DNA of 62,616 nt, filler included. It is 19 parts of 19 records of this genome, joined end to end, with 100 filler letters (N's around TTAATTAATTAA, not from the genome) between each part and the next. Parts side by side here need not be neighbours in the genome. Positions count along the whole stretch, not along the records: positions 56,528 to 60,325 come from SRR36015646_59811; 18 more parts are not named here. The stretch is one strand, 5' to 3'. Both the position numbers and the translations under genes were made by a program. The notes under the pieces were generated by a model. The model worked only from the letters and a program-made list of their open reading frames with translations, made no database searches and was not told the DNA's origin. Below, one piece after another: positions 1-62,616 of this stretch (position 1 is the stretch's first letter; every line of letters begins with the position of its first letter).

Positions 1-26
1 TAGGCACACCTCTACTAAGTGAAAAA

Positions 27-2114
27 ATGATCGCCATGAGCTCGGTGCTGAGGGAACTGCCAAAATGCAAACCGAGAAATCTAGTACATGCCGGTCGACT
101 TCAATTTTTTGTCCCCGCGTGGGAATTCATAACTACAAACAGTTGGGTGATAGACACCATAAAGGGCTACACCATAGAATTTCAAACTGTTCCCCCCTTC
201 AATGGGGTGAAAGAGACATTCAATGCTGTAAACAAATTGCAAGAAAATATTTTTCAGAAGGAGATAGACACACTCCTGGAGAAAGGTGCAATAGAGGAGG
301 CAAGAGCCCCCCTACTGGAGGGACATTACAGTCATCTGTTTCTTGTCCCGAAGAAAACCGGAGACAATCGCCCAGTCATAAACTTAAAATCATTAAACCA
401 TTACATAAGGGTCTTCAAATTTCGACTTCTGACAATACCGGAAATTTTTCCTCATATAAAGGAAGGGGACTGGGCAATCACGATAGACCTAAAAGATGCA
501 TATTTTCATCTTCCGATCTCCCGTGTACATCGGAAATACTTGCGCTTCCAGTGGAAGGGCACCGTCTACCAATTTGTTTGTCTTCCTTTCGGAATTTCAA
601 CGGCTCCGCGAGTTTACACAAAAATAATGCAACCAATATTAGAATTCTGCCGCAAATTGGGCCTAAGAATATTCATTTACATAGACGACATTTTGATACT
701 AGCCAGTTCTCAAGAAGAGACAATTCAATACAAACATTTTGTACTAGAACTACTAAAAACACTGGGCCTGACAGTGAACATGAAAAAGTCTCAACTAGAA
801 CCAAGACAGGAAGTGGAATATCTCGGCTTCCTGTTCGATCTCAAAAATGGATTAATACAAATACCACAAAAGAAAAGAGATCTAATTGTACAGAAGTCAG
901 AAGAGTTACTGAAAACACAACATCCAACTCTTCGGCACATTCTATCAGTAATGGGGTACTACACAAGTACCTTTATTGCGAACCCATTGGGCAGGGCTCA
1001 TTTTCGCAACCTACAACAATGTTACCTAAAGTCTTTTCGGGGTCACAAGTCTATAGGGACTACAAAAACCCTTCTTACAACTCAGGCTATTCAAGATGTG
1101 CAATGGTGGATGAAATCACTCATTCACCACAAGGGTGCTCTCATGAAAAAACGACAAACTCAATTCACTGTGACCACAGATGCCTCCCTTCAGGGTTGGG
1201 GAGCACACTGTCAAGACCAAATGGCTCAGGGCCTCTGGTCAGAAGAAGAGAGCACACGGCACATAAATTTTCTAGAAATGAGTGCAGTCCTTCTAGGACT
1301 CAAATCATTCCAAAACCTTTTACAGGGATCCAATGTCTTAGTACAAACGGACAATTTCACAACAGTTCAATACCTGAACAAAATGGGGGGCACAAGATCG
1401 ACATCATTGTGCCAGTTAGCCCTCAAAATAATAACATGGTGTCAGGATCAGGGCATACAACTTCAGTTGAAGCACATTGCGGGAACAGAAAATACGATAG
1501 CGGATCGGCTATCAAGGGAATATGTAGACATAAAAGAATGGGCCCTACACCAGCAGGTAGCATGTCAAATGTTCAAAATATTCGGAACACCGCAAGTAGA
1601 CCTGTTTGCGAGTATGAACTCCCACAAACTACCAGCTTATTTTTCATGGCAGACAGACATGCAGTCCGCAGGGACAGATGCACTGAAACAGGAATGGAAC
1701 GGAATTTTTGCTTACGCATTTCCGCCAATTCCACTAATCCCGCGTGTACTACAAAAGATTCGGGACTCGCAGAATTGCCAGGTACTACTGGTAGCCCCAT
1801 TTTGGCCAGCAAGACCATGGTTTCTACATCTAACCAGTCTACTGTACAGCAATCCGAAAATGCTACCGGTGAAAATGAATCTTCTATCATCTCCCCTATT
1901 AGGCCGTGTCCCATTCAAACAAATACAAATGTTAAAACTGACCGTTTGGCCAGTTACGGGGAACACATCCTTGATTTCGACTTATCACCAAGATCCCGAG
2001 CAATTATACACGCATCTTGGCGTGAAGGCACTGAACGGCAGTATTCATCAGCATGGAATAAGTGGCAATCATTTTGTGATAGGCAGCAAATTGTTGCCAT
2101 TGACGCTCCTGTAA
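27..2114 (+). CDS. pol: DIRS reverse transcriptase - RNase H - DNA N6-adenine methyltransferase-like protein
   Basis: RT motifs IDLKDAYFH, LPFG and IYIDD; RNase H motifs TDASLQGWG, HINFLE, TDN and NTIADRLSR; MT-like motifs VDLFAS, YAFPP and APFWPARPWF. The frame is open back to the window start. Confidence 0.93.
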   Translation: MIAMSSVLRELPKCKPRNLVHAGRLQFFVPAWEFITTNSWVIDTIKGYTIEFQTVPPFNGVKETFNAVNKLQENIFQKEIDTLLEKGAIEEARAPLLEGHYSHLFLVPKKTGDNRPVINLKSLNHYIRVFKFRLLTIPEIFPHIKEGDWAITIDLKDAYFHLPISRVHRKYLRFQWKGTVYQFVCLPFGISTAPRVYTKIMQPILEFCRKLGLRIFIYIDDILILASSQEETIQYKHFVLELLKTLGLTVNMKKSQLEPRQEVEYLGFLFDLKNGLIQIPQKKRDLIVQKSEELLKTQHPTLRHILSVMGYYTSTFIANPLGRAHFRNLQQCYLKSFRGHKSIGTTKTLLTTQAIQDVQWWMKSLIHHKGALMKKRQTQFTVTTDASLQGWGAHCQDQMAQGLWSEEESTRHINFLEMSAVLLGLKSFQNLLQGSNVLVQTDNFTTVQYLNKMGGTRSTSLCQLALKIITWCQDQGIQLQLKHIAGTENTIADRLSREYVDIKEWALHQQVACQMFKIFGTPQVDLFASMNSHKLPAYFSWQTDMQSAGTDALKQEWNGIFAYAFPPIPLIPRVLQKIRDSQNCQVLLVAPFWPARPWFLHLTSLLYSNPKMLPVKMNLLSSPLLGRVPFKQIQMLKLTVWPVTGNTSLISTYHQDPEQLYTHLGVKALNGSIHQHGISGNHFVIGSKLLPLTLL

Positions 2115-2971
2115 ATACGTTTATTTCATTTTTGAGCGATCTTTTTGATGAGGGTAAACAATACAGTACCATCAATTTATATAGATCGGCCATTTCTGCC
2201 ACTCATAGTCACATAAATGGAAGACCGATTGGTCAGCATTTTATTGTGACACGGTTCATGAGAGGGATTTTTAATTTACGACCGCCAAGGGTCAAGTTAT
2301 TCCCAAAATGGGACATAAAAATTGTATTAAGTTTATTAAGGACATGGCACCCAGTTGAACAATTAGACTTAAAATTGTTAACTTTTAAGTTACTTATGCT
2401 TATTGCATTAACAACAGCTAAACGGGTAGCTGATTTACATTTATTGTGCATTTCTCAAGAGTTTATGAGAATCACAAGTGAAGGAGTAACATTTATTTTA
2501 AAAGGACTATCTAAGACAGATCGTCCCGGTCACAATAATACTCCAATATTTATTAAGAGTTCACCGGACGAGAAAACAATGTGTGTGGTTAATACTCTAA
2601 AGGAGTATCTGTCTAGAACACAAGATGTCAGACAGCCAAAGCATAAAAGCTTGTTCATTTCTGTCGTTAAACCACATTACCCGGTGAGTAAGGTCACTCT
2701 TGCTAATTGGTTATGCAAAGTGTTACAACTGGCTAACATTAAATCTTCCGCAGGGTCGACCAGAAGCGTGTCTGCAACATACGCATTCTATGGTGGTGCC
2801 AGTTTATCCAGCATCATGACTGCCGCGGACTGGTCGAGAGAATCTACTTTCAGACATCACTACTTGAGGCCACTTGACATCACTCAAGCTCACCACTTCC
2901 ATACGGCAAACACCAGGGACGAGGAAACCGCTGAGAAGGATTTTACATCGGTAATCCTGGAGATAGATTAA
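65..2971 (+). CDS. DIRS tyrosine recombinase (conserved domains from about 1960 onward; long N-terminal part overlaps pol)
   Basis: SAM-like region (TERQYSSAWNKWQSFC, YSTINLYRSAIS) followed by catalytic motifs TAKRVADL, SKTD, GSTR and ADWSRESTFRHHY. Confidence 0.92.
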   Translation: MQTEKSSTCRSTSIFCPRVGIHNYKQLGDRHHKGLHHRISNCSPLQWGERDIQCCKQIARKYFSEGDRHTPGERCNRGGKSPPTGGTLQSSVSCPEENRRQSPSHKLKIIKPLHKGLQISTSDNTGNFSSYKGRGLGNHDRPKRCIFSSSDLPCTSEILALPVEGHRLPICLSSFRNFNGSASLHKNNATNIRILPQIGPKNIHLHRRHFDTSQFSRRDNSIQTFCTRTTKNTGPDSEHEKVSTRTKTGSGISRLPVRSQKWINTNTTKEKRSNCTEVRRVTENTTSNSSAHSISNGVLHKYLYCEPIGQGSFSQPTTMLPKVFSGSQVYRDYKNPSYNSGYSRCAMVDEITHSPQGCSHEKTTNSIHCDHRCLPSGLGSTLSRPNGSGPLVRRREHTAHKFSRNECSPSRTQIIPKPFTGIQCLSTNGQFHNSSIPEQNGGHKIDIIVPVSPQNNNMVSGSGHTTSVEAHCGNRKYDSGSAIKGICRHKRMGPTPAGSMSNVQNIRNTASRPVCEYELPQTTSLFFMADRHAVRRDRCTETGMERNFCLRISANSTNPACTTKDSGLAELPGTTGSPILASKTMVSTSNQSTVQQSENATGENESSIISPIRPCPIQTNTNVKTDRLASYGEHILDFDLSPRSRAIIHASWREGTERQYSSAWNKWQSFCDRQQIVAIDAPVNTFISFLSDLFDEGKQYSTINLYRSAISATHSHINGRPIGQHFIVTRFMRGIFNLRPPRVKLFPKWDIKIVLSLLRTWHPVEQLDLKLLTFKLLMLIALTTAKRVADLHLLCISQEFMRITSEGVTFILKGLSKTDRPGHNNTPIFIKSSPDEKTMCVVNTLKEYLSRTQDVRQPKHKSLFISVVKPHYPVSKVTLANWLCKVLQLANIKSSAGSTRSVSATYAFYGGASLSSIMTAADWSRESTFRHHYLRPLDITQAHHFHTANTRDEETAEKDFTSVILEID

Positions 2972-3113
2972 GGTACTATTACGCTTTTCTCTCTTTCTAC
3001 TTTAGCGAGTGGCCTATCAATAACTTTAGTTAGTTAATTAGGATTAGACACGTTAAAAAATTGTATATAGGGTAAAGTCATAATTTTATAATGTGTACAT
3101 CAAGGGAACTCCC

Positions 3114-3213
3114 NNNNNNNNNNNNNNNNNNNNNNNNNNNNNNNNNNNNNNNNNNNNTTAATTAATTAANNNNNNNNNNNNNNNNNNNNNNNNNNNNNNN
3201 NNNNNNNNNNNNN
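3114..3213. other. Artificial contig spacer (44 N + TTAATTAATTAA + 44 N); first of 18
   Basis: The same 100-nt spacer, with stops in all six frames, starts at 3114, 6455, 8857, 14617, 18431, 20536, 23103, 25947, 34237, 36620, 42150, 45176, 47381, 49509, 51921, 54168, 56428 and 60326. Confidence 0.99.
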
Positions 3214-3770
3214 TACAGTAGCCGTACGTGCAGCCGAGTTGGTCCATACCATAGCTGACTCTAGTCGTGAAGATGCACCAAGCCAGGGAATAGCCGAAAC
3301 TGGACATGGTGTAGCCAAGCAGACCCACGATACTGTAGCCGAGTCTCGCCATGAGACTAAGATATGCGATGACGCAGCCGATGACGTAGCCGACCGTGGA
3401 CGTAGTGTAGCCATGCTGACCAATGCCGTAGCCGATCCTAGCAATGCTGCTCAGCTAGGACATGTCGTATCCAACCGTGGGAATAGTGTAGCCAAGCCGA
3501 CACATGCCGTAGATCCTAGCTATACAGCTGAGCTAGGCCATGCCGTAGCCGACCGAGGGCGTAATGCAGCCATGCCAACACATGCCATTGCCGATCCTAG
3601 CTATGTAGCCGAACTAGGCCCAGTTGCTGCCGACCGTGGGAATAATGTAGCGAAGCCAACGTATTCCGTAGATCCTAGCTATGCAGATGAGCTAGGCCAT
3701 GTCACAGCCAATCATGGGCACAGTGCAGCCAAGCCCATCCCTGCCGTAGCCGGCCCTAGCTGTGGAGCTA
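3214..3770 (+). repeat. Tandem repeat with alternating 78/81-nt units, in frame with ORF1
   Basis: GATCCTAGC-like anchors occur at 3434, 3512, 3593, 3671 and 3752. The unit translates as (A)DPSYxAELGHxxADRGxxxAKPTHAV. Confidence 0.9.
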
Positions 3771-5878
3771 AACCAGACAGTGTTGTGTATGATCAGGCTT
3801 TACCAGGCCAGCGCCACATTAGTGACAGTTGCATCCCTAATGGTGCGAACATTTCCGCTACCCCTGCTGATGGGCCTACTAATAATGACACTTTTGCAGT
3901 GAAACCAAGTAAAACTTATGCAAAATCATTGAGTGAAAAACAATCCATATATTTTATTGATAAGCGTAATTCAGTGTATATTCAGTTGACAGATAGTGAT
4001 TCTAAGAGCCTAGGTATCGTACCATGCACTAATGCCTTTGTTGATGTAGTTGGACCCAATGCTGTCACACATGTATCTAAGGTAAATTATAAGTTCATAG
4101 TGTATCTTAAATCTGAAGATGATGTAAGAACTTTAATGTTAACTGGTGTCCACATTGGTGGCTATAAAAGAGATGTTAGGCCTGTACATTCACCATATAC
4201 CACAGTTGTTTTATCTAACGTATACCCAGAGGTTGAAAATAATACTATTGTCAATACTTTTAGGGAGTCACTAGGTGTTGAAGTGAATAATATTAAATGT
4301 ATTCCGGCCGGTTTTAGGGATCCAAAACTGAAGCACATTCTTTCATTTAGACGTGAAATACGTTATCTGAAGCCTAGCGATGAACAATGGATTATGCCTG
4401 CAGAGCTTGAGCTGCAGCAAGGGGACCATACATACAAAGTCTATTTATCGGATCCCGGACAGCCAATATGTTTCTTTTGCTTCCAGTTTGGCCACATGCA
4501 ATATAGATGCCCAAGTAAAAAAGCAAGATATGACAAACGAATGCAGGAAGAAAGGAGCGCAGGTACAAATGGATATCGCAACAGAGGAGCAGGATACAAT
4601 AATAGGGACAAACCGTATCACAAAGACCAGCGGGATCGTCAGGATGATGTGATAAGAAGCCACAGTGATCAGAGGCCTAGTGTGGACGAAAATGAAGATG
4701 CCACAAAAAATAATGTCAGCTGTCAGAATGCCAATGGGAAGGAAAAGAATGAAATCACACTGCTGTCCCCACACACCACAACGCCCAAGCTACATGTAGA
4801 TATAAACGAAACAAGCCAAGCAGATGATCCTGACAAGCCAAGAACAGAATCGGAGTGGAAAACCAGTACAAAACATACAAAGCGTAGTCATCGAGGAGCG
4901 GAATTATCAATGTCATCTGAATCTGGCTTGGAAACAAGTAACATGTATGACGTGTTGAACAAAAGTCAGGAGCTGCTTTATGATGTCATTGCAGAAAACC
5001 AAGCTGTGCACGACAAGAGAAAACCCAGCACCAAGAAAAGGAGAAAAGACGTACCTAATCAGACAGACAACAAAGTACAAATTGTCAATGCAGAAATACA
5101 CCAACCCACGGGCCATAATAAAGGTCAACTCTCCATTGCCTGTCAAAATACTGATCGATCCAGAGACATGACACAACTGCAAGAGTTTGTTGGAGACATC
5201 AACCATAACGGGGAAGAAGATCAATCGAAACCAAGAAACAAAGAGCAGGAAAATCATACAGGTATCTGTGATCAATATGAAGAGATGCAAGGTATAGAAG
5301 AAGATACAATAATTATAAATATGACGGACGAAGCAGCTGGTATAGAACAAGCAAGACTCACTGAACAAAAGTGCAGCACTCCGCGAGATATTACCACTGA
5401 CGTCTCACTGACACAGGTACTGAATAACGAATTAGATGGCAATATGTTTAAAAAACCTCCATTACCCAGAAAAATCAAAGACACCATAGAATACGAAGAA
5501 ACATTGGAACTATGCGAAAAGAGTGAAAGTGAGACTGAGTTCTCACAAGAGTCAATCCTAACACAAGATTTGAGTTCTACGGACTCCGATACAATTCATC
5601 CATTAACTAAGCAACAATTGAAAGAAATACTGAATTCGACAAAGGGGAAAAGAAGGGAGTATGTATTTGAACAACTATTGAAACTTACAACTAATATAGA
5701 TGGGCTAGTTGAGCAGCTGAAGTTTGAGAGAAGACACAAACGACTGGATCGAATTATGTGTGACAAGGGGGATGAAAAGAAGGTGGTAAGAAGAATAGAT
5801 TCCCTTTTGAAACACATTAGGAAATCTAGGACTGACACAGGAGGCGAAACACCAATCGGAGATATGAAGTCAATTTAA
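3239..5878 (+). CDS. Tx1/L1-like ORF1 nucleic-acid-binding protein (5' incomplete)
   Basis: VVLSNVYPEV...LSFRRE RRM-like block, CCHC knuckle CFFCFQFGHMQYRC, and a C-terminal helical block (ILTQD...ILNSTKGKR) shared with the ORFs at 18557 and 17726. The listed start is TTG and the frame is open to the contig edge. Confidence 0.88.
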   Translation: MVHTIADSSREDAPSQGIAETGHGVAKQTHDTVAESRHETKICDDAADDVADRGRSVAMLTNAVADPSNAAQLGHVVSNRGNSVAKPTHAVDPSYTAELGHAVADRGRNAAMPTHAIADPSYVAELGPVAADRGNNVAKPTYSVDPSYADELGHVTANHGHSAAKPIPAVAGPSCGAKPDSVVYDQALPGQRHISDSCIPNGANISATPADGPTNNDTFAVKPSKTYAKSLSEKQSIYFIDKRNSVYIQLTDSDSKSLGIVPCTNAFVDVVGPNAVTHVSKVNYKFIVYLKSEDDVRTLMLTGVHIGGYKRDVRPVHSPYTTVVLSNVYPEVENNTIVNTFRESLGVEVNNIKCIPAGFRDPKLKHILSFRREIRYLKPSDEQWIMPAELELQQGDHTYKVYLSDPGQPICFFCFQFGHMQYRCPSKKARYDKRMQEERSAGTNGYRNRGAGYNNRDKPYHKDQRDRQDDVIRSHSDQRPSVDENEDATKNNVSCQNANGKEKNEITLLSPHTTTPKLHVDINETSQADDPDKPRTESEWKTSTKHTKRSHRGAELSMSSESGLETSNMYDVLNKSQELLYDVIAENQAVHDKRKPSTKKRRKDVPNQTDNKVQIVNAEIHQPTGHNKGQLSIACQNTDRSRDMTQLQEFVGDINHNGEEDQSKPRNKEQENHTGICDQYEEMQGIEEDTIIINMTDEAAGIEQARLTEQKCSTPRDITTDVSLTQVLNNELDGNMFKKPPLPRKIKDTIEYEETLELCEKSESETEFSQESILTQDLSSTDSDTIHPLTKQQLKEILNSTKGKRREYVFEQLLKLTTNIDGLVEQLKFERRHKRLDRIMCDKGDEKKVVRRIDSLLKHIRKSRTDTGGETPIGDMKSI

Positions 5879-5893
5879 TATCATCATAATTTA

Positions 5894-6454
5894 ATGGCTA
5901 GCCACAATATATTAACGATTAACACACACGGCCTATCACAGTTATCACGAGCAAAACAATATACAGAATACTTCAACTTTTACCAACCTGATATAATCTT
6001 CATGCAGGAAACTAATATAACAAAACAGAAGGCTGACGACAACATGTTATGGAATGACTTGCCATACAAATTTTTCTTCTTTTCTGCTCCGACAAAGTTT
6101 TCCGGTGTCGGGCTAGCCATTAAAAAGAATAGCGCAATCAATATCAAACAAGTAACGGAACTCTATGACGGACACCTCTTGTTTGCAAGATATGAGATAA
6201 ATGGTGTAATCTACAATGTCTACAACATTTATATGCCACAAAACGATGACAAAGCACTCGACACATTAGAAAGACTGGCCAGACATAAACATGAGCATGG
6301 CATAGATGAATTCCTACTAGTTGGAGATTTAAACGTAACATTGGATCCCAAAATGGACAGACAAGACGGGGCAATCGAGAGACGTAAAAAGTTACAGGCA
6401 AAGCTGCAGCAACTCGTCAGCAAATGTAGATTAAACGATATATGGAGAACATTG
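5894..6454 (+). CDS. Non-LTR ORF2, N-terminal APE endonuclease (3' truncated by contig end)
   Basis: Motifs TINTHGL, DIIFMQETN, GVG, NIYMP, GDLN and LNDIWR. Confidence 0.92.
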
Positions 6455-6554
6455 NNNNNNNNNNNNNNNNNNNNNNNNNNNNNNNNNNNNNNNNNNNNTT
6501 AATTAATTAANNNNNNNNNNNNNNNNNNNNNNNNNNNNNNNNNNNNNNNNNNNN

Positions 6555-7901
6555 CCTCTTGATTTCAGTTGCTTAATATGGAGACTTGTGGGTTGGAGCT
6601 GCAGAGACGAAACCCCTACGCGCTTCCCCGGCCTCTCTATCCCCTATCAATAATTCAACGGTGTCTTGACGTTCCTTAACTTCCTCCCTATAACTATTGT
6701 AGCTTCCTTAACTTAAAGTGATAGCATAATTCACCGGGTAAGATGAGCCGAAGTGCGACAGTATATGAACGACTTCTTGAACTATAATTGCGGAACTTGC
6801 ACATTTAATTGAGATAGTAAACTGTTCGTATCTTAAATTGACACCCCGCTGCGGCCGTAATTTATAGATTTCTAAGCGCCGTAAGTTAATTTGAGGGAAA
6901 ATAATCCTATATGTAGAGCTAAAATCCAGTCCTAACAGCGAGGCCGAAAATAGGTTACGTTCTACTCATACAACGAAACAATGAGTGTAGTTTGAGTTCA
7001 CTTATACGAAGTAGTAAACAGGTTATTTTATCTTGACATGCCTATGCTAAATTATAATTTGCCTTGCAGTTTGTGGTAGGCTAAAACACCACGATTACTT
7101 TTTGAACCAACATCGCACTTACCGTGTAAGTAATATCCAAACGTTATGAACTGATTGGTCACACTTCCCGAATAACAATAGTCACCGCTAACCGTTTTAA
7201 TTCGTTTTTATATTAGTGCTCATAACTTGCGCGCGTTTGTCACCCTTGAGGATTAGGGTGGAATGAGAAACACTCCTCTCGACAATCAAATTCCAACAGA
7301 ACCTGACCATCTAAAAAGTGTTTTTTCACTCCACCCTATTGAGGATTTCCGCGAGAAATTGTCTAGGTGCGCCGCGTAAGTACATTTTCTTAGCGAAAAT
7401 TTAGCCCTTTCTATTGACCTACTATGTCGTGTTCTGAAGGAAATGGGTTATGCTAAATAGGTTGTGTGCCGTAGAGTGTTATTGCACCATTGACAAACTT
7501 TACATTGCCATTGATTCGTCTTTGTTTTTAAGGAGGCAGCGCTACTTTTATCTCGTCTGTAATTCGGTATGTCAATACCGGTGTATCGCTTTAAGAATCT
7601 TTGAGATATGTTATTCAAATAACTCCGATAACCCCAAGGGTGACTTTCTATGTGCGTGTGCTGACTTTGATTTTTATTCTTTTACCTTAAATGGAGTTCT
7701 TTCCCTCGCAATAGGCATACTAATCCAGGGCCCTGATTCAAGAGACTTATGCTTACCCAATTGCTGAAGGACAACTAAAATAATTTAATTTATGCTACCC
7801 GGTTAAATAAAAATGTAATTCTGGATGGAACAAGGTGGTATTTGTGGAAAGCGGATCCTAGGAGAATTTCTGGAAAACGGATCCTCACAGTACGCCCCCC
7901 C
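6555..7901 (-). mobile_element. Putative polypurine tract and 3' LTR (LTR starting TGTGAGGAT at 7889; far end not identified)
   Basis: The minus strand reads GGGGGGG-CGTAC-TGTGAGGATCC about 50 nt after the ORF stop; the rest of the contig lacks convincing coding sequence. Confidence 0.45.
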
Positions 7902-7947
7902 ATGACCCAGATTGGGCGTCGCACAATCTGGGACATGTCAATTCCTC

Positions 7948-8856
7948 TTAAGAGGATCCGTGACCTATCATCCCTGTAGTTTCATCAATTTCAGACAACA
8001 ATAACGGTATTCTGCTTTCAACCGCTGGCCTGAAGCAATGGTTTGTTTTATTTGGGATTGTCAGATAGGTTAATTTTCCCAAATGTGCGATTAATAAGTA
8101 GGATTCGCAAGGACTTTGGCTGATCAACCGTTGAAGTTTATATCCCATAAAGATACCTAAAGGCACTAAATGTGGTAATTGTATGGGTACCCCACCTTTG
8201 GTGATTGACAATGCCCATTTCAAGTGAAGGTAGGTGATGGGTCCGCAGAATTTACGGTGTATTTTTAGTGTAGTAACCACATTTGGAGTTACTTCTATAC
8301 GCGGATCAGTGGGACATAGGGAAAGGTGCATTGGACATGCCTCTACTCTATTCAATGCGATAAGGGCACTGGAGTGCTGTCCTACGACCTCCAAGTAAAA
8401 CCTTCCCTTAATGTAGCAAGATTGGTATAGCCGATAAATACTGTATGCTATAGCAATACTGATTAGTAATATAAAAACTGGTCCGGTGGTTGTAGATGCC
8501 ATCTGAACATGGGTTAACGTTATGTGTTCGGATTCCGTTATATTTTTGACGGTTTGGTCTCTGCTGGGTAGTATCCATTCTAGACCAGAGTCGCTGATAT
8601 CGTGCCCCTCGATCGGTCTTACTAACGTAAATGCTGCCATATTGGAAGCTACCGATACTTTTCTTGTTAAGTAAAAGGATAATGTCAGGCTGACAATCCA
8701 CCCTGCAGTGTTGATGTAAACCAAATAGGATGTTATTAGTTCTTCCCACCAAGATTTAACTCTTTCAAATTCCTTTGGACTGGGTTTGGTTGCATCCATT
8801 TTGGCCCGTCTTAGTTCTTGGCTTATTTTTTGGAGGGAGGTGTGTCCTAATTTGTC
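7948..8856 (-). CDS. C-terminal part of a probable env-like membrane protein of an LTR retroelement
   Basis: The frame is open to the contig edge (DKLGHTSLQKISQELRRAKM...). It has two hydrophobic segments (YLVYINTAGWIVSLTLSFYL; VFILLISIAIAYSIY) and a beta-rich tail, and is followed by a PPT-like G run and TGT. Confidence 0.55.
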   Translation of the reverse strand, partial: DKLGHTSLQKISQELRRAKMDATKPSPKEFERVKSWWEELITSYLVYINTAGWIVSLTLSFYLTRKVSVASNMAAFTLVRPIEGHDISDSGLEWILPSRDQTVKNITESEHITLTHVQMASTTTGPVFILLISIAIAYSIYRLYQSCYIKGRFYLEVVGQHSSALIALNRVEACPMHLSLCPTDPRIEVTPNVVTTLKIHRKFCGPITYLHLKWALSITKGGVPIQLPHLVPLGIFMGYKLQRLISQSPCESYLLIAHLGKLTYLTIPNKTNHCFRPAVESRIPLLLSEIDETTGMIGHGSS

Positions 8857-8956
8857 NNNNNNNNNNNNNNNNNNNNNNNNNNNNNNNNNNNNNNNNNNNN
8901 TTAATTAATTAANNNNNNNNNNNNNNNNNNNNNNNNNNNNNNNNNNNNNNNNNNNN

Positions 8957-11900
8957 CATTGTGGGCAGCTACATAATACCAGAGTAACCGCATCTCCTGT
9001 CAACAGTGAGCCTATTTTAGAAAAAAGACTACAGTTACAACCTACTTCTAGCACCATGATGTATGACATTTTGCAACGGAGTACATTGCCATCTCAAGTA
9101 CCTGAAATATTTAGTGGAAACATAGTAGAGTTTCCAGAATGGATTTCATCTTTCGAAACATTAATCGAAGCCAGATGCCAATCGTATCAAGATTGTTTAT
9201 ACTATTTAGGAAAATTTACGTCTGGTGAGGCAAAGAGATCTATAAAAGGACTAATCAATGCAAAGTCAGGTTTAGCATATAACAAAGCTAAAGAGATATT
9301 GAAGACTCGCTTTGGCAGCCCATTTTTAGTTAGCCAAGCGTACGTCAAAAAACTCAGTGAATGGCCGAGAATTGGAGCAAATGATTGTACAGGACTGATG
9401 GAATATGCTGATTTCCTTAATGCATGTTATGATACCATGACGACAATGGATAACACAGCGTACATGCACAAACTGAATGATGAAGGTACCCTACAAACCG
9501 CTTCATCAAATTTACCACTTAGGGTTTCTTCTGCATGGTGCACTGCTGTTCAAGAAAGTGTAGATCAGGGAAAGGGTGAGCTTGGGTTTTCCGAATTCTG
9601 TGCATTAGTCGGGAAGCATGCCAAACAAGCCATGCATCCAGTATATTCCACACAAGCGTTGGATAACCATAGGAATAACAGTAGGCCTAACGCATGTCAA
9701 CAGAGGGAAAAAGTTAAAGCTGCTACTGTTAATAGCTTTCGAAACAACAATGCAGCAACACAGGGTTCATATAATATTGCCAGTAATTCCCAAGAAGAAT
9801 ATGTAGATGCTGTCAATGTACATGCATATAGCTCAGAAACGGCAACAACACCACTAGAACCAAACTGCAGCTTTTGTAAAAAAAATAGTCACTCTCTATT
9901 ATATTGCCACGAATTCATTACTGCAGCACATCCAAACAAGATGGCATTTCTGATGACACATGGTCTGTGTTTTGGATGCCTGAAGCCTGGACACCGTCGT
10001 CAGACTTGCAAGTCTGCCGGTAGACTAAGATGTAGCAAGTGCAATGGTTACCATCCGACAGCAATGCATAGTGATGATCTTCATAAGTTAAAGGTCAATA
10101 CTACTACTTACGTCAATAATAATAAAACAAACACGGGAAGTAACCCAGCATGTGCTAATGTAGGAACAGCAAAGGAGGATTTGCGAGAGGATGTAGAAGA
10201 ATGTACTTTGGCCATTGTTCCTGTGTCAGTAAGACTGCATAATAAGGTAAAGACAATAAACACGTATGCCTTCTTGGATATCGGTAGCACGATGTCTTTT
10301 TGCACTAATAATTTAGCAAAACAGCTGGGTGCCAGTGGAAACAAGCTTAGCATTACATTCAACACAATGGGGATACCACATACGATGGATACGCAATCTT
10401 TGGCTGGTTTAGAAATAAGTAGCTTAGAAGGATGTGAATATGTCAGATTGCCTCTCCTTTACACTAAGCAGAAGATGCCTGTTACGGAAAGTCACATTCC
10501 CACGCAACAAGATATTAATAAATGGAATCATTTAAAGAACATTAAGCTACCTATAATAAATAGTGAAATAGGCTTGCTAATTGGAAATAATGTACCAGAC
10601 GCATATACGCCTTTCGAAACGAAATGTGGTCCTTTAAGTAGCCCACATGCAACAAGAACCCGTTTAGGATGGATTCCATGGAATGTCCTGCACAGTGAGA
10701 GCACATGCAAGAACTTAGTAAATTATTGCCATACAGTAAACAGCACTGAAGCTACTGCAATCAAAGAATATGAATCTTTAAATCGGCTAGAAAGACTTGT
10801 TAGGGAGTCTATTGACCTTGATTTTCCAGAAAGGTTAATAGATGACAAACGTGAACATTCTCAAGAAGATAAATTATTTTTGACAAAAGTAAACAAATCA
10901 ATAAAGCTAGTTGACGACCACTATGAAATCAATCTACCATTCAAAGATGATAACGTAGTTGTTCCCAACAATAAGAGTCAAGCCCAAACCAGATTACAAT
11001 GCTTACGGAGAAAAATGCTTAGAAATCCTGATTTCCGGGCTGATTATGAAGACTTCATGAAGGGAATTATAGACAAAGGCTATGCGGAACTGGTCCCCCC
11101 CGAGGAGGTAGAAATCAAAGATGGATCAGACTGGTACATTCCCCATCATGGTGTATACCACCCTAAGAAGCCAGGTAAATGTAGAGGAGTTTTTGATTGT
11201 ACCGCAAACATTGGTGGTATTTCATTAAATGGATTATTACTTTCAGGACCTAACCAAATCAGCAATTTAGTAGGAATAATTTTGCGCTTTAGACAAGAAG
11301 AAATTGCGATTATGGGTGATATAGAAGCAATGTTTTATCAAGTTCGAGTCCCGAAAAAGGATCGAAACTATCTGCGCTTCTATTGGTGGCAAGACGGTAA
11401 CCTTGATTCTGTGCCGCAAGTTTACAGAATGACAGTACATCTTTTTGGTGCCGTATCATCTCCAGCATGTTGCAATTTTGCCTTGAAAAGAACAGCTGAA
11501 GATAACAAAGATCACTTTAGTAAAGTAGCAGTATCCACTATACACAATAACTTTTATGTTGATGATTGTTTGAAATCTGTGTCGTCAGAATCAGAAGCTA
11601 TTCTTCTCGTTCATGAGCTTAGGCAGTTGTGCCAGAAAGGAGGCTTTCGTCTAACCAAGTGGATTAGTAATAGTCGTTGCGTTATTCAATCAATTCCATG
11701 TGAAGAAAGAGCCAAGGGCATTACAAGCTTGAATTTATCACATGATGAACTACCTACGGAACGCGCATTAGGTGTTTCCTGGGCAGTCGAGGATGATATG
11801 TTCGGATTCTCTATCAGCATTAGTGGTCTGTGCCAAACAAACTCAGTCACAAGGAAGGCAATCTTGTCAACAGTGAGTTCAATATACGATCCTCTTGGTA

Positions 11901-14616
11901 TGGCAGCTCCAATTATTCTAATTGGAAGAAACATCTTACAAGACTTATGCAGAACAGCCGTTGGGTGGAACGAAGAGATTACAGGGAGCCTGCTGACTAA
12001 GTGGAAAAACTGGGTAGAAGAACTTCCCCAGTTGAGAAATATAAAGGTGAATAGATGCTTGAAGCCATTAAATTTTGGAAGGGTGAAATTATGTGAAATA
12101 CATAATTTCTCAGATGCTAGTGAAACAGGGTATGGTACTGCGTCTTATATTAGATTAATAGATAATGAAGGACACATCCACTGTAACTTATTGCTAGCAA
12201 AATCTAGAGTGGCTCCTCTAAAAAAGATATCCATACCTCGCATGGAGCTGACAGCAGCCACAGTAGCTGTGCGTATTAATCAAATAATAGTTAATGAACT
12301 GGAGTATAATATCACAGGAACATTCTTCTGGACCGATAGTATGGCTGTTCTAAGATTTATTGCAAGTGAGTCGGCTCGCTTTCATACCTTTGTAGCAAAT
12401 AGGGTATCCATGATTCGGGAGGCCACGGAATTAAGTCAGTGGCGATTTGTAAATACTAAGAGTAATCCAGCAGATTTTGCATCACGGGGCATGTCAATGA
12501 AACGTTTTCTAGATTGTAAATCCTGGTTTGATGGACCTGATTTCCTAAAGTTACCAATGTCGGAATGGCCAAGATGTGACGGATTGAGTATGGTACATCA
12601 ATATTCCGATGAAGAGTTAGAAATGAAAAAGAGTACTAATGTAACTGTTGCTGTTGTAGGATGTTCCAATGAGACAGACAGAATTCTCACTTTCTTCTCA
12701 GATTGGCTTAAGGTAAGAAAGACAATCGGCTGGTTGCAAGTAGCCATAAAAAATCTGAAAGAATGGATTAATATTAGAAATGAAATCCGTGCAAAAGTAG
12801 CTACAACTGCATCAAATCCGTCTACTATAGAGAAAATGGTGGGAAAAGAAATTAAATTTCTTAAACAACAACGGTTGGAAAAGGCTCGACATGAAGTGAA
12901 ACAAAAGCTCCCATTAGATTCACTGCTTACCGCAGAACATTCCATAATTAGGTATGTACAATCTCAATACTTTGGGAAAGAGCAGAAATTACTTAAAGCT
13001 AATAATGAATGCAAATCATTGAAATCAAGTCAATTATACAAGCTGAGCCCATTCTTGGATGATGATATCATACGTGTGGGTGGACGCTTAGAACGTGCAG
13101 AAATTCCATATGATGCAAAACATCCGGTGATTTTGCCAAAGAGCAACCACATAACCAAATTGATTATACTTCATGCTCATAAACAGGTAGGGCATCTGGG
13201 TACCAATAGTGTACTATCGTTTTTACGTCAAAGGTATTGGATCATTTCTGCAAGCACTGTTATAAAGTCATTGATTTCAAGATGTGTGATCTGTCGCAAA
13301 TACCAAGCTAAAGCGATAAAACAAAAAATGTCTGATCTTCCACTTGAAAGGGTGTTGAAGGATGATCCACCATTTTCAAAGGTTGGTACGGACTATTTTG
13401 GTCCGTTTAGTATAAAACGAGCACGGAGCATGGTCAAAAGATACGGTGTTATCTTCACTTGTTTAACGACAAGAGCGGTCCATTTAGAAGTAGCGCACTC
13501 TCTTGATACCAGTGCCTGTATTAATGCAATTCGAAGATTTGTCGCAAGACGAGGTCTTGTAAAGTATATTCGTTCTGACAATGGTACCAACCTAGTGGGT
13601 GCGGAATGTGAATTACGGGAAGAGATTGCTAAATGGAATATTTGTAAGATTGGAACAGCCATGCAGCAAGAGAATATTACTTGGGAATTTAACCCTCCTG
13701 GGGCTTCACATTTTGGCGGTGTATGGGAGCGCTTGATAAGATTGGTAAGAAAGGTATTATACTCTATAGTACAAGAACAATGTGCAAGCTTGGATGACGA
13801 GTCTTTAATGACGCTCTTCTGTGAGGTTGAGGCTATATTAAATAACCGCCCTCTTACTAAGCAATCAAGTGATCCCAACGACTTAGAGGCTCTGACACCA
13901 AACCATCTACTTTTGTTACGTCCGTGTCAGCAAATGCCACCAGGCATTTTTGATTGCAAAGACAATTACGTTCGAAGGCGATGGCGCCAAGTGCAGTATC
14001 TAGCTGACTTATTTTGGTCAAGATGGACGAAAGAGTACCTACCACTATTACAAAGACGGCAAAAGTGGGTCTCTCCATGCCGAAATGTTAGTGAAGGAGA
14101 TATAGTTTTGATTATGGACAACACACCAAGGAACGCTTGGAGTTTAGGAAGAATTCTTAGTGTAGTAATGGATAAAAAGGGTTTTGTAAGAGCAGCAACG
14201 ATTCAAACAAAAACAGCTACTCTCAAACGTCCTGTTGCGAAATTATGTCAGATACTCGAAGCAGATACCCCTACAGAATAGAATATAAAGAAGCAGCATT
14301 AGCCAAATACAAACAAAAAAAAAATTGGTTAACTAACATTTACTTAAATATAACTTTGAGGGATATCTACATATACTGTATATAAATAGAAGATAAGAGT
14401 GTATCTATAATCTGTCACTTTATTCTGAAATGGAAAATACAAGGGTGCACTTTTAATTTGAAACATAATTGTGAAAGACATCTACATATGCTGTATTATA
14501 GTTACTAACTACGAGCGTATTTAATTTGAAGCATTATTTAATTTGTTTAAATTGCTATTTATAATGTCGCAATTGAGGGCCGAGAGTGTAATGTTCAAAT
14601 TATACATGTAGCGTAT
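8957..14616 (+). mobile_element. BEL/Pao LTR retrotransposon, internal region up to the start of the 3' LTR
   Basis: Single gag-pol ORF with domain order PR-RT-RH-IN; PPT GAGGGCCGAGAG (14575-14586) is followed by TGTAATG at 14587. Confidence 0.95.
9056..14281 (+). CDS. BEL/Pao gag-pol polyprotein (5' incomplete)
   Basis: Three Cys-His motifs (CSFCKKNSHSLLYC, CFGCLKPGHRRQTC, CSKCNGYHPTAMH); protease AFLDIGS; RT FYVDD; RNase H FSDASETGYG and WTDS; integrase HHCC plus DYFGP, SDNGTN and WERLIR. No internal stops. Confidence 0.96.
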   Translation: MMYDILQRSTLPSQVPEIFSGNIVEFPEWISSFETLIEARCQSYQDCLYYLGKFTSGEAKRSIKGLINAKSGLAYNKAKEILKTRFGSPFLVSQAYVKKLSEWPRIGANDCTGLMEYADFLNACYDTMTTMDNTAYMHKLNDEGTLQTASSNLPLRVSSAWCTAVQESVDQGKGELGFSEFCALVGKHAKQAMHPVYSTQALDNHRNNSRPNACQQREKVKAATVNSFRNNNAATQGSYNIASNSQEEYVDAVNVHAYSSETATTPLEPNCSFCKKNSHSLLYCHEFITAAHPNKMAFLMTHGLCFGCLKPGHRRQTCKSAGRLRCSKCNGYHPTAMHSDDLHKLKVNTTTYVNNNKTNTGSNPACANVGTAKEDLREDVEECTLAIVPVSVRLHNKVKTINTYAFLDIGSTMSFCTNNLAKQLGASGNKLSITFNTMGIPHTMDTQSLAGLEISSLEGCEYVRLPLLYTKQKMPVTESHIPTQQDINKWNHLKNIKLPIINSEIGLLIGNNVPDAYTPFETKCGPLSSPHATRTRLGWIPWNVLHSESTCKNLVNYCHTVNSTEATAIKEYESLNRLERLVRESIDLDFPERLIDDKREHSQEDKLFLTKVNKSIKLVDDHYEINLPFKDDNVVVPNNKSQAQTRLQCLRRKMLRNPDFRADYEDFMKGIIDKGYAELVPPEEVEIKDGSDWYIPHHGVYHPKKPGKCRGVFDCTANIGGISLNGLLLSGPNQISNLVGIILRFRQEEIAIMGDIEAMFYQVRVPKKDRNYLRFYWWQDGNLDSVPQVYRMTVHLFGAVSSPACCNFALKRTAEDNKDHFSKVAVSTIHNNFYVDDCLKSVSSESEAILLVHELRQLCQKGGFRLTKWISNSRCVIQSIPCEERAKGITSLNLSHDELPTERALGVSWAVEDDMFGFSISISGLCQTNSVTRKAILSTVSSIYDPLGMAAPIILIGRNILQDLCRTAVGWNEEITGSLLTKWKNWVEELPQLRNIKVNRCLKPLNFGRVKLCEIHNFSDASETGYGTASYIRLIDNEGHIHCNLLLAKSRVAPLKKISIPRMELTAATVAVRINQIIVNELEYNITGTFFWTDSMAVLRFIASESARFHTFVANRVSMIREATELSQWRFVNTKSNPADFASRGMSMKRFLDCKSWFDGPDFLKLPMSEWPRCDGLSMVHQYSDEELEMKKSTNVTVAVVGCSNETDRILTFFSDWLKVRKTIGWLQVAIKNLKEWINIRNEIRAKVATTASNPSTIEKMVGKEIKFLKQQRLEKARHEVKQKLPLDSLLTAEHSIIRYVQSQYFGKEQKLLKANNECKSLKSSQLYKLSPFLDDDIIRVGGRLERAEIPYDAKHPVILPKSNHITKLIILHAHKQVGHLGTNSVLSFLRQRYWIISASTVIKSLISRCVICRKYQAKAIKQKMSDLPLERVLKDDPPFSKVGTDYFGPFSIKRARSMVKRYGVIFTCLTTRAVHLEVAHSLDTSACINAIRRFVARRGLVKYIRSDNGTNLVGAECELREEIAKWNICKIGTAMQQENITWEFNPPGASHFGGVWERLIRLVRKVLYSIVQEQCASLDDESLMTLFCEVEAILNNRPLTKQSSDPNDLEALTPNHLLLLRPCQQMPPGIFDCKDNYVRRRWRQVQYLADLFWSRWTKEYLPLLQRRQKWVSPCRNVSEGDIVLIMDNTPRNAWSLGRILSVVMDKKGFVRAATIQTKTATLKRPVAKLCQILEADTPTE

Positions 14617-14716
14617 NNNNNNNNNNNNNNNNNNNNNNNNNNNNNNNNNNNNNNNNNNNNTTAATTAATTAANNNNNNNNNNNNNNNNNNNNNNNNNNNN
14701 NNNNNNNNNNNNNNNN

Positions 14717-17659
14717 CAGTTTAATACCACTGTTTGCCATCAATCTACAACGTATGGTTAGATTTGTGGCTTCATCCAAAAACAGTTGGTGATCGAAGAG
14801 TGGTTCGGACAGCATGTCGGAAATGTTCTCTGGTTGCTGCCTGCGTTCTACCTGAAGTTGCGACCATACGTCTAACAGTTCTGTGTAGAATAGTGGCCAA
14901 TCACTGTACAGCGCACTGTCGAGCTCGAGCTTAAACAGTTCTTTCGAGTAACCAAATCCACCATACTGTCTCAGATAGAAAACACACATGTGATAACTGG
15001 GGTGTTCAAAACCCTGTATAAAACGCTTGATGTAGTTCAATCTGAACGCATTAATTCTAGACTTGACATGGCATAAGGACTGGCCTCCTTCTTTGACATC
15101 CAGATACAACATCTCCTGTGACAACCAGTGCTTCCCACTCCATAGAAACTTGATCATCTGTGTCTGCCAATCTCTGATGTAGTGGTTTGGAGGGGAAAGA
15201 CTAATAGCTTTATGCCATATCTTGGACGCAGCCAGAGTATTAGCTATAACGGATTTTCCTCTGTAGGAAATTTTGCTACCTAAGCTTAGCCATCGGTTAA
15301 ATACATTGGTTATTTTTTCACTGATGTCGCCGAAGTTTCTATTAATACCTTCCGGAGTTACACTCATAAAAGCGCCAAGCAGATCGAGTCCGAGTGAGTT
15401 CCAATCGAAGCCGAGCGGCTGGTCTACACGATTTCGCCACGCTCCTACCCATAGGCCTTTGCTCTTAGATTCGTTAAGTAGAGCACCTGAAGCTAACGAA
15501 TACAGCTGATAAACGGTATGCACAGCATCAAGTGCTTCAACTGAGTTCAAGAAAATCGTTATATCATCTGCATATGCTGTAACTTGCACTTTGTAATTCG
15601 TCCCTGGAATAGTGAACCCAGTATTTGCTAGCACTTTACGCAACAGGATCAAGAAGGGCTCGATGGCGATTACATACAGAAGCATGCTGAGAGAATCTCC
15701 TTGCCTGATGCCGCACAAGAAACGAATAGGTCCAGCTAGACCATCGTGGAGCTTAATATAGCTTATTGCTTCCACAAACAATGTTCCAATGCAAGATATA
15801 AAATAGTTACCAAAGCCAAATCTCTCCAGAGTCCTTATCAAGTACTTGTGGCTAACCCGGTCGAACGCTTTCTGCTGGTCCATGCTTAATAGTAGCAGCT
15901 CTAGATCGTTCGCATTGGCATAAAATAGTATGTCTCTAACAAGATTTATATTGTCGTGGATTCGGCGGCCTGGAATACTGCAAGTCTGATCCAAATGTAT
16001 TAATTTGCAAATAACTGGCTTTAACCGTGCTGCCAAAACCTTGGTAAACAACTTGTAGTCTGTGTTTAACAGAGATATAGGCCGATAGTTCTTAATTTTG
16101 GTATGATCGCACAGCTTCTTAAGAATTAGACAGATAATAGCTGTCCTTAGTGATTCCGGTAGCTTGTTACGAGCAACTGCGTCGGTCAACATATCAACAA
16201 TGTGCACAGACAACTTATCCCAGAAGGCAGTGTACCACTCACTTGTTAGGCCATCAGAGCCAGGGCACTTGGATTTCTTAAAATTCTTCATGGCAATATC
16301 AAATTCCTGCACATTTAGGGGTCTTTCTAGTCTTTCTCTATCTTCATCGGATAGTCTTGGGACATCCTGCAAGATCTCTTCCATAGCTGCCTCACCCGTA
16401 GCTTTAGGAGAATACAGGTCAGAATAAAATTTAATAACTTCCTCTCTAATTTTCTCCATATCGCTGGTTACATCACCGTTTGGCATTGTCATACATTTAA
16501 TACAGCTCTTTGTATTAGGTGCCTTAGCCAGGTTGTAAAAATACTGGGTAGGGCCATCAGACTCTTGTATATGTATGTACTTGCTTTCCATGAGCTGACT
16601 GCACGCTTTTTGCTTTAGCGACATGTTTATAATCTTCTTTTTCTCCTCAATGATCTCATTCATATCATTGCTATTAGAGTTCAAAGCCACTAGGCTGTTC
16701 AGGTCTCGCTGTAGTATTTTAATGTTCCGTTTCCGCTCTGTATCCTTATCAACACTATATGTAATAGAAGTAGCCTTCACATGCGTTTTGAAAATGTCCC
16801 ACCATGTACCAATATCTTCATATTCCTGTTTCCGTTGTATCCACTCATCTATGAGATCATTAATTATTGCGATATACGTTCTGTCTTGCAGTAGGCCATT
16901 ATTGAATTTCCAATAGTTGGACCTTTTGTGTGTGTTATCCCTGCATAACTGGATCCAGACACAATCGTGGTCAGATAATGAGCAAACCTCAATTCCTGTA
17001 GTTAGAATAGACTGTCTCACAGCATGCGAAACATATATTCTGTCCAACCTGGCGCGAAGGGTTAAATCGTTTCTAGATGCTTCCCATGTAAATTGAATCT
17101 TGTCAGGGTGCATGACCCTCCAGATATCGACCAGTTTAAATTTTGTGACGAGTGTTTGCACTGCCGTTTTTAGTCTCTGCCTTCTTTCGTTTATGTTGTT
17201 GTATCTATCAACCCGTGGATGTAGAGTCACGTTCCAATCACCACACAGAAGAAGGTTGGAATCCTGAGATTCCGTCAGATAAGTATCAAGAACTTGGATT
17301 AGCCTCAGAGCTTCATTGTCATTTTGAGGAACCAAAATATTAAAGGCGTCGTATAAAGTCCCGTTTTGCTCAAATTTCACATGTAGTAGATGACCTGGGA
17401 TAATTTCTTCACACGCATCTATTATTACCTTACTGTTAGTTTTAACTGCAAAGCCAACTCCTGAAAACCGACGGGGTGCAGTAAAGAAGTGAAACGTGTA
17501 GCCTCGCTTACTCCAGAATACTATATCTTCGTCTTTTTGAACATTTGTTTCTTGTATAAATACCATATCTGGCTGTTGTATGTCCAAATAATGTAAAAAT
17601 TGAAGAGCCTTTGACTGTTGGCCCAATCCTCTGATATTTATGCTAGATATTTTGGCCAT
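14717..17659 (-). CDS. Non-LTR ORF2: APE endonuclease + reverse transcriptase (3' truncated)
   Basis: EN motifs SINIRGL, IQET, GDWN, RLDRIY and SDH; YWKFN; RT motifs PGSDG, YRPISLLN, DQQKAFD, GIRQGDSLS and AYADD. Confidence 0.96.
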
Positions 17660-17725
17660 ATTTTGTTAGAATGATTTGTATTAGCTCTGTACATGTAGAT
17701 AGGATGCCTTCCGCGTTAATGGCCT

Positions 17726-18430
17726 TCAAGTAGTACCAGGTATTGGAAGAACTGTGTCATATGAAGAGCGCCTGTCGCTCTGGTCAAGACGCATCGATTC
17801 TCTTAGTCTTTTGCCTAGGCTGTATAGTTGTTTTCTGGTACGGCTTATGGCTCTATACTTAGGAGAATTCACTTCTGCTGTCACCAGCTGGACTTTTCCA
17901 CATGACTCGATTTTCTCAATTTGCTTGATAATGCCTGGTACATCAGGGCTATATGCTCGTGCAATGCGCAGGCACTCATCACGTTTCTTGTATTTTGTGT
18001 CCTGTAACAAAAGCCTGATTTGCTCATCACTGAGTAGTTGTTCCTCCTTAGAATCCCCTTCATTCAAGCTCTGTATGTCTTGAGTGCTAATTATTCTATC
18101 ATCGTCCATAGTGCTTTCTTCTGGCTGACGCTGACTGGTTAGGTCCTCGGTTCCTGCATTATCTAGTAAATTTATCTCACTTTGAGGAACCTCCTGTAAT
18201 GGATTTGATATCTTGCTAGATCCTTGGCTTCCAAATTCCTCAATTTGCCCTACTAAGCCTTGCTCACCAGAGGCTCCACATTGTTTGGGTAATTGCTCAT
18301 CCATGTGTGTCACAGCACAATCAGTTTTCGGTTTACCTTTGGCTGCTTGATCTGTTTTTGCTGGAGTTGTATCATGTGCAGGGTCTTCAAAATCCAAAAC
18401 TCCCACTATGGATTTGTCAGAGAAATCGGG
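17726..18430 (-). CDS. Tx1/L1-like ORF1, C-terminal part
   Basis: ISTQDI...LLLQDTKYKKR...DVPGIIKQI matches the C-terminal block of the other two ORF1 proteins. It lies directly upstream of ORF2 and is open to the contig edge. Confidence 0.8.
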   Translation of the reverse strand, partial: PDFSDKSIVGVLDFEDPAHDTTPAKTDQAAKGKPKTDCAVTHMDEQLPKQCGASGEQGLVGQIEEFGSQGSSKISNPLQEVPQSEINLLDNAGTEDLTSQRQPEESTMDDDRIISTQDIQSLNEGDSKEEQLLSDEQIRLLLQDTKYKKRDECLRIARAYSPDVPGIIKQIEKIESCGKVQLVTAEVNSPKYRAISRTRKQLYSLGKRLRESMRLDQSDRRSSYDTVLPIPGTT

Positions 18431-18556
18431 NNNNNNNNNNNNNNNNNNNNNNNNNNNNNNNNNNNNNNNNNNNNTTAATTAATTAANNNNNNNNNNNNNN
18501 NNNNNNNNNNNNNNNNNNNNNNNNNNNNNNCTGTTAATAAACACATTGGTGCTAAT

Positions 18557-20535
18557 ATGGCGCATGAAATTGTTAAGTTAAATGACGGCAACGAATCAAA
18601 CCCAGCCAAACGATACTCAGAAATGCTGAAAAACAAACAAGTTGAATATTTTGCCAGCAAGGATAAAGCAGTATATGTTAGACTGACACAAGACGACCAG
18701 CGTCAGCTAGGAACAATCACCTGTACAAATGCCTTCATTAATGTGGTTGGTGGTGACGCAGTAACACATGTTGCCAAGGTGAACTCTAAACTAATCATAT
18801 ACGTTAAATTCGAACATCAAGCAGACCTTCTATGCTGTACTGGAGTCAATTTTGGTGGATATCTAAGGGAGGTCAGACGCCTGCACTCACCATATGGATC
18901 ACTGGTTTTGTCAAACGTATTCCCAGAGGTTCCAAACAAAGCTATTGAGGACTACTTTACAACAGAACTCGGAGTGGAAATCCGACAAATAAAACAAATA
19001 CCTGCCGGCTTTAAAGATCCAAAACTCAGACATATAATGTCTTTCCGTAGAGAAATCAGATACTTCAAAAACGAAGAAAACGATGTCCACTTTCCGGCGG
19101 AAATTACTATCAGTCATAACAAGGATCGGTACAAGATGTACCTCTCTGAACCGGGGAAGCCCATTTGCTTCAGATGCTTCCAGTTTGGCCATATACAGGC
19201 AGTGTGTCCACTAAAACGACAACATTTTACGAAACCACATGATGAACAAACAGCCAAAACAGGAGAACCGCACTACAGCTCAGCCCGGGAAGAACAGTAT
19301 AAGAAACATAGGGGAGGAGGCAAAGGTTTGTCCAGACACGTGGTTAACAGTAACGAACACATAAGTGACTCCACATACAAGGATAGCGGAAACAAAGACA
19401 CAAAAAATGACAGGCACCCCACTGAGCAACATAAGGACAACGGAGACAGTACTGCAAATGTTGTTAGCAAAGAGAACACTAATGCACAGACAAGTGACAG
19501 TCAAAAAATAACAGGCGCAGAGAATTATGAAAGGGGTGCAAATAGATATGGAACTGGTTTTGAAATAGTTGAACGCTCCAAGTCGCATAAGAGAAAAATG
19601 AATAGTTCCAGCCCCAACGCAAACAGCCAACCTGGGCTTGAGTGCAGCAACGTCTACTCGATACTACAAGAAGACAATCAGGGAGACGGTGAGAAGGAGC
19701 AGGTGCTACATGACAAACCTAGCATTGCGGAGCAGCAAAAGAAGAAAGCTAAATCTGAACCTGTCAAAGATGGTGGTTGTGATACACGTCCTACTGCAGC
19801 CGAAAACACAGATGGGTCCTGCGACAGACCGACTGGAAACGAAGTAATGTCACATATACCACCTGAAGATGAAAGAACAGTAACGGAAGGCCTAAATCTA
19901 ACTAATACCATCCCTCAACAATGTGATATGCATCAGACAGGAACCAGTGAACTATACTACAGTGTTAGTGATGGAAATGAAACGATAAGGAAAGGAAGTC
20001 CCACAAAGCTAGATGATTCATCCGTTTGCATTGATATGCTCGAAGACGACGATCAAGATGACCTATTTGGAAACACTATCAATGATGCCACAGCGTCAAA
20101 AAGCAGCACGCCACTAGAAAAAGAAAGAAAGATTACACTAACTCAAGTACTCGATGAAGATGACGACTTTGATCCAGAAGACAAAGATTTATTCAAAGTA
20201 CCTAATACCTCTAAGATGAAACAATCTGTAAGCATCCCATCAACAAGCAATGCAATAGATGACGAGCTGGAATCAGATGCATCTATACTAACACAAGAGA
20301 TTAGCGACAATTTGATTTCAACAAACAATCCGTTATCTAGAGATCAACTAAAAGATCTGCTGAACCTAACGAAAGGGAAAAGAAAACCCGATATTCATAG
20401 AATTGTAACATCAATGACCGAAGACATATCTGGAGTCATCCGACAGCTGGAGCATGAGAAGAATGCGAAGTGGGTGAGCACTCTTGGAACAGGACACAGT
20501 AAAAACGTATTACGAAGGATAAACACCTTAATACC
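18557..20535 (+). CDS. Tx1/L1-like ORF1 (3' truncated)
   Basis: Clear homologue of 3239..5878 (CTNAF, VLSNVFPEV, IPAGFKDPKLRHIMSFRREIRY, CFRCFQFGHIQAVC, ILTQE, LLNLTKGKR). Confidence 0.88.
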
Positions 20536-20651
20536 NNNNNNNNNNNNNNNNNNNNNNNNNNNNNNNNNNNNNNNNNNNNTTAATTAATTAANNNNNNNNN
20601 NNNNNNNNNNNNNNNNNNNNNNNNNNNNNNNNNNNGCAAGGATGCCAAATA

Positions 20652-23102
20652 ATGATACTTCCAAGAAAAGGAGAATCGAGCATTCTGTGTTCAAAGGACC
20701 TCAGGATTGGGAATTTGCTTTCGGAAATAGCAAAGCAAAAAGATGACCTTATGGAGAACGAATATATGGAGGAGAGTGATGACGAAAAGGACATCGAAAC
20801 CACTGGTAACAGTACTATGACAAAGATTTACTCTTACCATGCTGCCAAATCTCTTCAAGTTGAACTGAAAGCAGCAGCTAAAACTGAACGTGATCAACGA
20901 AAAGCACTCCAGTCAAGCCAAGTCGAAGACAATGTTCTTACTACTGAACCATCACTGGAAATATCTTATGAAGAGGCGTTTCGAAAATCAGGCTACAATC
21001 TGTATAACCACATTGCCTGGTTGATTACTGGGGCATCCCCAGAAGTCAACGATGATGGACGAGTAGAACTGAACACAAAGCAGCATGAACAAGTTCTCAA
21101 TCTCTCGCAAGATATCAGCTCAGCAGTATCTGGAATTCCAACACCAAAGCATGTTGGTACTGCTCTACATGTACTGAAACAAACTCGTAGCAAAGAAACG
21201 GTCACACTGCTTAACAGACTGGGACACTGTATCAGTTATCAAGATGCACAGCGCTACATAACAACAATTGCTGAAGCAGCTGCTGAACAAACAATGGAAG
21301 ATGGGTTCTTCACACCTTCGCACCTTCGACACAGTCGATTTACACACTTTGCCATTGATAATTTAGATTTCCATGAAAACACAAAGGATGGTACTACCAC
21401 TCATGGAACAACTCATGCAATTTTTCAATATCCAAACCCTGGTGAACTACAAGTTGCATCAACCGCTGCAGTACCCCTTGTGAAAACACGAACAGTATCA
21501 ACTACCAATCTGCAAAAGTTCACTACCACAGAATGCGGCCTTAGTCTCAAAGATAGACAGGAAAGCAGGTCTTTGTCTGGTGTTGAGCTACATGTTGACC
21601 GTATTGCCAAGCAAATGGATTTTCATCCTAACACACTTTGGCATTTTATTGGAATGGAGTTGTTGAACCCGGACAAAAACATCACATGGAACTCGTTCCA
21701 CAAGTTCTTGATAAAGGAAGAAGCACAGGCTACCATAATAGGGTACGGACCATTTTTCCCAGAATCACCTACGAAACCTGATGTTGTACAGGCCTCTGTT
21801 GAATACTGCATGAAAGTCGCAGTCAAGTTAGGACAAGAGCACTGCATTCTAACATGCGATCAGGCAATCTACGAAATTGTTCTTGGACTGCAGAAGAAGA
21901 ACCCAGACAAATATGAGAGGCTCATACTACGTATGGGAGGATTTCACATTGCAAGCAATTTCATGGGTGCCATTGGCCATTTCATGAAAGCATCTGGAAT
22001 TGAGGAAATACTCGTATTGGGCGGTGCGTGTGGACCAGGTACAGCAGCCAAACTTATGGATGGAAAAGACTACTACGGAATGTTAAGAGCTCACAGTTTG
22101 GTATTTGCAGCTTTATTTCAGCTGCACTGGAACTCTTTCACACAATGGCTCGTTGATGACACTGATCAGGATCCAAGTGATCTAGACTTCATAGCCGTTT
22201 TCTGTGAACTTGCCAATGATCTAACAGGGGCCGTGTCAAACAATGATTTTGACGAGGCGAGATCATTGGTCAAACGTCTGACAGAATTTGAAGACAGAGT
22301 AAACAGGTTACTCACAAGCTATCATGAAAATGCCTGTTCTTCTGACACGTCAAAATTTTGGCTCATGTACATGGACATGGTACAAATTCTGCAGCGCTAC
22401 ATACATGGCGAGCGTGCTGGAATATGGGAAGAGCATGTAACTGAAGCAGAACGCATGCTTCCCTATCTTGTTGCCGCTGGACATCACAAGTATGTATCGT
22501 GTTTACCCCATTATCTAGAGGCAATGAAAAATCTGCCAGTCAATGCTCCTGCCATTCATAAGGAATTCAAATCGGGCAAATTTACAGTGCGCCAGACTTT
22601 TGGCAGCTTTAATGGTGTCTGGTCGGATATGGCACTGGAACAGACATACAACTGTGAAGCCAAGACCCAGTTGTTTCATGGCATAACACAGCATCCTCAC
22701 ACAATTGACAAGTACTTGAAAGCTCTCCCTGTTATGACGGCTGTATCAGAGCAGGTGAAGAATATGGTACACATGAATCCCAACACCACAGGCAATTCCA
22801 TTGACACAGCAGCTAAAGAAACTGTCATAATCAAGGACATTGTGAATGTTGTTCAGGCACAAATGATAAATCCATTCAAAAAAGACATTGAAGGTCTTGT
22901 AAACATTGCCACTGGCAGAAAATCAAATGCAACCGATCTACCGAATGCGAAGGAGATTGGGCTGAGAGCACTCTCCGATGCCCAACAAAAAGGAAGTAGT
23001 AAGGTTGAAATAGTCAAACTGCCAACATTTGTAGAGAAAACTAGAAAGGCTCAGTCTGTTGCTCAGAAATCAAAAAAGGTGTACGAGGAAGAGAGCAGTG
23101 TG
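20652..23102 (+). CDS. Academ-superfamily transposase (partial, divergent from the other two)
   Basis: FAIDNLDF...THGT, TCDQAIY, RMGGFH, LRAH, ERAGIW and SDMALEQTYN parallel the motifs in the 1.5-kaa ORF at 37316. Confidence 0.75.
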
Positions 23103-23203
23103 NNNNNNNNNNNNNNNNNNNNNNNNNNNNNNNNNNNNNNNNNNNNTTAATTAATTAANNNNNNNNNNNNNNNNNNNNNNNNNNNNNNNNNNNNNNNNNN
23201 NNC

Positions 23204-25946
23204 TGCAGTTTTTACATCATGATGGTTTACACCATGTGCTATGTGCACAAAAATCTTTGTATCTGCTTCCTCGTGATCACATTTTAACGCATTAGCTAAT
23301 TCTGCCTCGTCAACCTTGTTTGTAACTGTCTCGTTATCTTTCGATGCAAACATCAAACTTTCAGATCTCGCATTCTGCACACACTTTGCCAATAGTGGGT
23401 ATAATTCTTTTTTGTTTTCTTCGTTTTGTAGGAAACTCGACCAATCTTTGGGAATCCTTCCATCTCCCTTCACTCGTCGCCTACAACCTCTACCTCGTTT
23501 AAGCCGCGCGTATGATTTTAAGCTTCCATCTTTGTATGTATCAAATACAACATCGGTTCGCTTGTGTTTACTGGCGTAGGTAGTGATCTTTCCCACAAAA
23601 TCTTTCTCTGCATACGTTTGAAAGGTGTATTCTAGGGGCCGCGTCGCGTGTGTCAGACAGGATCCATCGATTGCGATGGCATCAACTTCTGGTTGCAATA
23701 GTTGCATTTCTTGTACAGATTCAAAACAGGTCATCAAATCTGACTTATGGGTTTCGTACAATTCACCATTAGAACTAATAGCTGCTGGAAATGGTTGGTT
23801 TTCAAATTTGAAGAATTCGTCGAGGTCTACGTTGCGTGTTTGGCACGTGATAAATAAGTTTGCAAACAGATTGCGGTCTTCCTTCAGCATGACTTCTTTT
23901 TTGCATTGCTTTGTCTTACATGTCTCAAACAAGCTAAATTTGTTTTTTGCAATCGGAGTGTTAAACTTATCACTGATGTCTGCTATAAATTCTTCAAATT
24001 GCTGTTTGCCTTTGGAATAGAAACTTTTAATCATCTGAACCACGCTGCCGTCCATAACATCTTTGGTATCGAGTGTCAGAGCGTCTGTAAGAGACTCTTC
24101 TAGGTATGGACTGCCCATTTGGTTGAAGACTTCTGTAAGATTATGGACATCAGTCAGAAATCTTTCCTGTGCTGATGGGGTCTCTTCATGATGTTTTGTG
24201 ACAATCTTTTCACCCTTACCTGAAAAGACTTCATATTGATCTGCTAACCTACATACCTCTGGCCCAGCGACCATCCATCTCAACAGTGCAGATTCCCGCT
24301 CCGTTAGACCAATTGCTCCGCCCCTTTCCTTTATTACCGCATTGTTTTGTTCATGGGCCTGATCTATTGCCATACCTGAAAACACTCTCTCCGACTTATG
24401 GATTACGAATTTACCTTTCATAAATTGGTCGTACACCTGCGGAAATTTACTTTGCAGTGATAACATATCAACCAGATGAACCGTGAGCCACCTGGAGTAA
24501 TGAGTACTGTCATTGCCAAACAAATATGGCAAAAGCATGGCAATACCTTCTAGGTACGACTCAAAATTACCCTCTCTGATTGATCTAATAAATGCCAATA
24601 TGGTGAGCTCAGTAGTCAGAACCATGTTCCAATACTGAAACTGTGGAACTGTAGCACTCTTAGATGCGCACCATTCTTTAAAAACATTGTCACTTTGATC
24701 ACCTAGAACTGAATCGCCGTCAGAATGCAATTCCCTCTGATCAAAAGCAGCCCTCAACAATTTATACAAACTGCATGCTGTTACTTGATGTGCTCTCCTA
24801 GTTTTTGTGATACTGGCTGCTGACAAGAATGACTCAGCTGTGCCTGACGAAGCTACTCCAGATTCCTCTATAGCTGTGTTCCAACCACTTCCTTTCAAAA
24901 TTCGGCCAATCATTTTGAGAGCTGCCATCTCAATGTGCAATGAACCCATCATAACGACAAAGTTTCCATATTTATCAGGCCACTGCCATTGAATTTGCTT
25001 AGCCAAAGCAAACAATGGCTGATCAGCAGTAATAACAGGAGTCTGTGAGGGATTCAGATATGAAGTTGTCGCTCTGACTTGGTCCATAACGTGTTTTATC
25101 GTGGGCATGTCATGAGCCTGATCTCTTAAAAGAGGCATTAGAGCAGACATGCTAACTTCAAATTCACGGTTTCTGATTTGAGCAGCATTGTAAGCCGACC
25201 ATGTCACCTTCATATTTTCGCTGAATTCTTCAGTGACACTCACGTTCTCAAGCCATTCGTATTCTTTGTTCAGGAGACACATCGATAGGGATGGAATCAT
25301 AGGGAGGAATTCCTTTGGTGGTGATGGCTTCTTTGGAAAATAAGCAGGTTTAACATTGGTATAGCTGTCGGGCAACTCTGGTATCTTTTTGACATGTTCA
25401 CTTAGTGTTAGCTGTTCTTGTGCTTGACCTGATGAGTTGCTGAAGCCTTGGAATAATGAAACACTAGTGCCATGAAATGAGGTTTTTGCTGTAGTTGCCG
25501 TAGGATTGTGATCACAGTTATCAACAGCACTAACTGTGAATACTCCGAATCTTAGCTGTGGTGGACAAACTATTCCAAGATTTATGTACCGGTTTACTAC
25601 GGCATCTCCCAACTGGTTCGAAATTTCAAGCACCCTGTCATAGCTTATACTAATACCTTGTTCAAAAAGCATGTCAACCAATTCCTTTTTTCTTGTTTTT
25701 GAATGCACCGACAGTCCTACGAAGACAGGAAAAGCCGTTTCACGACCTTTGGAATGTCTTTGGTACATTGCATTTGCATTGTAGTTTGCAAAGCAGTTGA
25801 ACTGTAATAGTTGTGCTAGTGCTATATCAGTTTTGCATGTCCCAACAGCCATATGCGTTTTAATGCCAGCACCATGCGAAACGCTGGATACAAAATCCAA
25901 AAGCATGGGAGGTGTGCATGCACTAGTATAATTGTCATCAAAAGCT
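23204..25946 (-). CDS. Academ (AcademX-type) transposase with start of XPG/PIN-like nuclease (partial)
   Basis: Transposase motifs VDNCDHNP...FHGT, ADQPL, GSLHIEM and IDQAHEQNN; nuclease motifs IDG, DVVFDTY and HEEADT. Open at both contig edges. Confidence 0.82.
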
Positions 25947-27896
25947 NNNNNNNNNNNNNNNNNNNNNNNNNNNNNNNNNNNNNNNNNNNNTTAATTAATT
26001 AANNNNNNNNNNNNNNNNNNNNNNNNNNNNNNNNNNNNNNNNNNNNATGAAATACTAATAAAAAATGCTAGATTTACGAATCAATAATTACTGAAAACGA
26101 GGAATTATTGTAAGGCTCCCTACTCGCAGCACCACCATTGAATAACGAATGAGTACGCAAGACAATTATCCCAGGAGATCCGAGTGAGATAACCAATCTA
26201 TCCTAGTGAAATGAACAATGATATAAAAGATTGTCTCTAGTGAATTTATAGTAGCAGAGCAATGAAAGACGAGTTCCATCTCCATGTACTACTATGTAAA
26301 CCGATACAACACACTTTCTACATACCATCATAATAATAACAAATACCAAAATGCGAAGCACTAGCCATGTACAGTGGAATGCAATTCGTACAATAAGAAA
26401 CTGCACAATTAATCTTCATATTAACAACAGATTTGTTAATGCTGGAAATGTACAATGAAATGTCTTCCATATTATAAGAAGACCGAAATCTCATATTCAT
26501 CTTATCATGGAGGAGTCCTGTGATACTTAAACGTCAACAAATGCCCACCAAGCCATTCTCCAACATAACTAATTGACTAAGTGTCTCATGAAATACCCTT
26601 TTTTTTTGGGTTACATAACACGAAAAGAAAACTAAACCGTACAGACGAAACTCCCTTCCCAGGCCTCTGGAAGACAAGAATCAAATGTACACAATCGCCG
26701 AACTTGGAACGACCAAATAATTAAACAAACTAGAGTATATATCAGATACGTCTATCTTTATATAACTCAATTTTAATGGTGGATCCAGGATTATGAGCGG
26801 TTACCAGTCAGCACACCTGACGATGAAAACGCCTCAATCACTTAAATCCGACCATATGAAAAAAGACACCAGCAACCTCTTCCCGTCCCAGATCATCTGA
26901 TTATAATACTAGAACTCTATGATCACAATCATGAACATACTAATACAATTAGTTACCAGAACTATACTGGATTCCTTTTGAATCACAGTATCAAAAAGTG
27001 TCCTGATGCACAGAAAAATAAAATCTGTCATCAGAGAACTATAATGTGTTTCAGATTACCTTAATGTAATACTGACACCATTTCAACATGTTGGATCATC
27101 TCCATACTGCCATCCGGCAAAATTCCAAGGCAAGATTCCTTATGAATCAACTTACAACATTATAAATAATCGATTCTGATGTAAAACATTACCAGGCCAT
27201 TTCTTACAAAATGCCCAGTGGAGTGTCGTCCAATTGATCCTTTCAATTAATACCTTCATCGTCGTAAGACACCAGTACTCTTTTTATGAAATAACTTCAT
27301 GAATCGATGATCCCCTGTGCCACAAGTTCACCATGAAAACCAGCGGCAGGCGTCTTATTGACAAGACCATAGGACCCACGTTATTCAACTAAGAGAACCG
27401 CTCTTCGACAAACCAACACGACCGAATATCTTCGAATTATTTCACTACTGACTATTCGACATGCAAAAAATCATAGTTGACTTTCCAACAAGAACTCCAA
27501 AATACCTTTCCATAATCGAAAAAAGAATAATAAAACAAACATTCCATGGCGCTTCCAAAAAGACAACAATAATTTCTACAAAATTATCTTCGCATCGCAT
27601 TGGCAAAAAAAACAAACTTCGTTTCTGTACATACATGTTTTTATTTGATAAAGTATATTACATAACTACACCTTTACATGCAAACTCAAATCCTATGCCC
27701 GAACATAGGATGATGATGAAGCCAGATAATCCGTTCCACCACTCCCAGGTACTCTATATCCGTGTCCGTTCCATGTCCGTTCCAAATCACAAATTAAATG
27801 AGACATGAAGTCTACCCACTGCAAATCGTAATCTCAGATTGAATTATTTCCAACGCCTGTTGAACTTTTTTAAAGTTCCGACCAGACAAGTCTCCA

Positions 27897-30800
27897 CTAT
27901 TGTTCCAACACAGACTTAGGTAATCTATGTGGATTTCCATGTTTACCCTTGTTCGTGCGATCAGACCTCCGTACTTCCACTGTGGGTTCCACTTGCTCCG
28001 TTCTATCACGTTGTGTGGGTTCGAATATTATCCTCTTCTCTACCTCTTCTTCAGATGACTCATCTTCTGACGTATTTTCCGGACTACTTTGATGGTTCTC
28101 TCCTTTCAGTGGTACAAGAGAATTCCATCTATTTGGAATTGGTAAGATGTCCGTCAAATGCACCCGTCTGGATGGTCCTCCAAACCTAGGTCGAATAGTC
28201 ACCAGATCACCATGATCATTCACGTGTTCGACTACGTATTCTTCATCCCAGTAATGATTGCTTATCTTGTGCCGTCCTGGGAATGCGTAACGTCGTAACA
28301 AAACGAGGTCCTTCTCCTTTACACTCTTTACATTGACTTTTCCCGCTCGAAGTCTACGGTTCTTCCACTGTGACTTCTCTCGCTGCTCTTGAGCCACTAA
28401 TTGAGCACGTCTTAAGAAAGTCTTCTGTCTTTCTGTGTACTCTGTCCCTTCCTCCAACTCTTCTGATCGGTCATCCAGCAAGAAATCCACAGGTAGTTTA
28501 GGTTCACGTCCAAACATCAATGTGTATGGGGTAATCCCAGTAGTAGCATGTGGCGTAGTGTTGTACACAAAGACTAAGTGTGGTAGTGCATCTGGCCATT
28601 CTTTTCGTTCATCCTCTTGTAAAGATCGTATTAACCCATACAGAGACCGGTTAAACCGCTCCGATTGTGCATTACCCTCTGGCCTGTATGGTACGGTACG
28701 TGTCTTTTGGATACCATACATTCGACACAAGTTGTGGATGATATGTCCTTCAAAACAACGCCCTTGGTCAGAATGGAGCTTCTCGGGTATGCCATACCTT
28801 GTTATCCAATGGTCCCTGAGAGCCTTAGCCACGGTTTCGGCCGTCTGGTCTTTACACGCGATCGCTTGGGAAAACTTGGTGTACACATCAGTAAATATTA
28901 GTATGTTTTCGATGTTTCCTTTTCCTCTATCAATTTTCAAGAAATCCGTGCACACTATTTCCAGAGGTCTAGAGGCCTTAAGGTGACGCAGTGGTGCTCT
29001 AAATCTGATGTTGGGAGGTTTTGAAACTTTACATTGGTGACAAGACTCAACATATTCTCGAACATCTCTCTCCATTCCACACCAGTAGAATCTTTTCACC
29101 ATAAGCTCATAAGTTCTCTTACACCCCTGGTGGCCCCAACGGTCATGCAACTCACGGAGAATGTTAATACGCATGCTGACTGGTATCACCATCTGATCCC
29201 TTTCTGTGCCTGTCCTATCATTCACTCTTTTACACAGTAATTCATTCTTTACATGCAGTTGATTCCACCTTTGCAAAAGCTTTTTAACCATTTTGCTGTA
29301 TCCTTGCCTATGCTCTTTAACTCCTTCTTTCACCATGTCAAGCACAAATTTTACATCCTTGTCCTCTTGTTGTTGTCTAATCATTTCATCCATATCCCAT
29401 GTGGGAAAAGTTTCTGTCCCGGACAGATCCTGCATGACAGATAGCACTGCTGTCTCCACATCCAAACATTGTTTGGCAGCCTGCAGTAACTCAAATGGCA
29501 GTGGCGTACAATGTGTCTCCTTCAACTCTGTTCGTACTTCCGATGCACTAATGGTTTTCTGATCTGGTCCGCGCCTACTAAGAGCATCAGCAACCCTGTT
29601 GTAAGCACCCTTCTTGTACTTTATCTCGAAATTGAACGTAGACAAGTTCGACATCCACCTTTGTTCACATGCGCCAAGTTTTGCATTTTCCAGGTGTACC
29701 AAAGGGTTATTGTCTGTATAAACTATGAAGCGTGTCCCACATAGATATTCTCGGAACTTTTCAGTAATGGCCCATTTGAGCGCTAGAAATTCCAATTTAA
29801 ATGAGCTAAAATTTGGGTAGTTTTTTTCAGCTCCACGTAGGGTACGGCTAGCGTATGCTATCGGATGCAAATGTCCTTCTTCGTCATATTGCAACAAACA
29901 AGCTCCTAATCCTTTCAGGCTGGCATCGGTTTCCAGAACGAATGCCTTCTTGAAGTCTGGATAAGCGAGTACGGGTGGATGGATTAATGCTTCTTTCAGC
30001 TTCTCAAAAGCGCGATTAGCTTCTTTGGTCCATGTAAATTCAGTTGTCTCTCGCTTCTTTCCACGCTTGCCATTGACATTGGGCAATAAGGCTGTCATAG
30101 GTCCTGCAATTATTGAAAAGTCCTTAATGAATCTCCTCATATAAGACGCCAGTCCCAAGAAGGATCGTAGCTCATCTACATTAGATGGAGTCGGCCATTC
30201 TGATATCTTCTTGGTTTTCTCTGGATCTACATGAATTCCTTCTTCACTCACCACATGTCCGAGAAATGATACTTTCTGTCCAAAGAAGTGACATTTTTTT
30301 CCTTTAATTTTGAGTCCATATTCATTGAGCCTTTGAAATATTAATTCCAATGTCTCAAGATGTTCCTTAAAAGTAGAGTTGTACGCGAGGACATCATCTA
30401 AGTACAGGATGAGTTTTTGCATGTGGAGGTCTCCAAGGCAGTCTTCCATCACTCTGGAGAAAGTTTGACTAGCAGTTGAAAGTCCCATTGGCATTTTTAG
30501 CCATTCGAATAATCCGAAAGGGGTTCTGAAAGCAGATTTATGTATCGAGTCTGGGTGTAAAGGTATCTGATGATAACCATGAGCCAAGTCGATGCTCGTG
30601 AAGTATCGAGCAGCTCGTAAGGCATCCAAACACTCATCAATCCTGGGTAGGGGAAATGCGTCCTGTATTGTCTTCTTATTCAGAAGCCGGTAGTCCAAGC
30701 AGAGACGAATTTTGCCATCTTTCTTTCTGACAATAACAATTGGAGATGCATAAGGGCTCCTACTCTTCTGTATGATTCCTTTGTCCAATAGACCTTGGAC

Positions 30801-32201
30801 ATGATCACGGACCTCTTGAATTGCATTGGGGTGTATCCTCCGATAAGGCAAGTTAACAGGTGTTTGATCGTGCAGTCTAATTTGATGTGATATACGAGAG
30901 CATGTTCCGATATCAAATTCATCCTTTGAAAAAACATCGCTATACCGCTCAAACAATTCTAATATCGGTTGTTTAAGTACATCTGGCAATTCTTTCCAAA
31001 CATAACCCTCTATAACACTGTCAGATAGGTCCACTCCAGGTGGTAATCCTTCATGATCTTTTTCGTCTTCCCTCCCCGTTGTACATTTATCAACATGTTC
31101 ATCCTGTTCCACAACATCTTCAACAACTGCTTCTGTTCGATATCCTGGTTCATAGAAAACTTCGTTCACTCTTACTTGCATGTATCCTTCTTCATCTTCG
31201 TACACTTCTGCTTCTTCCTTTTTTGCTAATTCTGAAACTGTTCCCAATAAAGTATAGGGTGGTAGAACGATAATGTTTTTCGTTGAATTGGACAGGATTA
31301 CATCAGCGTGAAGTCCGTTGGTTTCAAAAACGGCATCGTACGCACAGCAATCACCTACAGTTTGATCTCCGTCTTCCATATTCTGATGATAAATACTCGC
31401 CTGTATAACTGCCGGTTGTAGATGTACCAATTTGTCTCTAAATTTGTCTTGATGTGCTCTAATTTTCCCTCGTACCCGGTAACAAGATGTTCCTGGCCAC
31501 AGAATAGTAGGCTTTCTCCCGGTTCGAACTGATGCTACAACGTTCTCCTTTTTTTCTTCTTCCACTTCTTGGCTATCTACTGCATCTGCTAAAACTATAG
31601 GATCTATAGCAGCTAACCTATGCCATGCTAATGCCATAGCCCATTTTCTTTCATCATCTTCATGTGGATCGATACCATCCAATTCAGCAACCTGTTCCAT
31701 AATATTGCAGCCCACCAAAATCGGATGTTTGTTCGAAGCGACTTCTGTTAATGGCATTTCCTCTTTGACCACAAGAAAGTGTGCTGGAATGTGTTGTCCT
31801 CTAGCAAAAAGATCAAGAGAGATCCAACCTAGTGTAAGAATTTCTTGGTCATTAGCAGCGATGATCCTGCAAAAGCTAGCATCCTTGGGTTTGTCTTCTA
31901 ACCTACGTTCGAGGAAGGATTTGAAAAAGGATTCTCGGATTAGTGATACTTCAGACCCTGTATCGATGACCGCTTTACTCTTCTGTCCACAAATGGATAC
32001 TTCTACGACTGGTCGTTTTCCCACTAGTTTCCGTAATACCGGATCACGATCTTTGAATCTTTCAGTTTGATCTACTTTTGCCATTTCCACCATGTTGATG
32101 CTGGTATTAGGGTTTGTATTACTCTGATTTTCTTTATTTAGATTTTCCTTAGATGTCCCGAATATTGTTACACTATTTTGGGTGACTTCGGATGTTGATC
32201 G
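27897..32201 (-). CDS. pol: Gypsy pol (protease, RT, RNase H, integrase), in frame with gag directly after its UGA
   Basis: Motifs AVIDTGS, RLCLDYR, LYLDD, ETDAS, YTDNNPL, HDRWGH...CHQC, SDQG and SERFNR. The frame is open from 32201; the first ATG is at 32093. Confidence 0.96.
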   Translation of the reverse strand, partial: RSTSEVTQNSVTIFGTSKENLNKENQSNTNPNTSINMVEMAKVDQTERFKDRDPVLRKLVGKRPVVEVSICGQKSKAVIDTGSEVSLIRESFFKSFLERRLEDKPKDASFCRIIAANDQEILTLGWISLDLFARGQHIPAHFLVVKEEMPLTEVASNKHPILVGCNIMEQVAELDGIDPHEDDERKWAMALAWHRLAAIDPIVLADAVDSQEVEEEKKENVVASVRTGRKPTILWPGTSCYRVRGKIRAHQDKFRDKLVHLQPAVIQASIYHQNMEDGDQTVGDCCAYDAVFETNGLHADVILSNSTKNIIVLPPYTLLGTVSELAKKEEAEVYEDEEGYMQVRVNEVFYEPGYRTEAVVEDVVEQDEHVDKCTTGREDEKDHEGLPPGVDLSDSVIEGYVWKELPDVLKQPILELFERYSDVFSKDEFDIGTCSRISHQIRLHDQTPVNLPYRRIHPNAIQEVRDHVQGLLDKGIIQKSRSPYASPIVIVRKKDGKIRLCLDYRLLNKKTIQDAFPLPRIDECLDALRAARYFTSIDLAHGYHQIPLHPDSIHKSAFRTPFGLFEWLKMPMGLSTASQTFSRVMEDCLGDLHMQKLILYLDDVLAYNSTFKEHLETLELIFQRLNEYGLKIKGKKCHFFGQKVSFLGHVVSEEGIHVDPEKTKKISEWPTPSNVDELRSFLGLASYMRRFIKDFSIIAGPMTALLPNVNGKRGKKRETTEFTWTKEANRAFEKLKEALIHPPVLAYPDFKKAFVLETDASLKGLGACLLQYDEEGHLHPIAYASRTLRGAEKNYPNFSSFKLEFLALKWAITEKFREYLCGTRFIVYTDNNPLVHLENAKLGACEQRWMSNLSTFNFEIKYKKGAYNRVADALSRRGPDQKTISASEVRTELKETHCTPLPFELLQAAKQCLDVETAVLSVMQDLSGTETFPTWDMDEMIRQQQEDKDVKFVLDMVKEGVKEHRQGYSKMVKKLLQRWNQLHVKNELLCKRVNDRTGTERDQMVIPVSMRINILRELHDRWGHQGCKRTYELMVKRFYWCGMERDVREYVESCHQCKVSKPPNIRFRAPLRHLKASRPLEIVCTDFLKIDRGKGNIENILIFTDVYTKFSQAIACKDQTAETVAKALRDHWITRYGIPEKLHSDQGRCFEGHIIHNLCRMYGIQKTRTVPYRPEGNAQSERFNRSLYGLIRSLQEDERKEWPDALPHLVFVYNTTPHATTGITPYTLMFGREPKLPVDFLLDDRSEELEEGTEYTERQKTFLRRAQLVAQEQREKSQWKNRRLRAGKVNVKSVKEKDLVLLRRYAFPGRHKISNHYWDEEYVVEHVNDHGDLVTIRPRFGGPSRRVHLTDILPIPNRWNSLVPLKGENHQSSPENTSEDESSEEEVEKRIIFEPTQRDRTEQVEPTVEVRRSDRTNKGKHGNPHRLPKSVLEQ

Positions 32202-33548
32202 TCATTGCGTATTTTTGTGATCGATATTGCTGTCCTTCTGTTCCTTGTCATCCTTTTCAGCATCCATCTCGCAAAACCTTTTCCGTTTAGGACACTCCGG
32301 GTATTTATGTCCAGACTGAGAACAGAGATAGCAGATCGGGGTTCTCATAGTTCGTGGAGGAACGTTTCTGGACTGTCTTGAACCATATGATTGGGTGTTG
32401 TGGTAATTTGTTGGATTCCCATAGGTTCGTGTATTATTGTTTCCTTGTGCCGTTGTCACCATCAAATGTTGCATTTGCTGCATCTGTTGAGTAAAGTTCT
32501 GTTGCAGTTGTTGCATTTCTTCATGTAATTTTTGTTGAATTTCCTGCAGGTCAGTTTGGGTCACTTGTTTCGTTCGAGGTTCAGCTGGTGTTAGAGGATA
32601 AGCCTGTTCATCTCGGGCTTGGTTACCAGAGCTTGAGTCACCTTGAGGATTTGTATAGTTAGGGCCTACATTCGACTTTGGTCTATTGAAAGAGACATTT
32701 GGTCGATTGTTATTGTATCTGTTCCCGTTAGAGTGATTGGAGTATCTTGCTTGAGCTGTTTCTGAATACACATCTGTCCCTGTTTCATCATCTTCCGAGT
32801 ATTCTGCCCGTAACTCCGTTTCCATACAATGATGATTAGAAGAGGTACCTTTGCTCTCGGACACATTCATCTCTGAACTGCGTTTTACACGTCTCAAGTC
32901 TTCCATGTCAGATTCTGGATAAAGTTCTAGAGTTCGTTGACGCATCGCCGCAAATGACTCGGTCTTGTATTCAACAGCCAACCTTCTGAGTTCATGCCGC
33001 ACCCTGCTGTCCAATACACCATCAATAAACCTGTTTTTGAGAGTCTCGTCTTGGAGATCGGTCAATGCACGCTTCTCCGTGGCACTGTTGGCAGCTGCAG
33101 CTTTTATCATCTTTGAATATAGCCACATCAATTGCCGAGAGTAGTCCATCAAAGATTCGTCATTAGACTGTTGTCGATCGTAAAAGCGTCGCTGAAGGGC
33201 CGGCAATGTCTCCAAAGCTCCAAATTGCTTCTTTAAGATACTGATAAGCTGATCAGGATCTTCTCTAACCGTATCAGGGTGACAACGTAGTTCAGCCTTC
33301 GCACTTCCAATAGTATAGTCAAGAAGTACTCGTGCCCTCTCTTTTTTGTCTGTGATGCCACATTGTCTAATGTACAACCGATAATCACTTAAAAATTCCG
33401 ATAGGGTCAAGTACCCTGTTTTACTGACTTGACCATTATATTTGTTTAGTTTGATGGAGTTGTTATTCACCAAACGGCAATTGCTCAATGCGTCTTGAAA
33501 GCCTTGTGTCAAAGTTTCCAAGCTCACCGATGGATTAGGTGTAGCCAT
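32202..33548 (-). CDS. gag: Gypsy gag
   Basis: Capsid-like FYDRQQSNDESLMDYSRQL and RFIDGV; zinc knuckle CYLCSQSGHKYPEC. Confidence 0.9.
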   Translation of the reverse strand: MATPNPSVSLETLTQGFQDALSNCRLVNNNSIKLNKYNGQVSKTGYLTLSEFLSDYRLYIRQCGITDKKERARVLLDYTIGSAKAELRCHPDTVREDPDQLISILKKQFGALETLPALQRRFYDRQQSNDESLMDYSRQLMWLYSKMIKAAAANSATEKRALTDLQDETLKNRFIDGVLDSRVRHELRRLAVEYKTESFAAMRQRTLELYPESDMEDLRRVKRSSEMNVSESKGTSSNHHCMETELRAEYSEDDETGTDVYSETAQARYSNHSNGNRYNNNRPNVSFNRPKSNVGPNYTNPQGDSSSGNQARDEQAYPLTPAEPRTKQVTQTDLQEIQQKLHEEMQQLQQNFTQQMQQMQHLMVTTAQGNNNTRTYGNPTNYHNTQSYGSRQSRNVPPRTMRTPICYLCSQSGHKYPECPKRKRFCEMDAEKDDKEQKDSNIDHKNTQ

Positions 33549-34103
33549 TTTTTCAGTTTGGTTCTTTAAGATCTTAATTTGTTGTTGTTTGTTGAATTAA
33601 TTAACTGATGACAAAACAATTTCAATATTTTGTGATTCAACTATATAATTAAGCTAGTATTTAATTTACAGTTTTAGCTAGGAAACTACCAAGGTATCAA
33701 TTAAAACAATCTCTTAGTTCAAAAATTGTTTAATACTATTATTGTTGAATTTTATTACTCTGTGCTATTATAATTTACACCATTCTTAGTCGACCTTTGA
33801 AGTTTACCGTAACTAAAATTGAAGCTTAACGTAAGATTCACTTTCCACTTTTGGTTTATTTCAAAATTTGATTAATTTAAATTTAAATAGTGTTCACTCT
33901 ACAAGTGTTAACCAAATGAATTATATGTTTCAAATGTTTCTAAAGGACTTGCAGTAATTACAATATTATGATTAATTACTTTTGAATTTCTGCCATATTT
34001 ATCTAATATGTGAGAATATTTATCTTTTCCGTATGATCAAGTTGTAAGTGTGGGGTTCTTGTTGTGTAAAAGAGTTGATGTACTTGTGTGAATTTGCCGC
34101 CAA

Positions 34104-34193
34104 AATTTGCTGTTGTATCGAGAAAAATTTCGATACAGTAGCTATGTGAATTTGCTGTTGTATCGAGAAAAAGTTCGATACAGTAGCTATGTG
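34104..34193. repeat. Two tandem 45-nt units, each containing a hairpin
   Basis: AATTTGCTGTTGTATCGAGAAAAA(T/G)TTCGATACAGTAGCTATGTG occurs twice with one mismatch; each unit has the internal inverted repeat TGTATCGA/TCGATACA. Confidence 0.92.
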
Positions 34194-34337
34194 ATTTTAT
34201 TGGTGTTGTAGTTATGCTAGATGTGTGTGTGTGTGTNNNNNNNNNNNNNNNNNNNNNNNNNNNNNNNNNNNNNNNNNNNNTTAATTAATTAANNNNNNNN
34301 NNNNNNNNNNNNNNNNNNNNNNNNNNNNNNNNNNNNT

Positions 34338-36356
34338 GTGTTGAACTTCTTCCTGCGAGATGATGTATCAGCTCCTTCACCCAACAAAAAGGACACGATC
34401 ACGAAAGGAAAGAACAAAAAGCACAAGCGCTTCCTATTGGAAAGCATGCTAAATCTTCACAAACAGTACAATTCTGAAATGGAGTATACGATAAGTTATT
34501 CCCTGTTCACCAGAATACGCCCATTTTGGGTTGTGAAACCATCATGTGCATCACGCGAAACGGTTTTGTGTAAGCGTCATGCAAATATTTCATTGAAAAT
34601 TAAATCATTGTACAACAACGGCATTTTGAAGTTCAAGGATCTTCACCAACTGCAATGTACTGCAGTGTGCTCGGTCTATGAGTACAAATGTATGCATGGA
34701 ACGTGTCCCCAATGTTCTCACAAGATCCAAAGTATCTACACGAATAGTCAGGTTACGGAAAAGGAAATCATGTATGATATGTGGGTGTCGATAAAGGAAA
34801 AAAGAATAAGCATCAAAACAAACAAGGAAATCGAAGTTACCATCTCCAAAAAAATACAATGCACCACAACATCAAGTAAACTCAAGGACATTTTCCATAA
34901 AGACTTTAAAGATAACCTAAAGCACGAATACAGAATAATACATCAACATAAGGAAATCAAGAAACTAAAAAATGGCTTGCAACAAAATTCTACTGTTTTG
35001 CAAGTAGATTTTTCCGAAAATTACGCGTCCAAATACAGCCAAGAAATTCAAGCGATGCATTACGGTGCAAGCCGTCAACAAATGGCTATACATACATGCC
35101 ATGCGACTTTCTGCGGTGGCAGCACCAAATGTTATGGCACCATCAGTGACAGTATGAGACACACCCCAGCAGCCATATGGGCTCATATGGAGCCGGTATT
35201 ACAGGATATTCGCAGTCATGACATAGACACAATACACTTTGTTAGCGACGGCCCAGTAACCCAATACAGAAATAGACTTAACTCATTACTGCTGTCTGTT
35301 ATTCCATATCAAATGGGATTCAAAAACGTGACTTGGAATTTCATGGAGGCGGGACATGGCAAGGGGCCAGCCGATGGAGTAGGCGCTGTGCTAAAAAATA
35401 AAGCTGACCGCATCGTTGCACAAGGAGGTGACATAACCAATGCTGCTGACATGGTCAACAAACTTGGTGACATTAACATTGACATACATCTCATTGAAGA
35501 GGAAAAAGTCTCTATGTTTCAGGATCACTGTAAATTAATTCAGGAACACACGCCTATCCCTCAACTTAACCGTATCCTGTCCGTACATCAACTCATCGTG
35601 AAAGAACAAGGGATAGTAGACTACTGCCTCCTGACTAAGTTTTCCAACAGCGAAAGACATGAGTTCTACATGAACTGCATTGGATATACACAAAACGCGG
35701 TAGACCTCGTGATCGAAAAGCTATGTGGTGAAACCTTGGTAGATTATGCTTTTTTTGGATTTGATTCGACGAATGCTACTTCGATGGAACAAATATCATG
35801 CAGTACTTCACCAACCAAGCCAATAAATGAACAAAATAGTGATGAAGATTTCATACCATCAACAGTCCTGAGCCCAATCACACAAAGGACACCATCCCAT
35901 CGACAGAAGAATAAACACGTGTCTGTGAATGCACAAATTGATTCCGATAGTGACTCAGAAAACGATCTTCCCTTATCACTCCTACAGAGGAGCTTGACAG
36001 AGAATGAACTACATGCATATCCAATACAGTTAAACGACTTACAAGAACAAAAGTTCTATGCTATATATTACGATTCACCCAGTACCTACTATATTGGAAA
36101 ATTTGTCGCAAAAGTGCCAGATGGAAAGGCTGTTTTTGATTTTCTAAAACTTAAGAAAAATTTGGAATTGTCTTGGCCAGCCTTTAAGGATAGTGATGAT
36201 GTCACACAAGATCAGATTTTGGCAGGACCTGTCACTTTGACAAAAATGTCTTCTGGGTTTCAAATGAGCAAAAGTTTAAGATATAATTTAAATGATTTGT
36301 TTCACAAAATGAAGAATGAGAAATTGGACAAACTACTGATGCCGACAGATCAATAG
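34338..36356 (+). CDS. Sola2-like DDD transposase (5' incomplete)
   Basis: Motifs VDFSENY...EIQAMHY, SDGPVTQYRN and HGKGPADGVG, preceded by a Cys/His cluster (LCKRHAN, CMHGTCPQC). Confidence 0.72.
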   Translation: MLNFFLRDDVSAPSPNKKDTITKGKNKKHKRFLLESMLNLHKQYNSEMEYTISYSLFTRIRPFWVVKPSCASRETVLCKRHANISLKIKSLYNNGILKFKDLHQLQCTAVCSVYEYKCMHGTCPQCSHKIQSIYTNSQVTEKEIMYDMWVSIKEKRISIKTNKEIEVTISKKIQCTTTSSKLKDIFHKDFKDNLKHEYRIIHQHKEIKKLKNGLQQNSTVLQVDFSENYASKYSQEIQAMHYGASRQQMAIHTCHATFCGGSTKCYGTISDSMRHTPAAIWAHMEPVLQDIRSHDIDTIHFVSDGPVTQYRNRLNSLLLSVIPYQMGFKNVTWNFMEAGHGKGPADGVGAVLKNKADRIVAQGGDITNAADMVNKLGDINIDIHLIEEEKVSMFQDHCKLIQEHTPIPQLNRILSVHQLIVKEQGIVDYCLLTKFSNSERHEFYMNCIGYTQNAVDLVIEKLCGETLVDYAFFGFDSTNATSMEQISCSTSPTKPINEQNSDEDFIPSTVLSPITQRTPSHRQKNKHVSVNAQIDSDSDSENDLPLSLLQRSLTENELHAYPIQLNDLQEQKFYAIYYDSPSTYYIGKFVAKVPDGKAVFDFLKLKKNLELSWPAFKDSDDVTQDQILAGPVTLTKMSSGFQMSKSLRYNLNDLFHKMKNEKLDKLLMPTDQ

Positions 36357-37315
36357 AGAGCCGTTGTAAAGACATGTGTTTAGGTTGCCAACTGCAAACT
36401 ACAGTTTTAGTGTTGGTATAGGCCTACCGTTACTTTTCAGAAATAATTCACGCTGATAAATTTTATCTTAGATGCCCAGCATGTCGGCTTATGTAGGACT
36501 ACATGTGTGCATTATTGAATATAGTAAATCGGTACCGGTAGCTTGCCTGCTTTGTAAATAAGTGATATGTTATTCTCTTATTAAACCTTTTTTATTTCTA
36601 TGCCATTTGTTGTTATAGGNNNNNNNNNNNNNNNNNNNNNNNNNNNNNNNNNNNNNNNNNNNNTTAATTAATTAANNNNNNNNNNNNNNNNNNNNNNNNN
36701 NNNNNNNNNNNNNNNNNNNTCTGTTTGCAGCATATATGTCTTGTTACATCATAGCATAACATAGAAACACTTGTGCAGGGTCACATGGTATCTAAGTGGT
36801 GCAGAAGTGGCAGAAGTGCTTAATAATAAAGTTCGATCTACCGTAGTTGGAATATGTGTATTCAGTTTTCAGACGATAATATATGTGCATTTGTGCAAAC
36901 AACTATGTTATTTGTTGCATGTGCTCACTGCTACTAATTATATATTATTCTAGTAGAAGCATTAATGGCAGGTATCACCATCTAGTGGCATAGTTGACTC
37001 ATCTTACATATATGCAAGTGAGTTACCTCCAATACATAGTCATGCTTAATTGTCTTGATATATATAAATTTCACTGTTTCAGTCACAAGCGACAATTTAA
37101 GTCCCCTATATTGGGATCAAGTGTTCTTAATAATGCCACTAATTGTCTATGGAGAATGCAAATGTTAATTAGAACACGACATGGTAATGTCATCTTATAA
37201 CGAAAATATCCACAACATTGCCTCCAAAGCATACCAGATGTGTTTGCCTTGGTATGTCAATTGCTTTTTGTTCGGTCACAAGCAATCATTTATCTCCCTT
37301 AATTATGTCAATTGT

Positions 37316-40300
37316 CTATGCATAATCCATGCACATGCATGAACACAGCGTAGTACATGACAACTTAGCACGGAAACATCCACAACGGCCTGTGGTGCAC
37401 ACTTTCTTGCAGCCACATTTGATGAGCTCGCGACATCCCTTTGATGCTTCTGGTAGCGGGGTCCAATATGGCTCCCATCCATCGTTTGTTTTCGTCCAAC
37501 CCCACGCTGCCGGATCTGGTAGTTTCATTTGTGATCTGATCGATTGCCCCCACACATGGCCACCTTGATAAGTAGCTCTTTTGGCATGCTCAGTGAGAGC
37601 TGCTTTCGTTGGAGGTAGACTGTCGTACTTGAATCTGCCTTTTCTTGTGAAGAGATCTTTCCTAACTTCATTGACGTCTTTGAGTTGGCTGGTTCGGTCG
37701 TAGACAAGAATGACAAATCTCTCTATCAGAGAAGTAGCTTCTGTACTAATGACATCAGTGCCGCTGCACAAGTCTACAAATGCTTCTGTTATCTCTGGGT
37801 ACACACGCCAAACGGCCCACATGGTTTTCTTTCCTTTCCCAGCGAATGCGGACACCGTATCACATCCCGTGAATGCGTGAAACATCGGCAACGATGCAGC
37901 TTTCGGTGAGCCTAGTGCACACGCAATTTCATGGGCTGGTAGATAACAAAATCCCTTGCCTGTGCCAAAGGCCACCCATAACTCTTCGACACCAATTCGC
38001 TCTACATATGCAATCGCTAGAACGAGGATGTCAGTGTCTACGGTCCTGATAAGGCACTTTTTACTGCCTTTGTTTGCAGCATCACTGGCATGAAGAATGA
38101 CTCTCGTGTCCGCCTCCTCATGATTGCATGGACTAATGTAGGCACAGTCTGCATTTGGTTGTGAGCAGAGTACGTCTACTCCATCAGTGGCATACACCTC
38201 GTGTTCTGTTTGTTGTCTGTTTATAACAGCGTGTGTCAAAAAGTCAAACAGCTCTACTTTGTTTTCTGCCACACAGAGAAACTTCATCCAGTTCGTCGGA
38301 ATTTTAGATGTTCCCAAAACTCTCCGTCTGATCCCTGTTCCTCTCTTCTTCCTTGTTGATTCCTTCAGACTGTCCGGTATGTATGCATCCCAAACCACAT
38401 CCACGCGTTGTGCATTCTGTAACTGTCTGTCAATGTATGGCAAAAATATGGCAGAGGCATATTCGTTGAAGGTTGCCGCTGTTCTTGGAGCAAGTAAATG
38501 CACTACTGCGGCACCATCCAAGATTATACAGTCCACTGTAGGTCCATCAGTCTTAGGAGTAATCAGGCTTTGCAGGCATGGAATCAAATCTGACTTGTTG
38601 CTTGCACGCAGCTTCCCATGATCTGAGAGACTTGGTGCGTAGGGATGATTCTCATACATGAAGAAGTCGTCTTGGTTAACTGCTCGTGTTTGGCAGGATA
38701 CATACAGCTGCGACATAAGTTCGCGATCAACTTCTAGGTCAGCTACTTGCAGCTGTGAACGAGATGGATTTTTTTTCTGTGGTCTGCTGAAGAGTGGCAA
38801 TTGCTGTTTCGCTATGGGGTCTGAGATGGGTTTTTCTGCCTTCACTAGCCTCTGCTCTACATAGGCATCGTACGCTTTCACGCCTATTTGTTCTATGTTC
38901 CTGACCGTCTTAACTACGGACTCACTGACTATGTCCTTTGTATCCAGGACTAGAAGATCAGCACTCTCTTCAAGAAAGGGATTCCCCATGTCTTCAATAG
39001 TTGACACTAGAGACATTACCTGCTTGGCAAATGCAGTTTGTACTGCTGGAGTCTGCTCATGGTGACCGGTGTCATCATCTTGAGCAGTGAACGCGGTCTC
39101 AAATTCAATTGTTATCCTTGCTAGCTCAGGTCCTGCAACCATCCAACGTCTGAACGCACTCGGATTTTCTGTGAGGCCTACTGCACCCCCAGATCCCTTC
39201 ACCATCGCATTGTTCTGCTCATGACCTTGATCAATTGCCATTCCAGATGATACACGAGCAGTTTTGTGAATCACAAAGTTACCATTCTGGAATTCAGTGT
39301 GTAAGTCTGGATGAACCTGTGAAAGCGTGTTCAAGTCTCGAATGTGAACAGGTAACCATCGGGCATAGTTGGTTTGATCCAGTGCAAAGAACCACGGAGT
39401 CAGCTTGTTCAGGGTCTCTACGTAGAGGCAAAAATTGCCATCGCGTTCAGCTCTAACGAACAGCAATACCATGAGTTGCAGTTTCAGAGTTAGCCACCAA
39501 TATTGAAAGTGAGGGCATGCCACAACCCGTTGCTCCTCCCAGTCGCCAATTTCAACTTTTGGATCTTCTTCAGGAAGTGAATCGATGTACGCCTGGTACG
39601 CCTTGTGCTTGAGGATGGCAAGGCTAGCAGCTGTGACTTGATGGGCATGTCTCGTCTTTGTGACATGAGCTACTTTAATAAATGAGTCTGCAGTGCCGGG
39701 CGTTGTTACATCTGCTTGAACTAGGGCTGATGTCCAACCGCTGTCTTGCAGCCAAGTACCAAGTGCTCGAAATGCAGCCATTTCAATATGTAGCCCACCA
39801 AACATAATGAGATATTTGTCTTCACCGTGTGTAACTGGCCAGGACATCTGAATCTGCTTTGCCAAGGAATACAGGGGTTGGTCTACAGCCATGACTGCGA
39901 TCTGACCCGGATTGACATAATGTGTTGCATTTCTGATCACATCCATCCCATGCTTGACCATGGCAACTGTGTGCGCACTCTCATAAAAGAGTGGCAACAA
40001 GGAACCCAAGGTGACTGGATGTGGTTCTTGGGACTGTCGGGAAGCATGATACGCAGCCCATGACACATATTCACCTTTTTCAAGTTTGGTCTTGTCTACT
40101 AGACGTCTCACTTGGACAAGCCATTCTTGTTCTTCAAGCATTGCCTCTTGAACGGAAGTTTCAGCTGGCGTAACAGGACCAACAATTGCTACTGGAATAC
40201 ACATTGTTTTTGTGCGTAGTATTGCTGGTGGGACATCTGCATAGGCGTCTGGGAGTGGCACAACCTTTCGCTTGTCATCGTGTGGTGATGCAGGATGGAG

Positions 40301-41884
40301 CAAGGTTATACCTCTGTCAGTTCCAGGTACAGCCTCTGTCGGAAACTGGAAGAGTGATATGCTTGTTCCGTGGAAGGAATCGTGTGCGGTAGCTGATGTT
40401 GGGTTGTGATCGCAGTTATCAAGGGCACCTACTGTGAACAGTCCTAGCTTCATATTGACAGGACAAACGACGCCTTCTGCTTCAAACCTATCACATGTTC
40501 CATTTGCCAGATCAGTGATAACCTGCAAAACACGGTCATAGCACACGCTCATGCCAAGCTGAAACATCATGTCAACCAGTCTCTTCTTGCGTGTTGCAGC
40601 GTGTAGTTTTAGGCCAATATATAGAGGCAGCGGTGTTTCACGATCCGCTTTATGTCTGACCTGTCCAGAGGTAGATGCATGCCTGGAATGTTTTACAGCA
40701 TTGAAAAGGAACATCTGTGATATGGTTAGGGCTGCTTGTAGGTCTGAGCCTTCCTTTGCGGACTGATCCTTTATGCTCGGTCCCTGAAGAACCATGTCAA
40801 CTAATGCCTTCAAAGACTTGGGTATGACATGTTCTTGACACTGTGGTGGAAATGACCCATTGAATAAGGACACATTGTCGAACATGTCTAATCGCACTAT
40901 TTCAGCCGCCTTTGCAATATGGATTGCATCCAGATCATAGTCTCTATGGCGATTCGCTTCCTGTACAAGATTTGCTACATCAGAGTTAAACATGAAAATC
41001 ACACCTTGACCCTGACTACATTTACTCGTATGTGCTGAGAGATCTGGTATTTGTGACAAGATTTTGTCCTTCAATCGTGTTGCATGCACACTGTCCTTAA
41101 CACCCAGTTCCCCCATTCTGTTATTGTACAACTGGACCAGGTTAGCTAACCTGAACGAAGGTCGCTCTTCATCACACCTAGCCTCGTCAATGTATGCAAG
41201 CAGTTCAGCAAACACAATGCCATGAATGTTACCATCGGAGTTACTCTCATGTGATTGTTCCAAAAACTGTGCATGTTGTTTGTACAGAGACGTCAAACAG
41301 TTTGCATGGTATTCTGCTTCAGTAGCTACCATGTCGCCACCAGCTAATTTGGTTAACAATGTAGAGTCGCAAAGATCAGTCGCACATTTTCGCACTTTTC
41401 TGTCCAAAGCAAAGGTTGAAGCCACACGCTTGTATCTATCTGAAGACGAAATACTCTTGTCACAGAAAAAGCATAATTTGTCTGAAAAAACGCTGAAACT
41501 TGCAGATGGATTGCTTGCTGATCTAGTGATTTTAACATCACTTAGTCCGGAATCATTTCCTGACGTACTGCTCTTCACCTTGCGCTTCAATACCCGCTGT
41601 AACTTAGTCCTGTTGTACTGAACCCTGCAGGATTTATGCCAAGAAGCTTCGTGCCGTTTTAATGTCTCAACATCCATATTCACCAGGTCTATGGTAATTG
41701 GTAAGACCTCAGCATTGCGAAACTCCTTCAAACAGTCCACCAATGTTGTGTAACCTTTTCCAGAATCACTTGCTTTGGATTTTGCTGGACATTCCAAATG
41801 TTCCGAAGTATTTGATTGGCAAAATATGCATAGATGCCATTTAATAGACACGTTTGTATCGTCTCTGCTGTCCACCTCAGCCAT
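37316..41884 (-). CDS. Full-length Academ (AcademX-type) protein: transposase + XPG/FEN1-like nuclease + C-terminal Cys-rich zinc finger
   Basis: Transposase motifs LDNCDHNP, VDQPL, GGLHIEM and IDQGHEQNN; nuclease motifs LDG, DVVWD, HEEADT, DTD and TGCD...GKGKK; C-terminal CGCKKVCTTGRCGC...CTTLCSC. The ATG at 41884 (MAEVDS) is preferred over the TTG at 41968. No internal stops. Confidence 0.88.
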   Translation of the reverse strand: MAEVDSRDDTNVSIKWHLCIFCQSNTSEHLECPAKSKASDSGKGYTTLVDCLKEFRNAEVLPITIDLVNMDVETLKRHEASWHKSCRVQYNRTKLQRVLKRKVKSSTSGNDSGLSDVKITRSASNPSASFSVFSDKLCFFCDKSISSSDRYKRVASTFALDRKVRKCATDLCDSTLLTKLAGGDMVATEAEYHANCLTSLYKQHAQFLEQSHESNSDGNIHGIVFAELLAYIDEARCDEERPSFRLANLVQLYNNRMGELGVKDSVHATRLKDKILSQIPDLSAHTSKCSQGQGVIFMFNSDVANLVQEANRHRDYDLDAIHIAKAAEIVRLDMFDNVSLFNGSFPPQCQEHVIPKSLKALVDMVLQGPSIKDQSAKEGSDLQAALTISQMFLFNAVKHSRHASTSGQVRHKADRETPLPLYIGLKLHAATRKKRLVDMMFQLGMSVCYDRVLQVITDLANGTCDRFEAEGVVCPVNMKLGLFTVGALDNCDHNPTSATAHDSFHGTSISLFQFPTEAVPGTDRGITLLHPASPHDDKRKVVPLPDAYADVPPAILRTKTMCIPVAIVGPVTPAETSVQEAMLEEQEWLVQVRRLVDKTKLEKGEYVSWAAYHASRQSQEPHPVTLGSLLPLFYESAHTVAMVKHGMDVIRNATHYVNPGQIAVMAVDQPLYSLAKQIQMSWPVTHGEDKYLIMFGGLHIEMAAFRALGTWLQDSGWTSALVQADVTTPGTADSFIKVAHVTKTRHAHQVTAASLAILKHKAYQAYIDSLPEEDPKVEIGDWEEQRVVACPHFQYWWLTLKLQLMVLLFVRAERDGNFCLYVETLNKLTPWFFALDQTNYARWLPVHIRDLNTLSQVHPDLHTEFQNGNFVIHKTARVSSGMAIDQGHEQNNAMVKGSGGAVGLTENPSAFRRWMVAGPELARITIEFETAFTAQDDDTGHHEQTPAVQTAFAKQVMSLVSTIEDMGNPFLEESADLLVLDTKDIVSESVVKTVRNIEQIGVKAYDAYVEQRLVKAEKPISDPIAKQQLPLFSRPQKKNPSRSQLQVADLEVDRELMSQLYVSCQTRAVNQDDFFMYENHPYAPSLSDHGKLRASNKSDLIPCLQSLITPKTDGPTVDCIILDGAAVVHLLAPRTAATFNEYASAIFLPYIDRQLQNAQRVDVVWDAYIPDSLKESTRKKRGTGIRRRVLGTSKIPTNWMKFLCVAENKVELFDFLTHAVINRQQTEHEVYATDGVDVLCSQPNADCAYISPCNHEEADTRVILHASDAANKGSKKCLIRTVDTDILVLAIAYVERIGVEELWVAFGTGKGFCYLPAHEIACALGSPKAASLPMFHAFTGCDTVSAFAGKGKKTMWAVWRVYPEITEAFVDLCSGTDVISTEATSLIERFVILVYDRTSQLKDVNEVRKDLFTRKGRFKYDSLPPTKAALTEHAKRATYQGGHVWGQSIRSQMKLPDPAAWGWTKTNDGWEPYWTPLPEASKGCRELIKCGCKKVCTTGRCGCFRAKLSCTTLCSCMCMDYA

Positions 41885-42133
41885 GGCTAATGAAAGTACT
41901 ACACGTGTTCCCGCTAAATTGTCCAATATAGCCGTGATAGATTTCTTCACTGGCCCATCTCTATCCAACGCCTTGTGTTCATGCGAACTTCATAGTAGAC
42001 ACAAACCTAAAACATCAATTATAAGATAAATTAGAACTCAATTAGGAAGTGGCACAGATAGTCCAGTGGCTTAGGTCCCAAAATCACAATGTTTGTGCAT
42101 TTATGTTAGTGTATAAGCGAAAAATCCCACCTC

Positions 42134-42149
42134 TGCCACCAGGTGGCGC
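42134..42149 (+). promoter_or_regulatory. CTCF-consensus-like motif
   Basis: TGCCACCAGGTGGCGC fits the CCASYAGRKGGCRS core; an inverted partner TGCCACTAGATGGTGA lies on the minus strand at 36975-36990. Confidence 0.4.
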
Positions 42150-43122
42150 NNNNNNNNNNNNNNNNNNNNNNNNNNNNNNNNNNNNNNNNNNNNTTAATTA
42201 ATTAANNNNNNNNNNNNNNNNNNNNNNNNNNNNNNNNNNNNNNNNNNNNAGAACGGTTTGTCGGATCGCGTTGAAGCTTTCTGTGAACTTTACAATCACA
42301 ATGAGTCCTTCCAGTCTTCAATGTAGTTTGCCGCCGCCTAGTAGCCAGTCCGCCAAATACAATCATGACATACCGGTAGCTACACTTCAGTACCGGTAAT
42401 TAATTCTTTGTAATATCTTTATTATGATTTGCATCGCTTTTTCGAACACTATAAAGGGGTGTCACAAATTTCCGTCGCCCATCCCACTACACCCCTACCG
42501 CAGGCTGTAGGCTAATTGCTAAAATTGACACCTCCTTGACGTTTTACATACATTGCAGTTATATTATAGCTGAAAATAATTAATAGAGAGGTAAATTAAA
42601 TTGATAGTTTATTTAGTTACCGGGTAGCAATATTTTACTGGAGCTAACTCAGCTGCTGCTACGGTATATAAAACAAAATGTTTAGCCGCTATTATAGGCA
42701 ATAGTACCAAACGTGACAAATTACGGCATGCAAATTTGCTACACACCGTAAACAGAAACGGTAGTCGGGCACTAATCACGAAAGTGCTTCTGGTAAATTT
42801 ATATCCTTGTCAATCTTACCACCAAAATTTTTTCCCGCCAACAAACTTTTAAAAATTTGCAATTTATCACCAACCTTGTCAACCAATTAAATTGCCAACC
42901 CTAACCCAGTTAACCCTTCCTGTGTTTTAGTTACTAGAAGGACTACATCGTTGCTATGTGATGGATAGTACTACCACTACAACAACAACAATGGTGAATC
43001 ACAGAACAATACAATTGTGTCGTGTTAGTCGTGTTATCTACGTGTGTTTCGGTTATTTTCATCAGAGAACAATAGGATTGGAGAACATGTGTCGTGTTAT
43101 CTACATTTGTTTCATGCATAGG

Positions 43123-43164
43123 CTTCTCTTAATGTGCGGAGATGTAGAAAGTAATCCTGGACCA
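43123..43164 (+). other. 2A-like (StopGo) ribosome-skipping motif LLLMCGDVESNPGP
   Basis: Exact match to G-D-(V/I)-E-x-N-P-G-P with an upstream leucine tract. Confidence 0.85.
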
Positions 43165-43239
43165 ATCGATTATTTTCAACATAGGATTGCTTGTGGTTGT
43201 TTTTTCCACAGAGTATATTATCAAAATACAGAATCTTGT

Positions 43240-43329
43240 GCATGTCGAAGCAGTAATGCCAAAACTTTTGCATGAAGCGAGAGTAATGCCGAAACCTATG
43301 CATACAGCGAGAGTAATGCTGAGACTATG
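43240..43329 (+). repeat. Three tandem 30-nt units
   Basis: GCATGTCGAAGCAGTAATGCCAAAACTTTT / GCATGAAGCGAGAGTAATGCCGAAACCTAT / GCATACAGCGAGAGTAATGCTGAGACTATG. Confidence 0.85.
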
Positions 43330-46300
43330 TATGCTTATTTTTTGTGGACATTGTTATTATCTGGAGACGTTGCACTTGGCACAGTAGTTGCCTTTAAACA
43401 TGATCCAAATGGTAATATCAAATATGTGTTAGTTAAGTTTGATGATGACCAAACTGGCAAGGAAAGAAGAAAAGAACTAAACTTGGACAAAGAGTATCCT
43501 GGAAAAAATGTAACACCAATAGCAATGCTTGAATTTGACTTTACTCTGAGAGAGAACAGTGCGGCCAAAGCAACTGCAATAAATTTCCCTCTTCGACTAG
43601 CATATGCTACAACAGCTCACAAAATTCAAGGACACACTGTGAAGAAGCCAGACACTCTAATATTAGACCTGAAGTGCTGGCTAGAACCTGCCATGGTTTA
43701 TGTGATGTTGAGCAGAGTGCAGTGCCTTAATCAACTGTTCATACTAGAAACTCTGCCGGAAGAAAAGATAAAACCATTCGCAGAAGCAGTGAATGAATTA
43801 GATAGATTAAACTTGTTGGATATAAGCAAAGCAAAGGAAATACACTCTGGTTTTAAAATTGCTTCACTGAACATCAGATCTATCAAAGCTCATATGGATG
43901 ATATCAAGGCTGACAGGGAGCTTATTTCATCTGATGTAATCTGCCTCCAGGAGACTTGGCTAACGGAAAATGAAGCGTCTCTAGAAAAACTCAAAATAGA
44001 TGGAATGGAAAGTGTCTTCACATGTTTCGGAAAAGGAAAAGGTACTGCTACTTACTTTCCACCTACCTTTACACTGACTGAATCCGTAAAGGATGAATTT
44101 TTTCAACTGACCATGGTAACATCGAGTAATCTGTCGATAATCAACATCTATCAGTCAAGAAAATTAGGTAATTCCGTGCTTAGCCATCTTAGACAATTAG
44201 TCAGTTGTACGGAGAAGTCAATTGTTATTTGTGGAGACCTCAACTTCTGTCAAAGGGACGACAAAAATAATGCATTTGCCAAACTTATGAAGGAAGAAAA
44301 GTTTGTTGCAGCAATAGTACCCCCTGCAGCCACACACATTGATGGAAGATGCTTGGATCAAGTATACGTGCGTTGCCAACCAGATGTGAAGTTGATTAAG
44401 AATGAAATCATACCTTGTTATTTTTCTGATCATGATCAAGTGTACACATACCTGCAGCATACATAGTTTTGCTGTTAGGTTGAAAAATTTCAGTAATCTG
44501 ACAAATAATTTCTATCCGACTTTGTATGCCATAATATGGTTTCTTTTCGCGTTTTTTTTGTGAAAGTCATGCTGACTAAATTTCATGATTAACTATTTCT
44601 ATCCCACATGTTTTCATTTTGTGTTTTTATGAGAGATGTTTCCTTCATCATTTTCATACTTGTGGAGCATATAGTTGCGATCAAAATATTAAACAGTTGA
44701 TTGAGTATATAGTGGACATTTTGCTGAAGGTTGCTCCAACTGACATCTAATTTGCATTCAATTGTTTGAGATTATGTAAAAATAGTTATGTTTTATTTTC
44801 CTTCATTACAGAACATACTGGACTCCAACATCCCCAGTTATTTTCGTCGTTTACTGTGTTTGTTTGTTAGATTAGTGCATGCGACATACGAGTTGATTTT
44901 AATTAATGTTATGCAGCTATTCTACAACATACACACTATAATTATATTGTACTTTGTTTCCTCCCGAAATATATATCAATACATTGTGATTGTTTTTATT
45001 AGCTCGCCTTATTATTTTTGTATGTTCTCATGGTATACGTCTTCAGTAGTTTCATGACGTGAAATGGCCATGGAACAAAATCTTTGCAGTTGTGAACTGT
45101 TTTTCTGCTAAATGAGTGCAAGGCAACAGAACTTTGCACTTTGTACTCCATGGTTTTTGCCTCCATCGGACCTCTNNNNNNNNNNNNNNNNNNNNNNNNN
45201 NNNNNNNNNNNNNNNNNNNTTAATTAATTAANNNNNNNNNNNNNNNNNNNNNNNNNNNNNNNNNNNNNNNNNNNNTTTCTATCTAGTGTAGTTTAGGCTG
45301 TAGGGGGAGGGGACGGTTATCGTGTATCACCCGGAACACCAACGTAGAGGTTGCACTTGAATCTAGAAATTACCACAAGATTGAGGACAAACTGTAAATC
45401 TGACTTCTAGTATCTGTACATTTGGCAAATATTCTCGGATTAGAGAATATCTAACTAACAAATGGTGTGTAACATCATTGTGCCGTGAATACAAATGGTG
45501 CTGAACATTTTTAAATTCACATCTACCATTTTAGCCAAAATTACTTTACTACCTAGTGAGATTTCTATTCAACATAAAATATGCAGCATTCGTACGACGT
45601 TAAAATACCAGACTGTACAATTTAGGCAATACCCTTCGACCCATTATATAAAACCACTACAGTATGCCGGCCCCCACATGATTGCTGTGATTCAATGCCA
45701 CAATTATATAGTATGTACATTTTTATATATACACTAGGTTTACATGATTGTTACCATGGGGGAAGCATGGATAGAACAGATGTACTCAATAAAACACTGA
45801 CCTAGCTACGTTTTTATGTCATATATTCACATCTGTACATTACTGAAAAACTGATTATTATTGCTCGTTCTGACAATACCATATTCCCTACGGGTACGGT
45901 AGTAAAAATGGTGGCTAAGCTGCTACACCAGTACGTAGTAGATTTGTGACTAGTTCTTCAAAAGGCATATAATAATCAGACATGTTCAACTCATGGAAGA
46001 TATAGATTTAGTGGGTTTCCTGAGCACTGCAAGCCTCATACTTTAAATCTAAAAAAAATTACCCTGTATTTTCTGCTTTGTCATTCACAGCCATTTAGTA
46101 AATAACAGAGAATGTTTCAGATTACTTAACTGAACAACCTTTAACACTAATTAATAGACAAACTTAATAGAGCCACTTAGCGCAAGAGCGGTTTTTCTAG
46201 TTTTCGATAAAATTTAGTTAAAGTTCAAATGTTACTCCGAAGTCTATGTACGCAATAAAGTAATATACTACGCACCTGTCTATACGTAAGAAGAATACCT

Positions 46301-46979
46301 TTGTTACGTTTAAGAGCCCCAACATGTAATAAAAAATTCATCCTCAAACCGCTCATTAATTTTCGTAAAAACCTGCATATAATTTCCCATAAGAATCTTT
46401 TTATATGCATTTAATATTAATGCAATAATGGTCCAACTAGCAATTCAATACAAAATTACATTAAAATCACGTAGCTCACTATTGCATTAAACAGACTATA
46501 AAACTTTTAGCCCTCTGTCCGTGTGAAAATACAACACAGTATACCTTATAACTCTCTTGCATTAAACAGATTAACTCTTCGGGTAACAATTTCTGCACAA
46601 AACTCTAAATTTTCAAAAACGTCACTTGGGCTACTCTTGCACTGAGGGGCTCATATATTCGGCACAAAAAACTTGCAGTTAAAATTCAAATTAGGATTGG
46701 CACATTGTTTTATGTCGATATTTCGTTTCATGAATATTGAATCAACACGACTGGATTGCTACCTATTTTTCATAAATTGTAATGCGAAATACGAACAGAA
46801 ACCTAGCTGTGTGCAATAACTAACATGTAGCAGAAATATATTTGACGATTTATCAATCAAAACACTTTATTACAATTTACTTCGTAAGGCTTGGAACGAA
46901 CATTCACTCTTATCGAGTGTACTCCTTGCCATCCTAGTACTATATCTAAACGTTCAAAGCATGAACAAGCTTTGAAAAG

Positions 46980-47211
46980 CGAACCTGTCAGAATCGGAGG
47001 AAAGCCCCTGCTACTCCTGCCAGACAAAACGACTCACACCTAGAGCGGGCCACTGGATCACAGTGAGTTATATGGGGCTGAATCTAAACCCACTAGTCAG
47101 TGCCTCGCATGTGAAATCCATTCCAGTGCGATGTATTCAGCCCTGGCCTGATTTGAACACGGGGAACTCTGCATTGATAAGCGAGTACTTAGATGACAAT
47201 GCTAACAACTC
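46980..47211 (-). mobile_element. Possible degenerate tRNA-derived SINE
   Basis: The minus strand reads GTTAGCATTGTCATCTAAGTACTCGCTTATCAATGCAGAGTTCCCCGTGTTCAAATC, resembling a tRNA-Asp/Gly/Glu-type head with B box GTTCAAATC (47158-47150). It is followed by a GC-richer body with the inverted repeat GGGCTGAAT/ATTCAGCCC. Confidence 0.4.
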
Positions 47212-47480
47212 ATCGAGGCAGAGTTAAATTACTGGCACAGATGTCAGCATTGCATTTTTGATCTTTGAACTAAATCTATTAACCTTATTTTACACGGCCT
47301 AATTTTTTGGTACATTTTACGCGGGGTGGGATCTATATGACCCCCTATAGAAATCTCATACAGAGTGCAGTAAACTAAAANNNNNNNNNNNNNNNNNNNN
47401 NNNNNNNNNNNNNNNNNNNNNNNNTTAATTAATTAANNNNNNNNNNNNNNNNNNNNNNNNNNNNNNNNNNNNNNNNNNNN

Positions 47481-47507
47481 TATTATTATTATTATTATTA
47501 TTATTAT
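47481..47507. repeat. (TAT)n microsatellite at contig edge
   Basis: Direct reading of the sequence. Confidence 0.95.
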
Positions 47508-47743
47508 GTGACCGGTGAGTTCAAATTAAATGAAAATAATAAAGCTAGATATACTAAAGGTACGAGATTGCCTATTGCAACCTTTCTACGAAATTTTGAG
47601 TAACTCTGTTTTCCATTTTACTCAGAAAGTTAACATAAAGGAATCAATAGTTTCCTCATACTTCAGGTAAAGTTAAACATCCTAGGCCTAATGTTTTGAG
47701 TTTAACTCATAAGTTGTTGTTTTCTTTTCGCTCAACTGACATC

Positions 47744-49508
47744 TTACTCAAGAGGAAACAGTTTGCCATTTTTAAGGCAACTTAAAAGTTTGTAAGAATT
47801 GCTGCCTCGCTTCGTTAGGCTATCAGCTAACTGATATTCAGCGGGTATCCATCTGACGTTTATGTTCTCCTCTTGGATTAGGCGTTGTATTTCTGCCACA
47901 TCAATGCGCAGGCGTTTCTCGGTTGATTGTTTGTAGGATTGAATATGACTTATCAGTGACTTGTTATCCGAGTATGCCATTATTGGCATTGCAGAGCTTC
48001 TTTCTCCATTGTATATTTCCGACAGCAGACTTCTGACGTAAACGGCATTATCTAGGGCATCTCTCATTGCTAGTGTTTCGGCTCCAAGGGTGCTTGCCAC
48101 TTTTCGTTTTATTTTTGTCGAAGACCATGTCAATGGGGAGCATGCATCACCGTCTCCCTTCAAGAAGATAATATGTCCTTGGCCGCTTGAACACCCATCA
48201 GGAAGATTTGCCCATGCGGCATCTGCATATACTTCCAAGCTCAATGAATCCTTGTCGCATAGTTTTTGGTATCTGTTAGTTACAGAAGACGAGCGCCTCA
48301 GGTTTTTTATGGTTTTGTTGGCTCTTGACCGCAGTTCGTTGTTTGGCTTGTTTTTCATCATGCTCAGTTCGAGCGAGTCGTAACTAGCATCGGGTCGTGT
48401 TTGGGATGCTACCCAACTGACTTTGCCGGCCACAGTTTTAATTTCTCGTGCTTCCTCATTTGTCAGTTCTTCTCTACCGCCATGTGATACCTTTATCTCT
48501 GTCAATTCATCAATGTAGTCATCCTGACTCACTGTTATTCCTTTTCTTGATTTGTTGATCTTTAGCCCGACATACTTGAAGTTGTTTCTATGGCGCTTCC
48601 CTATCTTGAACACCTTGCACAGTTCAGTGACACTGTTGTCGATGAAATCATCATCCCCAGTAACAAAAAAATCGTCGACATGTAATACTATGATACCGTT
48701 CAGCTTCCCGTTAACATGTCGTGTGAATAATGCTTTGTCTAAAAGAGACTGTTTGAACCCAATCTTGGTCAATTTTTCGTGCACACTCAAGAACCAAGCC
48801 CTGGCTCCATCGTACAAACCGTATACAGTCTTCCGTAGCCGCCATATTTTACCAACTGTGTTAGCTTCTTTTGGTGGGATCACATACACTGCTCTCTCTA
48901 TCTGTTTTCCTTGTAGAAATGCTGCCTTTACATCCAATGCTTCCACGTTCCATTCTTCATTTGCGGCAACAGCGAAGACTATTTTTAGCGTGGTTTTTCC
49001 TGCTGTCGGAGACTCCGACTCAATTTCGCCTTGCTCTTGAAAGCCGCGTACAACAAGTCGGGCCTTCGTCATTTCTCCATTGTCAGTTTTCTTATTCGTT
49101 ACCACCCATCTAGTAGTAATTGCCTTTTGGCCGGTGTCATCGACCTCGTCATATACTTCTTCCGCTATCCAGTTCGCCAATTCTGTTTTCATGGCATCTA
49201 GCACATCTCGATCTGCCACTTTAGATACATTTACCTCTTCCTCATTGTTTTCGTTGTCCTCAATTGCCTCATCCTCGTTATTTTCTTCATCATCAATTAC
49301 TCTTTCATACTCCATCTTGTCTAAATGTACTCCGAATTTTCTGTTGCCATTCTCATCTTCGACGTTGTAATAAAGTTTGTTTTTCCCACGGCTTTTTCCT
49401 CCTTTTCCGAGTATTTTGACATGTTTCCATTCCTGCTCCCTGTTTTCTCTGAACCGGATTTTTTCTCCAGCCCTTGGCATGACTTCTGGATTTTCAAATT
49501 CTTCTCTG
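47744..49508 (-). CDS. pol: Ty1/Copia pol C-terminal part (RT + RNase H), GalEa-like
   Basis: Motifs KARLVVRGFQE, LDVKAAFLQG, VYGLYD, LHVDD, YADAAWAN, TLGAET, SDNKSL, EKRLRIDVA and QLADSLTK. RT-RH at the C-terminus is the copia order. Confidence 0.93.
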
Positions 49509-49610
49509 NNNNNNNNNNNNNNNNNNNNNNNNNNNNNNNNNNNNNNNNNNNNTTAATTAATTAANNNNNNNNNNNNNNNNNNNNNNNNNNNNNNNNNNNN
49601 NNNNNNNNTA

Positions 49611-51920
49611 TCCAATAAGGCTTATCCAAAGGGTGTAATCACTGGGCTGAGTCAATCCACCACGACTAACAAAACTAATGAAGTCTTGTCCAACATCTTG
49701 ATTGTCACCAGCTAATATCTTTACAGGGGTTTCACTTTTTAGCACTTCGCCACAATCTTTACATTTTCTTTCATTTGTCATCGTTCTCGCTATACACCCC
49801 CCTATGAATCTAACAGCTTCGGTTTCCTCCAAAGCAATGTTACTTGTATCCACAAGAATGTCACCTACACTATTGCACAATATCTCTTCCTGGGATGTGT
49901 CAACATTATCATAAGCCTCCGATTCTAGCGACAAAAGTTTCTGCAAGCTGTGCACATTCAGCCCAGTATGTTTCAATAAGGACAGAACGCGTATTTTTTT
50001 CTCACCCTGGAGAAGCTGTTGCACTGATATCAGATAATTTGCCCCTGATAGTTGCCGGTACCAGCTAAACCGTCTCTCAATCGGGTCGCTTTGTAGTTTG
50101 CCCAGTAGCACATATTTGAATCCGCATTTTGTTAGAAGATGTCGTGCTAGTAGTGGTAAGACTGTACATGTTTGTGTAACAGCAGCAAACGTTTCATTGC
50201 TCAAGCCGCTACCAGGATACAAATTCTTCCAAGCGGTCAGGAATTTGACAAACTGTTCTAGCCAAACAAGCTTCGCGTCGTCTATAGATGTCACTGGCTC
50301 CATGTCGACACTACGTTTATGTGTGCCCTTGTGTGGTGTTTTCACGTTCATTATGTCCCATGACTTTATGACAATGGACAGAAATTCGGCCGTGGCTTGA
50401 TATCCTGGTTTGTTATAAAATTCAAGTGCATTTCGTGTGCTCTCACTGAATACAGCCAAGGACAGTTTTGTATTGGTCCTCTCGAGATTGCCTGGGTTCA
50501 GCACTTTTCGTGTCAGCTTCGGAGCCAACTTAACTGCATTGTGTTCTTCTGATTCAAAAAGTTGCACAATATTGTTAAAGTTTGCCATGTAACCCGTTTG
50601 CTGGGTAGTTGATTGTCCATCGAATGGCGGGTAGCAGAAAAACTTATACTTTTGAAAGTTATTGTAGATATTCTTCATGTTGTGAACGGGGTCGAACAAC
50701 AGAAATAATGGCTCAGTTGGTGCCACGGGGTTTGGTACACATGGCTTCATAGGTGACTTATCTTCACCACTCAATCTTGAATATAAGGCGCGATTTACTG
50801 GGTGGTTGTCTACGCTTGTGCCTACAACACACACATTAATAGAACTGTTCTTTAACAGTGACAAAACTTTGACTGTGTACTCGTACAACAAATTCTTGTT
50901 TAATGTAACTACTGGGTATAATGATACCATGTCTCTATAGGAGCTGGATACTGATTGTATGAGAAAGGAAACAACTGTTTTGGCCGCATTGTCACTACTT
51001 GCCGCCAATCCGTAAATTTTCCCTGCGGAGTATTCTAGTTTTTTGGTAACATATATCTCGTCGATAAGCAACAAACAATTCTTTTCATAGTCCGACAAGT
51101 CCCGAGTCCTCATTGCTAAATAACTGACAATGCTGCTACCGCCACTTTCGGTCTCTACATTAATACCAGCAGAGTATTTGCGTAATAGACTTGTGGATGG
51201 CAGAATGAACAGACTCCTTAATATTTCGTATAGTTTAGGCGAGTACATATGCCAAATAAAACTAGTAGTAAGGGCTTCAGGTGAATATATACGGGCATGT
51301 TTATTCTTTTGGCTCAAGTCCAACTGTTCATACAGAAACCTGTATAATTCATTTTTTGAGTCTTCGACGCAGTCATTGTCGAGCAACTGTTTTAAACAAG
51401 ACAAAGCTTGCTGTATGCATGACTCATATAATGCTGTCGGTCCACACTCATAAATAGTTTTTACACGAGCTAGAATATTTTCTAGTTGTGTCAGCGAATG
51501 CACGGTGCCTTCAAAACACTCAATATCCCTCTGAACGGAAATCCCTTTTACTGTAGCATAAACACGTAAATCTTTATCTAGAACTACACTAGCTTCAACT
51601 TTTAAATTAATGTTTCCATCTGATAATTTATAAAAAACAATACGAGTGTCGCCAGGCATTGTGTTCAAATCTAAGTTCACTGCGAAAAAGTCAAATGTCC
51701 TAATCAAGGAGACTTTACATGCTACTTCATCAAAGCTTGTAATCCTATCAGAAGCCAAAAAATCACTTTCTTTTTCTTTCATACATGCATCTTCTTTTCG
51801 GCGTCTAGATTCTGCACTTGCACTATCACACCTATTGTGTTCTTTTGGTTTGCTCAAATAAACAGGGCAGTTTGGAAACACAGATGGTACTGCTGTTTTC
51901 TTCAGGTAACGTTTTAATAA
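49611..51920 (-). CDS. P-element-superfamily (THAP9-like) transposase, both ends truncated
   Basis: THAP AVP box (LKKTAVPSVFP) at the contig edge; YEILR...LPS, LLIDEIYV, SVDNH, FDPVHNMKNIYNN and LQSDPIERRFSWYRQLSG. Confidence 0.92.
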
Positions 51921-52121
51921 NNNNNNNNNNNNNNNNNNNNNNNNNNNNNNNNNNNNNNNNNNNNTTAATTAATTAANNNNNNNNNNNNNNNNNNNNNNNN
52001 NNNNNNNNNNNNNNNNNNNNTTTTTTTCCAGGAGCGATGCTCTTTTGTTTAACGAAGTGATGCTGTGTTGTTGAACGTTGAACGCCACCTGTTGTCATCA
52101 GACGTAGCTTCATATACGACA

Positions 52122-53069
52122 ATGGACGAAGAAAGTGATTCTAGTTGTGTTGCTAAGAAAAGAAACTTGTCTGACGATATTGAGCAACAAGCGGGTGCAA
52201 ACAAGAAGAACAATGATGGTACTTTCTGTGCTCTCCCTGGTTTAGGCGATGAGGATTTCGAGGAGTGTGACAACAGCCAACCAACTGTACAAGTGCAACA
52301 TAATGACATCTTGTCACAGGCGTGCACCACCGCGGGTCTGCCTGTCATCCCACCGACGGGCGCTACGGTTACAAATGAAAGGATTCTAGAGGTGCTTCTA
52401 GATATGAAAAGCAGTGTAGATCACAAGCTTGGTTTAGTGGAGCGCAGGCTAAAAATTTTCGAAACAAACTTTGAATTAATGGAACGCCGCATGCAAAATC
52501 TTGAGAGTGAGACTGACACCCAGAGGAAAGAGAGGGAGCGGCTGAAATCAGATGTTTCTGAAATGCAGGCTAGTTATGCTACGGTGGCCGCCGACTTAGC
52601 TGATGTGAAAAGCTCTACTTTGGAGGTGAAGGACAAGCTACAGAACACAGATAATTTGAGTTTGGGTTTGATTATCTCGAATTTACCACAGACTGATGCA
52701 GAGAACACTGTTGACGTTGTGAATGCACTTGTCAAAAATGGGCTTAAGTTACAAGATGTCAAGATAATTAAAGCTGAGCGCCTGTTCTCCAATGTCAATG
52801 AGCGTAGAAAGAAGAGACCACCCATCATAAAAGTGACATGTCAGTCTAAAGATGACAGAAGCAAAATACTGCGAGCTAAAAAACAATTACGTGACCAGGC
52901 TCAATACAAAAAAGTGTTTATAGACGTAATGAAAACAGTGGAACAGCAAATCCACGATGCAAACATGCGCGCAATAGTTAAACAGTGCGCAAATGATTCA
53001 TTGACTGTTCGAAATGGAAAAGTTCTCTCAAAGACAGATATAACGCATTCTCGGGATACAAGAAGATAG
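52122..53069 (+). CDS. Non-LTR (CR1/L2-like) ORF1: coiled coil + RRM-like C-terminal region
   Basis: Heptad-like region followed by LIISNLP...AERL...PPIIKV...ILRAKKQLR...VFID; lies immediately upstream of an endonuclease frame. ATG at 52122. Confidence 0.8.
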   Translation: MDEESDSSCVAKKRNLSDDIEQQAGANKKNNDGTFCALPGLGDEDFEECDNSQPTVQVQHNDILSQACTTAGLPVIPPTGATVTNERILEVLLDMKSSVDHKLGLVERRLKIFETNFELMERRMQNLESETDTQRKERERLKSDVSEMQASYATVAADLADVKSSTLEVKDKLQNTDNLSLGLIISNLPQTDAENTVDVVNALVKNGLKLQDVKIIKAERLFSNVNERRKKRPPIIKVTCQSKDDRSKILRAKKQLRDQAQYKKVFIDVMKTVEQQIHDANMRAIVKQCANDSLTVRNGKVLSKTDITHSRDTRR

Positions 53070-54167
53070 GTAAACGTCGGGTTCTGGAATCTAAATGGCA
53101 TTTCCACACATCGTAACACAGACAGCTGGAAATTCCGACAGCAATCAATAGTGCAGTACAGTGGCTGTGATATTATTTGTGTAGCAGAGACTCACTTGCG
53201 AGATAAAGATGTTATTCAAATAGACAATTATACTTGGTTTGGGCACAACAGAAGAGAAATTCATGTGAATGCCCGTCGTGGATCCGGTGGAGTTGGAGTT
53301 TTAGTCCATAATCGTCTCCGTGCATCATACATATTGAGTATTTTGGATAGCTCAACCGAAGGTATACTGTGGATTAAGTTTACGTCAAGTGCCAACCGTA
53401 TAAACTGCTTTTTAGTGTGCGTATGTTATTTACCGCCCCAAGAATCAAGCAGGTGCATCGGGAGTAGTACTTTCTTTGATACATTGTTGTCTCAGGTGCA
53501 CAGTTATCAACATTTAGGACCATTCCAAATATGCGGGGACATGAACGCACGATGTGCCGAGGAGCAGGATTTCATAGAAGGAGTCGACTCCATCGTTTTT
53601 CGAGACGTCATCGACGATTACGGGCCCAATAACCACGGCCAGGAATTTGTACAGTTTTTAATAGATAGTAGCTGTTGCATGTTGAACGGACGATCGCCGC
53701 AATGTGTTAAAAATGACTTCACGTGTATATCCGTACGTGGCAGATCTGTTGTTGACTATTGCTGTGTACCTTCAGAACAGCTAAACAGGTATAAAGATTT
53801 TAAAGTGTTAACGGTGTCCGAAATTGTCGACGAAATAGGTTGGCAGCATGGAGCCAGACAGTTACCAGACCATTCATTTCTTATGTGGGAGTTCGAACCA
53901 AATGACAGTGACATGGACAGTGAACAATTGGCAGATCTTAGTTACTCCGAGTCTGAAAAAATAACCCTGTTTCGGCGAAATAATGTACCTGATGGCTTCC
54001 TGGGCAACGAATCTCTACTTGAACACCTCATGGCGAAAATCGAAACGTTGGAAATGGAGGACAACACTCAAACCGACATAAATACATTGTTTTCAGATTT
54101 TTGTGTGGTTGTCAAAAGTGAAATGACAGACAAACTAGAAAGCTTCAAAGTAGATCCGACACCACAC
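53070..54167 (+). CDS. Non-LTR ORF2 APE endonuclease (no AUG start; 3' truncated)
   Basis: VNVGFWNLNG begins right after the ORF1 TAG, followed by DIICVAETHL, SGGVG, CYLPP, GDMNAR, SVVDY and PDH. Confidence 0.9.
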
Positions 54168-54267
54168 NNNNNNNNNNNNNNNNNNNNNNNNNNNNNNNNN
54201 NNNNNNNNNNNTTAATTAATTAANNNNNNNNNNNNNNNNNNNNNNNNNNNNNNNNNNNNNNNNNNNN

Positions 54268-54334
54268 CTAAATTTGTAAAGAAAGAGTTCTGCAGAACGA
54301 CACCCGGCTCCGAAGAGCCGGGCACAGAATCTAG
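54268..54334 (+). mobile_element. Helitron 3' terminus
   Basis: GC-rich hairpin CCCGGCTC-CGAA-GAGCCGGG (54303-54322), an 8-nt spacer, CTAG (54331-54334) and then a host T. Confidence 0.8.
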
Positions 54335-56819
54335 TATTAATAATAATTGTTATTAATCATAATAATGTTTGGGATATTTTATTTCTTCAAGAGAATAGTT
54401 CAGGAACAAGACAACACAATACACAATACATGCATATATACAAGAACTGGCAATTTTATTTCAATTGTCAAGCAACTACAGCAAGTATGCATATCGACGA
54501 TAGTCACATTAGTTAGTAATTTGATATTTTATTTACAGTGTAGATACACGTATTTACAGACTTGAATTTTCAATTACTGTACAATTTTTTATATTTTATA
54601 AACAATAAACAGTCCAATACTGACATCAAGCACCCGCATAGACAACAATATTAAAAATTGACATGTAGTTCGTTTTTAACAGAGTTACCACAAGTTTGTC
54701 ATGTCGAGCTGAGAAAATTATTGCACATACCGTTACAAAACCATCGTGTCTCCTACCCTATATATATATCTTTAGTCGTTAGGCAAATTTGGGGAAGCAT
54801 TATAAAGGCAATTAACGACTATGAATTAAGGTTAATGAATTGAATCAATGCATGCGGTCTTTAATCGACAATGTGCATGCATCATAATGAAACTCTGTTT
54901 ATGTCGAGCATGAACATTGAACTTTACCTATACATTTATTATTACAGTAGTGTACGGTTAAAACATGTACATGACGTTCACTTTTTTAACGTAGCATATT
55001 TATCTTTCACATTATACACATTTATAATAATTATTAGTTTAATAAATAATATTTAAACGTCTATATTGCTGTTCGTAGAGATTATCTTTAATTTAAGAAG
55101 ATATCTACTCTATCTATTTTAAACTTTAAATTTCACTCAGTTATGTCAAATAATTTAAAAATCCAGCATCGTTAGTATAATCTGCGATATCTCAAGCAGC
55201 CGTCACGAAAAGCTGTCTTAACCAAACTTCTGGTCTAGGATACGTAGAAGACTCCCTTCTACAGAAACTACAAACCAAATACGAGTTATTTTAAAAACTG
55301 AGTGTGGACGCTAATCCATTCACAGAACGATTGAAGTTTAAGTTAATCTATATTGCTATAATAGATGTAACAACCAGCATTGTGTTGGCTTAATAAAAGC
55401 TTCAAAGATAACTTCATATTTTAACAAAGTGGTGGACACGATGGTAACTACATGTACATGTATATAAATATACGGATTTTATCCAAATTAATATATTATA
55501 AAACGTGCTTCCGATTAATTGTTATTGAATAATAACAAAACAGCAAAACACAAGAAGCCTTTCAACTGCTATTAGTAATAATATTAATATTATTATCACA
55601 AGACTAGGCCTATACCTGTAGCTAAGCCTCATACTTATATTTTCTCTGGGACACATATGTACATTATATGCTATACGAAATATGAAGTGAAACAGCTTGC
55701 TCTTAATGCAATGCGTCCTTAAAAATCATGCAGACAATTATATAGGCTATACTGCTGCAACAATTTTCTATGTTATTTATGACAAGCACTAAACATGTAA
55801 AATACTAAAGTTGCAAATGTTGCCGGCACCAGACAACAAGCAATGGCAGATGCTTTTTAAGCTGTGCTGTGTTCTACTCAAAGAATAGCTATGCTATATA
55901 TGTGCATGTTTGCATTTGTCAGTTAAAATGTGGAAGAAATTAATTCCATCAGAATGGTAAAGTATTGTATTTAGCCTACTCAGTACTCAACTTTACACTA
56001 ACAATCGGCAATCGACACAAAATTCTTACATTTTCTTGTTCACCAAAAGTGCTAGCATACGTGTAACACCGATTGTATGATATTGGATAACAATTTATAA
56101 CATACATACCTATAATGTATGTCATAAATTAAGTTCGTATAAACAACTTTGTATAATCTCGAATTTACGAAAAACAAATTCCACAATAACTTGTTGCATC
56201 CTTGCCGTCATTCAAATACATTAACGATAACCAATATAATTGGTATAATAGTGTCAGGAATATATTTTATTTGTGGAATTGGTCATTTTGGATGGCATTC
56301 CGGAATTATTGACGCATTTTCTTGTTTACATGTAGCACAAAACGATACTCGATTGGTATTTTGTGCTAAACGCAATGATGATGTTATGTTTTGATTCGGA
56401 ATATAGTAGACCTAGAGATATTACCTANNNNNNNNNNNNNNNNNNNNNNNNNNNNNNNNNNNNNNNNNNNNTTAATTAATTAANNNNNNNNNNNNNNNNN
56501 NNNNNNNNNNNNNNNNNNNNNNNNNNNGGGAATCCCATCCCCACGGACAAGCCTGTAAATTGGCTAAACAAGTTAAGTGCCGGGCGCCGGGGATGTCTTT
56601 CGCACCCTACGATAACAGGTGGGGGTGTTGGAAAAAAAAATACCCATATAGCTGTCTGAAGTTTCCTTGGTGGTCGGATAGTTGAGCCTTATCCTGCTAC
56701 AAATTTACTAATAGTATTGTATAAGTTTTCCTTTTTAGATCAGGCCAGTAGGCCTAATCCTGCTGAGCTGAAAAAGGTTCATTAACTTGCTACCCCAGCC
56801 CTCCTTGGATGCTAGATAC

Positions 56820-57500
56820 TACCTCTGAGATGGTTCATCCAAGTTAAACTGTCATTTTGGCATTTTTTATTTGTCATATAGCTAGTATTACCCCTTCTGA
56901 AATAGTCAGAACAAGCTTTATTATCAATTTGTCATTTTATGAGAGGTCATGGAGCTCCTTTTCACCTTTCTGAGAAGGTCACCCCAAGCTATATTGTCAT
57001 TTTTCCATTTTTCATAAGTCCTGAAGCCAATATTTACCATTCTGAAATATTCCAGTCAAGCTCTATTGTTATTTTGGTATTTTTTATAGGTCCTGAAGTC
57101 AATTTTGTCCCCTCTGAAATAGTCCCACCCAGCTATTCTGTTATTCTGGTCTTTTTCAAGTGTCATGGAGCTCATTTGGACCATTCTGAGCTGGCTCAAA
57201 CCAGTATACTATTATTTTTGGATTTTTCATTGGTCCTGAAATTAATATTAGCCATTCTAAAATAGGCAAATCAAGCTCTATTGTTATTCTGGAATTTTCC
57301 ATGGGGCCTGAGGCCAATTTTGACTATTCTGAAATAGTCAACCCCAGCTATATTATCATTTTGATCCTTTTCATGTGTCCTGAGGCTCATTTATACTATT
57401 CTGAGCTGGTCAAAACCAGCTCTATTATATTTTTACCATTCTGAGCTGGTCCAACCCAGCTATATTCTTATTTAGGCCGGTATAGGCTTTTTCTGACCAT
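56820..57500. repeat. Degenerate 72-nt tandem repeat, about 9-10 copies
   Basis: TCTGA-like anchors at 56824, 56896, 56969, 57041, 57113, 57185, 57256, 57328 and 57400, each followed by CAAGCT/CCAGCT-ATT. Confidence 0.9.
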
Positions 57501-58355
57501 TAGGCATGTAAGTCTGACTATGCTTTAGCTAGGAAATTCTAGTTCCAGTGCTGTTTGCCCTCTCATTAGTTGTTGATTGAATGGGGCCTGGCCATACTGG
57601 GGTGTAATAATCAATTGATAGTGCTGTGGCCCCATCCAGGTCTGCTACTTGTTAATATGCTATTTAGGTAGGGGTGTGGGTAGAGCTAGTAAAGTCATGA
57701 AGGAGCCAGAAAGTAGGCACCCCCTTATGAGGGTTGTGAGTTTGGATAGGGGTGTGAAATGGTTTGCTTATGAGTATATACCACTGGTTAAGTGTTCCTT
57801 GGGTCCTAAGGATGTGTCGGGTGGGGTTTGTTAGTGTATACAGGATGATTCTCACCGTTCAAGGGTTTTTTAATGGAATGGTTGTATCCCTTCCCATAGG
57901 GGTGTGAAATTGGATATGGGTCTAAACTGGTTTATCAGCGGTGTGGTTTAAGATAGGGGGGTGTGAGTGGGTTTGTGTATGGGTATTTTCCATTGGGTAG
58001 GTGTCAATTGGTTAATTGGCTATGTCAGGTGCAGGTTGGAATGTGTCCATGGTCCACCTCCTCATAAAGCGCTAAAAAATTGGTCCCCTCACTCCCATGA
58101 GGGGTGTTGGTTTCAGTAGGGGTGTTAGTTAGTTAATGGGTGGGTACATTGTAGACACATAAATTATTATAGTTCCACATTCATTACCTTGGTAGTTTAA
58201 ACTAGGTAAACCTTTCTTTATTGGCTATGTTAAGCAGTTTATTAATATACATTGCGATTGTACACCTTTTTATACACGTTTTTTTTGTTATTTTTTATTT
58301 TTTGGTCTTTTCTTTACCCACGGTATGTCTTTACGGTAGTTTTCTTTTATTTACA

Positions 58356-58910
58356 TCAGTTTGGTAGCTTCGCGGTTTCTTGTAGATTCTCTTTCATCAT
58401 CTGTGTTCCTACCTCATCTAGATGAACACCATCCCGGTATTGTTCCGATGGGGATCTCCTCAGGTTTTTCAAGGGTTTACATACTATGTATCTAACCCAA
58501 TGGAGTCCCATCCTCCTAGCCAGTTTTATAGTCTTCTTTGATACCACCGCCATTTCCCTATTCGCCTTCATCACCGTACGGGCCGTTAGTCTGGGGATGA
58601 TCCGGTGGTAATATATTGTGGTTTGTGGGAAAGCATTTTTAAGTTTCCGTATCAAGTCCATAGCCCTTTGTGCTAACATTGTGGGATGGTTTCCTCGTCC
58701 ACAATCGTTGCTTCCTATGTGTAGGATTACTTTCCGGATGTTCTGTGGATTCAATTTCAGGAGAAAGTGGTTAATTACCTCCATAACCCTGTCGATTTTC
58801 CCTCCACTGATAGATATCGTCCCCACTTCTTTGCTGTTGAACGTTAGTAGTTTAAGTAATGAACTCCCTATGCAAAATTGTGGTACATTTGTCAGTGATA
58901 TGACAGTATT
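58356..58910 (-). CDS. SGNH/GDSL-type hydrolase (start codon unresolved)
   Basis: Extending the listed ORF upstream gives block I FCIGSS; block II SISGG, block III HIGSND and block V DGVH follow. AATAAA signals lie downstream on the same strand. Confidence 0.82.
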   Translation of the reverse strand, partial: NTVISLTNVPQFCIGSSLLKLLTFNSKEVGTISISGGKIDRVMEVINHFLLKLNPQNIRKVILHIGSNDCGRGNHPTMLAQRAMDLIRKLKNAFPQTTIYYHRIIPRLTARTVMKANREMAVVSKKTIKLARRMGLHWVRYIVCKPLKNLRRSPSEQYRDGVHLDEVGTQMMKENLQETAKLPN

Positions 58911-58991
58911 TCACCCAGAAATATCTGCCGTTGACGAATAGTCGTGTAGACTCCACTTTCCTGTATGTTATTCTCTAGTGCGTCCTTTATT

Positions 58992-59119
58992 CACGTGGTT
59001 TTCCGCGCGTCCGTAATGGACCGGTCATTCATCGATAAAAAATCCTGCTGCTCTGTGATTGGCCCCCGCTCCGGCCGCCTCTCCTGTGATTGGTTGTTTT
59101 ATTTCCACTTTTTCACGTG
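58992..59119. promoter_or_regulatory. Putative (possibly bidirectional) promoter with two CCAAT boxes flanked by two E-boxes
   Basis: CTGTGATTGG occurs twice (ATTGG at 59058 and 59089, 31 bp apart) around a GC-rich spacer; CACGTG at 58992 and 59114. Confidence 0.6.
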
Positions 59120-59186
59120 CGTCGTGGCTCGTGTTTTATTCGGATGGGGAGTCTTTCCACTCCGTATTACTGTTTCCCACTTCAAC

Positions 59187-59546
59187 ATGTCCGCAGCTCT
59201 ACAGGAACGTACGCATTTGGAGAGGGAAGCATTGGAAGAGCTCTCCGCCCTCATCCAGAAGCGCCTCAAAGCTGCCCGGCTGGTGAGGCAGGGAGACCTT
59301 GACATTCTGGTCTCTATCGAACAAGATCTGTCGCCACCCGGTATTATAGACCCCGAAATACGTGAGGGTATCGAACTCCTGCGGGATCAATTAATCCAGG
59401 ATGTTCACCGCCAGACCAGAGTCATAGGGATCCGCGAGCAGAACCATGTTCAACTATGTCCCCGCCTATTCCAACTTCAGGCCATGTGCAAGTTATGGAT
59501 TGTGACCGCCCGCATGGAGGTTGAGTTGTCTGGTGCCACCCCGTAG
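59187..59546 (+). CDS. Highly divergent, tail-less histone H3-like histone-fold protein (119 aa)
   Basis: Start context TTCAAC-ATG-TCC. By-eye colinear alignment to H3 residues 47-126: ALEEL/[32 protein letters not shown], and [41 protein letters not shown]. A histone stem-loop lies downstream. Confidence 0.6.
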   Translation: [119 protein letters not shown]

Positions 59547-59648
59547 ATCCATCTGGTAGCAGGAAGGGCCAGACGACCGGCATGCCACTTACTGCATTTC
59601 CAACCCCGAAGACCGAAAACCATGAGAGAAAACCCCACAAAACCCCAC

Positions 59649-59669
59649 GGTTCTTTTAAGAGCCACTCA
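59649..59669 (+). terminator. Replication-dependent histone mRNA 3' stem-loop
   Basis: GGTTCT-TTTA-AGAGCC forms a 6-bp stem with a 4-nt loop (GGYYYU-UYUH-ARRRCC). It has an A/C-rich 5' flank and an ACTCA 3' flank, and lies 102 nt after the stop. Confidence 0.85.
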
Positions 59670-59848
59670 CAGTCTAAAACTGGATTATCTTTTCGCTTTG
59701 TTTGAGTTTGATTATTTGGGAATATCTTATTTTATTTGGTTGTAACTTTTACATGCTGATTTTTAATCTGCACAATTACTTAGGAGTCTTTTGAGCCAAA
59801 TTAGGCGTAAATAGAATCCATTACTTAAGTAAAAAAATCCGTTTGCAA

Positions 59849-60175
59849 GTTTTCTAGTGCTAAGGGTGGTACACAGTATCGAATCAGAAGACACATATTG
59901 TTATTTCGTATTTATCCATTTTAATTTTTACAGTGCAACTTTATTCTTCACTAAATTTTCTAGTGCTAAGTGTTGTACCCGGTGCCAATCCGAAGCACAC
60001 ACACACACACGCACACATTGTTAGTTCGTATTTTTCCATTTTTCTACCGTATCGGGTCAGAATTACACACATTGTTCCAAAAAGTTTTCCAGTGCTAAGG
60101 GTGGTGCACAGTATTGAATCAGACCCCACACATTGTTAGTCCGTATTTCCCCCTTTTTAATTTTGTAGTGTAACC
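59849..60175. repeat. Three degenerate direct repeats of about 105-130 nt
   Basis: TTTTC(T/C)AGTGCTAAG(G/T)GT(G/T)GT...GAATCAGA...CACATTGTTA(G/T)TTCGTATTT recurs near 59849, 59955 and 60084; the middle copy carries a (CA)n run. Confidence 0.85.
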
Positions 60176-60738
60176 TTGTTTATTACTTATAATTATGTAT
60201 GGGTTTAGTTGAGGAAACTAAATCAGAAATTGATTTGTTTTATTATATCCGTTGTCGTATTCTATTTTTAGAAGAATTTATAAAAAAAAAAAAAACGTGT
60301 TTTTGCAAAATTTTCGTTATTTTTANNNNNNNNNNNNNNNNNNNNNNNNNNNNNNNNNNNNNNNNNNNNTTAATTAATTAANNNNNNNNNNNNNNNNNNN
60401 NNNNNNNNNNNNNNNNNNNNNNNNNTCCCATCCCAAAAAGACGAAAAAATAAAAATAAAACAAAATAAAAAGTAAAAATTGATAAATTAGTTTGCTACCA
60501 TAAAGACAGACCCATTTATGCTCATATGTTATAGTTAATTAGGAGTTTTAGCTACTTTGTAGGGTGACGACTTGTGTGACAGGGCACAACACTTTAAAAC
60601 CACAACTAAATCACATAATAGATGGCACTAGTAGTTTGGAAGCCATAATATTACTTGAATATGTGGGACCCACTTTGTTTCTAAGCTTGGGGCCTGAATA
60701 AGTATTGGAAAAAGTCATCGGTATGTCTTCTATTATAG

Positions 60739-61353
60739 CGGATAAAAACGCTGGAAGATGCAATTAAAGAGATACAGAACCAGGGGACTATAGGAATGGT
60801 GGATAGGTTAAAAGAGGAGGTTAAGGAGTTATGTAGGAAGCCATTTGAACAAGCACTCAATGTCCGCATTGTAAATCTGTGCAAATATCTTTTTGAGAGC
60901 GCCGAGAACAGTAAGCACAAAGAGGTCGAACTCTTCAAGGCTATATACCATGTAGCAAAACGGAATGATCAAACAACACTATTAGGCGCACAAGTTTTGA
61001 GAGCACTGGGTGATGAAATGGAGGAGAAGGTGATGTCTAAGTTCGCTAAGGTGTCAAAACAAGGCTCTTACACTACAAGGAGTCAGGAGGGAACTTGGAG
61101 CCTCAATCAATATAACCAAACTGCAGCATCTTCATATGTACCGGGACCCAATTTCCAGTCAGAGAATGGGGCACGCTCCAGGGGTAGTGGGGTTTTTCAG
61201 GGACATTGCTACAACTGCTCTGCATTTGGGCACTCGAAGATGAGATGCCCATATCCCCTGCGAACACCGTATTCCCAAGGGCGATCATTTTCTCGGGGCG
61301 GTCAACTAGGTATTGGGGGCTATCGAGGTGGTAGAGGAATGGCAAGGAGATAA
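60739..61353 (+). CDS. gag: gag-like protein of a DIRS-type retroelement
   Basis: Helical N-terminal part, zinc knuckle CYNCSAFGHSKMRC and an RGG-rich end; lies upstream of an RT. The frame opens at 60739; the first ATG is at 60796. Confidence 0.7.
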   Translation, partial: RIKTLEDAIKEIQNQGTIGMVDRLKEEVKELCRKPFEQALNVRIVNLCKYLFESAENSKHKEVELFKAIYHVAKRNDQTTLLGAQVLRALGDEMEEKVMSKFAKVSKQGSYTTRSQEGTWSLNQYNQTAASSYVPGPNFQSENGARSRGSGVFQGHCYNCSAFGHSKMRCPYPLRTPYSQGRSFSRGGQLGIGGYRGGRGMARR

Positions 61354-61702
61354 GAAACAAAATTTCCTAATTATAGTAGTCCTTTGATGAACATGTTTTT
61401 CGATTCATATTATATTCCAGGCTGTGCATAGATAGTAGACTTACGTTCACAACGTGGGCGCACAAAATTAGTCAAATATTATTAATTTTGCTGATTATGT
61501 ATTGGGCTTATAATTGCAAGTTTGTAAAACTTACTAAAAGAATACTATTGGAAGATACTGTACGTAAAAATTTAGTTTTACAAAATTATAATAAAATGTC
61601 CTATACATGTATTTATATGTGGTTAACAATGCTTAGTAGATAATGTATGGATGTTCCATTTATGCAATATCGTAATAGATAGCAAACGTGTATATACTTT
61701 AG

Positions 61703-62616
61703 GGAAAAAGCAGTTCAAGAACATACAGTACCATTCCTGCATGGGAATATGAACACACTTTCGAGCCATACGCAGTACAGCCAAGAACCTCGTACTCTTG
61801 GACAGATGTAAATGGAAGGATTGTTGATAATCCAAGGGACTCATACTCCGCCCAAGCAGTGTATAAGGGGGAAGTTTTGGGGAAAATGAACGATCTCCAA
61901 TTTCGCAACCCCCAGACTTTTGTAGCTGGCTCATTCCATACCCATGCAAAAGAATGGGAAAACTATCTAGGCTTATTACCTGAATTTGCAGAAGTCTTAG
62001 ATTGGATAAAACACAAAGTAAACGTGGAAAGGTACTTTGTAAGATATACGGGAACTTTTAAACGATTTAACTTGAGTAGCGACTCTCCACCACCAGTAAT
62101 CTTGCCAAATAGTCAGAGTTGTAAAGATTTTTCCAAATTCATTACGGAGACGTTACTAGATAGAATTAAAATAGGAGCTCTAGGTATTTGGGGGAAGGTT
62201 GGAGAGGTAGCGCCACCGATGTTAGTTTTGCCCCTGACAGTAGAGCCAAAGAAACCGCGCTTGTGTCATGATCAAAGATATTTAAATTTGTTCGTGAAAG
62301 ACAGACCTTTTAAGCTAGAAGGTTTAGAAAACGTACCAAGATATGTAAGAGAAGGTACATTCATGACTACTATGGATGACAAATCAGCGTATGACAATAT
62401 GCTAATGTCAGAAAACAGTTACACTTACATGGGTCTTGAATGGGCAGGATACTATTTATTCTGGAAAACCCTACCATTCGGTTTTAAGTTATCAGCTTAT
62501 ATATATCAGTCGGTCGCAATGGCAGCAGCCCACATTTATAGAGAGTTGGGTGTTCCTACTACCCAATACATCGATGATAGACATATAGGAGAACTTCTTT
62601 TAGAGCATGGGAATGA
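61703..62616 (+). CDS. pol: DIRS-type reverse transcriptase, running off the window end (absent from the ORF track)
   Basis: Manual translation gives FRNPQTFVAG...EW, LPLTVEPKKPRLCHDQRYLN, MDDKSAYD, LPFGFKLSAYIY and QYIDDRH (YIDD at 62567-62578). No protease precedes the RT; the first ATG is at 61886. Confidence 0.9.

Follow-up and report, generated by a model that had tools for sequence, protein, structure and literature searches.

Within the 62.6-kb stretch of DNA that we analysed (hereafter, the window), an intact open reading frame (ORF) of 119 codons with coding-like codon usage is preceded by a pair of inverted CCAAT boxes and followed by a histone-type stem-loop that the Rfam histone model matches below its gathering score, and the encoded protein has no measurable likeness to a histone. 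We tentatively interpret this unit as an orphan, lineage-restricted, intronless non-histone gene built on the chassis of a histone gene, a reading that would imply cleavage by the SLBP/U7 pathway and coupling to S phase. We infer that such a gene would be transcribed, processed at its hairpin, coupled to the cell cycle, and translated into protein. The finding is less spectacular than the one first proposed from the sequence, and it is moderately interesting because the pairing of ORF and hairpin is unlikely to have arisen by chance.

The window consists of 19 short contigs (2–8 kb) joined via spacers of the form N44-TTAATTAATTAA-N44, and the ORF-hairpin unit lies on a contig of 3.8 kb (positions 56528–60325) that has no physical linkage to the rest of the window. 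Transposon ORFs, including reverse transcriptases, endonucleases, and large polyproteins, are present on nearly all of the contigs, and a single copy of the unit is visible, on its 3.8-kb contig among repeats. With a G+C content of 0.515, the unit is richer in G+C than every contig in the window (0.31–0.45). The idea of a CpG island was dropped because the observed/expected CpG ratio of the unit (0.87) is not outside the spread of the window (0.69 ± 0.19), even though CpG is strongly depleted in the left flank. A neighbouring, divergent open frame contains a GDSL/SGNH esterase domain; this frame has no start codon ahead of the domain start, a word-index search at near and longer lengths returned zero relatives of it, and it probably lies outside the unit. 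ORF, Pfam, pattern, and Rfam scans identified no further hairpin or histone ORF elsewhere in the 62.6-kb window, and, as far as the window shows, the unit is not located in a histone cluster. Coordinates of the features are collected in Table 1.

Table 1. Features of the ORF-hairpin unit and its neighbouring open frame (positions along the window)
Feature	Position	Strand	Basis or remark
Neighbouring divergent open frame with GDSL/SGNH esterase domain	58356–58910	−	PF13472, E 2.8e-9
TTCACGTG, E-box-like, first copy flanking the CCAAT pair	58990–58997	+	Motif count
CTGTGATTGG, inverted CCAAT box, distal copy, 125 nt 5′ of ATG	59053–59062	+	10-mer count
CTGTGATTGG, inverted CCAAT box, proximal copy, 94 nt 5′ of ATG	59084–59093	+	10-mer count
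TTCACGTG, second copy flanking the CCAAT pair	59112–59119	+	Motif count
TTTTATT, T/A-rich, 47–53 nt 5′ of ATG	59134–59140	+	Sequence read
ORF, 119 codons plus stop, protein P0001	59187–59546	+	ORF scan; acidic, predicted all-helical
3′ UTR, 102 nt, closing with direct repeat AAAACCCCAC ×2	59547–59648	+	Sequence read
Histone-type stem-loop, GGTTCT-TTTA-AGAGCC	59649–59664	+	RF00032, 28.2 bits; local minimum-energy fold
3′ flank, ACTCA	59665–59669	+	Sequence read
AAAACTGGA, 7/9 purines, sole candidate histone downstream element	59676–59684	+	Purine scan

The hairpin GGTTCTTTTAAGAGCC, which ACTCA follows, lies 102 nt 3′ of the ORF stop, so the spacing given in the earlier, sequence-only reading of this DNA was confirmed. 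The stem has 6 bp, including one U-G pair, the loop is TTTA, and the 5′ flank is rich in A and C. That reading had also described the hairpin as an SLBP-binding element, and the Rfam family RF00032 (Histone3) aligned to positions 59644–59688 at 28.2 bits, short of the family’s gathering score of 34; a scan at the gathering threshold was accordingly empty. The E-value of the match was 5.3e-6 when calculated on 501 nt and 6.7e-4 when the whole window was searched against all 4227 Rfam families, and the hairpin was the sole match of any Rfam family with E ≤ 1 in the whole window. An identical 16-nt hairpin belongs to a bona fide H4 gene (metagenome locus L020, described below) and scored 28.9 bits with RF00032; thus, a sub-threshold score such as 28.2 bits is normal for this variant when the hairpin is functional. 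Of the hairpin tests, the covariance model is the one that informs, unlike folding energy, which was unremarkable (z = −1.42; equalled by 21 of 200 shuffles), or a loose IUPAC hairpin pattern, which is not special at 0.56 expected occurrences per window.

Based on the known histone pre-mRNA pathway, cleavage would be expected after ACTCA, at approximately position 59669. The interval from the stop codon to the hairpin contains neither AATAAA nor ATTAAA, and both are likewise absent from the first 150 nt 3′ of the hairpin. No 9-mer with at least eight purines was found at +6 to +45 of the stem, and the same was true of the H4 control gene at L020. As far as sequence can show, the hairpin looks genuine and is correctly oriented and spaced relative to the intact ORF that precedes it.

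The ORF begins at an ATG at position 59187 with A at −3 and ends with a stop codon at 59544–59546, giving a coding length of 357 nt, and this bears out the intact ORF of 119 codons and the good start context that had been claimed for it. By itself, the length of the ORF is modest evidence of a gene: ATG-initiated ORFs of at least 119 codons occurred on either strand in 157 of 2000 dinucleotide shuffles of positions 58928–59727. Its placement is stronger evidence, as a plus-strand ATG-initiated ORF of at least 119 codons that ended 20–200 nt 5′ of the stem was found in 32 of 3000 shuffles when the 1000 nt upstream were shuffled, and in 66 of 3000 when positions 58928–59648 were shuffled. On these counts, the pairing of ORF and hairpin is unlikely to be due to chance.

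We also scored codon usage with a log-odds model for which the window’s 14 longest ORFs served as the training set; as a caveat, each of these is a transposon gene. Among the six frames, the frame of the ORF alone had a positive score, and the other five were negative. In a second scoring, for which stops were taken out of the model, the ORF reached 0.023 per codon; of 32 spurious open frames (−0.124 ± 0.077), 31 scored lower, and within a set of 103 true coding chunks (0.089 ± 0.076) the ORF would rank at the 19th percentile. The G+C content of the ORF by codon position is 0.67, 0.36, and 0.61. The open frame continues 5′ of the ATG (58950–59186), where its score is −0.278, which indicates ATG 59187 as the likely start. 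An open frame of 198 codons is unusual in itself (10 of 2000 shuffles); however, a 193-residue protein starting from ATG 58965 was rejected because the upstream part scores as non-coding and contains the CCAAT boxes. The only Pfam match of this longer version was to ParD (E = 0.15). Judged by these sequence features, the ORF still looks like a gene, yet it is unproven.

Upstream of the ATG, the 10-mer CTGTGATTGG is present in two copies 31 bp apart, and these are its only occurrences in 62.6 kb (0.18 expected; two of 100 shuffles attained two copies). We take the paired CCAAT boxes to be putative NF-Y sites. The E-box-like motif TTCACGTG occurs four times in the window compared with 1.84 expected, and two of the four copies, at 58990 and 59112, flank the CCAAT pair and are candidate regulatory elements. 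TTTTATT, which lies between the CCAAT pair and the ATG, is possibly a TATA-like element.

Under our preferred reading, transcription would initiate 3′ of the two CCAAT boxes, producing a pre-mRNA of ~0.5 kb that includes the 357-nt ORF and the 102-nt 3′ UTR without a poly(A) signal. SLBP would then bind the hairpin, and the U7 snRNP machinery would cut after ACTCA (~59669), leaving a message that lacks poly(A) and whose abundance would track S phase. The predicted product is an acidic, helical protein of 119 residues without detectable kinship to H3 or to any other family.

Searches with the protein sequence revealed no relatives. Pfam yielded no families at E ≤ 10, and phmmer found no proteins at E ≤ 0.001 among 1.84 billion cluster representatives. 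When phmmer was run on every chain sequence of the PDB with a cutoff of E ≤ 10, it identified no histone, and its single match was a CpaE chain (E = 0.018). A word-index search found no relative of the protein, and none was found in metagenome, viral, or prokaryote contigs. The protein has an acidic pI of 5.61 and contains 3 Lys, 12 Arg, 6 Asp, and 12 Glu. Its recognition by a protein language model (Atlas) was 1668, compared with a mark of 2300 that is reached by 91 of 100 proteins of known families, and the best feature score was 0.75.

AlphaFold2, run on the single sequence, predicted alpha-helices at residues 3–32, 37–47, 56–77, and 83–114, albeit with low confidence (pLDDT 58.2). With this weak model, Foldseek returned no match in the PDB at E ≤ 0.001, and its top rows were FAT domains, cytochrome b562, and designed bundles; for VIA-align, run wide, the highest Z was 12.0, with designed four-helix bundles, which is in the common range for helical models. 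Histones were absent among the best 50 rows shown of either search. Given the weakness of the model, the fold searches are no evidence either way. A predicted complex of the protein with residues 25–103 of the L020 H4 scored 0.19, relative to a mark of 0.34, which speaks neither for nor against pairing with H4.

We scanned metagenome contigs with an 18-mer of the window itself and recovered 40 loci (L001–L040), which form 25 groups by flank. Two of the 25 flank groups (L020 and L035) are canonical histone genes, whereas nine have a Tc1/mariner-like transposase C-terminal motif, as defined by an ad hoc motif rule, within 450 nt 5′ of the hairpin. We take these nine groups to be Tc1/mariner-like transposase remnants; the assignment is statistically weak. 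Their transposase-like frames finish in strings such as DQWRKRLKACIRAEGGHFE, and a QQDNAPAHRA.../...NRPYLNPIDY region is kept in L032 and L034. In the PDB, the L032 fragment matched the transposase of Sleeping Beauty best (E = 0.089), with Mos1 next (E = 0.67), and L034 matched DDE_3 at E = 0.075. An identical hairpin is thus seen behind what appear to be decayed Tc1/mariner-like transposase genes in metagenome contigs. Two other loci, L003 and L018, contain a long non-histone ORF that, by eye, is presumably a bacterial phosphoglycerate kinase, and their hairpin match is taken as chance.

In the transposase-type loci, the stop codon is 27–53 nt from the hairpin, and purine-rich runs (for example, GAAAGGAA, GAGAGGAA, AAGGAAAA, and GAAGAAAA) occur at +6 to +14. 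Several of the loci have a second canonical hairpin in tandem, which was not selected by the query; examples are GGCTCTTTTCAGAGCC in L004/25/28 and in L011/39, and variants of the tandem hairpin in L007, L024, and L027. In L036, L025, L008, and L034, long inverted repeats occur on both sides of the hairpin. Ten loci, representing four flank groups, share with the window 23–24 identical nucleotides that consist of the hairpin and ACTCAC; no similarity between the window and the loci extends past ~24–40 nt at the hairpin, and there is none in the rest of the window. Because hairpins of this type lie behind transposase remnants, a histone-type hairpin can be carried by mobile elements and is no proof of a histone gene, which weakens the earlier assertion that the element is essentially restricted to histone mRNAs.

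The sequence-only reading had presented the unit as a histone-type gene with a tail-less, extremely divergent H3 as its product. The stem-loop behind the ORF remains from that proposal, whereas the H3 identity failed every sequence test, and we rejected it. We used as controls the H3 and H4 genes of L020, which form a divergent pair, and the H1 gene of L035. PF00125 matched the control H3 at 8.2e-49, CENP-T_C, TAF, PF00125, CENP-S, and CBFD_NFYB_HMF matched the control H4, and Linker_histone matched the control H1 at 3.1e-23. By comparison with the five histone-fold families found for control H3 and H4, the histone-fold profile search that had been suggested for the 119-residue protein was empty at E ≤ 10; at the same cutoff, PDB sequences gave the CpaE chain alone, and the 1.84 billion representatives contained no match. 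At E ≤ 100, BLASTP aligned no part of the protein with the canonical H3 encoded at L020. A near-gapless threading on H3 had been reported by eye with ~18 identities; we counted 11 when ORF residue i was placed on H3 residue i+29 and five, including T77 on T107, when it was placed on i+30. The best ungapped register had 15 identities, compared with 14.6 ± 1.5 for shuffled ORFs (attained by 247 of 500), and the gapped local score of 28.0 was at the shuffle mean (28.2 ± 5.3). The absence of a Lys/Arg tail was correctly noted, as the protein contains only three Lys, has a pI of 5.61, and does not have an N-terminus of the basic-tail type; its acidity also speaks against H3. The histone-gene architecture of the unit fits an H3 that has kept its histone 3′ end, and in the register of the earlier reading the predicted helices 37–47, 56–77, and 83–114, together with a Pro-rich loop at 48–55, can be fitted loosely to alpha1-L1-alpha2-L2-alpha3, but the last predicted helix has 32 residues, whereas alpha3 of H3 has ~11. 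BLASTP against H4 did align 22 residues with the L1/alpha2 region (E = 0.16 for a single comparison), which also favours a histone-fold protein. Overall, we consider it highly improbable that the product is a divergent H3.

An origin from a frameshifted H4 gene was also considered. The best tblastn match against the 40 loci (E = 0.28) lies inside the L020 H4 gene, at an equal distance from the ATG; this match is in a different frame from H4 and runs through a stop codon. At the DNA level, the H4 coding sequence gave only a 35-nt, non-collinear match, which was attained by 5 and 9 of 500 shuffles, and ungapped identity was ~32%. We treated the similarity as chance.

The main rival, which we judge somewhat less likely than our own reading, is that the hairpin is a relic of a decayed histone orphon or mobile element beside a fortuitous ORF, with motif pairs that are accidental in a patch richer in G+C and with no protein expressed. 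Consistent with this rival, the protein has no relatives and is poorly recognized by the language model, ORFs as long as this one on either strand appeared in 157 of the 2000 shuffles, the hairpin is not followed by a clear purine-rich downstream element, and the contig is otherwise composed of repeats and the start-less esterase fragment. Identical hairpins in decayed transposon remnants elsewhere demonstrate that orphaned hairpins exist. However, a chance ORF with the correct orientation and placement was obtained in only 1–2% of shuffles, coding-like codon usage was confined to the frame of the ORF, neither a histone nor a transposase ancestry can be discerned in the ORF or in any other frame, the match to H4 coding DNA is weak and non-collinear, and the twin 10-mer CTGTGATTGG is positioned upstream at a promoter-like distance. 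Less probable still is that the ORF is cargo, or an accessory gene, belonging to a mobile element with histone-type 3′ end formation, which would resemble the Tc1/mariner-like elements of the metagenome loci; expression of such an element-encoded ORF would be coupled to S phase to the advantage of the element. All other contigs of the window are transposon-rich, nine of the 25 flank groups have the Tc1/mariner-like C-terminal motif 5′ of the hairpin, the hairpin lies within elements bounded by inverted repeats in L036, L025, L008, and L034, and the matches of L032 (Sleeping Beauty, E 0.089; Mos1, E 0.67) and L034 (DDE_3, E 0.075) point the same way, as do the 23–24 nt of hairpin and ACTCAC held in common with ten loci. 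Against these points, the shared ACTCAC comes from a single set of related loci and may be coincidental, likeness to the loci is confined to ~24–40 nt at the hairpin, and the Tc1/mariner assignment is itself statistically weak. Moreover, the unit lacks a transposase remnant, convincing terminal inverted repeats, and a second hairpin: in eight frames of positions 58965–59731 no transposase families were detected, the C-terminal motif is absent from the unit, and the 3.8-kb contig, which may not be long enough to include the two ends of an element, contains as terminal inverted repeats only short (15–29 nt, 74–88%) or low-complexity pairs.

With these rivals weighed, the reading that we tentatively prefer remains that of an orphan gene, non-histone in its product, on the chassis of a histone gene. 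A broader statement, which we regard as possible but rather doubtful, is that a lineage-specific, non-histone gene took over the whole histone expression cassette, including the CCAAT pair, the lack of an intron, and the stem-loop, so that an acidic helical product would be made in step with S phase; together with the hairpin-bearing transposase loci, this would place histone-type 3′ ends outside histone genes in some invertebrates, including in mobile elements that would profit from being active while DNA replicates. To our knowledge, histone-type 3′ end formation has been treated as a private pathway of the replication-dependent histone mRNAs of animals. If our reading is true, a non-histone user of this pathway would provide a natural test of what the stem-loop does alone, both for S-phase coupling and for translation without poly(A), and the protein would be one whose dosage must follow DNA replication. 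If the ORF is accidental beside a relic hairpin, the locus is an ordinary one. The hairpins behind transposase genes in elements bounded by inverted repeats suggest a route to S-phase timing for DNA transposons, and this could matter more than the unit itself. Judging by literature listings and the beginnings of abstracts, which offered no description of histone-type stem-loops in non-histone or transposon genes, the occurrence of the hairpin behind transposase genes appears to be undescribed. One preprint nowhere mentions non-histone genes or transposons (10.64898/2026.10.14.759114), and a figure legend in another mentions non-histone SLBP windows with no detail (10.64898/2026.08.17.745202).

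Compared with the replication-dependent histone genes of animals, the unit is similarly intronless and compact, with CCAAT boxes upstream and short UTRs, and its 16-nt stem-loop likewise has UUUA as the loop, is flanked on the 5′ side by A/C-rich sequence, and lies 102 nt past the stop; with RF00032 it scores like the identical hairpin on a true H4 gene (28.2 versus 28.9 bits). Unlike those genes, it encodes an acidic protein that is non-histone by every sequence test, it has no clear purine-rich downstream element, its Rfam score is below gathering, and there is no histone cluster in the window. The protein resembles H3 variants, including CenH3/CENP-A, in the length of the folded part, in being predicted as helical, and, in the register of the earlier reading, in having a Pro-rich loop at the place of L1. 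It differs from them in having no profile or pairwise similarity, no basic tail, and a pI of 5.6, whereas CenH3s are still recognized by the histone profile. With the hairpin-bearing Tc1/mariner-like loci, the unit shares the identical 16-nt hairpin, an ACTCAC flank (in ten loci), and a non-histone ORF upstream, but it lacks their transposase remnants (27–53 nt upstream), frequent tandem hairpin, downstream purine runs, and inverted repeats. Cell-cycle genes with paired CCAAT (NF-Y) boxes are normally polyadenylated, whereas the unit has a predicted stem-loop 3′ end; like those genes, however, it carries two boxes that are approximately three helical turns apart and lie ~95–135 nt 5′ of the ATG.

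The window (positions 1-62616) comprises 19 contigs of 2-8 kb each, separated by spacers of the form N44-TTAATTAATTAA-N44, and contigs on either side of a spacer have no linkage to each other. Repeats paired across spacers (e.g., I1-I4) are artefacts.

In loci among L001-L040, the 40 metagenome loci that carry the window's own 18-mer, the exact hairpin of the window lies 27-53 nt 3' of decayed frames that we take to encode Tc1/mariner-like transposases, an assignment that is weak (best PDB E-value 0.089; DDE_3 E-value 0.075). Many of these 40 loci represent one site present in several records. A second canonical histone hairpin often stands beside the window-type hairpin in the transposase-like loci, with purine-rich runs 3' of the hairpin, and in four loci the hairpin lies within elements bounded by inverted repeats. 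These features suggest DNA transposons that would use histone-type 3' end formation.

The open frame in locus L007 includes RTNNDVEGWHHALN, presumably typical of MULE-type transposases; a Pfam search gave no confirmation of this reading. Besides the window-type hairpin, L007 carries both another hairpin (GGCTCTTTTTAGAGCC) and a run of CCAAGAAAA. In locus L016, the window's hairpin follows an intact non-histone ORF by 73 nt, and two extra GCCCTTTTCAGGGC hairpins occur immediately 5' of this window-type hairpin. The Pfam search found no family for the product of this ORF. The protein is present in Atlas, and its predicted model is similar to that of a cluster of hypothetical eukaryotic proteins labelled Cnidaria (TM 0.64), as well as to TBP-like and RnlA N-terminal folds; we treat these likenesses as leads only.

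On the contig that carries the 119-codon ORF, a GDSL/SGNH esterase frame is divergent from that ORF, has no start codon ahead of the domain start, and is followed downstream by an A-rich stretch with AATAAA. A search for relatives of this frame found none. Possible identities for the frame are an exon, a retrocopy, and a piece of a transposon. The tandem array on the same contig sits within a strongly CpG-depleted stretch. Other contigs of the window carry typical transposon genes: a coiled-coil ORF with an Exo_endo_phos endonuclease (PF03372, E-value 1.1e-8) behind it, a reverse-transcriptase fragment (PF00078, E-value 1e-6), and a long frame that, read by eye, appears to encode the helicase/endonuclease of a Helitron-like element.

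Coordinates of features in the window and in the metagenome loci
Feature	Location	Strand	Detail
Esterase domain	window 58356-58910	-	PF13472, E-value 2.8e-9
Tandem array	window 56946-57474		unit length ~72 nt (alternative readings, 143 and 215 nt); left part of contig
Repeat, 106-129 nt	window 59847-60187		3 copies; directly 3' of putative 119-codon gene
Transposon genes	window 52053-54167, 61703-62614, 43276-44466	+	
Open frame	L007:2-391	+	ends 62 nt 5' of hairpin
Hairpins	L007: about 408-443 and 457-472		
Non-histone ORF	L016:5115-5402	+	96 codons
Hairpin region	L016: about 5400-5500		
Hairpins	L020:228-272	-	
	L020:1328-1373	+	
Main hairpin and transposase-frame loci	L004/L025/L028, L008/L013/L021/L038, L011/L039, L012, L027, L032, L034, L036		

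In the divergent canonical H3-H4 pair of control locus L020, each gene has a different hairpin variant (38.0 and 28.9 bits), and that of H4, at 28.9 bits, would escape the Rfam gathering score of 34.
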